A stretch of DNA of 64,000 bases from Mustelus asterias. Its lineage: Eukaryota. Positions 1-64,000 of this stretch are shown here, in pieces (positions within the stretch are counted from its first letter, which is position 1; each line of letters starts with the position of its first letter). The stretch spans positions 60,760,001 to 60,824,000 of the forward strand of contig NC_135803.1 of assembly GCF_964213995.1 (NCBI RefSeq), written 5' to 3'. The translations under genes and the position numbers were made by a program. The notes under the pieces are model-generated. The model was not told the DNA's origin. It searched no databases and was given only the letters and a program-made list of their open reading frames with translations.

Positions 1-79
1 GTTGCAAATCAGCTCATTCTTTCAGATTCAGTAATCACAGTTCTCTGACAGTCTATAGAGATCATTGAAGAAATAATAG

Positions 80-1810
80 AAGCACAGAAACTGGAAGCAG
101 GATTAGGCCATTTAGCCCTTCGAGCCTGCTCTGCCATTCATTTTGATCATGGCTGATCATTGAATTCAATACCCTGATCCCCCTTGCCTCCCATATCCCT
201 TGATCCTTTTAGCTCCAAGAGCTATATCTAATTTCTTCTTGAAATCAGACAACGTTTTGGTCTCAACTACTTTCTGTGGTTGTGAATTCCACACATTCAC
301 CACCCTCTGGGTGAAGAAATTTCTCCTCACCTCAGTTCTAAAAGGTTTACCCCTTATCATCAAACAATGACCCCTAATTCTGGACTCCCCCACCATTGGA
401 ACATTCATTCTGAATCTGTTACACTCTAGGTTCTAACCCTGTTAGAATTTTATAAGTTTCTATGAGATCCCCTCTCACTCTTCTAAACTCAAGTGAATAT
501 AATTCTAACCAACTTAGTCTCTCTTCATATGACAGACCTGTCATCCCAGGAATGAGCCTGGTAAACCTTCACTGTGCTCCCTCTATAGCAAGGACACCCT
601 TCCTCAGATAAGTACACCAAAACTGCACACAATACTCCAGGTGTGGCCTCACCAATGCCTTATACAATTGCAGCAAAACATCCCTATCCCTATCCTCAAA
701 TTCTCTTGCTATGAAGGCCAACATACCATTTGCCTTCTTTACTGCCTGCTGTACTTGTGCGTTTACTTTCAGCAACTGATGCATGAGGACACCAAGGTCT
801 CGCTGAGTATCCAACTCTCTCAATTTACACACATTCAAGTAATAATCTGTCTTCTTATTATGCTAGCAAAGTGGATAGCCTCACATTTATCCACATTATA
901 CTGCATCTGCCATGCATATGCCCACACATTCAGCTTGTCGAAATCATGCTGAAGCATCTCTGCAATCTCTTCACAGCTCACCCTCTCACCCAACCTCGCA
1001 TCATCTGCAAAGTTGGAGATAATATATTCAATTCCCTCTTCCAAATCATCAATATATAATGTGAACAGTTGGGCCCTAGCACAGATCCCTGCGGTACCCC
1101 ACTAGTCACTGACTGTCAATCAGTAAAAGAACCATTTTTGCCAACCCTTTGCTTCCTATCTGCTAACAGCTTTTTATCCATCTCAAGACATTACCTGCAA
1201 TCCCATGTGCTTTAAGTTTACATAGTAGTCTGTTATGTGAGGCCTTGTCGATAGTCTTCTGAAGGTCTAAGTAACCCACATCCATTGGTTCTCCTCGGTC
1301 AACTCTATAAGTTATGTCCTCAAAGAATTCCAATAGATTCATCAAGCGTGATTTCCCTTTTGTAAATCAATGCTGACTTTGTCTGATTATACCACTGCCT
1401 TCCGAATGCTGAGTTATGAAATCCTTGATAATGGACTCTCGCAACTTCCCTAGTACCAACGTTAGGCTCACTGGCCTATAGTTCCCTGTTTTCTCTCTAT
1501 CCCCTTTTTTGAATAGTGGGCTTACATTAGCTACCCTCCAATCCATAGGAACCAGCCCAGAGACCAAAGAATTTTGGAAAATAACCACCAATGGATCTAC
1601 TATTTCCAGGGCCACTTCCTTAATTAATCAGGGGTGAAGATTATCAGGACCTGGAGATTTATCCAACATTCAATCCCATCAATTTCCCCAAAATAATTTC
1701 TCTACTAATGCTGATTTTCTTCAGCTTCTCACTAAAACTTGTTTCTCTCAGAACTTTTGGTACATTATTCATGTCTTCCTCTGTGAAGACTGAAACAAAG
1801 TACTAATATA
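80..1810 (-). mobile_element. CR1 LINE, 5'-truncated and frameshifted (3' half of ORF2 plus 3' UTR)
   Basis: Collinear minus-strand ORF pieces: DWRVANVSPLFKKG...NYRPVSLT, NLLEFFEDIT...YLDLQK, NFADDA, LYKALVRPHLEYCVQFW, RRNFFTQRVVNVWNS; CR1-type 3' UTR near 80-165. Confidence 0.93.
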
Positions 1811-2224
1811 ATTCCTCAAATTGTATTCATTTGGCCGTAGCTCTCTGTGCCAACTGTACTTCAACCACCATGGAAAACCAAAGGTGACCAATGGGTGATA
1901 ATAGTAATTCACTGACTACGTGAATCATGATTATGAACATTTCAATGATTTGGATTAGGGCACAGGGAACAGAATCAAAAATGTGGCTGTTAGCGCAATA
2001 TTAGGAGTTTGTTAAACAATGAGACGAACAATAAAAGACACAAGAAGGTGGGCGGAGTAGAGGAATTGGCAGATATAAGAAGAGTTTAATTTAACAGGTT
2101 AAGTATGAAGCCCCATATTTCAGGAAGCAAGGCAAAGAATGTGAGTATAGAAAAATGGAAAGGTAGGGAGTGTTGTGGTTGAACACCTGAGAGCCCAAAC
2201 ACATAATTCCCTGCAAGTGCTACT

Positions 2225-2615
2225 GAGAAAGAAAAAGAAAGAGAGATTTAGCACTTTTCATGACCACTGGACATCTGAAAGTGTTTTACAGAAATGAAGT
2301 GTTGTCACTATTGCAATACAAGAAACAAGATATATAACTTATGCTCAGCAAACTCCTACAAACCGCAATCTCAGAATAACTAAATTGTTTTTGTGATGTC
2401 ATATTGGCCAGGACACCAGTGATAAGTTCTCTCAAGAATAGCACCTTTTTTTTTACATCCACCTGAGCAGGTAAAGATAGGTCTTTGGTTTAACATCTTA
2501 TCCAACAATGTACTTACAGTGTTATACTGGAGTATTAACCTTGAGTTTTGTGTTTAAGCCCTAGCACAGGACTTGAACTCCGAACCTTAAGATTCAGCTG
2601 GTGCTCTGAGCCATT
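2225..2615 (-). mobile_element. Ancient Deu-domain SINE (SacSINE1/AmnSINE1-like), degraded
   Basis: Minus strand has a box-B-like ggttcggagttcaagtcc, then gatgttaaaccaaagacc...ctcaggtggatgtaaaa and ggtgtcctggccaatat, which I recognise as Deu-domain motifs. Confidence 0.6.
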
Positions 2616-2619
2616 GCAA

Positions 2620-3400
2620 ATGGAGATAGATAAAACTATCAAGAAGACCCACAAGACCTTACTTGAAAAAAAGCACAGCATATAAAGGTAAAGAAATTGT
2701 GATAAATTTTTAAAAAAATATTGTTTAGGTTCTACTCAGTTTTCTATATTTCATTATAGTAAAGGCATTGAGGCTGTAGAAATTGCATCGATTCACCAGG
2801 ATAATTCCAGGCATGGAAAACAATTTTTATGGAAACACACAAGAGGTATTGGCAGGAAGTGAATTTGGTTCCAGGTGATAGTACAAATGGGGCGACAATG
2901 AATCAGCATCCCAGTTTTCCACGACATCTGATTTTCTACTGATTTTAATGGAAAAGTAGGCAGCAGTTAAAATGAGCTGCCAATTTACTATTGCCTGTTT
3001 CCAAGACCAATATCAGCTCCAGGGCTGGTTCCATTGGTGCAGAAAAAGCTAAGAGGAAATCCAATAAAGGTTTTTAAAATAATGAAGAAATCCAATGAAG
3101 AAAATATGGTTCTAGTATTTGTGAGTCAGTGGCGAGGGTCATGAATTTCAAATCACTGATTGCTGATAAGCAGAGAAAGATAAAGAAAATCCTGAATTCT
3201 GATGGTTAGAGAGATCTTGGAAAGCTTTACTTCTCGGGGTGGTTGAGGCAGAGATCGAGGTATCCTTTCAGAGAAAATTCCATGAATATTTGAAGCAGCA
3301 GAAGATATAAGGGCTGTGAATTGAAAGCAGAGCAGTGGCATTCACTCTAGCGAAGAGCCAGCCCAGATAGAATAAGCCGAATGGTCTTCTATGTTATAAA
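2620..3400 (+). mobile_element. Very old CR1 3' fragment, interrupted by a decayed hairpin element at about 2850-3030
   Basis: Residual CR1 motifs gattcaccaggataattccagg, agctaagaggaaatccaataaaggtttttaaaataatgaag and a tail-like gccgaatggtcttct. Confidence 0.5.
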
Positions 3401-3654
3401 TAACTCCAATTCCATGGCATTGAAAACCACAAGAGTAATATAAAATGATAAAATAAGATTCTTTTCAGCATGATTATACTCTTTTTTTCATTCTTGTTGC
3501 ATTCCTTTCATCAGCACAAACATCATGGACATTGACAGACAGGTTTTATACTTGGATGACCTCGCTGAAGGATTATTTTATTATAACACAATTCATTTCA
3601 ATTTATTGAGTGATAAACTACAGGCAATCAATAGAAATGAATTGTAAATACTAT

Positions 3655-3780
3655 GGGCGGGGTTTTCCAGCCTCGCTCGTCCCGAAACCGGAAAATCCCA
3701 TCCAAGATCAATGGGCCTTTCTATGGTCTGCCCCTCGCCTGCTCCGATTCCTGTGGCAGGCGGAATGGGAAAATTCACCC
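3655..3780. mobile_element. PIF/Harbinger-type MITE
   Basis: Imperfect TIRs gggcggggttttcc ... ggaaaattcaccc; homologous to 13008-13160 and 51543-51669. Confidence 0.75.
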
Positions 3781-3847
3781 CTCTTACAGTCTCCAATGCA
3801 GAATCTAAAGGTTCACTCAACCTAAATAAAATACATTACTGAGTTAT

Positions 3848-3976
3848 GGGCTGGGATTTTCTGATCCTGTCATGCTGAGACCCGCTGTGGGAGATTCAGC
3901 GGCCTAGATAAAAGTCCATTGATTTTCAGTGGGATCAGATGATCCCAGCAGCAGGCAGCGGCAGAAAGTCCCACCC
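3848..3976. mobile_element. PIF/Harbinger-type MITE
   Basis: TIRs gggctgggattttctg ... cagaaagtcccaccc. Confidence 0.65.
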
Positions 3977-4184
3977 GTGAAATCGAAGAATCGGAGTGTT
4001 TTGGCAATGTAATCAATTTTACAGGAAATGTGACAATTTTGTAGTCAGGATGAAACATATGAATGGTGACTCATATGTGTCATTAAATTTCATTTAATTC
4101 TTTGATCGATTATTTTTTGCATTCCCCAATTCAGTACCAAGCTTGAACTCCAGTCGGGGCTGATTTTCCTGGATTTCGTTTATC

Positions 4185-4860
4185 GTGCTTGGGATGTGAG
4201 CATTGCTGGAAAGGCAAAGATTTATTTCCCATCCCTAGTTGCCCCTGAGAAAGTGGTGATGAGCTGCCTTCTTGAACTGCTGCATTCCCTGAGGTGTAGC
4301 TACACCCACAGTGCTGTAACAGAGGGATTTCCAAGATTTTGACAGAAGGACAGTGAAGGAACGACAATGTATTTCCAAGTCAGGATGGTGTGTGGCTTGG
4401 AGGGGAACTTGCAGCTGGTGCTATTCCTATCCATCTGCTGCCTTTCTTGTGGTGGCAGAGTAGAGGGTTTAGAAGGTGCTTTTGAAGAAACCTTGGTGAA
4501 TTGCTACAGCACATCTTGTATATGACACACACTGTTCAACCATGGTGGTGGAGAGGATGAATGTTTAAGGTGGTGGATGGGGTGCAAATCGAGTGGGCTG
4601 TCTTGACTTGGATGCTTTGGTGCTTCTTGATTGTTCTTGGAGCGACACTCATTCAGGTAAGAGATGATTATTCCATCACACTCCTGATTTGTGCCATGGA
4701 GATGGTGGACAAACTTCAGGGGTCAGGAAGTGAGTAACTAATTGCAGAATTTCCAGCATATTTATATGGCTTCTCAGCCCAAGTCATCCAGGTTATGCTG
4801 CATGCAAGAGTGAGTTCCTTCAGTTTCAGAAGAATAATAAATAGTACTGAACAATGGGCA
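4185..4860 (-). mobile_element. 3' fragment of a CR1/L2-group LINE (family that shares its tail with the MER131-like SINEs)
   Basis: Reverse complement of the tail seen at 48630-48690 (ctttctcaggggcaactagggatggg...cacatccc). Confidence 0.75.
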
Positions 4861-5389
4861 AACTGCCTGGCCACATCCCTCTCTCCCAGCGGCTGTACTC
4901 ACATTTACGCCCCGGGAGAATCCCCATGATAGGTTCATGTCTGGGTGAACCTGCTGTAAAATGAGCTGACGTGATACCACATGTGAATATACGGCAAGAG
5001 GTCAATATACGGTAAGGGACAGGTTAATCATATTCAAATCCATTAAAATATATCTAAATCAGGTTCACACTGGTTGTGTGGTGAGATTGTGCGAGCACAA
5101 TGAGCTTCTGGAAGTAGGCACAGATGCTGTTATTTCTCTTTAATCATCCTTCAATCCTTTTGCATGACAAAAATTTGGGGATGGCCCCAGCTACGTAAGC
5201 CCCAGGTTGATTGGAACTGGTCTCTTTGGGACAGCAGCTATCCTGGTCTCCAAGGCTCCAAGAAACTTCCAGTCAGCATCTGCACAATCTCATCCCCCTC
5301 AGGGAGAACTTTGGAAAATTTGTGTATGAGGAACTGGGGTATGTAAATTAACTGGAAAAAGAGTGTTGCTTAAAAAAAAAGAGACATGC

Positions 5390-5770
5390 TGCTGAAGCTT
5401 TCAATTTTGCACTCACCAGGACAGATGCAAAAATGTCAAATTTCAAAGAGTGTACCAATTTGTGTTGCATAAGAAAATGGGTGACGATTGGCTAGAAAGT
5501 TGATTTGAAGTGGGTGAGGAGAATGCATCATGGAACCATTGTCTCCCATTGCAGGGAAAAGGAACATGTCCGGGCACTGTGCATTTATTTAAATTAAACA
5601 AGTATGGGCAGAAGGGAGGCAGTAGTTTTCGAGTGCCTTCTCCATGGAAATACTTCAACTAATCAGTTAATTTGCCAGCCAATTTTAGCACTGCTTTCTC
5701 ATGAACTATAAATTATTGCTCCCTTGGAAATTTGGCATTCTTGCCCGTCCTGATGAGTGCAATACTCAAG
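5390..5770. repeat. About 380-bp degenerate palindrome with hammerhead-like motifs at both ends (probably Penelope-derived)
   Basis: ttgcactcaccaggacagatgcaaaaatgtcaaatttc (5407) pairs with gaaatttggcattcttgcccgtcctgatgagtgcaa (5727); arms stay alignable inward to about 5550/5620. Confidence 0.7.
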
Positions 5771-6959
5771 TTCTGCATAACCAAGTTATCACCCTGTTAA
5801 GAAGCTGCTGTGCATAGGGAGAAAGAATTAAGAATGTGGGTTCAAACCTATTTAAGAGATTTGAGCACATCACTTGGAAAGGTATTTCAATGCAACTCTG
5901 AGAGATGGGTTGAATCTCACACAATGTGGTTAATAATTAACATCCTATCAATGGGCAGTAAATGCAGCTATAGCAGCATCACCCAGATCCTGAGGACAAG
6001 TAGAAGAATATTTAAATTATGAGCAAGCTTGAAATGGCTTTTGAAAGTGACCTTACTGTGGAGAGCTACAGGAGGAGATCCATGCAAGAAATACCTCGGT
6101 AAATTCATAAAGAAAAAACATTAAATGCTGTGTACATGGCCTTTCCAAAACACTTAAGCACAACATAAGAGGCTTGTTGTTAAAAAGCAATGTATTACTA
6201 AATGGCCAATTTAAGGTAGACAAAATCCAAAATATGCTAATTGATACTTAACTTGTTTGTTGTGTGATTTTTGTACAATTTCAGAGCATGAATCTTGTGA
6301 ACTAACTTATTGTAATCATTGTGAGGTCTTACAACAAATGTAAATTTACTTGTATTTTGATATCATGAATTACCCTATATCGCTGAAATATGTAGAGATG
6401 TAATCAACGAAAGAATTGACTTATACATTAGTACAATTGCTCGCACTCCAAAAGTTCAAGAAAAATTGTCGAACGTTTCCACAATTCCTAAAGACTGCAG
6501 TTGACAGAATTAAGAAATTATATTCATAGTCACAACTTCATTACTGGGTGAGGATTTAAATGCTTCACTTCTCAAGTACCAAACACAGTATGCAATAAGG
6601 AATGCCTAACTTATATCTGCAGCATTAGTTGATAGCTATTTTCAAAAGCAGATTTTCAAACTGTTGGTGGTGACAGCATCCATCAATCCACATTACACAG
6701 ATCTAGCAAGTAAATAATTTATGTTTTGTTCAGCTTCAGAAGTTTCTCCGTAGAAAAGCAAAGCAGAATGCTGCAATCCTTAATGTATGGCAAGACTACA
6801 CCAAATCCAGGAACTGTTTGTTGGAACTCATAATCATTGGTGTCCCTAGGCATGAAGCCACAGTGTGGGAGGATGCAGGGACACATAATTGTCTACAACC
6901 ACTTTTTTCAAATTTTCCCATTCACTCACATCCCTCCCCCACCTCCAATCCTCTCTTCA

Positions 6960-8335
6960 ATGACCTGGGAAAAATCCCCCTATTCGACGAGATGACAAAA
7001 AGCTTGGTAAGAAAGACAGATTTTAAGGGTGGTCTTAAAGGAGGAAAGCGAGTTGGAGAGACAGAGAGTTTTAGAGAGAGTTTCAGACCTTCAGGCCCAG
7101 GCAACTGAAGACAGTGGCACCAAGGATCATAGAATCATAGAAACCCTACAGTGCAGAAAGAGGCCATTTGGCCCATCGAGTCTGCACCGACCACAATCCC
7201 ACCCAGGCCCTATCCCCATATCCCTACATATTTTACCTGCTAATCCCTCTAATCTACGCATCACAGGACAATAAGGGGCAATTTTAGCATGGCCAATCAA
7301 CCTAACCTGCACATCTTTGGACTGTGGGAGGAAACTGGAGCACCCGGAGGAAACCCACGTAGACACAAGGAGAATGTGCAAACTCCACACAGACACAGCA
7401 ATTAAAATCAGGGATGCTCAAGGAGTCAGAATGAGATGAGTTCAGATATCTTGGATGGTTGTGGGGCTGGAGGAGATTACAGAAAGAATGGGGTAAGGCC
7501 TTGGAGGGACTTGATAAACAAAGATGAGAATTTTAAACTCAAGTCGTTGCTTGACCATTGTAGGTCAGTGAGCAGTGGGATGATGGATGAACAGGACTTG
7601 GCGTGAGGAAGGGCACAAATAACCAAGTTTTTGTTGACCGCAAGTTTACAGAGGGTAGAATATGGGGTCCAGCAAGGATTGCGTTGGAATAGTAAAATCT
7701 AGAGGTAACAAAGGCATGAACAAGGGTTGCCAAAGCAGGTGAGCTGAGGCAGGGGCAAAGTCAGGTGGTGTTGCAGAGGTGGAAATAGACGGGTATAGTG
7801 TTGGCATGGACATGTGGTTGAAAGCTCAACTCGAGGTCAAATATGACACCATGATTACTGGTTTAGACTTAGGGAGAGCGATGCAGTTAGTAAAATTGCT
7901 AACCAGGGAATGAAGCTCATGGGGTCGGGAGGGGTGGGGGGTGTTTGTAGGGGGGGTGTGGAGACAAAGAACATTGGCTTCAGTGTACCCAATATCTAAC
8001 CGCAGGAAATTTCTGTCCATCAGTAGCTTTTAAACATTAATTTATGGATGTGGGCTTAGCTGGCTAGGCTAGCATTTATTGCCCATCCCTTGTTGCCTTT
8101 CAGAAGGTGGTGGTGAGCTGCCTTCTTGAACCGCTGTAGTCACTGAGGTGTAGGTACACCCACAGTGCTGTTAGAGATGGGATTCCAAGATTTTGACCAA
8201 ACGCCAGTGAAGAAATGGCGATATATCTCCAAGTGAATGTTGGATAGGCAGTCTGATAAGTTTGTAATGGTGGAAAAGCCGACAGAGGTGGTGGTGGGGT
8301 TGAGCTGGATATGGTCAGCATATATATAAAAAATA
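6960..8335 (-). mobile_element. L2 LINE fragment interrupted by an HE1 SINE (7128-7397) and a LINE tail (about 8035-8232)
   Basis: ORF remnants TLVHAFVTSRFYYSNAILAG, MDRNFLRLDIGYTEA, YADHIQL match the L2 RT C-terminal region. Confidence 0.8.
7128..7397 (-). mobile_element. HE1 (V-domain) SINE, 5'-truncated, CR1-type tail
   Basis: V-domain gggtttcctccgggtgctccagtttcctcccacagtccaaagatgtgcagg; tail gactcgatgggccaaatggcctc...tctatgattctatg. Confidence 0.93.
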
Positions 8336-8444
8336 ATGCTTATGAAAAAATAATTTATTAGCATGCTTCTTTATGATCTGCCATATATTCCAGTTTATCT
8401 CAAAATCACTTGAATATCATATATATATTTGGTAAATATCTAAT

Positions 8445-11400
8445 AAGACCATAAGACATAGGAGCGGAAGTAAGGCCATTCGGCCCATCGAGTCCACTCC
8501 ACCATTCAATCATGGTTGATTTCAACTCCATTTACCCGCTCTCTCCCCATAGCCCTTAATTCCTCGAGAAATCAAGAATTTATCAATTTCTGTCTTGAAG
8601 ACGCTCAACGTCTCGGCCTCCACAGCCCTCTGTGGCAATGAATTCCACAGACCCACCACTCTCTGGCTGAAGAAATTTCTCCTCATCTCTGTTCTAAAGT
8701 GACTCCCTTTTATTCTAAGGCTGTGCCCCTGCGTCCTAGTCTCCCCTGTTAATGGAAACAACTTCCCTACGTCCATCCTATCTAAGCCGTTCATTATCTT
8801 GTAAATTTCTATCAGATCTCCCCTCAACCTCCTAAACTCCAATGAATATAATCCCACGATCCTCAGACGTTCATCGTATGTCAGGCCTACCATTCGTGGG
8901 ATCATCCGTGTGAATCTCCGCTGGACCCGCTCCAGTGCCAGTATGTCCTTCCTGAGGTGTGGGGCCCAAAATTGCTCACAGTGCTCCAAATGGGGCCTAA
9001 CCAGTGCTTTATAAAGCCTCAGAAGTACATCCCTGCTTTTGTATTCCAAGCCTCTTGAGATAAATGACAACATTACATTTGCTTTCTTAATTACGGACTC
9101 AACCTGCAAGTTTACCTTTAGAGAATCCTGGACTAGGACTCCCAAGTCCCTTTGCACTTTAGCATTATGAATTTTGTCACCGTTTAGAAAATAGTCCATG
9201 CCTCTATTCTTTTTTCCAAAGTGTACGACCTCGCACTTGCCCACGTTGAATTTCATCAGCCACTTCTTGGACCACTCTCCTAAACTGTCTAAATCTTTCT
9301 GCAGCCTCCCCACCTCCTCAATACTACCTGCCCCTCCACCTATCTTTGTATCATCGGCAAACTTGGCCAGAATGCTCCCAGTCCCGTCATCTAGATCGTT
9401 AATATATAAAGAGAACAGCTGTGGCCCCAACACTGAACCCTGCGGGACACCACTTGTCACCGGTTGCCATTCTGAGAAAGAACCTTTTATCCCAACTCTC
9501 TGCCTTCTGTCTGACAGCCAATCGTCAATCCATGTTAGTACCTTGCCTCGAATACCATGGGCCCTTATTTTACTCAGCAGTCTCCCGTGAGGCACCTTGT
9601 CAAAGGCCTTTTGGAAGTCAAGATAGATAACATCCATTGGCTCTCCTTGGTCTAACCTATTTGTTATCTCTTCAAAGAACTCTAACAGGTTTGTCAGGCA
9701 CGACCTCCCCTTACTAAATCCATGCTGACTTGTCCTAATCCGACCCTGCACTTCCAAGAATTTAGAAATCTCATCCTTAACGATGGATTCTAGAATTTTG
9801 CCAACAACTGAGGTTAGGCTAATTGGCCTATAATTTTCCATCTTTTTTCTTGTTCCCTTCTTGAACAGTGGGGTTACAACAGCGATTTTCCAATCCTCTG
9901 GGACTTTCCCTGACTCCAGTGACTTTTGAAAGATCATAACTAACGCCTCCACTATTTCTTCAGCTATCTCCTTTAGAACTCTAGGATGTAGCCCATCTGG
10001 GCCCAGAGATTTATCAATTTTCAGACCTTTTAGTTTCTCTAGCACTTTCTCCTTTGTGATGGCAACCATATTCAACTCTGCCCCCTGACTTTCCTGAATT
10101 GTTGGGATATTACTCATGTCTTCTACTGTGAAGACTGGCGCAAAGTACTTATTAAGTTCCTCAGCTATTTCCTTGTCTCCCATCACTAGATTACCAGCGT
10201 CATTTTGGGGCGGCCCAATGTCTACTTTTGCCTCCCGTTTGTTTTTAATGTATTTAAAGAAACTTTTACTATCATTCCTAATGTTACTGGCTAGCCTACC
10301 TTCATATTTGATCCTCTCCTTCCTTATTTCTCTCTTTGTTATCCTCTGTTTGTTTTTATAGCCTTCCCAATCTTCTGACTTCCCACTACTCTTTGCCACA
10401 TTATAGGCTCTCTCTTTTGCCTTGATGCATTCCCTGACTTCCTTTGTCAGCCATGGCTGCCTAATCCCCCCTCTGATAACCTTTCTTTTGTTTGGGATGA
10501 ACCTCTGCACTGTGTCCTCAATTACTCCCAGAAACTCCTGCCATTGCTGTTCTACTGTCTTTCCCACTAGGCTCTGCTTCCAGTCGATTTTTGTCAGTTC
10601 CTCCCTCATGCGCCTGTAATTACCTTTATTTAACTGTAGAACCTTCACATCTGATTCTGCCTTCCTTCTTTCAAATTGCAGACTGAATTCTACCATATTA
10701 TGATCACTGCTTCCTAAGTGTTCCCTTACTTTAAGATATTTTATCACGTCTGGCTCATTACATAACACTAAGTCCAGAATAGCCTGTTCCCTCGTGGGCT
10801 CCATCACAAGCTGTTCCAAAAAGCCATCCTGTAAACATTCAATGAATTCCCTTTCTTTGGGTCCACTGGCAACATTATTTACCCAGTCCACCTGCATATT
10901 GAAATCCCCCATGATCACTGTGACCTTGCCTTTCTGACATGCCCTTTCTATTTCGTGGTGCATTTTGTGCCCCTGGTCCTGACCACTGTCAGGAGGCTTG
11001 TACATAACTCCCATTATGGTTTTTTTGCCTTTGTGGTTCCTCAACTCTACCCACACAGACTCCACATCGTCTGACCCTATGTCGTTTAGTGCTATTGATT
11101 TAATTTCATTTCTAATTAACAAGTCAACCCCGCCCCCTCTACCCACCTCTCTGTCTTTTCGATAGGTTGTGAATCCCTGGATGTTTAACTGCCAGTCCTG
11201 AACCCCCTGCAACCACGTCTCTGTGATGCCTACCACATCATACCTGCCAGTCACAATCTGGGCCACAAGCTCATCTACCTTGTTCCGGACACTGCGGGCA
11301 TTTAAATATAGCACCTTTAATTCCCTATTGACCGTCCCTTTTTGTTTTCGTAGTGTGGTGGACCTTGGTTTACTGAGCCTTTCCAGACACTGTGTCATAT

Positions 11401-11520
11401 TTTGTGAGATGGGGACTATCGTAACCTCTCCTGAGTGCTGTCTTTTCGTGATTTTTTGTAATCCTAAGCAGCTACGCTTCCCACTGATTCCTTCACCTCT
11501 TGGTTCCCTGACTTTCCCTG
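8445..11520 (-). mobile_element. Young CR1 LINE, 5'-truncated (no ORF1) with complete ORF2 and 3' tail
   Basis: Uninterrupted ORF2; 3' UTR gactcgatgggccgaatggcc and terminal tatgtct/tatggtct repeats at about 8445-8465; sequence turns AT-rich and non-CR1 above about 11520. Confidence 0.96.
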
Positions 11521-11575
11521 TATGTATTTTTAAAAATTGAAAGATTGTTGTAAGCAATGATCCATGTTCACGCAA
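8522..11575 (-). CDS. CR1 ORF2: apurinic-type endonuclease plus reverse transcriptase (1017 aa, no stops)
   Basis: APE motifs YLNARS, GITETW, MGDFN, LDLVL, SDHN; RT motifs NYRPISLT, YLDFQKAFDKV, GVPQGSVLGP, FADD; CR1 C-terminus RRNFFSQRVVGLWNSLP. The first ~18 aa probably come from flanking DNA. Confidence 0.95.
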   Translation of the reverse strand: MREHGSLLTTIFQFLKIHTGKVREPRGEGISGKRSCLGLQKITKRQHSGEVTIVPISQNMTQCLERLSKPRSTTLRKQKGTVNRELKVLYLNARSVRNKVDELVAQIVTGRYDVVGITETWLQGVQDWQLNIQGFTTYRKDREVGRGGGVDLLIRNEIKSIALNDIGSDDVESVWVELRNHKGKKTIMGVMYKPPDSGQDQGHKMHHEIERACQKGKVTVIMGDFNMQVDWVNNVASGPKEREFIECLQDGFLEQLVMEPTREQAILDLVLCNEPDVIKYLKVREHLGSSDHNMVEFSLQFERRKAESDVKVLQLNKGNYRRMREELTKIDWKQSLVGKTVEQQWQEFLGVIEDTVQRFIPNKRKVIRGGIRQPWLTKEVRECIKAKERAYNVAKSSGKSEDWEGYKNKQRITKREIRKERIKYEGRLASNIRNDSKSFFKYIKNKREAKVDIGPPQNDAGNLVMGDKEIAEELNKYFAPVFTVEDMSNIPTIQESQGAELNMVAITKEKVLEKLKGLKIDKSLGPDGLHPRVLKEIAEEIVEALVMIFQKSLESGKVPEDWKIAVVTPLFKKGTRKKMENYRPISLTSVVGKILESIVKDEISKFLEVQGRIRTSQHGFSKGRSCLTNLLEFFEEITNRLDQGEPMDVIYLDFQKAFDKVPHGRLLSKIRAHGIRGKVLTWIDDWLSDRRQRVGIKGSFSEWQPVTSGVPQGSVLGPQLFSLYINDLDDGTGSILAKFADDTKIGGGAGSIEEVGRLQKDLDSLGEWSKKWLMKFNVGKCEVVHFGKKNRGMDYFLNGDKIHNAKVQRDLGVLVQDSLKVNLQVESVIKKANVMLSFISRGLEYKSRDVLLRLYKALVRPHLEHCEQFWAPHLRKDILALERVQRRFTRMIPRMVGLTYDERLRIVGLYSLEFRRLRGDLIEIYKIMNGLDRMDVGKLFPLTGETRTQGHSLRIKGSHFRTEMRRNFFSQRVVGLWNSLPQRAVEAETLSVFKTEIDKFLISRGIKGYGERAGKWS

Positions 11576-12279
11576 TGCAAACGCTTGGACTATAAATACG
11601 AACTTATGAAGTATGACCCTGAAATGGATACTTTGTTTTTACAAAAGGGAGTTGAGAGGTTAGGTAGCATTATCCTCACCAAGATATATGGAACAATAAG
11701 AACACTGAATTAATTTTCTTGTCTGGAACAGTCTTGGCAAAGTCATTAAAATTCAAATGACCCTTCCTGTGATATTGGCTGCCTTTCTCCAACTAATTAA
11801 AAGGACATAAAAATGTGGCAGCCTCTGTGACTCCAAATTTGAAATCCAGAGACATTAAAAATGGGTGTCAAAGACGTTTCTTTATCACAATGTTATGTGG
11901 ATGACTCCATTGCCTGTCAATAATCTTGTCAGAAACTATTTATAAGGGGAATGGGAAGAGATACACTGGTCTCATGATGAAGACAAACTTGGGCGGAATC
12001 TTTGTGCCACAGGGAGAGTTTGCTGTTGATGGGACTGCGAGACCCCGCCATCGAGAATGGCCAAAAGATTCCGGTCAAGATTTCTGATAGAGGAACATTC
12101 TGGTCAAATAGTGAGAAACATCTACCAACAAAGAATACAATTAGAATACCAACCTAAAAATACCTGCTTTTATGCCACATAAAGGCAGAAACTCAAGTTC
12201 ACATTGAACTCTACTTGAGGAACTGGACCAGGGCTCCACGATTGCACCTTGACTGAAGTATAAGCGATCTGCACTCATT

Positions 12280-12525
12280 GAATAGAATCATTGAATTCCT
12301 AAAGTGCAGTTAGAGGCCATTGGGCCCATCAAGCCTGCACCAACAACAATCCAACCCAGACATGGCCAAGCCCCCTAACTCGCATATCTTTGGACTGTGG
12401 GAGAAAGCCGGAGCACCTGGAGGAAACCCACGCAAACACCACATGGATGGTCACCTGAGGCCGGAATCAAACCTGGGTCCCTCGCGCTGTGAGGCAGCAG
12501 TGCTAACCATTGTGCCACTGTGCTG
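12280..12525 (-). mobile_element. Internally deleted HE1 SINE
   Basis: tRNA-like head (ggcacaatggttagcactgctgcctcacagc), V-domain remnant, CR1-type tail remnant. Confidence 0.8.
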
Positions 12526-13007
12526 TAAGCATAAAACAACAGCGATTTTGTCCTTCAATACAACGAGAGTTTTTCTTCAGTGGACAAAAATGATTACAAG
12601 CCAGCATTGTTTTAAGACTTCATCCTGAGAAAAGCAAGTATAGCAAAAAACTCTTGAAATCATCAAACTTAAGTGCATACTACTTTTATAATTGCATTCT
12701 TAATTTGTGTGTGTATGCAGTGTGTGAGTGTCTGCATGGGTGTAGTTACGTATATTCAGGTATTGAACAATTAGCATTTACCTTTCTTTTAAACTTACAA
12801 AAACCTGCCATTTGCCTGTTCCTGGCAATGAAACTACCTGTTTTTAAAACACACTGTCTTTGGTCAGGGGAGTGGAATCAGGCCGATCATTTCTCAGCTG
12901 TCCGTAACAAAAGTTAAAAAGGAGAAGAGAAAGGTTTTTTAAGATTTCAGTCTCTGAGTGTGGCCATCACTAACAAAGTCAGCATTTATTGCCTACACGG
13001 AGTTACC

Positions 13008-13160
13008 GGGGGGAAAATCTATCGTTCCACCCGCCCGGCCACGGCGGGGGGGTGCGGGGGGTGTGGGGGGGGGGGGCGGGGGGTGAAACCATGAAAAGGT
13101 CCGTTGACCTTGGGCGGGATTTTCTGGTTTTGGGGCGAACGCAGCTGGAAAATCCCACCC
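13008..13160. mobile_element. PIF/Harbinger-type MITE with G-run expansion
   Basis: Inverted homologue of 3655-3780; ends ggaaaatcccaccc. Confidence 0.7.
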
Positions 13161-13259
13161 ATTCTCTCTGAGTCAGTGGCAATGCACTATCTTCTTTAAA
13201 TTGTTGCAATCTGTGTTTCCACGCTACTTCCACAACCCAGCAGGCAGAGCATTCAAAGA

Positions 13260-13400
13260 CACAAACACAAAAAGTGCTGGAGAAACTCAGCAGGTCTGAC
13301 AGCATCTGTGGAGAGAGAATAGAACTAACATTTTGAATTGCTGATCCATCATTCTCTGGTTTTGTTTCAGATTCCAGTAGCCGTACTATTTTGCCTTGTC
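13260..13400. repeat. Fragment of Penelope-derived fold-back repeat
   Basis: tgctggagaaactcagcaggtctgacagcatctgtggagagagaatag, shared with 15060-15270 and 38925-39055. Confidence 0.65.
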
Positions 13401-13774
13401 AGAGCATTCAATGATGTTGACATGGCATTGATAAAGGAATTGTAATTTATTATTTCTTTAATTTAGCAATAATAAATATTGAATGAAATGTAGGTGCACA
13501 GACTATAGTAAATAGGATCTAAACAGGGAATTTTATTAATTAACTAGCTGGCATGGATTGTTCTGAATGATACTTGTCTACATCTTTCTTTCTTGAACTG
13601 GAGGGTTACCAGATTCTAACCATGGGGACAAATTGATCTGTATGTTTTGATTGAAAAGTCCACTTAACACCAAAAATTTAAGTTGAGTTAATTGGTTGCT
13701 GAGTTTAAATCTCAACATACAGTGTGATCAAACTGTCTGCAATTTTAACCCTTAGTCCAAACTAAAAAGTAAAG

Positions 13775-14065
13775 TGTAGTTATTAGTAACAAGTAGGCTT
13801 ACATTCACACTGCAATGAAGTTACTGTGAAAATCCCCTCGTCACCACACTCTGGTGTCTGTTTGGGTGCACTGAGAGAAAATTTAGCATGGCCAATTCAC
13901 CTAACCTACACATCTTTGGACTGTGGGAGGAAACCAGAGAATCTGGAGGAAACCCACACAGACACGGGGAGAATGTGCAAACTCCAAACAGACAGTGACC
14001 CAAGGCAGGAATTGAACCCAGGTCTCTAGGACTGTGAGGCAGCAGTGATGACCATTGTATCATTA
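13775..14065 (-). mobile_element. HE1/V-SINE with alternative (Rex1/Babar-like) tail
   Basis: V-domain followed by ggggattttcacagtaacttcattgcagtgtgaatgtaagcctacttgttactaataa. Confidence 0.88.
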
Positions 14066-15059
14066 GGCAATTTGCTCATTCATAACCTTAAAAAAGTTAA
14101 CATTTACAAACATTGTTTTTATGAACCATAGTAACAACATAACTTAACACCAAATGTAGAATTAGATTCCTGCTGCAACAGTTTCACAACTCATTTTTTT
14201 AGCATCATAACCTTTCGAAACAAACTATTCTAGTGTGTGTTGAATTGTGTCTGAGTCTGCTGTGCATTAGGAGTCAGTTAAAACCATTCAAACTTATTTT
14301 GCAGCCAACCCTCATGCTTTGCTCAAAGTGGGATTTGAATCTAAACCCTGGAGCTGAAAAAATTGTCCACAGAACAATCAAATGAGCACAATGGGAGAGG
14401 AATTTCCTTGGTGAATTATGTATTTCAAAATCATCAGTCTTTACAACACCACCATGCATTGCTCCTTATCAAAATATGCATCCAAAGATATTATTTCCAC
14501 AAGCATTTAGAGAGTCAGACTTTCTCAATTTTGGATTCAACTTTGGAAATCTCATATGTTAGATACTTTTTAAGAAGTGCGCTGTGAAGTCAAAAAAGTA
14601 ACTAATGTGAACACATTTCTCAGATTGGGGAACATCAGGTCGCAAATACATTCATCCCTCTCCTCCCCAATATTTGGTTGGTTATCACTTCCATACCTAC
14701 CAACAAGCCAATTGTCTGGACTACCAAAGAATATGGTTACATATTCACCTGAATTGTATGTGTACATGGTAAACGGTTGAATGCTTTCAGCCACTAACCT
14801 ATCAGGTTAAGAAACCATTCCCCTACACACACAGATGGGAAGGAACATTTGGTGAGATACTGTGGATGGATACTGGAAGATTTTGATATTCTGAATGAAC
14901 ATGTAGTAATGGTGAGATGCACAGAATTTTTTTATCACACTACAATAACTACAATTTGCAATTATAGTGATCCTCACCTGGAGGAATGTAACTGAGAGTG
15001 CATGCGCACACTTATACAGGGGAAGATGTCCCATCTGAAAGTAAGTTAATATTTTAAAT

Positions 15060-15270
15060 CAAAAACATAAAATGCTGGAAAATCTCAGCAGGTTTGACAG
15101 CATCTGTGGAGACAGAATAGAGCCAATGTTTTGAGTCAGAGCTCTGGCAAAGGGTCATCCAGACTCGGAACATTAGCTCTATTCTCTCTCCACAGATGCT
15201 GTCAAACCTGCTGAGGTTTTCCAGCACTTTCTGTTTCAGATTCCAGCATCCACAGTATTTTGCTTTTATC
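15060..15270. repeat. Penelope-derived fold-back (hairpin) element with decayed hammerhead motif
   Basis: tgctggaaaatctcagcaggtttgacagcatctgtggaga...tctccacagatgctgtcaaacctgctgaggttttccagca inverted arms; centre ctggcaaagggtcatccagactcggaacatt resembles CTGANGA-stem-GAAAC. Confidence 0.75.
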
Positions 15271-16811
15271 TTAATATTTGAAATGTTGGCTGAGTAACAA
15301 TTTTGTTTTCTGGTTTAATGGGTTAAAACATTTTTTAAAAGGAAAATAAGTCCTATCAGGTAGTATTATAATCTCCTCTCTGTTGAAATTACCATTGCCA
15401 TCTCCATCACATTTGATAGTGCTTGATTTAAGGTCATTATCATGGCAACGTATAATTATCTAGAGGGAAAGGTGCTGTAATATCTGAAGGGTTGCAATTA
15501 ATGAGGTTAATTTAGCTTTGCAATACGAACACTAAAATTATACTGCAAGTCATGCAAAGGAAATGAATGTTATAATGTGTAAAATGTGATTTTTCAGCTA
15601 ATGATTAGATCTTATTTAAGTACTAACACCAGTAGAATAACAGTTTGATTCTTTATGGAAGGTGTAAAACTATGAAATGATGATGTTTGTAGATTTGAAT
15701 AGAAATCATTATTTTAATCAACTGACTTCTAATTTCTTCTCCTTCATTTTTGATATACACTTTTGTTCCTACATAACCTATGAAAAGAAGGTGCATAATT
15801 TGACCCTCTTAATTATTTCCAACAAAGGATTTCAATTAGTTAGTGTTATGTGTTAAGAAATAATAGGAAAAGAATAAGCTGTTTTTGGAAAGATTTCTGT
15901 CATATTACTGTTATCTTCTGTGTGGACTGTCAGCACTTAACTTATGGTGGTAAAAGTGATTTTGCAGCCATAGGTTAAGGTCTGATATTCCACACAGAAG
16001 GCTGCAGCACCATGACAGAAATCTTTCCAACAGCTGCCCTGTGAATGGGCCATAGTCCAGACTACCATCCAATTATTGATGGCAGGTTGCTTCGCCAAAC
16101 TGCCAACTCAATCAAAGGACCGGCATCTTTGCAGCCTTGACAGTGCCCAAAGAGAGACTGATGCTGAGATGACAAGGGGAAAGGTGAAGAATTGATGCCT
16201 CTCACAAGTAGAAATATGTATTTCTGTGCTGGAGCCAGGCAGGCAGACCTTAACGATCAGAGGGGTCAACACTCCATTGGTGGTTTCAGGATCACGTCGG
16301 CAGCCATTGCCCATGAGACCCCCTTTGTTGATCATACAGCCTCTGGAAACCAAAGGGAAGCTGCTAGTTTGCCTCCATGCAGCTGGTGGCTTCCCCATGT
16401 GGCAGGTAACTATCGTTCAGGAAAATGGCTGTCAATTGACTTACAAATTATTTAAATTGGTTATCCACTTCCAAGTGAACATCCAAGTCAGGTCTGGCTC
16501 TGAGAATATGTGCTGATAGTGTAAACATGTCAGGCTTGCCTTCCAACGCCTTCTGCTGCCATTTTCCTGCTCTTCTTGCCTGCCAGTATGTCCCTAATGG
16601 GCTGGGTAAAACCTGACCACTATGTATTATTTTAAAAAGTTATGAAGGATCATTATGCCTCTTAAATGTCTATTAATTTGTTCAGATGAGTAAGGTGGAA
16701 CTATATCATATAGTGGTTATCTATCTGCTTGTTCAATCATTTGCAAAATAAATTATCTTAGTATCTTGAACTTAAAACAAGATCCAAAGTGATTTTTTCG
16801 CTTCTTTCTTT

Positions 16812-17115
16812 TTATGGGCTTTGCTGTCTGGGCCAGCATTTGTTGCTAGGCCATTTCAGGGGCCATTTAAAAGTCAACCACAGTGCTGTTACTCTGGAAT
16901 CACATGTAGACCAGACCAGGTAAGGATGGTAGATTTCCTTCTCTAAAGGACGTTAGTGAACCAGATATGTTTTTACAACAATCAGTAATGTTTTCATGGT
17001 CATCAGTAGACTTTGAATTATACCATCTGATGTGGTTGGATTCGAACCCAGGTCCCCAGAAAAATACTCTGGATCTCTGAATTACTACTCCAGCAACAAT
17101 ACCACTATGCCACTG
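16812..17115 (-). mobile_element. tRNA-headed MER131-like SINE
   Basis: Box A ggcatagtgg, box B gggttcgaatcc, body ttcactaacgtcctttagagaaggaaatctaccatccttacctggtctgg, tail aaatgctggcccagacagc. Confidence 0.75.
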
Positions 17116-17639
17116 CTCTATGATTTTTGAAGAGTGAAGGAAGATGTTCAAGAGGCAACAGTTAACAATTGATGTCCTAGAAAAGATTTGGTGTTAATCT
17201 TTGGAGTACATTATCGAAAGCTAGATTTTAAGGCCTATGAAAATGACTTGAAACATAAGACGCCAAATACTCAAGGATAAGAGGGTTAACAAATAGCCAG
17301 AACTGTATTACACACATTTTGTGTTGTTGTAACACCAAGTAACCACCTTGGCTTAAAATTCCCTGAGATGAATTTTTGTGCTATCAACCAACAAGTATAC
17401 AGCACAAAATGCTCTGGTGACAATTGCAAAATCCTATCTGTAGTCAGCACCTTGGATTTTAGGTAATTTTTGAATTAGATCAACTGGTAGCTTAATATTT
17501 AATCCTTAAACTGCTGACAGGTCTGGAGACATTACAGTTCTCTTGAATCAATTTTCTTTAAGCTTTCAAACAAGATATTATGGCATTCAAATAAATGGTA
17601 ACATTACAGTTATAAAACTAGTCAAATATGAGTATGGTA

Positions 17640-18110
17640 ATAGCAACTTGCATTTATAATCACCTCTTTAATGTACTAAAACTCCCTGAAGCACTGCACA
17701 TGGGCATTAACAAACATAATTTGACATCAAGACACATAAGGAGACATTAGGACAGGAATGACAAAAGCTAGTCAAAGAGTTAGATCTTAAAAACATTTTA
17801 AAGGAGAATTGAGAGGTGGAGAGGTTTAGGGAGGGAATTCCAGAGCTGAGGACTCAGGCAGCTGAGTGCACAGCTATTAATGTTGGAGTGATTAAAAGTG
17901 GGAGTGCACAAGACACCAGACTGGAGGATCGCAGAGATCCCGAAAGATTGTAGGGCTCTGGATGGTTACACAGAGAGGGGTCAGACCATGGAAGAGTTTG
18001 AAAACAAGGATGAGAATTTTAAAGTCAGTAATGCTTTGGATGAATTCGAGTCTATGGAGTGTGGAAGATGGCAGAGGAGCCAAAGGGCACTGGAATACTC
18101 AAGAGTAAGA
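17640..18110 (-). mobile_element. L2 LINE 3' fragment
   Basis: ORF remnant DFKILILVFKLFHGL; tail similar to 6960-7130. Confidence 0.7.
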
Positions 18111-19204
18111 ACAACCTTAAACTTTAAAACAAAGCTGAACTGTTTTTGTAAAACAGTTTAAATGAAAACTTACAAGCATTTCACTTATGTTCACTCAACT
18201 TCCACTGGTACTTGATTTCTTGCAAGCACGACATTTTTACAACATAATCACGGTGCATCCATGCGGGTCACATTAATGCTGTTCTAGGTTAAGCTGGGGC
18301 CGATTTCACTTCATAAATGAGAACAATAGGAAACAACTTGCAAACAATCAAAGTAGCATCGACTGTTATAATGGCTTTGATTATACCTGAGGTTCAATAA
18401 TGGCACAAAATCCATTAGAGTTTCACTGAAAAGGAAAACAAACAACAGCGTTGAATTTCTGCAAGGTGATATAAGACCCTTATGTGATAGAAAGGCAATC
18501 AGTTCAAATGTTCATGAATTTCATTGCTATGTAGCAGTCAGCTTGTAACAATAGGTATGGGTGGAGATCATCAAATGCTGTACAGGAAAACAGCAGCTTC
18601 CAAAATTGTAAAACCTCAGCAATGTTATTGCAAAAAACAACTTGTCAGGAATGAATCCGTAGAATATTGATTGAGACATCTGTTCTCAGGTTTTGCAGGA
18701 TCAATCCATGAAAAGCTGGGAATAACTTTGCAGAAACTTGCCATGGGAAATAAAATGAATGGGGTACAAATGTTCATATTAAAAGTTGACCTGGTTACAC
18801 CACAATGTTACCATAGTGATTTTTATAGTCAAAGACTTTGAATGGAGAAAAAACTGGTCAGTAAAGAAGTCGTCCCCATCTCTAAATCATATTTTGGAAA
18901 TAAGAAGACCCGTTCTCAACCTCACTGCAAATGCATCAAATTTGCTTCCAGTTTCCAATCTTCCAGAGGTGGGCTGGGTGCAAGGCTTGCTTCTGTGCCT
19001 CCACATTATGTTTGAATGAATAAAAAATTATAAAACAAAAATCAATCCTAAACCCTCATCCTCACCTCCCACATACTCTCTCCGCCCCATGTATGCCAAC
19101 TTAAGCCAAACCATGCTCCTGGCCACCCCATGGTCCCTACTCTGCTTATGCCAACTTACTGCCCCTCTGTCCTCTCTCCTTGGCCTCCATACTCCCATGA
19201 CAAC

Positions 19205-22200
19205 TGTAATTTTCTGTAGTTCGATGTAACACTATTTAACTAACTATGCATCTGTAAGAAAACACGTGTGCTCTGCCCGAGGTCCTGGGAAAATCTGGCG
19301 TGCTCCTGCCATATGATGCTCGACATGACTGCATCATTACATAGTCATGTGACAACCCAGTCTACATCCTCCCTGATTAGTTTGGGCCCCTACTGGTATG
19401 AGGCGTAATAGTGTACACAGTGAAAACTATATACAGACATCTGTACAAAAGCAGTTCGCTGTTCAACAGTGTACAATGGTTTGTGTGAACAATGAAACAC
19501 AGAGTGGGCTCTTGTAACTTGGTATACAGTCCATTGTGTGTACTTCGCTCCCTTCTTTCAACATGTGGTGGGAGGGAACAACAGAGAAGACAAAACAAAA
19601 CACCGTTCACCAATCCAAGCAGTCTATGTGGTGACAAAATCCCAATATCGTGTGTTGGGCCTGCTCAGACATCCAGAGGATGTGATAACACCAACAGGTG
19701 GAGGGGAGACTGTTCTATGGCTCTTGTCCATTCTGCTGGACTCACAAGATAAATCATGTGTGTGTGTGTTGTGCAGATGTGGGATCCACCATATCAGACT
19801 CCGATTAGGTCTGCATGAACGTGGCTGTGGAGGGCCTGTGGTCAAGGCAGATGGTTGAGTTGCAGTGGCAGCTGTTGCTGATGGCTTTGAAGCTTGTACG
19901 TACTGATTGCCATTGACAGCTACTACATAGCTGTTGAGTTACAGGGTACTGCTGGATCCAGAAGTTTTGGCCTGCTGCTAGGGGACTAAGGCTGTGAACA
20001 TGTTGATTGTAATGCACATTGTTGTACATTGTGTATGCATTGCAGCAGTTTACTTTGTACATTACATTCAAGTTTGGGCTGCAACAGAGCCTTGACAATG
20101 GGAATCATGATCCTAGTGCACCTGGAAAAAAGTTGCTGTGGGGATGAGGGCAGTCCCTGTTGTGGAAGATTACACAAGTTAAGTATGCAGCATAGTAATA
20201 AGTGTGGTTCCATGCATATTTTTCTGAGAGGTGATTGGCTGAGCATACTGCTCTTTCTGCTCGCACGTTTGACTGGAGGTGTGGGGGAAACTTCCTGCCC
20301 ATGGTGCATGCAAAATTCCAAAGCTCTGCAGAGATGAATTGTTGAGCGTTGTCTGTCATGAGGCTCTGCAGGATGCCAGGCATGGCAAAGTGATCACCAA
20401 ATTGCCAGTTGCGTTCTGAAGGTAGTCCAGTTCAAACCACCTGGAATATGAGTCAACCGGAACCAAGTGCTGTTTACCACGCAACTGAAAAATATCAGCA
20501 CTGTGGATTCCCATGGGACCTCATGTCGGTGTAGCCGTTCTATTGCTTGGTGCAGCTTTAGTGAGTATCTTGAGACTTCCCTGTCTATATCAGTGTACAT
20601 TTAACCTTGACTTTGGTTACTTCTAACCCAGAGTCCCCTTGGTACTGCTGTTGGACATCATACAACTGGAGGGCAGGCGGAATAACGAATTATTGACCAC
20701 ACAGGATTAGGCCATCTTGCATGGTTAGTTCTTTTCTGAAGGCAAAGAATATGCAGAATTTGTGAGGTAGCTCCCTGGAGGATTCTTGACAACCTTTCAT
20801 TATTATGTCATGCAGTTGTGTGCATGTGATGTCCACGTATAAAACCTGCTTAAGCTCCGAGATGCGATGAGAGGACAATGCCTCTATTTCCATAATGTCC
20901 ACATCTACCTCGCCATCAGCCTGGTCCATAGTGGTAGGAAGGCCCTGGAAAGGGCATTAGCCAAGTAGAGTTCCTTTCTGCACTTCTATACAATGCTGAT
21001 ATTCTAACGCTTTAACTTTAACATCATGCATTGCAAGTGTTCAGTTGCATCGTGGAGAGGCTTCTTCAGGATGTTTATGAACAATTGATGGTCTGTTTCA
21101 ATGGTTGTGGTTTGACCATGTATGAAATTATGATATTTCTGATATGCAAAAACTAAGGGAAGGATTTCCTTCTCAATTGTACATAACGAGGCTTAGTGTC
21201 AGTGAATGCCCTTGAGACAAAGGCTATTGGTCTGCCATTTTGTATGCATGTTACACCAATTCCATATTGGGAGGCACCTGCTGAGATTAGACTGGGCGCC
21301 TGACCATCAATATTGTATTGTAGTACCAGTGGGGTTGCTAATGCTTGTCTGAGCCAATTGGAAGATGCTGTGTGGTAATCTTATCTACACCATTCAACAT
21401 CCTGAAGGAGGAGTTGACAATAATTTAACTATAACACGGGATGAATTTGGAGAGATGGTTTGTCGTGCCCAGAAAACACTGTAAAGCATGTTTGGCCACA
21501 AAGGAAAGGAATATAGATAGGATATTATTAAACTAGAAAGGGTGCAGAAAAGATTTACTTGGATGCTACCGGGACTTGATCGTTTGAGAGGTTGGATGGA
21601 CTGGGACTTTTTTCCCTGGAGCATAGGAGGCTTAAGAGTGATCTTATAGAGGTCGATAAAATAATGAGGGGCATAGATAAGTCAACATCTTTTCCCAAAG
21701 GTAGGGCATTCTAAAACTAGAGGGCATAAGTTTAAGGTGAGAGGGGAGAAATACAAATGGGTCCAGAGGGGCAATTTCTTCACTCAGAGTGTCTGGAACG
21801 AGCTGCCACTGTCTGGAATGAGCTGCAATATCAGCATTGTATAGAAATGCAGAAAGGAACTCTACTTGGCTACTTAGCCAGAGGTACTAGCAGAGGTGGG
21901 TACAATTGTCTTTTAAAAAGCATTTAGACAGTTACATGGGTAAGATTGGTATAGAGGGATATGGGCCAAACGCGGGAAATTGGGACGAGCTTAATGGTAA
22001 AAACTGGGAAGCATGGAAAGTTGGGCCGAAGGGCCTGTTTCCATGCTGTAAACCTCTATAACTCACAGAAATATAGCCAATTGGCATATGGCTGCAGTCT
22101 TGTCTGAATCAGGTTTCACACCATCAGCCATAAGTAAGTGGCCTACGTATGAAATCTGATTTACCCTGAATTTGCATTTCGCAGGATTGAGGTTATATTG

Positions 22201-23055
22201 GAGATCCCTGACTTTGTCCAGGATATGACAAAGATGCTCACTCTTGCACAGTACAACCCCAAATCAGGGTATCATCGACTATGATCTTGCGTGGTTGATC
22301 TGCTAAGAGTTGCTCCATGCACTGCCAGTGGAGATACCGTATGGCATACACATAAAATGGTTTCTGCCTCCCAGAGACATGAATGCAGTCAGTTTTAAAG
22401 ATGTCAAATCTAAGGGGATCTGCCAAAATCCACATTTGTGACATATCTGATGTCACCTGCTCCACTGTCTTCATGGGGCAGTGTGGTCTGAGCAGTGCTT
22501 TGTTCAGATGTACTAGGTTGATGCATATCCTAAACATGCCATCCTTTTTTACAACAGCTACTATTGCTGAAACCCATTCCATGGCCTCTTCTCCTGGGGT
22601 AATCACACCCAATGCTGTCATGAACGCAGCTCATTGATTACTTTTTGCCTCACGACTACTAGTGCTCGTCTTAGGGCACTGACTGTTTGTGGAACTGAGT
22701 CATTCAATCACATGTGATATACGATTGGTAGTTTGTCGATGACCTGGCAATCGAAAACATCACCACGCATTGTAATCTCTCGGACTTGCAGTTGTGGAGC
22801 ATGCACTTCTGGGCCAAGCTGAATGGGCCCTACCATCATGTTAAATCAAAGTCCGAACATTGACTTTACATTCTCATTCACAGTGTGGAAATTGAAGTTT
22901 CCTTGTGCACATCAAAGGCTAGTTATACCCTCAGTAAAGATTGTCTGTCCACCATAAACCATAAGGTTAGACAGCTGGTCAGGATTCTGTATCATACCTG
23001 GGACTATTTCATGTAGTTTTTTGCTAGATATTACATTTTGCTTTGCCCTGGTATT
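19205..23055 (-). mobile_element. Degenerate Gypsy/Ty3 LTR retrotransposon: protease-RT-RNaseH-integrase, PPT and 3' LTR (about 19205-19366)
   Basis: RT EWVSAIVAVVKKDGMFRICINLVHLNKALLRPH and IIVDDTLIWG; RNaseH ETDHQ and LYLANALSRA; integrase LMTDNAQQFISAE...QSNVRAERAV; PPT cagggagga followed by TG at 19366. Confidence 0.88.
21500..22065 (+). mobile_element. CR1 3' fragment inserted in the Gypsy pol
   Basis: ctagaaagggtgcagaaaagatttacttggatg...gggccgaagggcctgtttccatgctgta tail. Confidence 0.88.
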
Positions 23056-23057
23056 GA

Positions 23058-23398
23058 ATTCTAAAATCCCTACAGTGCAGAAGGAGGCCATTCAGCCCAT
23101 CGAGTCTGCACCAACCACAATCCCACCCAGGTCCTATTCCCGTAGCCCCACATATTTACCCTGATAATCCCCCAACAATAGGGGTCAATTAGCATGGCCA
23201 ATCAACCTAACCTGCACATCTTTGGACTGTGGGAGGAAACCGGAGCACCCAGAGGAAACCCATGCAGACACAGGGAGCATGTGCAAACTCCACACAGACA
23301 GTGACCTGAGGCTAGAATTGAACCTGGGTCCCTGGCACTGTGAGGCAGCAGTGCTAGCCACTGTGCCTTTGTGCCTCCCACTACTGTGCCACCATGCC
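23058..23398 (-). mobile_element. Full-length HE1 SINE, CR1-type tail
   Basis: tRNA head, V-domain and gactcgatgggctgaatggcctcc tail; short duplication at the 5' end. Confidence 0.92.
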
Positions 23399-23584
23399 AC
23401 CCTAATTATTGATCATAAGTCTAAGCCTGGCGTTACTAGAGAATACATGAAGGGGACTGAAGATTTCATCCTTTTCCATGGCAGGTATCACACTTTTGAA
23501 ATATAATGTAGATGTTGGTGTTGATGTTGTTGCCGCTGGTTTTGTGACTGTACTACTTGGGTTGAATTGTAATTCATTGGTCTT

Positions 23585-23675
23585 GATTTGATTTGATTTA
23601 TTATTGTCAGATGTATTAGTATGCAGTGAAAAGTATTGTTTCCAGTGTGCTATACAGACAAAGCATACTGTTCAC
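23585..23675 (-). mobile_element. Rex1/Babar LINE 3' tail
   Basis: Near-identical to 36440-36535 (tttgatttgattt...cagtgaaaagtattgttt...tgctatacagacaaagcatac). Confidence 0.8.
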
Positions 23676-25199
23676 TAGCCACCCCTATTTCCCCAATGTT
23701 CCCTATTCCAACTTTGTACCAACCTATAACTCCCATCTTTCACCATTACCTCATTCATGTCAACTCATCTCGTGTCCTTGGACGGTTCCTTAATGGCTTT
23801 GACACTTCCTGGATAGTTTTGACAGCTTTGACAGTTTTGACATTTCTTGGATAACATTGACAGGTTTGACAGCTGGACAGTTGTTTGACCACTGGACAGC
23901 TCTTTAAAAATTCTTTGACAGCTCCCTTGCCAGTTTGATGATCCCAATGATTTTGTGTGTAAAAGGTGCATAATTATTTTCACTTCTAACAATCCCAAAG
24001 GGTGCCTTAACCTGCCCTATAGGTGTTCCTGTCCAAAGGGTACTTAACCTCTCCAAAAGGGTGCCCTGGTTATCCAAATGCATCTACCAAGTTCATGCTA
24101 TTACCTGTTCTAATATGTGCTCTCTGGATTCCACACTCCTGTTTTTCTAAAATCCCACTTCAGTCAAGGCTGCTGATTATTTAAATTTAAATTTGCCTCT
24201 GCAAATTGTGCATGCGTAAACCCCAGCCTAACTCCAGTCCCACCCCTGCGAAGGTGGGAAATGCTGGGTTTGGGAGCAAGACTTGGCATTTTCATCCATT
24301 TCTGGGATTTTCACCATGATGCAGAGACTCTTGGTTGTGGTGAAAATCTGGATCGTTTCAATGGCTAACTCTGATAATGCATTGCACAATGTAAAAAATA
24401 TTTTTCATTTTCTTTGTCTGTTCAATAGTCTGACAGTATCTTCTGTTCGTTCAAAGAAATGAATGAAAAATGAATGCAGTGAGATTGTCAGTGCCTACTT
24501 GTATTTCTGTAAATTAAAGGTGACACCTATCAATCAGGGTGATTCGGCAAACAGCTAGCACTGCCATATTTGTATTTTGCGCTTTTTTCAACAATCAGAA
24601 TTCCTACTAAAAACTACTTATTATCTCTGAAGGCAATTGGTATGGAACACACTGATTTATCACACTAAAGACTACTGTAATTACATTCCTGACAGAAATA
24701 GACTTCAGGATAAACTTCCTCATTCCCTTCCCTCATGACTACAACATATTTAGGTATCATAAAGCACACTACAGAATGGTATTAACCACTCACAAGCTCA
24801 GCTGCTTCTATATGTGCTGCTTGATCTTAGGTTAATCTTCCTTTAACTTTATACGTTTCATTTGAAACAGTTTGTGATTCCCCCCTGCTCCCCACCCCCC
24901 TTCCAGGTTAATCGGATTCCAGGCAAAGATATTGTAAGCCCACATTTGTTAATGTTTTCTAATGAGCAAAATGAAAATGTAACCAAGGTGAATGGTTTTA
25001 AAATATTTAAAATATTTCTCATGCTTGCTAACAAAAATAAAACTATCCAGTTCTCAGCCTGAGGCTAAATTGTGATATATTAAATATACACAGTGGCAAT
25101 GCAGTGTAAGGTTTAAGGTCATAAGCAGTTGAATAAATGGAGGGAGGATACACTGATTAAAGTTATCACTGGAAAATAATACCTAGCAAATTGCAAAGT

Positions 25200-25485
25200 A
25201 AAAGTTTATTAGTCACAGGTAGGCTTACATTAACAATGCAATGAAGTTACTGTGGAAGTCCCCTAATTGCCACACTCTGGCACTTGTTTGGGTACACTGA
25301 GGGAGAATTTAGCATGGCTAATACACCTAGCCAGCACACTATTGGATTGTGGAAGGAAACTGGAGCACCCTGGAGGAAACCCACGCAGACATAGGGAGAA
25401 TGTGCAAACTTCACACAGACAATGCCCAAGCCAGGAATCAAACCCAGGTCCCTGAGGCAGCAGTGCTAACCACCGTGCCACCGTG
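25200..25485 (-). mobile_element. HE1/V-SINE with Rex1-like tail
   Basis: Head cggtggcacggtggttagcactgctgcctca, V-domain, tail cagtaacttcattgcattgttaatgtaagcctacc. Confidence 0.9.
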
Positions 25486-26434
25486 GAATATGACAACTAG
25501 GGGTATTTTGGCAGCTTAAGACAATGAGGGAATGTGAAAATGTCTTCATTGATTTTGGTGCTGGCATGCCTGTCTGAATTTTTTGGCCCGGTAACATTCA
25601 CATTGCTTTAATCCATGTTTTAATACCTGATTCTACTGTATTAAATAATGGCAAAATCCCCTTTTCATTTTAGAGTAAAGAAAGTAAAACTTAGCATATC
25701 TTGTACATTGTTCAGTTTTTAGTCTTATTACCTTCATTATTTTTCTTTCAATATCTTTCCCTTTCATTGGAATCTTTAGAAAAAAAATCTTGCTCCCTTT
25801 TTCTTTGTTACTTAATGTCAGAGAATAAACAGTATAAAATAGCTAAAATTCTTCTGCAGGATAACAGGCTGATGACAGGTAAAATAAACTCTTACTTCAA
25901 ATAATATTTTATGACTAGCTTGCTAAGGTGAGTTAGGTTCTTTTAAATTAAAATGGAAAGCCTTCTCTGTGCTACAGGATAAGTCAAAATATTCACAATG
26001 CTTATTATTTCCCAACATTTTAATGTAATTCAAATATTACATTTTGGTTTTCAACAATGAGAAAAACTACGGGTAGGTTTACAAAATTTATCAGCATCAT
26101 TAGTGTACCTCGCGCTCTTCCTCCATCCCTTACCCTTGGGTTTCACATAACTGCCCAAAAAATGGGCTTTAAAGAATTTCCACCCCTTTGTGTCTACACC
26201 ACCAACATGTAATGATGTTAGCTGACTGAATTGACAATCAGAGTGCAACTCACTCACAGACACTATGTCAAAGCACAAGCCTGTATCGCTCAAAGATGTT
26301 AGAATATATATACAGTCCTGTATGTGCACCATTTGACAGGTACTTCCAGTGTCAGAGTTAATATCCATACAATCTCATAAATAGAAATTCCACACAAAAC
26401 TTGTCTAACACTGTAATGTCCTAACTATGATTGG

Positions 26435-26565
26435 CATGATGTGGAGTTGCCAGGGTTGGACTGGGATAGGCACAGTAAGTAGTCTCACAACACCAGGTTA
26501 AAGTCCAACAGGTTTATTTGGTAGCACAAGTTTTTGGAGCGTTGCCCCTCACCTGATGAAGGGGT
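26435..26565 (-). mobile_element. Penelope pseudo-LTR fragment
   Basis: Matches the repeat at 63215-63305/63336-63420 (acaccaggttaaagtccaacaggtttatttggtagc); ends in ctgatgaagggg. Confidence 0.8.
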
Positions 26566-26914
26566 GATGATTGGGGTTGTGGGTTTTGAACAAAGATGTT
26601 GGTTGTACATGTACAGTCGAAGTAACACACAACAGGATTATTGAAAGAGATGTTCTCTGTACTGCACAGAACAGAAACTGAAACTAGGAGGAGCTTCTGA
26701 GCCGCCCCAATGATATCACCATCAAATCATGTGGCCTGCTCTTAAAGCAATCATGCAACTAATTAAATATATAGCAAACACATATTCCAGAGATAGATCC
26801 ATTTACTTCATCAGAAAACAACCAACTTCAAGAAGCAACTGTTCAATGGTCTCTCCTCAAGGATACAGGTGTTTCTGAATTTGTTTCCATTCTTTCCTGT
26901 ACTGTCACAAATAA

Positions 26915-29900
26915 TAGAACATAGAACATAGAAAAGCTACAGCACAAACAGGCCCTTCGGCCCACAAGTTGCGCCGAACAATTTCCTTACCTTCTAGGCT
27001 CATCTATAACCCTCTATCTTACTAACCTCCATGAACCTATCCAAAAGTCTCTTAAAAGACTCAATCGAATCCGCTTCCACCACCACTACCGGCAGCCGAT
27101 TCCACGCACCCACCACCCTCTGAGTGAAAAACTTACCCCTAACATCTCCTCTGTACCTACTCCCCAGCACCCTAAACCTGTGGCCTCTCATGACAACCAT
27201 TTCAGCCCTGGGTAAAAGACTCTGAGAATCCACTCTATCAATACCTTTCAACATCTTATACACCTCTATCAGGTCACCTCTCATCCTTCGCCTCTCCAAG
27301 GAGAATAGACCTAGCTCTCTCAACCTATCCTCATAAGGCATACCACATAATCCCGGCAACATCCTCGTAAATCTCCTCTGCACCTGTTCTATGGCTTCCG
27401 CATCCTTTCTGTAATGAGGCGACCAGAACTAGGCACAATACTCCAGGTCGGGTCTGACCAGGATCCTATACAGCTGCAGCATTGTCTCCCAATTTCTAAA
27501 CTCAATTCCTCTATTGATGAAGGCCAGTATTCCATACGCCTTCTTAACCACAGCCACTACCTGCAACGCCGCTTTGAGCGTCATAGAAATCATAGAAACC
27601 CTACAGTACAGAAAGAGGCCATTCGGCCCATCGAGTCTGCACCGACCACAATCCCACCCACACCCTACCCCTATATCCCTACATATTTTACCCGCTAATC
27701 CCTCTAATCTACGCATCCCAGGACACTAAGGGGCAATTTCAGCATGGCCAATCAACCTAACCCGCACATCTTTGGACTGTGGGAGGAAACCGGAGCACCC
27801 GGAGGAAACCCACGCAGACACGGGGAGAATGTGCAAACTCCTCACAGACAGTGACCCAAGCCGGAATCGAACCCGGGACCCTGGAGCTGTGAAGCAGCAG
27901 TGCTAACCATTGTGCTACCGTGCCGCCCTAACCCGGACCCCAAGATCCCTCTGTTCTCCCACACTGCCAAGCGTCTAACCCTTAAGATTATATTCTTCCA
28001 TCCTAGTCAACCTGCCAAAATGAACCACCACACACTTATCTGGGTTGAAGTCCATCTGCCACTTCTCCACCCAGTCTTGCATCTTATCTATGTCTCGTTG
28101 CAACTGCTGACATCCCTCTACAGTATCCACAACACCTCCAACCTTTGTGTCATCAGCAAACTTGCCAATCCATCCTTCCACTTCCTCATTTATAAAAATC
28201 ACAAAGATCAAGGGTCCCAGAACAGATCCCTGGGGCACCCCACTGGTGACCGACCTCCACTCTGAAAAAGACCCATCTACAACCACTCTTTGCCTTCTGT
28301 GGGCAAGCCAGTTCTGAATCCACAAAGCAACATCCCCTTGTATCCCATGCCCCTTCACTTTCTCCATAAGCCTTGCATGGAGCACCTTATCAAACGCCTT
28401 ACTGAACTCCATATAAACCACATCTACCGCTCTTCCCCCGTCTAAGTGTCTAGTCACATCTTCAAAAAAGTCAATCAGACTCGTAAGGCATGATCTGCCT
28501 CGGACAAAGCCATGCTGGCTACTTCTAATCATACTATTCCATTCCAAATGTTCATAAATCCTGCCTCTCAGGATCTTCTCCTTCAACTTACCTACCACTG
28601 AGGTTAGACTCACCAGTCTATAATTTCCTGGGCTATCTCTTCTCCCTTTCTTGAATAACGGAACCACATCCGCCATCCTCCAATCCTCCGGAACCTCTTC
28701 CATCTCCATTGATGATGCAAAGATCATTGCCAGAGGATCAGCAATCTCTTCCCTCGCCTCCCACAGTAACCTGGGGTACATCCCATCTGGTCCTGGTTAT
28801 TTATCTAACTTGCTGCTTTTCAACAGCTCCAACACATCCTCTTTCCTAATGCCCACATGCTCAATCTTCTCTGTCCACTGCAAGTCTGCACTGCAACTAC
28901 TAAGATCCTTTTCCACTGTGAATACTGAAGCAAAGTATTCATTGAGTACCTCTGCTATTTCAACCGGTTCAATACAGACTTTCCCACCGTCACATTTGAT
29001 AGGTCCTACTCCTTCACATCTTATCCTCTTGCTCTTCACATACTTGTAGAATGCCTTGGGGTTTTCCTTTATCCTGTCTGCCAAGGCCTTCTCATGTCCC
29101 CTCCTGGCTCTTCTAATTTCCCTCTTTAGTTCCTTCCTACCAGTCGTATACTCTTCTAGATTTCTAACATTACATGGCTCCCCGAACTTTTTGTAGGCTT
29201 TTCTTTTCTTCCTGACTAAATCCGTTACAGCTTTCGTGCACCACGGTTCCTGTAACCTACCATAACTCCCCTGTCGCACCAGAACATTGCCGTGCAGAGC
29301 TCCAGACAAATTTTCCTTGAAAATTTGCCACATTTCTTCCGTACATTTCCCTGAGAAAACTTCCTTCCAATTTATGCCTCTAATTCCCTGCCTAATAGCA
29401 TCATAGTTGCCCTTACTCCAGATAAACACTTTCCTAGCTCGGCTGATCCTATCACTCTCCAATGCTAGTGTAAAGGAGATAGAGTTATGATCACTATCCC
29501 CAAAATGCTCTCCCACTGATAGATCTGACACCTGCCCAGGTTCATTCCCTAATATCAAATCAAGCACAGCCTCTCCTCTTGTAGGCTTATCCACATACTG
29601 TGTCAGGAAGCTCTCCTGAACACACCTAACAAACTCCTCTCCATCTATACCCCTTACCCTAGGGATATTCCAATCGATATTTGGGAAATTATAATCTCCC
29701 ATCACGACCACTCTGTTATTATCACATCTCTCCAGAATCTGCTTCCCAATCTGCTCCTCCACATCTCTGCTACTATTGGGTGGCCTATAGAAAACACCCA
29801 GTAAAGTTACTGACCCCTTCCTGTTCCTAACCTCCACCCACAGAGATTCCGTAGACAATCCTTCCATGGCATCCATCTTTTCTACAGCTGTGACACTATC

Positions 29901-30180
29901 CCTGATCAACAGTGCCACTCCCCCACCTCTTTTGCCTCCTTCCCTGTCCCTCCTGAAACATCTGAAACCCAGTCCTGACCCTGAGATAAGCAAGTCTCTG
30001 TAATGGCCACCACATCACACTTCCAAGCAGCGATCCACGCTCTAAGCTCCTCCATTTTGTTCACTATACTCCTTGCGTTAAAATAAACACACCTCAACCC
30101 TTCATTCTGAGAGCTCCTCTTCCCCTTCCCCTTTCTGATATTCTTTTCCTTGCACAGGATTTGGTTTCTCTTCTGATTAG
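26915..30180 (-). mobile_element. CR1 (HER1-like) LINE with near-complete but frameshifted ORF2
   Basis: ORFs 29906-30229, 28797-29993, 27975-28781 and 27000-27383 give YFNARS, GDYNFP, SDHN, GVPQGSVLGP, FADD, RGKFFTQRVVGAWN; (ttctatg)n tail at about 26915-26935. Confidence 0.95.
27582..27928 (-). mobile_element. Young full-length HE1 SINE inserted in CR1 ORF2
   Basis: gggcggcacggtagcacaatggttagc box A, gggttcgattcc box B, V-domain, CR1-type tail, CpGs retained. Confidence 0.96.
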
Positions 30181-30559
30181 AATTTCTCCCAACCTCACAG
30201 TCGAATTGTCCAACTGAATTCAACAACAAAGGACTTGATTCTTTAGTTATTCCAAAGTCTTGCTCGGCTCAACAAGACTTTTCAACTCAGGAACTGAATA
30301 TCTTACTTAATTCCCACAAGAATTCCACTAACAAGGCACTTCGGCTTTTCAGATTAGATGTTAAATTCAGCCCATCTCTCTCTTCAGGTTGACAGAAAAA
30401 TGTCCCATGTTTTAAAAAGAATAGAGCATTCTCCTATTAACCTTGCTAACAACCTTTTCTCATTAAACACCCCCAAATACCTATTCATTTGGGAGGGCTG
30501 AGAGTGGTGGAGGTGAGGATGAGCGATATGAAAGCTAATCCCCAATATGATGACTTCAC

Positions 30560-30830
30560 AAAACAATAGCATGTGGATGAGGAAGATCACGGGATCAAAC
30601 AGTGATTCATGAGCATCTTTGGAGGTTACATTTCTGAATAAACTGTGGCTAAATCCAGAGATAGGACAACACCACTCAACTGAACAACAGCAGAAAGGAG
30701 GAGAATAATGTGGTTGACCACATCAAAGACTGTAAAGAGATGAAAGAGGATGAGAAAGAATAATGCAACATGATAGCTACGGTTGTCACTGGTGATTCTG
30801 ATCCAGGGCATTCTGGTGCTGAGGCAGGGT
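30560..30830 (-). mobile_element. L2 RT fragment
   Basis: LILFHLFTVFDVVNHIILL resembles L2 LLDLSAAFDTVDH. Confidence 0.5.
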
Positions 30831-30921
30831 TAGAATCATAGAATTCCTACAGTGCAGAAGGAGGCCATTCAACCCATCGATCATGCACTGACAACAATCC
30901 TACCCAGGCCCTATTCCCATA

Positions 30922-33298
30922 AGGTCAAAATGAAGAGTGAAGTAGTTGATTCGGAGACGAGGGTGCTGAATCTAAATAAAGGAAACTATGAAGATATGAG
31001 GCGTGAGTTGGCCTTGATTTTTTGGGGAGAGTTACTGAAAGGGATGACAGTGGATAGGCAATGGCAAACATTCAAGGAATGCATGGGGGAACTGCAGCAA
31101 CTGTTTATCCCTATCTGACACAAAAGCAAAATGGGTAAGAGGGCCAATCCATGGCTTGCAAAAGAAATTAGAGATAATATTCAATCCAAGGAAGAAGCAC
31201 GCAGGTTGGCCAAGAAAAATAATAGGACTGAGAATTGGGAGCAGTTTAGAATTCAGCAAAGAAGGACCAAGGGATTGATGAAGAAAGTAAAAATACAGTA
31301 CGAAAGTAAGCTTGCAGAGAACATAAAGACTGACACAAAGGCTGGAATTTTACCGGCATGCCTGCCCTGATTCCGAGGGCGGGCGAGGCTCAAAGAACAG
31401 CATTCTCCATGGCCTCGGGGGGAATCGTATGAAACTCGGGCAGACGTGCCAATAAAATTCCGCCCTAAGTGTTTCTATAGATACGTGAAGAGAAAGGGGT
31501 TGATGAAGACAAATGTAGGTCCCCGACAGGCAGAAACGAGGGAATGTATAATAGGGGACAAAGAAATGGCTGAGCAACTGAATACATACATTGATTCTGT
31601 CTTCATAAAAGAGGACACAAATCAGATACCAGAAATGTTGGAGAATACAAGAATTAGTGAGAGGGAAAAACTGAGGGAAATCATTAGTAGAGAAATGGTG
31701 CTGGGAAAATTGAGGGGAATGAAAGCATACAAATCCCCAGGGCCTGATAATCTACACCCCAGAGTACTTAAGGAAGTGGCTCTAGAAATAGTGGATGTAT
31801 TGGTGGTCATCTTCCAGGATTCTATAGACTCTGGAACAGTCCCTGCAGATTGGAGGGTAGCTAATGTCACTCCAATATTCAAAAAGGGAGGTAGAGAGAA
31901 AACAGGGAATTATAGACCAGTAAGCCTAACATCAATAGTGGGGAAAATTTTCGAATCCATTATCAAGGACTTTATAGTGGAGCATTCAAAAAGCAGTGAC
32001 AGGATCAGACAGAGTCAGCATGCATTTATGAAGGGGAAATCATGCTTGACAAATCTGTTGGAATTTTTTGAAGATGTAATTAGTAGAGTTGACAAGGGGG
32101 AGCCAGTCATTGCGGTATATTTGGACTTTCAAAAAGTGTTTGACAAAGCCCTGCATAAGAGATTATCATATAAGATTAAAGCACATGGAATTGGAGGAAG
32201 CGTATTGAGATGGATAGAAAACTAGTTGGCAGAGAGAAAACAAAAAAACTAGCAATAAATAGGTCCTTTTAAATTGACAGGCAGTAACTAGTGGGGTACC
32301 ACAGGGATCGTGCTGGGACTCCAGCTATTCACAATATATATTAATGATTTGGATGAGGAACAAAATGTAACATCTCAAGGTTTGCAGATGATACCAGGTT
32401 GGGTGGGAGGGTGAACTGTGACAAGGATGCAGAGATCCTTCAGCATGATCTGGACAGGTTGAGTGAGTGGGCAAATCTATGGCAGATGCAGTATAATTTG
32501 GATAAATATTCATTTTGGAAGCAAAAACAAGAAGGCAGATTGCTACCTGAATGGCTGTAAATTGGGAGAGGGGAGTGTGTCATGGGACCTGGTTGTCCTT
32601 GTGCATCAGTCACTGAAGGTAAGCATGCAGGTGCAGCAGGCGGTAAAGAAGGCAAATGGTATGTTGACCTACATTGCGAGAGGTTTTGAGTACAGGAGCA
32701 GGGATGTTTTGGTGCAATTATACAGGGCCTTGGTGAGGCCACACCGAGAGTATTGTGTGCAGCTTTTGTCTCCTTTTCTGAGGAAGGATGTTCTTGCTTT
32801 CGAAGGAGTGCAGCTGAGGTTTACCAGGCTGATTCCGGGGATGGTGGGACTGAAGTATGAGGAGAGATTGATTAGGTTAGGATTGTTTTCACTGGAGTTC
32901 AGATGAATTAGGGGGGCTCTCATAGAGACTTATCAAATTCTAACAGGCCTAGACAGGGTTGATGCAGGGAGGATATTCCTGATGGTGGGTGTGTCCAGAA
33001 CCAGGGGTCACATTCCGAGGATTCGGGATAGGCCATTTAGAATGGAGGTGAGGAGGCATTTCTTTACCCAAAGAGTGGTGAGCCTATGGAATTCATTATC
33101 ACAGGAAGTAGTTGATGCCCAAACTTTGAATGTATTCTAGATATAGCACTTGAGGCGAATAGGATCAAAGGTTACGGGGAGAAAGCAGGATTAGGTTATT
33201 GAGTTGGACGATTAGCCATGACCGTGATGAATGGCAAAGCAGGCTCGAAGGGCTAAATGGCCTCCTCCTGCTCCTATATTCTATGTTTCTATGTTTCT
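30922..33298 (+). mobile_element. CR1 LINE, 5'-truncated and frameshifted; an HE1 tail (30832-30920, minus) abuts its 5' end
   Basis: ORFs 30852-31118, 31131-31370, 31446-32225, 32463-32906 with CR1 motifs; tail ttctatgtttctatgtttcta. Confidence 0.94.
31340..31465. mobile_element. PIF/Harbinger-type MITE inserted in CR1 ORF2
   Basis: TIRs ggctggaatttta ... taaaattccgccc; 3-bp flanks aaa/taa; CR1 text gactgacac|taagtgtttctataga rejoins across it. Confidence 0.85.
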
Positions 33299-33299
33299 A

Positions 33300-33537
33300 C
33301 ATAACCCCACGTATTTACCCTGCTAGTCCCCTGACACTAAGGGGCAATTCAGCATGTCCAATCAACCAAACTCACACATTTTTGAAGTGTGGAAGGAAAC
33401 TGGAGCACGCGGAGGAAACCCACACAGACACGGGGAGAATGTGCAAACTCAACACACAGTGACCCGAGGCCGGAATTGAACTTGGCTCCTTGGCGTTGTG
33501 AGACAGCAGTGCTAACCACAGTGCTATCGTGCCGCCC
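33300..33537 (-). mobile_element. HE1 SINE (tail truncated)
   Basis: Head gggcggcacgatagcactgtggttagc and V-domain. Confidence 0.9.
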
Positions 33538-34751
33538 AAAACCTTATTTGAAAGATTAATGCTGATTTCGGGATAAACAGAACTTGAAAAGGAATTGGAG
33601 GAAACAGCTGGTAGATTACCTTCAGCAATTTTCCATCTCATGAAATATAGAGCAGTGAATTGGTTTGAAATCTGCGTTGTTATAAGTTATCGCACAAATT
33701 AAATTACAAAAAAGTATCAAAATCTTGCTGAGTTCATAAATGTTTGGTATATTTCTTTGTAAGTTAGTAGGAACTTAAGTGTCATAGCAGTTACGTTATC
33801 AAACATTGGAAAAGGGGTTAAAAGGAAAATCTGTAACTTTATCTTGTATTATTCTAGGTAGTAGCGAATGCTTTCAGCAATGGTATTGTGGTTTGAAGTA
33901 ATACAAATGATACATGTAGATTTACTATACGTAATCAAGATGTTTTTCCCAGTGCTAGTTTTATAAATTTCAAAGTAACTATCAGCTATTCTACTAAAAG
34001 AAACACAAGGTTTCTTTATATTTATAATATTCTAATAGTCAACAAAGCACCCATAATTACTTGTTTATGTTATAAAACCTATGTTTATTTTGAAAATGAC
34101 TTTAGTTACTGAGTGAGTGAAACCATCAGTTAAGTAAAAAAACTGAACAAAAGTGTTTTTAATAACTTGAATTCTACCTTCCAAGATGGTCAAACATTTG
34201 CATAACTTTGTCAGGCTATCTGAAAGTAGCCTACAAGATACAAATTGGATGAGTGTGACTGACCCATCTCTTGAACCATTCACAAAACATTCAGACATCG
34301 CCTTTGTATTCAGTGGGCAGTGGAACAAGCCCATGGACTTGATAATTTGGACAATGTACCCCGGCTGCGAAGAGAATTCCTCTGGCTATAATCTAATCAT
34401 TTCTAAACAATGAACCTGGTGTCAGCTTGCTATGACCATTTTTAGAAAACTGATCTGTTTGAGAGGAGCAAACTAACCGTCTTTGTGCTTAAGAAACTGC
34501 TTTTCTCCAGGTAAGTCTAAAGAAGAAAGACAGCCAGGATGTGAGACCCTGAGTAAGCACTCTTCCCATACTCCAGCCATCCTGCAAACTTATGCCCTGC
34601 CTATTGTTTGACCAGCTATATGTCACTGCCAGTGACATATCAAAAAAAATCCAACAGCTGCTGGCATCAGAAGAAAATTAAAATTGTCCGTCAACTTCCC
34701 TAAGTTGTCTCGACACAGAATTTGGAAAGAACATTTGAGTCCATTCTGCAA

Positions 34752-35020
34752 CGGTGGCACAGTGGTTAGCACTGCTGCCTCACAGCACCAGGGACCCGGG
34801 TTCGATTCCCGGCTTGGGTCACTGTCTGTGTGGAGTTTGCACATTCTCCCTGTGTCTGCGTGGGTTTCCTCTAGGTGTTCCGGTTTCGTCCCTCAGTCTG
34901 AAAGACGTGCTGGTTAGGTGCATTGACCCGAACAGGTGCTGGAGTGAGGCAACTAGAGGAATTTCACATAACTTCATTGCAGTGTTAATGTAAGCCTTAC
35001 TTGTGATTGATAAATAAACT
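34752..35020 (+). mobile_element. HE1/V-SINE with Rex1-like tail
   Basis: cggtggcacagtggttagc...gggttcgattccc, V-domain, tail aacttcattgcagtgttaatgtaagccttacttgtga...taaataaact. Confidence 0.92.
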
Positions 35021-35916
35021 TCCACTTCATCAAGGGCAATTCAGGATGGGCAGCAAAGACTGATCTTGCCAGTGACACACACGTCTCATTGAGAAATTAA
35101 AAAACAAGCAAGTGAATCACCTTGCATTCTTCAGGTTTTCAAATACAACAGCTTAAATTTGACCCAGCTGAAAGGCAACATACTCGAACTCAAATTTCCA
35201 AACATTTCACCTTCAGGAAAACTATGCTGTCAGCACCTCATGTCAAAGCAGTGTGCTGTCAGCTGTGCCATGGAAAAAATGGTTATGGGTTCAGCAGATA
35301 AGTTATTTATATGTTCCCTTAGTCTTGGCTGTGGAGTTCAACATGGGTCTAAATGACCAGTTGTAAAGGTTAAAAACTACAGATAAAGTACTGAATGCAA
35401 ATATGTCATTCATCATCTCCAACTATCTACTTTCCGGTGTTAATGCATGCTAATGGTTGACACGTCCAATTAAGGTCAGCTAAAGTGGCCATCACAAATG
35501 TTACATTATTATATTAATTCAAATTAAAATATATATGTAAAATAAAAATTGCTGCCACCATCTTGACCCTGAGCTATTTTCAATGGGGGTGCTTGGCAGC
35601 CAGCTAGTTGAGGCCAATTATTTTCAATTAAGGATGTTATTAAACACTCAATCCTGCACTATCTGGCATTTCCAGTCAGCAATATATGCAGTTCATGTTG
35701 GCCTGAACCCCAACCCACAATGGCCATGGGACCACAGCTGCAACCACTGACCATCCCTTGGAGAGGCTGTTTGAAACATTACAACAATCTTACCTTCTCT
35801 TGTCCTTTGGTTTCTGCATGTTCACTTCAACAGTTCCCACCTTGTCCAGTGGGATTGCTGATGTTTGAATGCTGGAAGGCCTCCCATTGACCCTCCAACC
35901 CTGGGAGCCACCCATT

Positions 35917-36041
35917 GGCCAGAATGTTTCAACCTCGCTAGGTGAGGTTCGTAATGTCCTGCCCGAGGTCAACGGAGAATTCCATTCTGCAAGCCGCGCC
36001 CGCCCCGATTCTGGGATTGGTATAGCAATAAAATTCTGACC
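35917..36041. mobile_element. PIF/Harbinger-type MITE
   Basis: TIRs ggccagaat ... attctgacc with att/att 3-bp duplication. Confidence 0.75.
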
Positions 36042-36440
36042 ATTGTCTCTGATTACATAGCAAGCCTGCTCCCTTTTCTTTAATTGGCTGAAGGTTTGAA
36101 AACACATGTGGGGGTGCCTGAAGCATGTCATGCATGATTGGGACTCAGAACTCTCACCAGTTCTCAATCCCCTTGAAAACCACTAACATCAAGTTAGGTG
36201 GGAAGGTAAATTGTTAAGAGAAGGTAAAGAGTCTGCAAAAGGATATAGACAGGTTTAGTGAGTGGACAAAAATGTGCAGATGGAGTATAATGTGGGTACA
36301 TGTGAACTTGTTCATGTTGGCAGGAAGAGTAGAAAAGCAATATACTCTTTAATTGTAAAAGAGATTACAGAGGGATCTGGGTGTCCTTGTTCATAAATTA
36401 TATAAAGGTAGAATGCAGCTGCAGCAAGTGATTAGGAAGG

Positions 36441-36915
36441 ATTTGATTTGAATTGATTTATTATTTTCACATGTATTAGCATACAGTGAAAAGTATTGTT
36501 TCTTGCGTGCTATACAGACAAAGCATACCGTTCATAGAGAAGGAAATGAGAGAGTGCAGAATGTCGTGTTACAGTCAAAGCTAGGGTGTAGAGAAAGATC
36601 AACTTAATGCAAGGTAAGTCCATTCAAAAGTCTGATGGCAACAGGGAAGAAGCTATTCTTGAGTCGGTTGGTACATGACCTCAGACTTTTGCATCTTTTT
36701 CCCGACAGAAGAAGGTGGAAGAGAGAATGTCCGGGGGGGCGTGGGGTCCTTAATTATGCTGGCTGCTTTGCTGAGGCAGTGGTAAGTGTAGACAGAGTGA
36801 ATGGATGGGAGGCTGGTTTGCGTGATGGATTGGGCTACATTCACAACCTTTTGTAGTTTCTTGCAGTCTTGGGCAGATCAGGAGCCATACCAACCTGTGA
36901 TACGACCAGAAAGAT
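36441..36915 (-). mobile_element. Rex1/Babar LINE 3' fragment
   Basis: KLQKVVNVAQSITQTSLPSIHSVYTYHCLSKAASIIKDPT...RLKNSFFPVAIRLLN and tail ttttcactgtatgctaatacatgtgaaaataataaatc. Confidence 0.88.
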
Positions 36916-37164
36916 TGCAAATAGAATGTTGATGTTTATTGCAAGAGGAATGTAATATAAAAGTAAGGAAGTTTTACTGCAGCTGTATGGGACCTTGGTG
37001 AGACCACATCTGCAATAGTGTGTGCATATTTAGTCTCCTTCTAAAAAAAGATATAATTGCTTTAGATGCAGTACAAAGGAGGATCACTGGAAGTCATTCC
37101 TAAAATGAAGGGGTTGTCTTATGAAGAAAGGTTGAGCAGGTTGGGTCTATACCCATGAGAATTA

Positions 37165-37710
37165 CCATAAGACATAGGAGAAGAATTAGGCCATTCGGCC
37201 CATCGAATCTGCTCCGCCATTTAATTATGACTAATACTTTTCTCATCCCCATTCTCCTGCCTTTTCCCCATAATCCCTGATCCCCTTATAAATCAAAAAC
37301 CTATCTATTTCTGTCTTAAAGACACTCAATGACCTGGCCTCCTCAGCCTTCTGTGGCAAAGAGTTTGACAGATTCACCACTCTCTGGCTGAAGAAATTCC
37401 TCCTCATCTCTGTTTTAAAGGATCGTCTCTTTAGCCAGAGGTTGTGCGCTCTGGTTCTAGCTTTTCCAACAAGTGGAAACATCCTCTCCACATACACTCT
37501 ATCCAGGCCTCGCAGTATCCTGTAAGTTTCAATAAAATCCCCCCTCATCCTTCTAAACTCCAATGAGTACAGACCCAGAGTCCTCAGCCATTCCTCATAT
37601 GACAAGCTCTTCATTCCAGGGATTATTCTTGTGAACCTCCTCTGGACTCTTTCTGAGGCCAGCACATCCTTCCTTAGGTACGGGGTCCAAAACTGCTCAG
37701 AATACTCCAA
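37165..37710 (-). mobile_element. Young CR1 3' fragment
   Basis: 155-aa open C-terminus EYSEQFWTPYLRKD...RRNFFSQRVVNL; tail tatgtcttatgg like the 8445 copy. Confidence 0.93.
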
Positions 37711-38059
37711 GACAGAGATGAGGAGAAACTTTTTCTCCCAAAGGGTTGTTATTGTGTGGAATTCTCTTCCCTAGGAAGTAGTGGAGGCTGGGGCTTTGAA
37801 TTTAGTCAAGGCAGAGTTAGGTAGGTTTCTGTAAGAAAGTCAAAGTTACTGGGTGGCAGACAGGAAAATGAAGTTGAGACCACAACTCGATCAGCCGTAA
37901 TCTTATTCAATGGTGGAGCTGGTTCGAAGGGCCAAAGGACCTACTTCTCGTCCTATGTTCCTGTTTTCCTAAAATCCAGACCAATTGCTTCAGGGCTGCC
38001 TTCATCAGAACTGGAAAAAGTTAGACAGGTAATAGGATTTGACCAAGTGGAAGTTTAAA

Positions 38060-38382
38060 AAGGCTTACATTAACACTGCAATGAAGTTACTGTGAAAATC
38101 CACTAGTCGCCACACTCCGGGGCCTGTTACTTGGGGAATTTCGCAGTAACTTCATTGCAGTGTAAGCCTTACTTGTGACTAATAAATAAACTTTACTTGT
38201 TCAGGTACACTGAGGGAGAATTTAGCATGGCTAATGCGCTTAACATATTTGGACTGTGGGAGGAAACTGGAGCACCCAGAGGAAATCCACGGGGAGAACA
38301 TGCAGACTCCGCACAGTGACCCAAGCCGGGAATTGAACCCGGGTCCCTGGTGCTGTGAGGCAGCATGCTAACCACTATGCCA
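38060..38382 (-). mobile_element. V-SINE with Rex1-like tail and an inverted second tail copy (about 38133-38195)
   Basis: ctgcaatgaagttactgtgaaaatcc followed by ggaatttcgcagtaacttcattgcag. Confidence 0.8.
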
Positions 38383-38624
38383 AGTGAAAGGGGGGAAGGT
38401 AGGAAGAAGAACAAATGAGAAAGTCTGTGATTAATTGGAGGGCAGGACAGATTAAATGCAAAATATTTTGAGTTTTGATAAAAAGCTGATCAAACTCAAG
38501 AAGGGAAATAGAAAGCAACGAAGGTGAACAAGGTAAAAGTGACAAATGGAAATCCTGTCAGAGAATAGAGCAGAACCTCTTCAGAGCATTACTGAAAGTG
38601 CAATGGCAGCGAATTAACCACCAA

Positions 38625-38780
38625 TACAAAGGCAAAATGCTGCAGATGCTGAAAATCTGAAATAAAAACAGAAAATGCTGGAAATACTCATCAGGACTGG
38701 CAGCATTTCGACAGATATTCTTCAAGCATTTTTTGTTTTTGTTTCAGATTTCCAGCACCAGCAGAATTTTGTTTTTGAAT
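38625..38780. repeat. Penelope-derived fold-back element
   Basis: tgctgaaaatctgaaataaaaacagaaaatgct ... agcattttttgtttttgtttcagatttccagca inverted arms. Confidence 0.7.
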
Positions 38781-38869
38781 TAATATAAAAGTACTTGGTA
38801 TCATATCTACTTAATTAATCCAGCACATTTCTTAGTTTTTAGTGTCTCATCAGTTTGTAGCATTTGTAA

Positions 38870-39240
38870 TAGTTCCAAGATGTACAGGTTTGATGGATTG
38901 GCCATGTTAACTTGCCCCTTGATAAGCGCAAGATGCTGTGGATGCTGGAATCTGAAATAAAAAAAGAAAAATGCTGGAAAATTCCAACTGGTCTGACAGC
39001 ATCTGTGCAGAGACAGTAGAGCAAATGTTTCAAGTCTAGATGACCCTTCATCATGTGTTGGGTTAAATTGCCCCTTAGTGTCCTAAGATGTGTAGGCTAG
39101 ATGGATTAGTCATGGGAAATGTGTGGGGTTGTAGAGGTAGTGGGGGAGAGGGTCTGGGTAAAATACTCAGTCAGAGAGTCCGTGTAGACTTGATGGGCTG
39201 AATGGCCTCTTCTGTACTGTCAGGATTCTATGATTCTGAA
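38870..39240 (+). mobile_element. HE1 SINE 3' half interrupted by a Penelope-derived arm (about 38922-39055)
   Basis: ttgcccctt occurs on both sides of the insert; insert ends gtttcaagtctagatgacccttcatca (hammerhead-like on minus). Confidence 0.75.
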
Positions 39241-40922
39241 TTTGAAAAACACTTTGTAATATATTACTATGGCAATCAATGTTATTGCATTGTGTGTTGC
39301 AAAAAGACTGATAATGCATACCTATAATTGGATAGGTTGTCCAAATGATTATATTTTTGTATTACGGTCAATGCAATAATCAGTATGTTACAAATATAGC
39401 TTCTCATTTTGCAGTTCTGAAGAAATTGCTGGGATGATTGAAGAAAAAGTTCTTGTGCCAAAACATTTCTTCTTTTTCTCATTTGGTACTTTTCAAACTG
39501 AAGCAAACAAATTGTGCTTGCACCAAATTAGCCTTTGTAAATTTATGGAAGTCTTCCAAATATTGAGTCAGCATTTGCTCCCAGGATCAAGTGAACAGTG
39601 CCAGCCATTATACTCACACTCACTCACAGACTTCGTGGAAACTATTGTAAGTTAGAGGGCAGAATTTTATATACTTTTGCAAGTGTGTTTGAATTAATGG
39701 TCATTTAAGAGCCTCATTCCACCTCTATTGCAATTTCCATGCAGCTGTAGAAGGTGGAGCAAGGTGGGTAGCCGGACAACTTTCACTGGGCTGCCATCAG
39801 GTAGCAAGTGGGGTAAAGTACCTTCAATTGAGGGTTCCCTTGGGGTATTCCCCACCCAGACCATTTCTGCCCTTTTCAATCCTGCATGGCCTCTAACCCC
39901 CAACTTCCCATAGCCCCCCCACCTCCACGCTCTTCCCCCCACCCCCGCTCATGTTTCAAGTACCCATCTAAGTGCTACTTAAATTTTGTGAAGGTTCCTG
40001 CCTCCACCACCCTTTCAGACACTGAGTTCCAGATTCCCACCACCCTCTGGGTGAGAAGCTTTTCCTCAAATCCCCACCAAATCTCCTGTCCCTTACCTTA
40101 AATCTATGCCCTTGGTTATGAACCCCTCAAATAAAGGGAGAGGTTCCTTCCTAACTACCCTACCCTAGTGCAATCCTCCCTATACTGTGGCGAATGGAAC
40201 TGCACACAGTACTCTAGCTGAGGCCTAACAAATGTTTTATATAGGACCATCATAACGTCACTTCTCTTATATTCCATGCTGCAGCTAATAAAGGCAAGAA
40301 GCTCAAGTGCCTTCTTGACTACCTTATTTATCTGTCCTGCTTCCTTCAGAGATCTTTGGACATGCACCCCAAGATCCCTCTGGCCCTTTGCTTCATTGTG
40401 TATTCCTTTGCCTTGTTAGTCCCATCAAAATGCATCAACTCTCACTTGCCAGTGTTAAATTCCATTTGCCGCTGTTCTGCCCATCTGATCATCCCATCTA
40501 TATCATCCTGTAATCTAAGTCTTTCCTCCTCGCTATTTACCCCACCACCAATTTCCATGTCATCTGCAAATTTACTAATTATACATCCTACTTTCACTTC
40601 TAGATCATTAATGTATTTTAAACAGCAAGGGACCCAACATCAAACTCTGCAGTATACCAACTGGACAAAGGCTTCCAGTCACAAAGACAACCTTTGGCCA
40701 TCACCCTCCTGCCACAAAGCCAATTTTGAATCCAATTGAATCCAATTGGACTTTTGACAAGGTCCAATTGCCTTGGATCCCATGGGCCCTTTCCTTTCTG
40801 CCAAGTCTCCAATTTTGGACCTTGTCAAAAGTCTTACTGAAGTCTATGTAGACTACATTAACTGTTCTCATCTACATATCTAGTCACCTCCTCGAAAAAT
40901 TCAATCAAATTTTTGAGACATG

Positions 40923-41124
40923 GGGTGAGACTCTCTCGCCTCCCAGTCGCGTATTTCTTGGCGGTGGGAGGCAACACACCATTCACTGGCAGTGGGATTC
41001 TCTGATCCCACCGCTGTCACTGGGATTTCCCATTGAAGGCACTCCATGCCACTCCATGGGCAGAGTGTGCAGCCAGTCTGACCAGAAAATCCCACTACCA
41101 GCAAATGGCCGGAGAATTCTGGCC
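40923..41124. mobile_element. PIF/Harbinger-type MITE in CR1
   Basis: TIRs gggtgagactctc ... gagaattctggcc, 3-bp flanks atg/gtg; CR1 text gagac-atg-atctccc rejoins. Confidence 0.78.
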
Positions 41125-41911
41125 GTGATCTCCCACTAACAAAGCCATGCTGACTATTCCTGATTAATCTTTGCCTCTCCAAGTGGAGATGAATTCTGTT
41201 CCTCATAATTTTATTCAATATTTTCCCTAACAGTAATCTTAGACTCACTGGCTTGTAATTACCTGGTTTATCTCTACTTCCTTTCTTGAATAATAATGGG
41301 ACCACATTAATTGTCCTCCAGTCCTCTGGTACCTCTACTGTGGCCAGAGAGGATATGGCAATTAACATCAGAACTCTGCAACCTCCTCTCTTATTGCATA
41401 CAGCAGCTTGGGTTACATCTAGTCTGGGCCTGGGGATTTGTCCACTTTTAAGCCTGCTATAATCACTAATATCTCCTCTCTCCAAATGCTAATTTATTCA
41501 ATTATATCACAGTCCCCCTCCCTGATTTCTATTTCTATATCTTTATTATCTTTCTCTATTAATGGTTTCATTGGTGCTTTAAGAGCTGATCACACGATTT
41601 GATGATGATGTCGTTAGGGTGTTCACACAGGCTACTATTTTATGTTCAGTTTGTACTCTGTGCAATGCAGGAAACATCACTTTCAATAACATCTATTGTG
41701 TGTTAGTTTGAACCTACATATGCAAGCCGTATTCTTTTCTTTTAGTTAAAACCTACAACCCCTAACATAATTAGAACATTGCATCCATAATAAGCACAGA
41801 AGCAAAAGACTCATTTAAAACCTCACCTATACCTTCTGGCTCCACACACGGATTGCCACTTTGGTCCCTAATGGACCTCTTTCCCTGGTTACCCTCTTCT
41901 CCTTAATATAT

Positions 41912-42192
41912 GGGCGGGATGGTGGCACAGTGGTTAGCACCGGTGCCTCACAGCGCCAGGAACCCAGGTTCGATTCCCAGCTTGGGTCACAGTCTGTGTG
42001 GAGTTTGCATGTTCTCCTCGTGTCTGCATACATTTCCTCCACATGCTCCAGTTTCCTCCCACAGTCTGAAAGAGGTGCTGGTTAAGTGCATTGACCCGTA
42101 CAGGTGCCAGAGTGTGGCGACTAGGCGAATTTCACAATAACTTCATTGCAGTGTTAATATAAGGTTTACTTGTGACTAATAAATAAATAAAG
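41912..42192 (+). mobile_element. HE1/V-SINE with Rex1-like tail
   Basis: Same structure as 34752-35020, ending (aaat)n. Confidence 0.92.
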
Positions 42193-42371
42193 TACATTGG
42201 GATATTCCTTTATTTTACCTTCCAGAACTTTTTTAATGCCCTTCCTAATTTTTAAAGTACCTCCTTGTACTTTCTATATTCTATACTCCTCTGGGGCTTC
42301 CACCATTTTGATCATCCTGTATCTGCCACAAGGCTCCTTTATTTTCCTAATCCAATCTGTATATTTTTTAT

Positions 42372-42710
42372 TTGCTCATGGGATGCAGGTGTCATTGGCT
42401 GGGCTAGTATTTATTGCCCAATCCTGAGGGCATTTAAGAGTCAACTACTGTTGTGAGTCTGGAGTTACATATAGGCCAGATCAAGTAAGGATGACAGATT
42501 TCCTTCCCTAAAGGACATTAGAGAATTAAATGGGTTTTTAGAACAATCAACACTGTTTCATTGTCAACAGTAGACTTTTAATTCCAGATTCTTATTGAGT
42601 TCAAATTTCAACATCTGCCATTGTGAGATTCAAACCTGTGCTCCAGGAGCATTATCCTGGCTCTCTGGATTATGAGCCCAGTGACAATACCATTATGCTA
42701 CTGCCTCCCC
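42372..42710 (-). mobile_element. MER131-like SINE
   Basis: Homologous to 16812-17115; tail ggattgggcaataaatactagcccagccaatgacacctgcatccc. Confidence 0.78.
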
Positions 42711-43789
42711 ATATCTCTTGACATCCAAATGTCTCTGACTTGTTGGTCCCACTCTTTACCTTTACGGGAACATGTTGGCCCTGTATTATCTCTATTTCCA
42801 TTTTGAATGACTCCCACTGTTCTAATGTGGATTTTCCTACAAGTAGCTGCTCCCAGTCTGCTTTGGCCAGATCCTGTCTTATCCTATTAAAATTGGCCTT
42901 CCCTCAATCCAGAACCATTATTTCCAGTCCATCTTCATCCTTTTCCTGAACGACTTTAAATCTTACCGAACTATGGTCCCAACAACAAAATGTTCCCCCA
43001 TTGACACTTTTACCACTTGCCCAGCTCATTCCCTAAAATTAGGTCCAGTGCCATCCCCTCTCTTGTTGGACTTCTTATGTTCTGGCTCAAAAAGCTCTCC
43101 TGGATGCACTTTAAGAATTCCACCCCCTCTAAGCCTTTCACTCTTTGACTATTCCATTTCAAATTGGGGAAGTTGAAATCCCCTACCATTATTACCGTAT
43201 TGTTTTCACAGTTCTCTGAGATCTGTCTATATATCTGCTTTTCTATCTCTCCCTGTTTGTGAGCCTATGGTACTCTCTCAGCAATGGGATAGCACCCTTT
43301 CTGTTTTTAAGTTCTATCCATATGGCCTCAATTGAGGGGCCTGTTTTGATATCATCGTTCTTCACTGCAGTAATCGACTTCTTGATTAATACCTCCACTT
43401 TTATACCCCCCAAACCCCCAACCACTCCTAGTGACTAGTATTCACTCAGGAGCCTTCTTCTCCCTCTCAGCATACTGCAGAAGATGAAGCATCTTCACTC
43501 CAGCAAAGAAATACTCAGCTTTATCATTGCTGCATTGAGGATGAAAAAGATAATTAATATCTGAGATATGAAAAAATGTGAATGATGAGAAGGACGACAT
43601 GATTCCTGTAGACATTGAAGGAAATGAAGGTATGACCTCTCGAGAGCACTTCAGAAACTCCTTTCAATTTCTGTCGGTAGTGGTAACATTGTCACACTCG
43701 CTTCAGTCTGAGACTGCTCTGCTTGTATGCAATAGGATGTGTCAGCATAAGAAGATAAAACAACACCAACTTCAGTGATGGAATGAATC

Positions 43790-44510
43790 TCCAGAACCAA
43801 ATCTAGATGGGATTCTAGATTTGGAGTTTTCATCTGTAAAACTCTTGTCGATTTGCCCTCTGCTTCTGATTTGGCCTGAAATATATACCAAATGCTTTTC
43901 GGACAGTTTCAAAGTCGGCACATGGTTCTTTTACCCCCTGACTCAGGTGCATATTGTTGGCAACAGACCCCATTGTGTAGAGGAATAAATTAAACTGGTG
44001 ATTGTTCTCTGTGGCATGCACACATGATGCTGCTCAATGTGTTAGAAAGTAAATTTTTCACAACTCTCAATGCTGGCCTCTCCAAGGACCTCTGAGGTTT
44101 TCGAATGACTGTGAAAAGGCAGTGACTACTTGACTGGTGGTGGCATTGCTATTGATTCTCAATGGGCCCCTGACCAAAGAAAGTCTTCGAATTCTTCTTT
44201 TGTCGATTTCTTCTTCTGATTTCTCCCTGTGGGTGCTCTGTCGATGGCACCAAATCATTGTTAGGTTGGTGACACCAGCATGTTTTGTAGGGTATCTAGT
44301 GGCTTAATCTATGCCAAGAAGGTTTCCCTCTACTCATGAGTGACTCAGGTCTGACTCAGGTAGGTTACCTCAAAACTACTTTATTAACACTATCTACATG
44401 GTGAGCTACTTGTTAAGTACATCTCTCTTGTGTGCAGACTATTCTATCTGCTCGACATCACCTCCGACACATAACTGCCAAGGTCACTGTTCTATCACTT
44501 AACACATCAT
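43790..44510 (-). mobile_element. Gypsy relic: 5' LTR, PBS-like site and decayed gag
   Basis: QFNLFLYTMGSVA...FETVRKAFGIYFRP resembles Gypsy gag; LTR end aaaaca at 44281 followed by tgctggtgtcacc; aataaa on minus near 44385. Confidence 0.55.
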
Positions 44511-45552
44511 TATCTCATTACTATAACTCTATTACCTGACCAAAATCCCTGACTTACCTGAAGTCCAGGACCTATCCCTTTTCTTCATGGACTGCTTGTA
44601 GACCCAGCAGTGGTCACTGCTCACTTCTGGCATTGCTAGGTCTACGCAGCTATCAGATATTCAGATTGGCACGCAACTCTGGAAGGTGGAGCTTCATCAC
44701 AAATAGAGGTAGACATCCCTCTGTGACCAAATTAAGATTGCTCCCAACTTAATATCGCTGCAGTGCAACCAGTTCTTGGTCGGCAAACTGCCAACAGAGC
44801 TTTTGGTCGGGGAAATGAGTAACCTGTCCCCAGGTGAAATCTAGCCCACAGATTGCTGAAGTGCAGAACTTTCTACAGGGTCATCCAGGGCCTATGTGAA
44901 CAGGACAAACAACGGTGTATCCTTGTCACTAAAAAAATGGTTAATGAGTAACACAGAATCTGACTGGGAAAGCATATATTGGAATATTGAATTCAATGTT
45001 AAATTAGATATATTTGAGACAGAATAAAAATGCTTCAAAAAGTTATCAACATTTTAAAAAAATCTTCACCAATATTTAATATTTAAGGAGTGTGAACAAG
45101 TATTTGTGGAAGTTAATTTTCAGTACTGGCGAGTTTGCTTGACAATCATCAAGACTCGTTATGCTATTAAATAGGTGGTTACACTGGGATGGACAAGCCC
45201 TGAATTTTACAATCGAGTTTAGTTTCTATCTCGGCAGTTCCATGTTGTTCAAGCATTTGAATGGTGAGTGTCTTGGAGAGATGCATCTTTCAATCTTGGA
45301 AGGAGCAAGGACTCTGAGGCAGAACTTGCAAATTTCTATGTTTAACTGGCCCCCAAGTGATCACCAGATGTGGCTGCCTAATTTCCATGTAATCTCCTTT
45401 AGGAAAGGAAATCAGTCATCCTTTTCCTGTCTGGCCGACATGTACCTCCAGATCCACAACAATGTGAATGACTCTTAACTGCACGCTGAAATGTATATGC
45501 TTATCCTTTTCACATGCAATTTGTTAGAACGCTTGAAAAAGATGTATACTTC

Positions 45553-45965
45553 TGTGGTGAACCATCGTTGGTTCCCACTGGATAGTACTGAGCGAGGGTC
45601 TGGCCAGTACGACAAGGATGTACATATGTTGCTGTTGGGTTAGGGATGGGTTGTGCTACTTGTTGCTGTGGCCAGTACTTGTTGCTGTGGCCAGTACTCC
45701 AAGGATGTACATATGTTGCTGTTGGGTTAGGGATGGGTTGTGCTACTTGTTGCTGTGGGGTTAGGGTGGGGTTGTTACACCTTTGTATTGTAGTGTTGTG
45801 GTACATCCCAGTCGGGCTCCGCCTCCTGGGAGAAGTATAAAGGTCCCTGCTCTGGCTGGGACCCCTCAGTCTGGGATCGTGTATATAATTGTTGGCTGCT
45901 TCATTACAGCAAATAAAAGCCTTTATTTCCTGAGCATCTAGCCTCGTGTATGATAACGCGCATCA
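45553..45965 (+). mobile_element. Solo LTR (413 bp) with 5-bp target-site duplication
   Basis: TG...CA ends, acttc on both sides (45548-52, 45966-70), TATAAA 45836, AATAAA 45912, internal ~68-bp duplication. Confidence 0.92.
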
Positions 45966-45983
45966 ACTTCGTATTAATGTTTA

Positions 45984-48690
45984 CACTGGGAACAACAATG
46001 ACAAACCTTGCCAAATCGACGCTGCAAAGTCCTCCTGCTAAAATCTGGGGACTTGTACCAAAAGTGGAAGAGCTGTCCCACAGACTAATCAAGCAATAGC
46101 CTGATGTAGTCATACTCATGAAATCATACCTCCCAGACACCATCTTCATCCCTGCATATGTCCTGCATCCCCACCAGAAGTGGTGACACACTGGTTTACA
46201 GTCAGGAGCGAGTTGTACTAGGAATTCTCAACATTGAATCCAGACCCCATGAAGTCTCATGGTATCAAGGTGAACAAGGGCAGTGAAACTTCCTGCTGAT
46301 TACCACCCAGCACTGCCCCACACTCTCCCGTCAACCCCCTCAGCTGATGAATCAGTACTCCTCCATGTTGAATTCCACTTGGAGAAAGCACTGATGGTAG
46401 CAAGGGCACAGAATGAAGTCTGGGTGGATGATTTCAACATCAAGAATGGCTCAGCCATTCTAATGACCGAGCTTGAGTCATCATGAAGGATATATTTGGC
46501 AGACTGGGCTTGCAACACGTCGTGGGGAAACCAACATAATTATTGAAACAATCCACTTGAACTTGCCAATCTACCTGAAGCATATGCATTTGGTCTTGCC
46601 AGCATTGGCAGGAATGATCATTGTACTATTCCTGTAAGACTAAGTCCCATTTTCATATGGAGGACACTCTCTATCATGTTGTGTGTGGCACTGCCACCAT
46701 TCAAAATGGGATAGACTCAGAACACATCTAACAGCTCAAAACTACACCTCCATGAAGTGCTTTGGGCCATCAGCAGCAGCAGAATTGTGTACGGCCATAT
46801 TTGTACAACTCCATATCCTAAGATATCCATCACTATACTTCCAAGCCAGAGCATCAATCCTGATTCAATGAGTGCAGTCAGCATGTCAGGAGCAGCACCA
46901 GGCATAGCTAAAAATGAGGTGCCAACCTGCTATAGCTACAACAAAGGACTATATGCATGCTAAACAATGGAAACAACATACAAAAGACAGAGCTAAGCAA
47001 TCCCATGATTAATGGATCAAATCAAAATTCTGCAGTCCTGCTACAAATAGTTGCGTAAGGTTGTTGAAAATTAAGCAATGAAGCAGGGGAGGAGGTTCTG
47101 CAAACAGCCCAGCCTCAATGATGAGGGAGTCCAGCACATCAGTGCAAAAGACATGGCTGAATTACTTGCAGCCACCTTCAGCCAGAAGTGCCAAATGGCT
47201 GATCCATTTCAGCCTTCTCTTTAGGGCCCAGCATCACACATGCCAGTGTTCAGACAATTTAATTCACGCCATCCAATATCAAGAAACAGTTAAAGGCAAT
47301 TGGTACTACAATGGTTCTGCCAACATCTCTGTAGTAATACTGAAGACACGTGGTCCAAAACTAGCATACATAACCAAACTACTCTCAAGAAGCATGCCAA
47401 ATCCAATCCAGCCAATTACCACCCCATTCGTCTCCTCTGAAACATTAGGGAAATGATTGAAGGCATTACTGACAGTGCTATAAAGTGGCACTTACATAGC
47501 AATAACCTGCTCATCAATGCAGAGTGTGGGTTCCACCAGGGCCACTCAGCTCCTGACCTCATTACAGCCAATTGGTCCAAACATGGACAAAAAAAATGAA
47601 CACTCAATTCCAAAACTGAACTGTGAATTTGGCCAAGGAGCCCTAACAAAACTGAAGTTAATGAAATCAGGGAGAAAACTCTCCACTGGTTGGAGTCATA
47701 CTTGACACAAAGGAAGATGGTGGTGTTTGTTGGAGGCAAATCATCTCAGTCCCAGGACATCTTTGCGGGAGTTGCTCAGGATAGTGTCTGAGGTCCAATC
47801 ATCTTCAGATGCTTCATCAGTGACCTTCCCTCCATTATAAAGTCAGGAATGGGGATGATTATATAGCATTCAATACCATTCACTGCTCCTCAGCTACTGA
47901 AGCAGTCCATTCCACATGCAGTAAGATCTGGACAACCTTCAGACTTGGGCTGATAAAAGTGACAAGTAACATTTAAGCTACACAAGTGCCAGGCAATGAC
48001 CATCTCTAATGAGAGAGAACCTAACCATGTATCTTTCACTGTCAAAAGCATTGCCATTGTAGAATTCCCCCCACTATCAACATCGTGGGAACACCCAGAA
48101 AACTTACAGACATATAAATACTGTGGAGATAAGTGAAGGTCAGAGACTGGGAATTCTGTGGAAAATGACTAATTTCCAGAGTCCATGTCTACCATCTATG
48201 TACACAAGTCAAGAGTATGATGGAAAATTCTTGCTTGGATGAGTGCAGTTCCAACGACACTGAAGAAGCACAGCACTATCCAGGACAAAGCAACCTGCTT
48301 GATCTTGGCCCCATCCACCAGCTTCAATCTTTACTCCCTCCACCACCTCTGCACAGTGGCAGCAGTGTGTACCATTTACAAGATGCACTGCAGCAACTCG
48401 CCAAACCTTCTTTGTTAGAACCCTCCAAACCCATGACCTTTACTACCTAGAAAGATAAGGGCAGCAAATGATTTGGAATGCCACCACCTGAAAGTTCCCT
48501 TTCAAGCCATTCACCATCCTGACTTGGAGCTATGTCACTGTTCTTTCACTGTCATTGGATCGGAAACTCCTTCCCTAACCCCATTGTAGGTGTACATACA
48601 TGGGACAGCATCGGTTCAAGAAGGTTCTCACCACCACCTTCTCAAGGGCAATTAGGGATGGGACACAAATTCTGGTCTTGCCAGAGATAT
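45984..48690 (+). mobile_element. Near-full-length decayed CR1/L2-group LINE (APE+RT), probable partner of the MER131-like SINEs
   Basis: APE start (IWGLVPKVEELSHRLIKQ*PDVVILMKSYL), VWVDDFN, gttgctcaggatagtgtc (GVPQGS-like), tail caccaccaccttctcaagggcaattagggatggg. Confidence 0.82.
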
Positions 48691-48720
48691 TCTGATGAAA
48701 GGTCACCGACATAAAATATT

Positions 48721-48856
48721 GGCCAGAATTTCCGGGCCTCGCCTACGGCAGAGATTCTTCAGTCCCGCTGCTGTGAATGGAGATTTGGCTGGGCGGAAAA
48801 TTCTCCGTTCTCGCTGGCAATTGTAGCGCCATGTATCAGACCATAGAATTCCAGCC
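48721..48856. mobile_element. PIF/Harbinger-type MITE inserted in a Penelope-derived arm (about 48690-48920)
   Basis: TIRs ggccagaatt ... aattccagcc, flanks att/ata. Confidence 0.75.
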
Positions 48857-49080
48857 ATAAGCTCTGTTTCTTTCCACAGATTCTGTTTGACCTGCTGAGT
48901 ATTTCCAGTAGTTCTGTTTCCATTCTTGTCCAGGTAAGTGCCTGATTCCCTGAGAATACTATCCGGCCTCACGCAGAAAAGCAAGACAGGGCTCCCCTCC
49001 GGTTCTCCAGCCAGCAGGTGAGACTCCAGTCATCCACGTTAAATCCCAGCCAAGGTTTCAGGCCAATGAGCTTTCATCAG

Positions 49081-49402
49081 ATAGAATCATAGAATCCCTA
49101 CAGTGCAGAAGAAGGCCATTTGGCCCATCGAGTCTGCACCGACCACAATCCCACGCAGGTCCTATTCCTGTAACCTCATATATTTACCCTGCTACTCCCC
49201 CTGATACACAGGGACAATTTAGTATGGCCAATCAACCCAACATGCACATCTTTGGACAGTGGGAGGAAACCGGAGCACCCGGAGGAAACCTGCGCAGACA
49301 CGGGGAGAATGTGCAAACTCCACACAGCCAGTGACCCGAGGCCAGAATTGAACCCAGGTCCCTGGCGCTGAGAGACACCAGTGCTAACCACTATGCCACA
49401 GT
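49081..49402 (-). mobile_element. Full-length HE1 SINE, CR1-type tail
   Basis: tRNA head, V-domain, (attctatg)n tail. Confidence 0.93.
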
Positions 49403-49421
49403 GCTGCTTCTGGTTTTTTTT

Positions 49422-49918
49422 TTCACCAGGTTGATACCGGAGATGAGGGGTTTGGATTATGAGGAGAGGCTGAGGAGATTGGGTTTGTACTCGTTGGAGT
49501 TTAGAAGGATGAGGGGGGATCTTATGGAGACTTATAAGATAATGCGGGGGCTGGATAGGGTGGAGGCGGAGAGATTCTTTCCACTTAGTAAGGAAGTTAA
49601 AACTAGAGGACACAGCCTCAAAATAAAGGGGGGTCGGTTTAAGACAGAGTTGAGGAGGAACTTCTTCTCCCAGAGGGTGGTGAATCTCTGGAATTCTCTG
49701 CCCACTGAGGTGGTGGAGGCTACCTCGCTGAATATGTTTAAAGCACGGATGGATGGAATTCTGATCGGTAAGGGAATTAAGGGTTATGGGGATCAGGCGG
49801 GTAAGTGGTACTGATCCACGTCAGATCAGCCATGATCTTATTGAATGGCGGGGCAGGCTCGAGGGGCTAGATGGCCTACTCCTGCTCCTATTTCTTATGT
49901 TCTTATGTTCTTATGTTC
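49422..49918 (+). mobile_element. Young CR1 3' fragment
   Basis: Open C-terminus FTRLIPEMRGLDYEERL...KGYGDQAGKWY; (ttcttatg)n tail. Confidence 0.94.
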
Positions 49919-51542
49919 TGGAATAAATTAATGTTTGAACATTTTTTCAGCAAGGACAAGGAAAGTGGGGAAGGGAGGAATGAGCCAAGGGAAAGCTCTG
50001 TGATGGGGAGAGGGCGGGATAGATTAAATAATAGAAGGGATGATAGTGGAAGGCAAAAGGGGCTGACAATGGGACAAGTTAAAACAACAAAAGATGGGTC
50101 CAGAGGAGATATGAATAATAACAGCGGAACTATTGCCAACCCCTGCTGTTTGAGAAAATGGGAACGGTGTGCTTATGCCTGAAGTTGTTGAACTCAATTT
50201 GTAGTATTTTGCTTTTGTAATTACAAAAAAACAAAATTGCTTCACACATGAGTGTTCAAGAATGATAAAAGGGGAAAAAATGTTTTCCAGGCTTTGTAAA
50301 TCCGACTCTAAGGAATCAAAGGAACACAATTCATGAGATTGATCTCCATTCAATTGCATCACCTGGACAGTGTGAATGGGGGGAACTGGCAGGATGCAGG
50401 CCATTCCTATTAGCCACTCTTGTCCCAGATGTAACTGGTTCAGGCTCAGTGGGAGTCTCAACAAGCTGTCAGTGTCCACCATCATAATTCCACTTTCAAT
50501 AAAGGAATCACAGAGAACGATTATAGACTATTCTGAACATCTGAACCAAATTGCCCCGTTGCTGATTTGTTTGATAATAATTCTGATTGTAGGGTTTTTT
50601 TTCATTGTCCTTATGCTGTGTTTCTATTTGTGGTTGATGCAGGAATGATCTGACAGGCTGAACAGCATTGCTTTTTTTAATTTCTGGTAACAATACTTCC
50701 TGATTTCATTCCTCTCGAAGTATGTTTGGTATTGTATTTGACCTTAAATCAAGACCTTAGATCTGGATAATTCTATGCTGCTGATTGTGTGCCGTATTCA
50801 AAATGAAAACATCAAATCCCTTATGTACTATCCAAGGAAATGTTCTGTGTTTGGTGGTCCAAATGGTAACAGAGTGCAGTTGATAAAGCTCTAGAATCTG
50901 AAAGCATCATGACTTCTGTTGAATTATCCCCCCATTGACAAATGATGAAATGGATGTTGCTTTGGGGCCTGATTTGCTAATGACTATAATCTCTGTGGAT
51001 GGTAGGTAGACTAGCATTAAATATGGCCACATTGCCTAGAAATGAGCCTGATACATAAAGATAAATATCACAATTGCACTGATGGCCACTGGCAGTGCCT
51101 TATAGATGTCAAGTGTTCTCTATAGATCTTTCTGAAGAGGACGGCACATTTCTGTCACTGTCTTCCAGTTAAACCTTACCTTCCTTGGCTATATTCCCAC
51201 TTTCATTACCATTAAAGATTGCTTTCTGTGTGGAAGAATGGTGTGATTTGACAGTATACCTGTATGCAACCATCGGTGAACCTCTTCTAATCTTGCTGGT
51301 TCTCTCCTGTCAAGTACCATGTTCATAGAGCACAAATTGCAGCTCCCTTAGTGTACAACAACCAGGAACATGGAGAACATCAGTAGCTCATTGTGATAGC
51401 ATGGCTCCTTTAAAGGCAGTTGTTCATGGGTCACCTAAACCCTCTGGGGCCTATCAGGAGGAAGTGCGCAAACTGCCACTGTCAGATATTAGGGCTCAGG
51501 CCTTGGTAGGAGGGAATCTTCAGTGTGAGCCCGGGACTCAAC

Positions 51543-51669
51543 GGGTGGAATTTTCCCGTCCCGCCCATCATGTGAATCGCAGTGGATGGAACACAGACCA
51601 TGCAAAGGTCCATTGACCTCAGGTGGGATTTTCCGGTCTCGGGGCAAGCACAGTCAGAAAATCCCACCC
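51543..51669. mobile_element. PIF/Harbinger-type MITE
   Basis: TIRs gggtggaattttc ... gaaaatcccaccc, flanks aac/aat. Confidence 0.78.
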
Positions 51670-52539
51670 AATGAGAGTAGACCTGTATCTGTACTGAGCT
51701 TGTCTGTATATAGTTTTAGCTTTCCATCAATAAATCGCCATTGTGATTCAAGTCTTCCTCATCCTGATCCCTAATGCTACAGTACTCGTCTCTAAATGTG
51801 CAGTAACTTTCTCTAGCTTTCTTACTGCAGTCTCTCCAACAAATTCTTCCCATTTGAACAAAATGAATACATTGAGTGAGCAATACATTGATGCAATAAT
51901 ACAGGCACATCATTCTGAAGTACTCAAATTACCAGCTTAATTAGCTATTTTGCATGAATTGAGCATTTCAGTACTTGAACTAAGATCCATCACACAGAAA
52001 TTTTCTAACGACTATGCTACTTTCATGACATTATTGGTCACCCTCAACGTTGTTGCAACTGTCATTGGGTTTACCACCAGCAATATGTTCAGAGCATTGA
52101 TATAAAATATTTCATTCATTAAAATTAATTACATTTTAATCAATCGCTTTTTAAAGGATAATTCTCAGAGTTTGAAAATTGTGCATCTCATTATATTACA
52201 GTTAGGTTAGGTGAATTGGCCATGCTAAATTCGCCCTCAGTGTACCCGAGCAGGCGCCAGAGTGTGGTGACTGGGGGATTTTCACAGTAACGTCATTGCA
52301 GTGAGTGTGATAACAAGCTCTTACATCCTCTTGTACAGTGTGTTTGTAAACCTTTACTTTTGATCACTTTTGTTCAACGACTTAAAGCTTTCAAAAATTA
52401 CTAGATCCACATTTCTAAAGAAACTGCTTTGATAAACCTGGATTGGCCGCACCAAGGTCTACTGAGTTAGCCAAATCCTGAAGGGTATAACTGTCAGTCT
52501 GGGCTTGCAAGATGCACGAAGGAGTCCAACACGACAGAA

Positions 52540-53110
52540 AACTTAACTTGATTCTATCCCCACCATCCGACCTGTTGCAGTAATATCTGACCCAATAGGT
52601 TGGTAGGAGTAACCACCACCTGTGGAGATGAGGTCCTGTACTATAATGGAGGACATTATTGTATTATGTGGCACTACCATCATACTGGATGGGATAAATT
52701 CAGAAAGTTACAGCAACTCAACTACTCATGAGGTGCTGTCGGCCATCAGCAGCCATAGAATTGTATTCAACTGTAATCTTCAACCTTATGGCCGGGTATA
52801 TTCCTCACTCTAGCATTAAGATCAAACCTGGTGACCAGGCCTGGTTCATTGAGGACTGTAGAAGAACTTGCCAGTCGTAAGATCAGGCATACCCATTGAA
52901 ACTACAACACAGGGCATGCGAACAGTGGAAGCAGCATGCTAGAGACAGAGTTTTGTCTACCCGCGACCAACTGATCAGTTCAAAGCTCTGTGATCCTTCC
53001 ATATCCAGTTGTGAATGTCAGGGGACAATAAAAAAACTAACCAGAGGAGGAGGTTCCATAAACAGCCCTATCCTCAATGACGGGGGAGACCAACAAGTGA
53101 ATACAAATGA
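52540..53110 (+). mobile_element. Decayed fragment of the LINE family at 45984-48690
   Basis: ggccatcagcagc.atagaattgt and ggaggaggttcc...cctcaatga are shared with 46765-47125. Confidence 0.65.
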
Positions 53111-54475
53111 CTACCACAGACATGAATGTGGTACATTTTGAAGATTCTTCATCTAACAGGATCTGCCAGAACCTGCAGTTTGCATCCAGGATGCTGAAAA
53201 CCTTAGTATTTTGCACGTCTACTATCACCTGTTCCACTGTTTTCATAGGATGATGAGGTCTGAGCTGTTCTTTGTTCAAGTGCACCAGATCAATGTAAAT
53301 TCTGACCTTGCCTTCTTTCTTTACTACAGCCACCATCGCTGAAATCCATTCTGTGGCCTCGTCTGTGGGAGTCATGGCACCTAGTTTTGTCACCCAATGC
53401 AGCTCATTGACTATTTTCTGCTTTGTTGCTATTGTTACTCTTCTTGGTGCACAAACTGTTGGTGGGACTAAGTTATAGGAACATAGAAACATTGAAGATA
53501 GAAGCAGGAGGAGGCCACTTGGCTCTTCAGTGCATGGTGCATACTCCCCTCTCCCAGTTTACAGCCATTCAGGTAGTAATCTACCTTCTCGTTTTTGCTT
53601 CCAAAGTGAATAACCTCACACTTATCCAAATTATACTGCATCTGCCATTGATTAGCCCACTCACCCAACTTGTCCAGATCATGCTGAAGAATTTCTGCAT
53701 CCTCATCACAGTTCACCCTCCCACCCAACTTAGTATCGTCTGCAAATTTTGAACTGTTCCGTCATCCAAATCATTAATATATATTGTGAATAGCTGCGGT
53801 CCCAGCACCGATCCCTGTGGCACATCACTAGTTATGCCTGTCAATTTGAAAAGCACCAATTAATTTTTTTTACTCTTTGGGCCCGATTTTACCAAAATTT
53901 CCGGGCGCGAACTCGCGGTAAAGTTGGGCGTCGGGCCTAAAACGTGATCTGCACCCGACTCATGGCAGATCGCGTCTTTACCAAGCCCCAATCCAGGCGC
54001 GGATCTGGCGCGCGCCAGAATCGGCTGGCGCGACGATTTAAATGCATTTGCATGTATTTAAATTGACTTAATGAAGCTCGCGCCCAACTTTTCCGATGAA
54101 TCCGACTTTACCAGGTTGCGGCCCATTTCGTGTCCGCGCATTAAATGACCTGCTAAATAAAAGTCCGAATGGGACTCCAATTCAGCAGGGGAACCGCCGA
54201 AGCAAATCCCCCCCGACCATCTTTCGCGGACCCCCCTCACGAACCACCCCAGCAGCCCAACCCCCCCGCTCCCCCTCAATTGGACCACCCTGGGAGGCAG
54301 GCCCCGCCGGCAGATCCCCCCCCCCCCCCCGCCCCGGGGATCTGACCCCCTGGGAGGCACACCCCCGAACTAGCTTGATCGCTGGTCTTCCTCCACCATC
54401 CTTCCGATCTGCAGTCCGCCGACAGCCTCCTGCACGTTCCTGGCCTTGCTCTGCCTTTCCCGGGGGGGGGGGCAG

Positions 54476-55140
54476 ATGGAGAAGGGGAGTGACGTGTCTG
54501 CCCCGGGGGGGGGGGGAATGGAGAAGGGGAGTGATGTGTCTGCCCCTGGGGGGGGGGGAGGGGGGGCGGGGGTGGGTGGGCGGGGGGGGGGGATGGAGAA
54601 GGGGAGTGATGTGTCTGCCCCGGGGGGGGTGTGGAATGGAGAAGGGGAGTGCTGTGTCTGCCCCTGGGGGGGGGGGGGGGGGGGCGGAGGGGGGGATGGA
54701 GAAGGGGAGTGACGTGTCTGCCACGGGGGGGGGTGGGGGGGATGGGGATGGAAAAGGGGAGTGACGTGTCTTTCCCTGGAGGGGGCGGGATGGAGAAGGG
54801 GAGTGATGTGTCTCCTCTGGGCCGGAGGGGGGGGGGGTGTGTGTGGGGAGCGGAATGGAGAAGGGGAGTGATGTGTCTCCCCTGGGGGTGGGGGGGAATG
54901 GAGAAGGGGAGTGACGTGTCTTCCCCTGGGGGGGGGGGGGGGGGGGAGGAGGGCGCTGCCAGTCTGCGGCCGATCCCTCCTCCCCACTGGAGGAGGGATC
55001 AGAGGAGGGATCCCCCCCCCCCCAGGGGCAGACAAGTCACTCCCCTCCTCCATTCCCCCCCACCCCCAGGGGAGACACGTCACTCCCCTTCTCCATCCCC
55101 CCTCTCCCCCAGGGGAGACACGTCACTCCCCTTCTCCATC
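54476..55140. repeat. G-rich minisatellite (core atggagaaggggagtgaYgtgtct plus poly-G spacer): 9 forward and 3 inverted copies
   Basis: Forward units near 54476, 54518, 54593, 54636, 54696, 54748, 54790, 54855, 54898; inverted units near 55025, 55069, 55112. Confidence 0.92.
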
Positions 55141-55190
55141 TACCCCCTGCCCCCCCCCTCCTCCTCCCCCCCCCCCCCCCCCCCCCCAGG

Positions 55191-55444
55191 GAAAGGCAAA
55201 GCAGCTCAGACAGCAGAGAGGATGAAAGGAATTCCCTTTGGAGGATAATGTCCAAATCACAGGAACTAAAAACCTGACAGTCCAAAATCTGGGATAATAT
55301 TTCAAAATGTATATCCCCCCATCCCTGTTCTGTAATATTATCCCAGATTTTGGACTGTCAGGTTTTTAGTTCCTGTGATTTGGACATTATCCTCCAAAGG
55401 GAATTCCTTTCATCCTCTCTGCTGTCTGAGCTGCTTTGCCTTTC
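55191..55444. repeat. Perfect 111-bp inverted repeat with 32-nt spacer
   Basis: 55191-55301 is the exact reverse complement of 55334-55444 by base-by-base comparison. Confidence 0.97.
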
Positions 55445-57802
55445 GCGCCTGGGCGCACTGCCTGCGGTTTGTTCCGAACTGCGCATGTGCAGCTGGAGCT
55501 CCGGCCGCTCCAACGGCGCTAAGCCCCGCCCAACAGACCGGTGCCGAAAAAAGGCATATGGGCGCTTTGGAGCGCGGCTGCTGGGCGCGGATCCGCTTGA
55601 CGACCAGACCCGGCACTTCGTCCCGATTTGGTAAAATCGGCCCCTTTGTTTCCTCTCTGCCAACCAGTTTTCTATCCATCTCAATACACTTCCTCCAATC
55701 CCATGCACTTTAATCTTGCATGATAATCTCTTGTGTGGGACTTTGTCAAACGCTTTCTGAAAGTCCAAATATACCACATTGGCACATTCCCCCATGTCAA
55801 TCCTACTAGTTACATCTTCAAAAGATTCCAACAGATTTGTCAAGCATGATTTCCCCTTCATAAATCCATGCTGCCTCTGTCTGATCCTGCCACTGCTTTC
55901 TAAATGCTCTGCTAAAAAGTCCTTGATAATGGATTATCTAGTCTCATGTGGTATATTACTGGTAGCTCACCAATTATATCACAGTTGAAGAGGTCTTTGT
56001 ACCTATTATTTCTGGTGTTTGGTGTTGTAAAGCATATACGTCTGGACCAAGTTGGGTGAGCCCCAATGTAATGCTGTCCCATAGGCATAACGGTAGCCTT
56101 ACAGCCTGGTCACCTACATGAAACTTGAAACTGTCCTGTGTGCAGTGGAGAGTGGCTGCACCTTCTGTGTGGGTGGTTTGTCCACCATAAGCCATGAGCC
56201 CCACTTGGGTATTGCTGCATATGGGTTTAGTTCCCGTCACATTTAGTGGGCAATATGTTACAAATTGTTCCAGTGTCAATCTGTATCTTCAGTCTTGCAT
56301 TACTGCAATCATGTTGAGGGTGGTGAAGGTCTCATTTTCCATGAGAGTGTTGACACTCTCACAATTGAGTGTTGTTAGAGGCTCTGTGGTTTCACTGCTT
56401 TGGCTGATCTCCAATTCATTCACCTTGCTGATGCTCCTACCACTGAAGGGCTGACAGGCTGCCATGTAGCCGATTGTAGAAGGAGGCTGCTGTGGTTTCA
56501 ATCTCCAGCCAATCTATTTGCCATTTTGCAAAATGAATCCACTTGCTATATTTTTTGCAGCATTTACCATGCACAAAACATGTTGTTCTGTTTTGACGGT
56601 GATGGCAACTGTCATTGGAGTAGGGCATGCCCTGGACCATGAAAGTTCTGTTTCCATCTAAAATCTCTGCTACTATTTTCTGATTGTTCATTTAATATAT
56701 AGATGTTAATGGTTGTTTGTAGGGTTAAATCTTTCTCTTGCAGCAACTGCTTACAGACAAGATCACTGTGAATCCCGCAGACTATTCGATCCCCGATTAA
56801 CTCATCAGTAACGTGTCAAATGCATATGTCTTTGCCAAGGTGGCCGTATAAGATTCTTCTTTGTTCTTTTTTGGATTAAATGCGTACCTGTTGAGTATTA
56901 TATTTTTCATCAGATGAAAAATGTTCTCAAACTTTCCCAGAGTGATTTTGGGGTCCTCTTTCTCCTTCTTCATTTGGAAAATAAACAACTCAAATTTCTC
57001 GACGCCCTTGGGACATGCTAAGTTTAATCGGGTGTAAGCTTTTGAACTTGTCAGAAAATGCAACACCACAGTAAATATGCTACTGCTTCTCAAACTTCTC
57101 CCAACTGTTTGCCATGTTTTCGAAGACGAGTGGGTCGATGCGGCAAAATCCCTTGTGCCATATTGCCAACTCCTGATACCATGTAAATGCATTGAGCTCC
57201 TTAAACACTGACAACAAGGACTTGTAATAAATAATACTTTATTCACTAGCTGAGTCCATGTTGCTATTCAGCCCACGCTCCCAGAGAAATCTCCCACACT
57301 CCCGTCACGTGACCCTTTTAGTGGACACGTCATCATGTGGCCACTCAATCTGCACTGTCCCATGAATCTCTTTTACCTGAAGCCTGCATTGTGAAGATTC
57401 CTGAGTATTTGCACTCAGAAAGAGGCAGGTATAAAGCAAATACCCAATGTAATGGACCAAGGAAATTCAGGCACACATCTTACACCTATAAATTTTGGGT
57501 GCAGCCGGAAATATTCTTTTTCTTTCTGGTGTGTATTTTTTTAAGGTATCCTCACTGAGAACTGCAGTATATTTTCTGCATTTTTAGAATATATCTGTAT
57601 GGCATCAGTATGAGTTACGTTGAAAATTGAAAAGCTTCCCCAATTGCATATATTTAAACCTGCTCTGCTTAATGTGGCTGAATGAAGATGGCCTGAAGCT
57701 TGCATTTTCATAGTTAAAGAGGGAACATGTGGCATAAGTTCTGTACTCTCCGAGAGTACAATTGTTTATCGTGATTTCTAATTGCTTATGCTGAATTATA
57801 GG

Positions 57803-58071
57803 TGTGATAACTCCCAGGACGTGCATGGGGAAATCACTGATAGACCTCCCTGTTGGACTCATTGAATACGAGCTCCTTGGGGATTGGTAATTAACTCACC
57901 AGTTGGAACTTGTATACTGGGCACTGTATAAAGCAGGCCCCTGAGTGGGGCCGTTATTGCAATTGTCCCGGTTGGGACATTTTGTGTTCACCGCAGGCTC
58001 GTGGTTTTGCTTTACATTATTTTGTGCAATAAAGCACCATTCCTTGATAACTGACTCCAGGAGTTATTATA
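57803..58071 (+). mobile_element. Solo LTR (269 bp)
   Basis: Terminal inverted ends tgtgataactcc ... ggagttattata, flanks atagg/gtagg, TATAAA 57927, AATAAA 58028. Confidence 0.8.
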
Positions 58072-58959
58072 GTAGGTACCTGAATATGCCAATGAAATTG
58101 GCAAAAAGCACAGGTGTAAATTGCCATTGACAAAATGGGTGTACAAATAGGCATAATTTAGGATTTAGCTTCCTACTCATGTCTCCAAACTAAGTTCCAT
58201 CTTGTAGCTGTTCTTGACTCAATTTGTATCACTGCACAGGAAATCAAATAGCATCTTTTATTCTTTTGCAATGAATACCTCTTCTGAAGACACAATTCCA
58301 TAGATCACCTTGTAACAGGTTTTAGGCAAGCTCTTTGCATTACTTTTCCAAATCAAGAGATTGTGAATTTAAAAAGCACTGAAAAATGAATGAATTCAGC
58401 AATTAGTTGGTTGGCTCTGGAACACTCAGAGAGTCGCAGAGCTGAATTTTCACCACAAAGAAGGGAAACATGAGCTGGGTTTGTTTGCTGGTCAGAAACC
58501 CACCCTGGTGGAAAACTGATCATAATGATACACTTTCAGAGACTTTATTAATGAACCACAAAGGATTTACTTGCAGGGATCTTCAAGAGCAGCAGCATAT
58601 GTGCAGCTAGTTCTGGAATGTTACCTGCATAAGAAAACTCTTCTGCCTTGGGGAGGTTCCACGCATTGAGTCCCCTTTCATCACCCAGGTCAGGTGACCC
58701 TTACGCAGCTGTGTTGCCCTTAAAGGGACAATCACCCGTAAGAGTCTCTCCTGCTCTTACTACATGCCTTTGGGGTGTTGTAAGGATTTTGCAGGTTGAT
58801 ACCTTTAACAGAGTTCTTCATGAGTCTCAGTGCCTTCCCAAAAATTACCATGCTGGGAATGGCATCCTCAGACTCAGGATCCAGGTGCAGCTGGTACTTT
58901 CAGAATTCTCCCAACCCCTTCCTTCCATTCCTGGCCTGTGGAGGAGCAAAGTCCAGCCA

Positions 58960-59190
58960 ATAGAGTCATTGCAGTAGAGAAAGAGGCCATTCACCCCATC
59001 AAGTCTATGCTGGTTCTCTGTAGAGCAATCCAGCCGGTATCATTCCTCTGCAAGTTTATTTCCCTCAAGTGCCCATTCAATTTCCTTTTGAAATCATTGA
59101 TCATCTCTGCTTCTGCCAGGCAGCGAGTTCCAGGTCATTACCACTCGCTGCGTTAAAAAAAGCTTTTCTTCACATCCCCCTGCATCTCTT
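58960..59190 (-). mobile_element. Old CR1 3' tail
   Basis: KLFLTQRVVMTWNSLP; gacttgatggggtgaatggcctc tail. Confidence 0.75.
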
Positions 59191-59444
59191 GTGTAGCATT
59201 TCATTGTAGATTCTGTTATTGCTGAATACTTTGGCTGTTGAGTGAAGGATTTGCTTATTTGTTCTATTTTGAAGGGATTTTTTTCTTTCCTCCTTAATAT
59301 TTTCAAGTCATTACGTTGCCTAGCAAGACACTGCTAGTTTGCCACCAGGTTTTCATTAACTTTGCTTTTGAAGCAGCCAAAGTTAATTTCATTTGTAAGA
59401 ACAACTAGATTGAATTGACTGCTGCGTTTTCTCATTTCCTCCAG

Positions 59445-59466
59445 AGTTATACATTGCCTCCACATG
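59445..59466 (+). other. Candidate 22-nt microexon of an unidentified host transcript
   Basis: ttgac...gcgttttctcatttcctccag|AGTTATACATTGCCTCCACATG|gtgagt inside a stretch with no recognisable repeats. Confidence 0.35.
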
Positions 59467-60457
59467 GTGAGTTCTAAAGCACACAGCTCAGAACGGTGAC
59501 CGACGACCTGATGTGAAAAATGTCTTTTTAACCGAACAATGTGCAAAGCATCAACAAGCTGCACCATCTTAAACTGAGAATTTACAGCATTTGATTGTAA
59601 TTTGAAATATTTTGCACTTGTCCCGAGCACAAGTGCTGAAAACCTCATGGCATCAGATCCAATATCTGAGGTACAGGGCAATTAAAATGAATACTATTTT
59701 CTCAACCATATGCCTCTAGGCACAATATTAAAGATGTGTTTGTTTCAAATACAGGGATTCACGGTGTAAGACTTTGATGCCTGAATGATTTGAGATTTTA
59801 ATGAGTAATACTTTGTGCAATTGTCGTTGGAATCATAAATCAGAATGTTTAAAATAAAATACTTGTACAGGATGAGAGAAAAAGTACAGTGAAAAATACA
59901 TGAAAAGTTAATTTAACTGTGTTCAAGCATATTTTAGTGAATTTATATTCACTGCTTGGTCCAATGGTTCTGCATTGTTGATTGGTGTCATGGACTGAAG
60001 AGTTTTTACTTTCTCCCTTGACATCAGATAGCATGAATAAATCTCAAGTGTCTGGAATATTAAGAAAGATTTCTTTCATATTCTGATTTCATCCTGCAGG
60101 CTTTGACCAGAAAACTAAAATCTGAAACTCCTCGTGCAGATAGTGCAGAAAATATTAATGTTACCTGCTTATGTATTTTCCAATTATCTTTAGAAAATAT
60201 ATTTTTGTCTTCTGCTCTGTTTTATCTTTCACAATGGAAAGAATGGGTGGAAGAAACAAAGAGTAATACATAAGGATAAAATCATAGGCATGCATGCAGC
60301 GAACAATTGCCTTTTATCTTTTATTGATACATCATTCCATTGCAGTACTTTTGGTTTTTTACACCCTTTCCATCCCCAGCTGTGAGGTCTCTTTGCTGGG
60401 ATATAATATCACAGCTGCCACTGTCTCATCCAAACACCCGTTCTTTATCTGAAAACC

Positions 60458-60910
60458 TTAGAACATAAGAACATAAGAAATAGGAGCAAGAGTAGGCCAT
60501 CTAGCCCTTCTAGCCTGCTCCGCCATTCAATAAGATCATGGCTGATCTTTTCATGGACTCAACTCCAAATACCTGCCCGTTCACCATAACCCTTAATTCC
60601 TTCACTGTTCAAACATTTATCTATCTTTGCCTTAAAAAACATTCAATGAGGTAGCCTCAACTGCTGCACTAGGCAGGGAATTCCACAGATTCACAATCCT
60701 TTGGGTGAAGAAGTTCCTCCTCAATTCAGTCTTAAACCTGCTCCCCATTATTTTGAGGCCATGCCCCCTAGTTCTAGTTTCACCTGCCAGTGGAAACAAC
60801 TTCCCTGCTTCTATCTTATCTATTCTCTTCATAATCTTATATGCTTCTATAAGATCTCCCCTCATTCTTCTGAACTCCAATGAGTATAGCCCCAGTCTAC
60901 TCAGTCTCTC
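60458..60910 (-). mobile_element. CR1 3' fragment
   Basis: EFRRMRGDLIEAYKIM...RRNFFTQRIVNLWNSLP; (ttcttatg)n tail. Confidence 0.92.
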
Positions 60911-60914
60911 TGGA

Positions 60915-62430
60915 ACCTTGAAGGGTTCTGTAAGTGATTAAGCCATAGAGGATATCCTAGACACATCCAGGCTTGTGTTCTTCAACCTATGCACAAACTC
61001 ATCCCACACCAACAAAAACTTACATTCTTACAACCTTTTTTTTAGAAAAAGCCTCCCATAGCAAATGTACCTTTCGAAAAGGGTTTGCAGCAGTCCCTGG
61101 AAGGATCATGGGATATGCTGCAGGTAGACTTGGGACTTGGTTTTCCTGAATGCAGCTGGCGATGTTCATGGGAGTCAGATTTCCAGAGGTTAAATGATCC
61201 AGAAACCTATCATAAGGCAGGTTCAAAACTCACACTCTTTACAAGCTAAAAGTCCACTGGTGTCACCATAGCTTTCCATGTCTGTGGATACATGTCCTTT
61301 AGAATTCGTTGGGGTTGTATATTGGCACATGCCTGGTGCCAATCTTGGCCAATAACCAATGGCTACCAACTTTCGTAGGTCAGATCATTCAAATCTTAAC
61401 ACTTCAGGCAGAGTGACGGCATCCATATTTTCCACCAAATTGACAGTGAGAAACCTGTATTCAACACTCTTACTCTTGTCATGCACATTATCATCGTTTT
61501 CTGGTTTGTGAATCACCTCACTTATATGTTTCTGACAAGTTTCTGGATTATCATTATTTTTGTTTGGAGGTATCTGTTGTTTACAGTCTGTTTGGTTCAG
61601 TGCATGGTTCTTTGTAGCTGCATCAGCCTTTACCCTCATTCTCTGCTGCTGCCAATGGCCCTTTCTGCCTCATGCTTTTTACAGAATTGATGGAAAGCTC
61701 GGTATTTCCTTGTGTTTGCAGAAGGCCACAGCTTCCATATGTCTTGTTAGATTTGGGAGTTATAGTAAGTGTGTCAACAATTGGGGTGGTACTTAGGACT
61801 TGTAAGCTTTGTCAACCTGCTTCATACATCTTTGAGTGGCTCGTCGATGCTATATGTTTTGGACTTGTCTAGCAGATTTTTTGGAATACTTCTCTGGGAG
61901 TGGATGCGAACACCAACTCAACAATGTGTTTGAAAAACTGCAGGATGTACTTGCCTTTATCTCTATATCTGCTGACAAAGTGGTCTACGGATTCTATATG
62001 GTCAAAATTACTTGAACTCGAGTCAATGAATCGAGGAGTTTAACCTGATTCTGAACCGGCTTTTTAACGTGGGTCCCTATCTTTCAGGGATACTTTGGCT
62101 CTTCTTCTGTTAATCCGGATGTGTCCAGCCTGTGTAGATTTTCATTCCCAATTAATTACTAGACAGATTTTTATGCTTGATTTTCTGGGTTCAGGCATAC
62201 CTGAATTAAAAAGCCTGTACACTGTTTTTAAACATTTTGGATTTGGATACGATCAGCTGCATCCTAATTTAAACAAGGGAATTTTGTGAACTTTCTGACA
62301 ATATCCCTTTGACCTTCCTTCTCTCATAGTACCTGGGATGAGTGTCGCTGTAGCAGCTTTTGCACGCTTTCCCAAATCTCCTCCGCCTGCTATAATTGCA
62401 ACCTTCTCTGTCCTAATTTTTACAATGATT
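60915..62430 (-). mobile_element. Decayed Gypsy-type gag-protease region
   Basis: Manual translation: ESVDHFVSRYRDKGKY...IVELVFASTP, LLDKSKTYSIDE, zinc-knuckle remnant (GSCGL...KGHWQQQ), LLAKIGT...RILKDMYP (decayed KIDTG). Confidence 0.6.
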
Positions 62431-62516
62431 TGGGGCTATTTTGCTTGACTCTCCCTCTCTCACTATCTATCCAGCCCACACCTTGCTCACTCGCCTTTCC
62501 TGGCTGAGTTAATCTA

Positions 62517-63305
62517 GTGCTGGACCTCTCAATGTGCATCCCACCCATTGAGCTGACAGGCTATGTCCTGCAATCTCACCACGAGGCAACATCCCACTTG
62601 CCAGTTCTTTATTTGAGGTACACGGTACACGATACCTACTCTTGCAACTCGGCCAACATTGTCTACCTGATACGCTGCAGGAAAGGATGTCCCGAGGCAT
62701 GGTACATTGGGGAAACCATGCAGGCGCTACGACAATAGATGAATGAACACCGCTCGACAATCACCGGCAAGACTGTTCTCTTTTGTGGGGGAGCACTTCA
62801 GCAGTCACGGGCATTCAGCCTTGGATCTTCAGGTGAGCATTCTCCAAGGCGGCCTTCACGACACACGACAGTGCAGAGTCGCTGAGCAGAAACTGATAGC
62901 CAAGTTCCGCACACATGAGGACAGCCTAAACCGGGATGTTGGATTTATGTCACATTATCAGTAACCCCCACAGCTTGCCTCCTGGGCTTGCAGAATCTCA
63001 CTAGCTGTTCTGTCTGGAGACAATACACATCTCTTTAACCTGTGTTTAATGCTCCCTCCACCCACATTGTCTGTACCTTTAAGACCTGGCTGGCTTTAGG
63101 GATTCGCATTCTAATCAGTATTCTGTAACTTGATGTTGTGTCTCTGTGCACTGTTTGAGAGCACATTTCCACTCCATCTGACGAAGGAGCAGCGCTCCAA
63201 AAGCTTATGGTATTTGCTACCAAATAAATCTGCTGGACTTTAACCTGGTGTGGTGAGAGTTCTTACTGTGTTCACCCCAGTCCAACGCCGGCATCTCCAC
63301 ATCAT
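62517..63305 (+). mobile_element. Penelope-like element 3' part: GIY-YIG endonuclease remnant plus pseudo-LTR
   Basis: SCNSANIVYLIRCRKGCPEAWYIGET...*MNEHR, VGEHFSSHGHS...EQKLIAKFRT...LNRD. Confidence 0.92.
63174..63210 (+). ncRNA. Penelope-type minimal hammerhead ribozyme, core GAAA changed to AAAA
   Basis: ccat-CTGACGA-a-ggagc-agc-gctcc-AAAA-gctt-atgg. Confidence 0.6.
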
Positions 63306-63335
63306 GACTTAATCTTGCTGCCATACTATTTCGAA

Positions 63336-63499
63336 GTAAGAAGTCTCACAACACCAGGTTAAAGTCCAACAGGTTTATTTGGTAGCAAAAGCCACTAGCT
63401 TTCGGAGCGCTGCTCCTTCGTCAGGTACGTGGAAGTTCTGTTCACAAACAGGGCATATAAAGACACATTTACCCCAGTCCAACGCCGGCATCTCCACAT
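63336..63499. mobile_element. Short Penelope pLTR-only insertion (inverted part plus direct tail) with apparent TSD
   Basis: catactatttc at 63322-32 and 63500-10; contents match 63140-63305. Confidence 0.75.
63392..63432 (-). ncRNA. Penelope-type minimal hammerhead ribozyme with intact core
   Basis: Minus strand ccacgtac-CTGACGA-a-ggagc-agc-gctcc-GAAA-gcta-gtgg. Confidence 0.72.
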
Positions 63500-63514
63500 C
63501 ATACTATTTCAAAA

Positions 63515-63815
63515 CCATAGAATCCCTACAGTGCAGATGGAGGCCATTCAGTCCATTGAGTCTGCACCGACTCTCCTCCAAAAGAGCAAGTTACCCAAGC
63601 CCATGTCAATCCCTAGTATTCCCATAATTCCACGCATTTACCCTGGCTAATCCATCTAACCGACACATTTTTGGACAGTGGGAGGAAATCAGAATACCCA
63701 GAGGAAAGCCACACATGCACAGGGAGAATGTGTAAACTTGGCACAATCACGTGAAGCCAGAATTGAACCCAGTTCCCTGGCACTGTGAGGAAATAGTGCT
63801 AACCACTGTGCCACC
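63515..63815 (-). mobile_element. HE1 SINE, diverged
   Basis: Head cggtggcacagtggttagcac, V-domain, CR1-type tail. Confidence 0.88.
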
Positions 63816-64000
63816 GGTATTACTACCAGTGCCGAACCATGAGCATGCAACCACTCAGCAGTCATTTAGCAATGTCATTCATGGAAATAAGCAGACAGCT
63901 TGAAATTTGCATGCTGCCTACATCATTTTGATTAGACACAGGGCTATTGCACATTGCCATTCCAGGTGCCCATTATTAGGCCTTATCGACTTTTTAGCCT

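Follow-up and report, generated by a model that had tools for sequence, protein, structure and literature searches.

A probable non-autonomous PIF/Harbinger family of Mustelus asterias with an inner minisatellite and hairpin, and repeated Penelope insertion beside the hairpin loop

Foldback-type elements such as FB and Galileo carry long modular inverted repeats at their termini and tandem repeats inside, and are unstable, rearranging DNAs. The arms of Y-chromosome palindromes exchange alleles by conversion. Vertebrate non-autonomous PIF/Harbinger elements, in the sections of PMC9179366 cited here, are marked by terminal inverted repeats (TIRs), 3-bp target duplications and relatives encoding PF13359/PF04827 DDE transposases, and no Harbinger was found in the elephant shark. 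Long inverted repeats are less unstable when the spacer is longer and divergence higher (PMC10164571, in part). Single-nucleotide hot spots at which one transposon nests in another, for example Alu into Alu, are a theme of PMC2836564, and a weak preference of plant LTR elements for palindromes is stated in PMC6911290, each in the portion cited. Penelope-like elements feature inverted pseudo-LTRs, an optional tail, short duplications and a GIY-YIG domain, and the excerpted text of PMC3846280 reports only an AT-rich target preference. In literature searches, whose scope lay outside subscription journals and repeat databases, none of the papers listed describes in its title or abstract opening the element reported below, or a Penelope target motif.

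The element resides in a window, the whole stretch analysed, of 64,000 nucleotides of contig NC_135803.1 (Table 1). It is bounded by a TTT duplication, as claimed in the earlier note, and by TIRs which pair with one mismatch over 18 bp, close to the 17 bp or so first estimated. The insertion into a LINE, which we take to be a CR1 (Pfam gives RVT_1 only), is indeed clean: RVT_1 positions 25-106 are matched by the right flank, and 118-143 and 151-200 by the left flank, so that one reverse transcriptase (RT) frame is split by the element, and the joined empty site is present in contigs of other runs. The high CpG retention earlier attributed to the element holds at its ends (observed/expected 1.41 and 1.06, against 0.27-0.28 in the flanks) and fails in the palindrome, which has no CpG at all. 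Differences from the family consensus amount to 3.2% of non-CpG sites and 10.8% of CpG sites, and the age, formerly judged young, is better called moderate. The interior is as earlier described, a forward array, an inverted array and a perfect 111-bp palindrome. The 7-mer gcctttc recurs at 55191 (inverted) and 55438 as had been stated; its first site is at 54453, one base off the 54454 given.

Table 1. Features of the element and of its host site (positions in the window).
Feature	Position	Strand	Remarks
Host LINE, later part of RT	53480..53878	-	Pfam RVT_1 match
Left target-duplication copy, 3 bp (TTT)	53876..53878	.	Exact duplications at 20 of 23 full-length copies
Left TIR, 18 bp	53879..53896	+	Common to Harbinger transposase loci
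CpG-rich left end	53879..54200	+	72-78% identity to left end of transposase-coding relatives
Segment common to 3' part of transposase-coding relatives	54346..54453	+	Query 468-690 at 78-87%
Forward minisatellite of ~43-bp G-rich units, 9 by motif count	about 54454..54955	+	Six G-quadruplex-type motifs
Hinge between the two arrays, short inverted repeat	54958..55012	.	In family consensus and coding relatives
Inverted copy of ~43-bp G-rich minisatellite, 3 units	about 55010..55190	-	
Left hairpin arm, 111 bp	55191..55301	+	Perfect palindrome with right arm
Spacer (loop), 32 nt	55302..55333	.	Between hairpin arms
Penelope hot spot, 12 bp duplicated on insertion	55330..55341	+	Empty in this copy
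Right hairpin arm, 111 bp	55334..55444	-	Perfect palindrome with left arm
CpG-rich right end	55445..55644	+	73-80% identity to right end of coding relatives
Right TIR, 18 bp	55627..55644	-	Pairs with left TIR, 1 mismatch
Right target-duplication copy, 3 bp (TTT)	55645..55647	.	Same triplet as left copy
Host LINE, earlier part of RT	55645..55933	-	Pfam RVT_1 match

The family is estimated at 200-260 copies. At least 199 matches were found (best 40 scored of 5708 candidates), the loop 20-mer starting at 55300 has 251 exact matches genome-wide, and the exact right-end pattern 149. The loop is present in 26 of 29 distinct family loci, and exact 3-bp duplications, formed by varying, mostly AT-rich triplets, flank 20 of 23 distinct full-length copies. 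The forward-inverted-forward layout, with arrays, hinge and hairpin, is found entire in the consensus of 30 full-length copies, palindrome and array included, and recurs in dispersed copies with differing flanks and duplications. Of the two alternatives offered in the earlier note, the first, a non-autonomous family carrying this cassette, is hence the one that stands. Only the size of the array and the complete symmetry of the arms are peculiar to this copy; its right arm is devoid of a 6-bp insertion found there in most copies, and one private substitution is common to both arms. Subfamily A, to which this copy belongs, has arms of 111-117 bp, B of about 530 bp, and C of about 570 bp with a tiny loop. 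The family tree is star-like, and median non-CpG divergence is 2.1% (95 rows, 4 of which are B/C strays).

Left end and G-rich unit are common to five of the 30 transposase loci examined (L271-L275). In four of these five coding relatives both TIRs, the same as the short TIR of this copy, lie about 3.6 kb apart, and four of the five contain a self-inverted hairpin of 117-130 bp; relatives of 3.6 kb that encode a Harbinger transposase have the family layout, their hairpin being shorter. PF13359 was matched with E values of 1.6e-38 and 7e-38, and PF04827 was matched as well. The PIF/Harbinger assignment, originally based on the ends, is thereby reinforced by 3-bp duplications, TIRs and a transposase flanked by the same TIRs. 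Scans of all 36 frames of L274, and of 22 among the 38 of L273, each read as an unspliced frame, gave no Pfam match to a Myb/SANT-like domain. All three coding copies translated are broken, and the centres of the coding relatives are differently deleted. The five loci are relatives, not proven mobilisers, because their ends are at best 72-80% identical to those of subfamily A, and no coding element with closer ends was found. In the alignment to these relatives the transposase region is missing between the left end and the 54346..54453 segment, which suggests that this copy, as earlier claimed, has no transposase. It is a non-autonomous PIF/Harbinger, likely moved by a related transposase. Inverted blocks with tandem repeats, and instability, are reminiscent of FB and Galileo, but here the inverted blocks are internal, enclosed by short Harbinger TIRs, and not terminal. 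Compared with the Harbingers in the cited sections of PMC9179366, which are alike in TIRs, duplications and transposase relatives, the 18-bp TIR falls below the usual, though not strict, range of 25-50 bp, no Myb ORF was detected, and an inverted minisatellite and a long hairpin lie inside.

Eight of 59 A copies, and 1 of 41 B/C copies, contain a Penelope insert at one and the same nucleotide next to the loop, where separate elements have inserted repeatedly. Exact 31-mers of the hot spot were filled in 10 cases and empty in 117, occupancy being about 8-14% of copies, and 19 separate loci host Penelope there (L025, L039 and L058 counted singly). The 14 inserts measured at both junctions have 14 differing lengths (58-592 bp), 12 of them feature the 12-bp duplication, and at least 4 insert sequence variants occur. 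Descent from a single inherited insert was rejected, given the unequal lengths and the several variants of the inserts and the dispersal of their host copies over the tree. The structure (inverted pseudo-LTR, optional tail, short duplication) fits the elements described in the part of PMC3846280 at hand, and PF01541 (GIY-YIG) was matched in three of four Penelope frames, one of them from hot-spot locus L193, with E values of 1.7e-4 to 8.9e-3, which fall slightly short of the curated cut-off. Insertion in both orientations was considered and downgraded: the three reversed-looking inserts are tail-less, and a far-end tail is found in only 3 of 19. The 12-bp stagger and a candidate symmetric motif go beyond the PMC3846280 text cited. 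Repeated insertion at one position of another element resembles the nesting hot spots of PMC2836564; unlike what that paper and PMC6911290 relate in the portions used, the insert is a Penelope, about 8-14% of sites are occupied, and the target is the border of a hairpin loop.

The hot spot is flanked symmetrically by TG at 55326-55327 and CA at 55344-55345. TG is found at -16/-15 in 12 of 30 background Penelope junctions, and G at -15 in 45 of 100 junctions (C is excluded there) and 4 of 7 non-family junctions, all counted by eye; the candidate motif stems from these 30-100 junctions, and its downstream half was read at the family hot spot only. The hot spot likely lies at this nucleotide because the site matches the preferred target sequence of Penelope. 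Most of the hot spot is likely accounted for by the motif derived from background insertions, and structure may add part. A rough product of the motif enrichments would fall short of the 8-14% occupancy by roughly tenfold or more. It is doubtful that the cause is instead an extruded cruciform or single-strand hairpin, with or without the motif, exposing the stem-loop junction to the Penelope GIY-YIG and host nucleases. The duplicated 12 bp do span the loop-stem border, and of the 18 junctions in the genome that share its 9-bp context, 11 fall in this family. The 12-mer occurs 962 times, and among the matches listed no insert was found at it outside the family; this control, which had suggested a structural cause, was downgraded, because the background motif, TG, lies just upstream, outside the 12-mer, and the control is therefore not matched. 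Further, the mirror site on the left arm, devoid of TG, is unused in 100 copies, the long-armed B/C copies should extrude more easily yet have fewer inserts, and an ordinary, non-hairpin LINE site may be equally hot (only three sites in 1.1 Mb, of which 1 was filled and 2 were empty).

Non-Penelope breaks point to structure to some extent, as five fall at the same one or two bases, and others cluster in and beside the loop. In B/C, 13 of 28 right-hand breaks of this kind are within the first 40 of 772 bp; because each copy contributed only the break nearest the anchor, this count is biased towards near positions. The loop is flipped in 9-10 of 41 B/C copies and 1 of 59 A copies; C-type loop orientation, which had been scored relative to one arm instead of the element ends, was left out. 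In the sister subfamilies with 530-570-bp arms the centre breaks and flips more often than in A. Both arms and centre are kept in 3 of 30 C-type loci, a fraction not comparable with those of A and B because the C-type sample was drawn by another query. Extending the structural explanation, a Harbinger lineage would have kept a self-converting hairpin across three or more subfamilies and a coding form, seeding hundreds of fragile sites, and the extruded hairpin would steer the Penelope GIY-YIG nuclease to one nucleotide, acting as a structure-guided retroelement trap on a DNA transposon. We regard this wider picture as unlikely. The reading favoured here, and deemed probable, is that of a non-autonomous PIF/Harbinger with minisatellite and hairpin, in which conversion between the arms likely proceeds in place, and whose Penelope hot spot is likely set mainly by target sequence.

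It is improbable that the cassette has been kept for a function, be it hairpin RNA or small RNAs dampening the family, or a cis role in transposition. A hairpin of common descent persists in A, B, C and the coding relatives, and its predicted RNA fold is very stable (z = -33; none of 200 shuffles equally stable). Yet the centre is often lost or broken in copies, and differently deleted in the coding relatives; conversion alone would keep the arms alike; the 11 Rfam matches are weak and all below their gathering scores; and no host gene, of the sort that Pack-type elements carry as fragments, was found as source of the arms, 35 arm frames giving no Pfam match over cut-off, and the 30 loci examined (best 40 scored of 1110 candidates) being family copies or fragments. 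Locus L131 was discarded as a source, as it carries a remnant of the element's end. The predicted dsRNA, cruciform or G-quadruplex denote folding capacity only.

Mirrored substitutions in the arms number 11 in 41 A copies, versus 0.5 expected, along with 114 single substitutions; in 12 B copies there are 12 away from the alignment edge (6 edge columns dropped), versus 0.55 expected. The 6-bp arm indel is found in the states -/+ (48), -/- (20), +/+ (12) and +/- (5), with 10 not called, scattered over the tree. The mirrored mutations argue that the arms likely convert, or overwrite, each other. Some mirrored changes could be products of polishing. Assemblies tend to err at palindromes and G-runs, and no long read or contig spans the locus among the short-read contigs examined. 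An origin of the perfect symmetry, or of the inverted layout, in faulty assembly or polishing is nevertheless very improbable: the layout resides on many contigs with differing flanks and duplications, the 114 single-arm differences have been kept between arms, the reciprocal +/- state is impossible by homogenising, and independent runs gave contigs that contain arm and end sequences. The second alternative of the earlier note, a single copy rebuilt by fold-back template switching, can be rejected with near certainty, for although the forward array is the largest among 59 copies and the arms are more symmetric than the consensus, arrays, hinge and hairpin all belong to the consensus and to the transposase-coding relatives.

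In the history proposed, fold-back would have duplicated about 570 bp of AT-rich DNA inside a Harbinger, giving rise to subfamily C with its tiny loop; loop widening and arm shortening would then have yielded B (about 530 bp) and eventually A (111-117 bp), more stable, an order suggested on an unrooted tree. The family would have spread in one burst. Following insertion, arm exchange would copy or swap alleles, and sometimes flip the loop; it may have made this copy perfect, and slippage may have expanded its array. The Penelope endonuclease likely nicks 12 nt apart within a two-fold symmetric motif (TG, 16 nt, CA), which subfamily A would match at 55326-55345.

The candidate symmetric motif with its 12-nt stagger is testable on the more than 53,000 Penelope junctions of this genome, and the hot spot provides a defined substrate to tell sequence- from structure-reading by the Penelope nuclease; were structure the cause, the element would amount to a mobile fragile site that traps retroelements. 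Unlike the repeats in the cited part of PMC10164571, or Y-chromosome palindromes, one hairpin is here present in three arm lengths and in hundreds of dispersed copies that are alike in age, which provides a natural replicate experiment on palindrome conversion, flipping and breakage in a vertebrate germ line.

The 1766-bp Harbinger copy in the window (the window copy) is a member of a dispersed family, one of the two readings proposed in the earlier note. A whole-element search of the 3.68-Gb genome, whose repeats may resemble those of a cartilaginous fish, yielded at least 199 matches (best 40 of 5708 candidates scored); exact 3-bp duplications flank 20 of the 23 distinct copies having both ends, and the hairpin loop is present in 26 of 29 distinct loci. 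As the note had it, the window copy has short TIRs (18 bp, one base different between them), is flanked by TTT at either side, and cleanly interrupts a LINE, in which a single minus-strand reverse transcriptase frame is split (RVT_1 25-106 on the right, 118-143 and 151-200 on the left). The uninterrupted, joined site was seen in contigs from other sequencing runs. The interior described in the note, a G-rich array, its inverted copy and a perfect palindrome, was found in full; the hairpin arms measure 111 bp and are separated by a 32-nt spacer. High CpG retention holds at the ends of the copy only. Its array is the largest observed, with 9 forward and 3 inverted units versus the usual 1-3 and 1-2.

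Features of the window copy and of related LINE sequences (window coordinates)
Feature	Start	End	Remark
Window copy	53879	55644	
Interior of window copy			in order: forward array of ~43-bp G-rich units, hinge, inverted unit, hairpin
Penelope hot spot	55330	55341	12 bp across the border of the hairpin loop; empty in window copy
Recurrent LINE Penelope site	~55650	~55662	apparent position, by translation
Flank-related LINE copy	31990	32427	aligns with both flanks of window copy; serves as empty-site analogue
Flank-related LINE copy	1145	1402	
Flank-related LINE copy	9507	9734	
Flank-related LINE copy	28342	28520	

Three subfamilies (A, to which the window copy belongs, B and C) differ in the hairpin arms. 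A 20-mer of the loop has 251 exact matches genome-wide, and the first 100 by contig order (L131-L229 and the window copy), taken as an unselected sample, include 59 A and 41 long-armed B and C copies. The right-end pattern of A has 149 matches, and in the first two contigs a hairpin match lies near 21 of 25 (by eye; the other 4 scored neither way). Allowing for divergence, A copies are estimated at 200-260. Their tree is star-like; median divergence is 2.1% outside CpG sites and 9.8% within them. An extra TIR-like end lies near the element at L017, L163, L165 and L224, marking nested or adjacent insertions. Hairpin-arm and end sequences are present in contigs of two organisms (runs X1 and X5) and sparse in runs X8 and X13, which suggests that the family is restricted to close relatives.

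Duplication, TIRs and a transposase-coding relative support the PIF/Harbinger assignment made earlier. Set against Harbinger as described in PMC9179366, where TIRs are usually 25-50 bp and the autonomous form has a Myb ORF, the TIRs are short (18 bp), as they are in the coding relatives, and Pfam found no Myb domain in those relatives. It is not a foldback element, since its long repeats are internal. A PF13359 profile search gave 10,689 candidates (150 scored, 30 fetched), so that Harbinger is abundant in this genome; none was found in the elephant shark, according to the same paper. Five of the 30 transposase loci fetched have the left end, and the G-rich unit too, in common with the family. 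After extension, four of the five carry both TIRs ~3.6 kb apart, two with exact duplications, and four have a small self-inverted hairpin at the position of that of the window copy. Their transposase is borne out by Pfam; in the three inspected in full the frame is broken, and the hairpin centre deleted differently each time. A Harbinger transposase with the same TIRs, as sought in the note, thus exists, but the ends are just 72-80% identical to A, and the true mobiliser was not found among the transposase loci fetched. The forward-inverted-forward motif pointed out in the note is inherited, because the coding relatives have a hairpin at the same place. A separate Harbinger family (L241-L244 and L261; contigs C96, C140, C471 and C111), with copies 96-99% identical and open frames >400 aa on small contigs, is possibly very recent.

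B elements (~1.9 kb) have the TIR and centre of A, and ~530-bp arms with 92-95% self-identity; in C elements the arms measure ~570 bp, 22 bases are additional, and the loop is 6-7 nt long. To judge from the shrinking arms and widening loop, the subfamilies may have arisen in the order C, B, A. In L156 and L166 a left part of type A is fused to a 144-bp arm of type B. The arms consist of AT-rich, CpG-poor DNA with no Pfam match above cut-off, and the loci examined from the arm search yielded no source beyond the family. At L187, L150, L151 and L054 the right end has been copied, inverted, to the left side of the hairpin, lengthening the palindrome to about 1.5 kb at most. The outer right arm of L052 hosts a ~770 bp insert with a duplicated target, presumably SINE-like.

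The arms likely exchange sequence, as judged from substitution patterns. Among 41 A copies retaining the two arms, mirrored private substitutions number 11 and single ones 114 (0.5 mirrored expected by chance); 12 B copies have 12 mirrored, 0.55 expected, leaving out 6 columns at the alignment edge. All four arm states of a 6-bp indel occur, spread across the tree. The arms of the window copy are perfect because the indel was lost from both and one change, common to L180, is mirrored. Polishing error may be a source of mirrored changes. The loop is flipped in 1/59 A versus 9-10/41 B/C copies. The first 40 of 772 bp hold 13/28 non-Penelope right-hand breaks in B/C; for A the figure is 3/12, no clear excess, and left-arm breaks lie ≤15 bp from the loop motif in 5/7. 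Both arms and centre are retained in 3 of 30 C-type loci, chosen by a different query from the A/B sample. The pattern fits the decrease of inverted-repeat instability with spacer length and divergence reported in PMC10164571.

The hot spot was first signalled by one foreign repeat at a single site in 7 of 48 copies. The insert is Penelope-like: inverted pseudo-LTRs and a tail are shared with the elements described in PMC3846280, and GIY-YIG matches fall just below cut-off. In the unselected sample 12/100 copies break immediately past the position corresponding to 55341, two more one base before; nine of these breaks are Penelope (8/59 A, 1/41 B/C). Exact 31-mers count 10 filled versus 117 empty sites. 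Inserts at 19 distinct loci include at least four variants. Among the 14 inserts for which both junctions were measured, no two have the same length, and 12 duplicate exactly the 12 bp of the hot spot. The 53,394 Penelope tail matches genome-wide (one flank letter excluded) amount to ~1 per 100,000 strand positions, hence a several thousandfold enrichment of the hot spot over uniform.

At background Penelope loci L101-L130, 10-14-bp duplications occur in 11/30, one likely spurious, with a candidate TG motif upstream. An ordinary LINE reverse transcriptase site recurs in 3 of 100 background junctions (L101 and L119 included), is filled in one of the only three places seen, and seems to lie a few bases from the insertion point of this Harbinger.

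Nesting hot spots in transposons are already on record (PMC2836564 and PMC6911290); no description of this element or of a Penelope target motif was found in the literature, repeat databases lying outside the search. A contribution of DNA structure is rather improbable. In its favour, 11 of the 18 junctions sharing the same 9-bp context belong to the hairpin family, the duplicated 12-mer occurs 962 times, and further, non-Penelope breaks hit the same site. The 12-mer control leaves out the TG motif, and so is not decisive between sequence and structure. Yet the equivalent left-arm site, without TG, is not used in 100 copies. By eye, TG occupies -16/-15 in 12/30 background junctions, and G -15 in 45/100 and in 4/7 non-family junctions sharing the 9-bp context. 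The hot spot has the upstream TG, mirrored by a CA that lies two bases beyond the duplication; B has a weaker motif match and fewer Penelope inserts. We favour the view that sequence would be the main cause of the hot spot.
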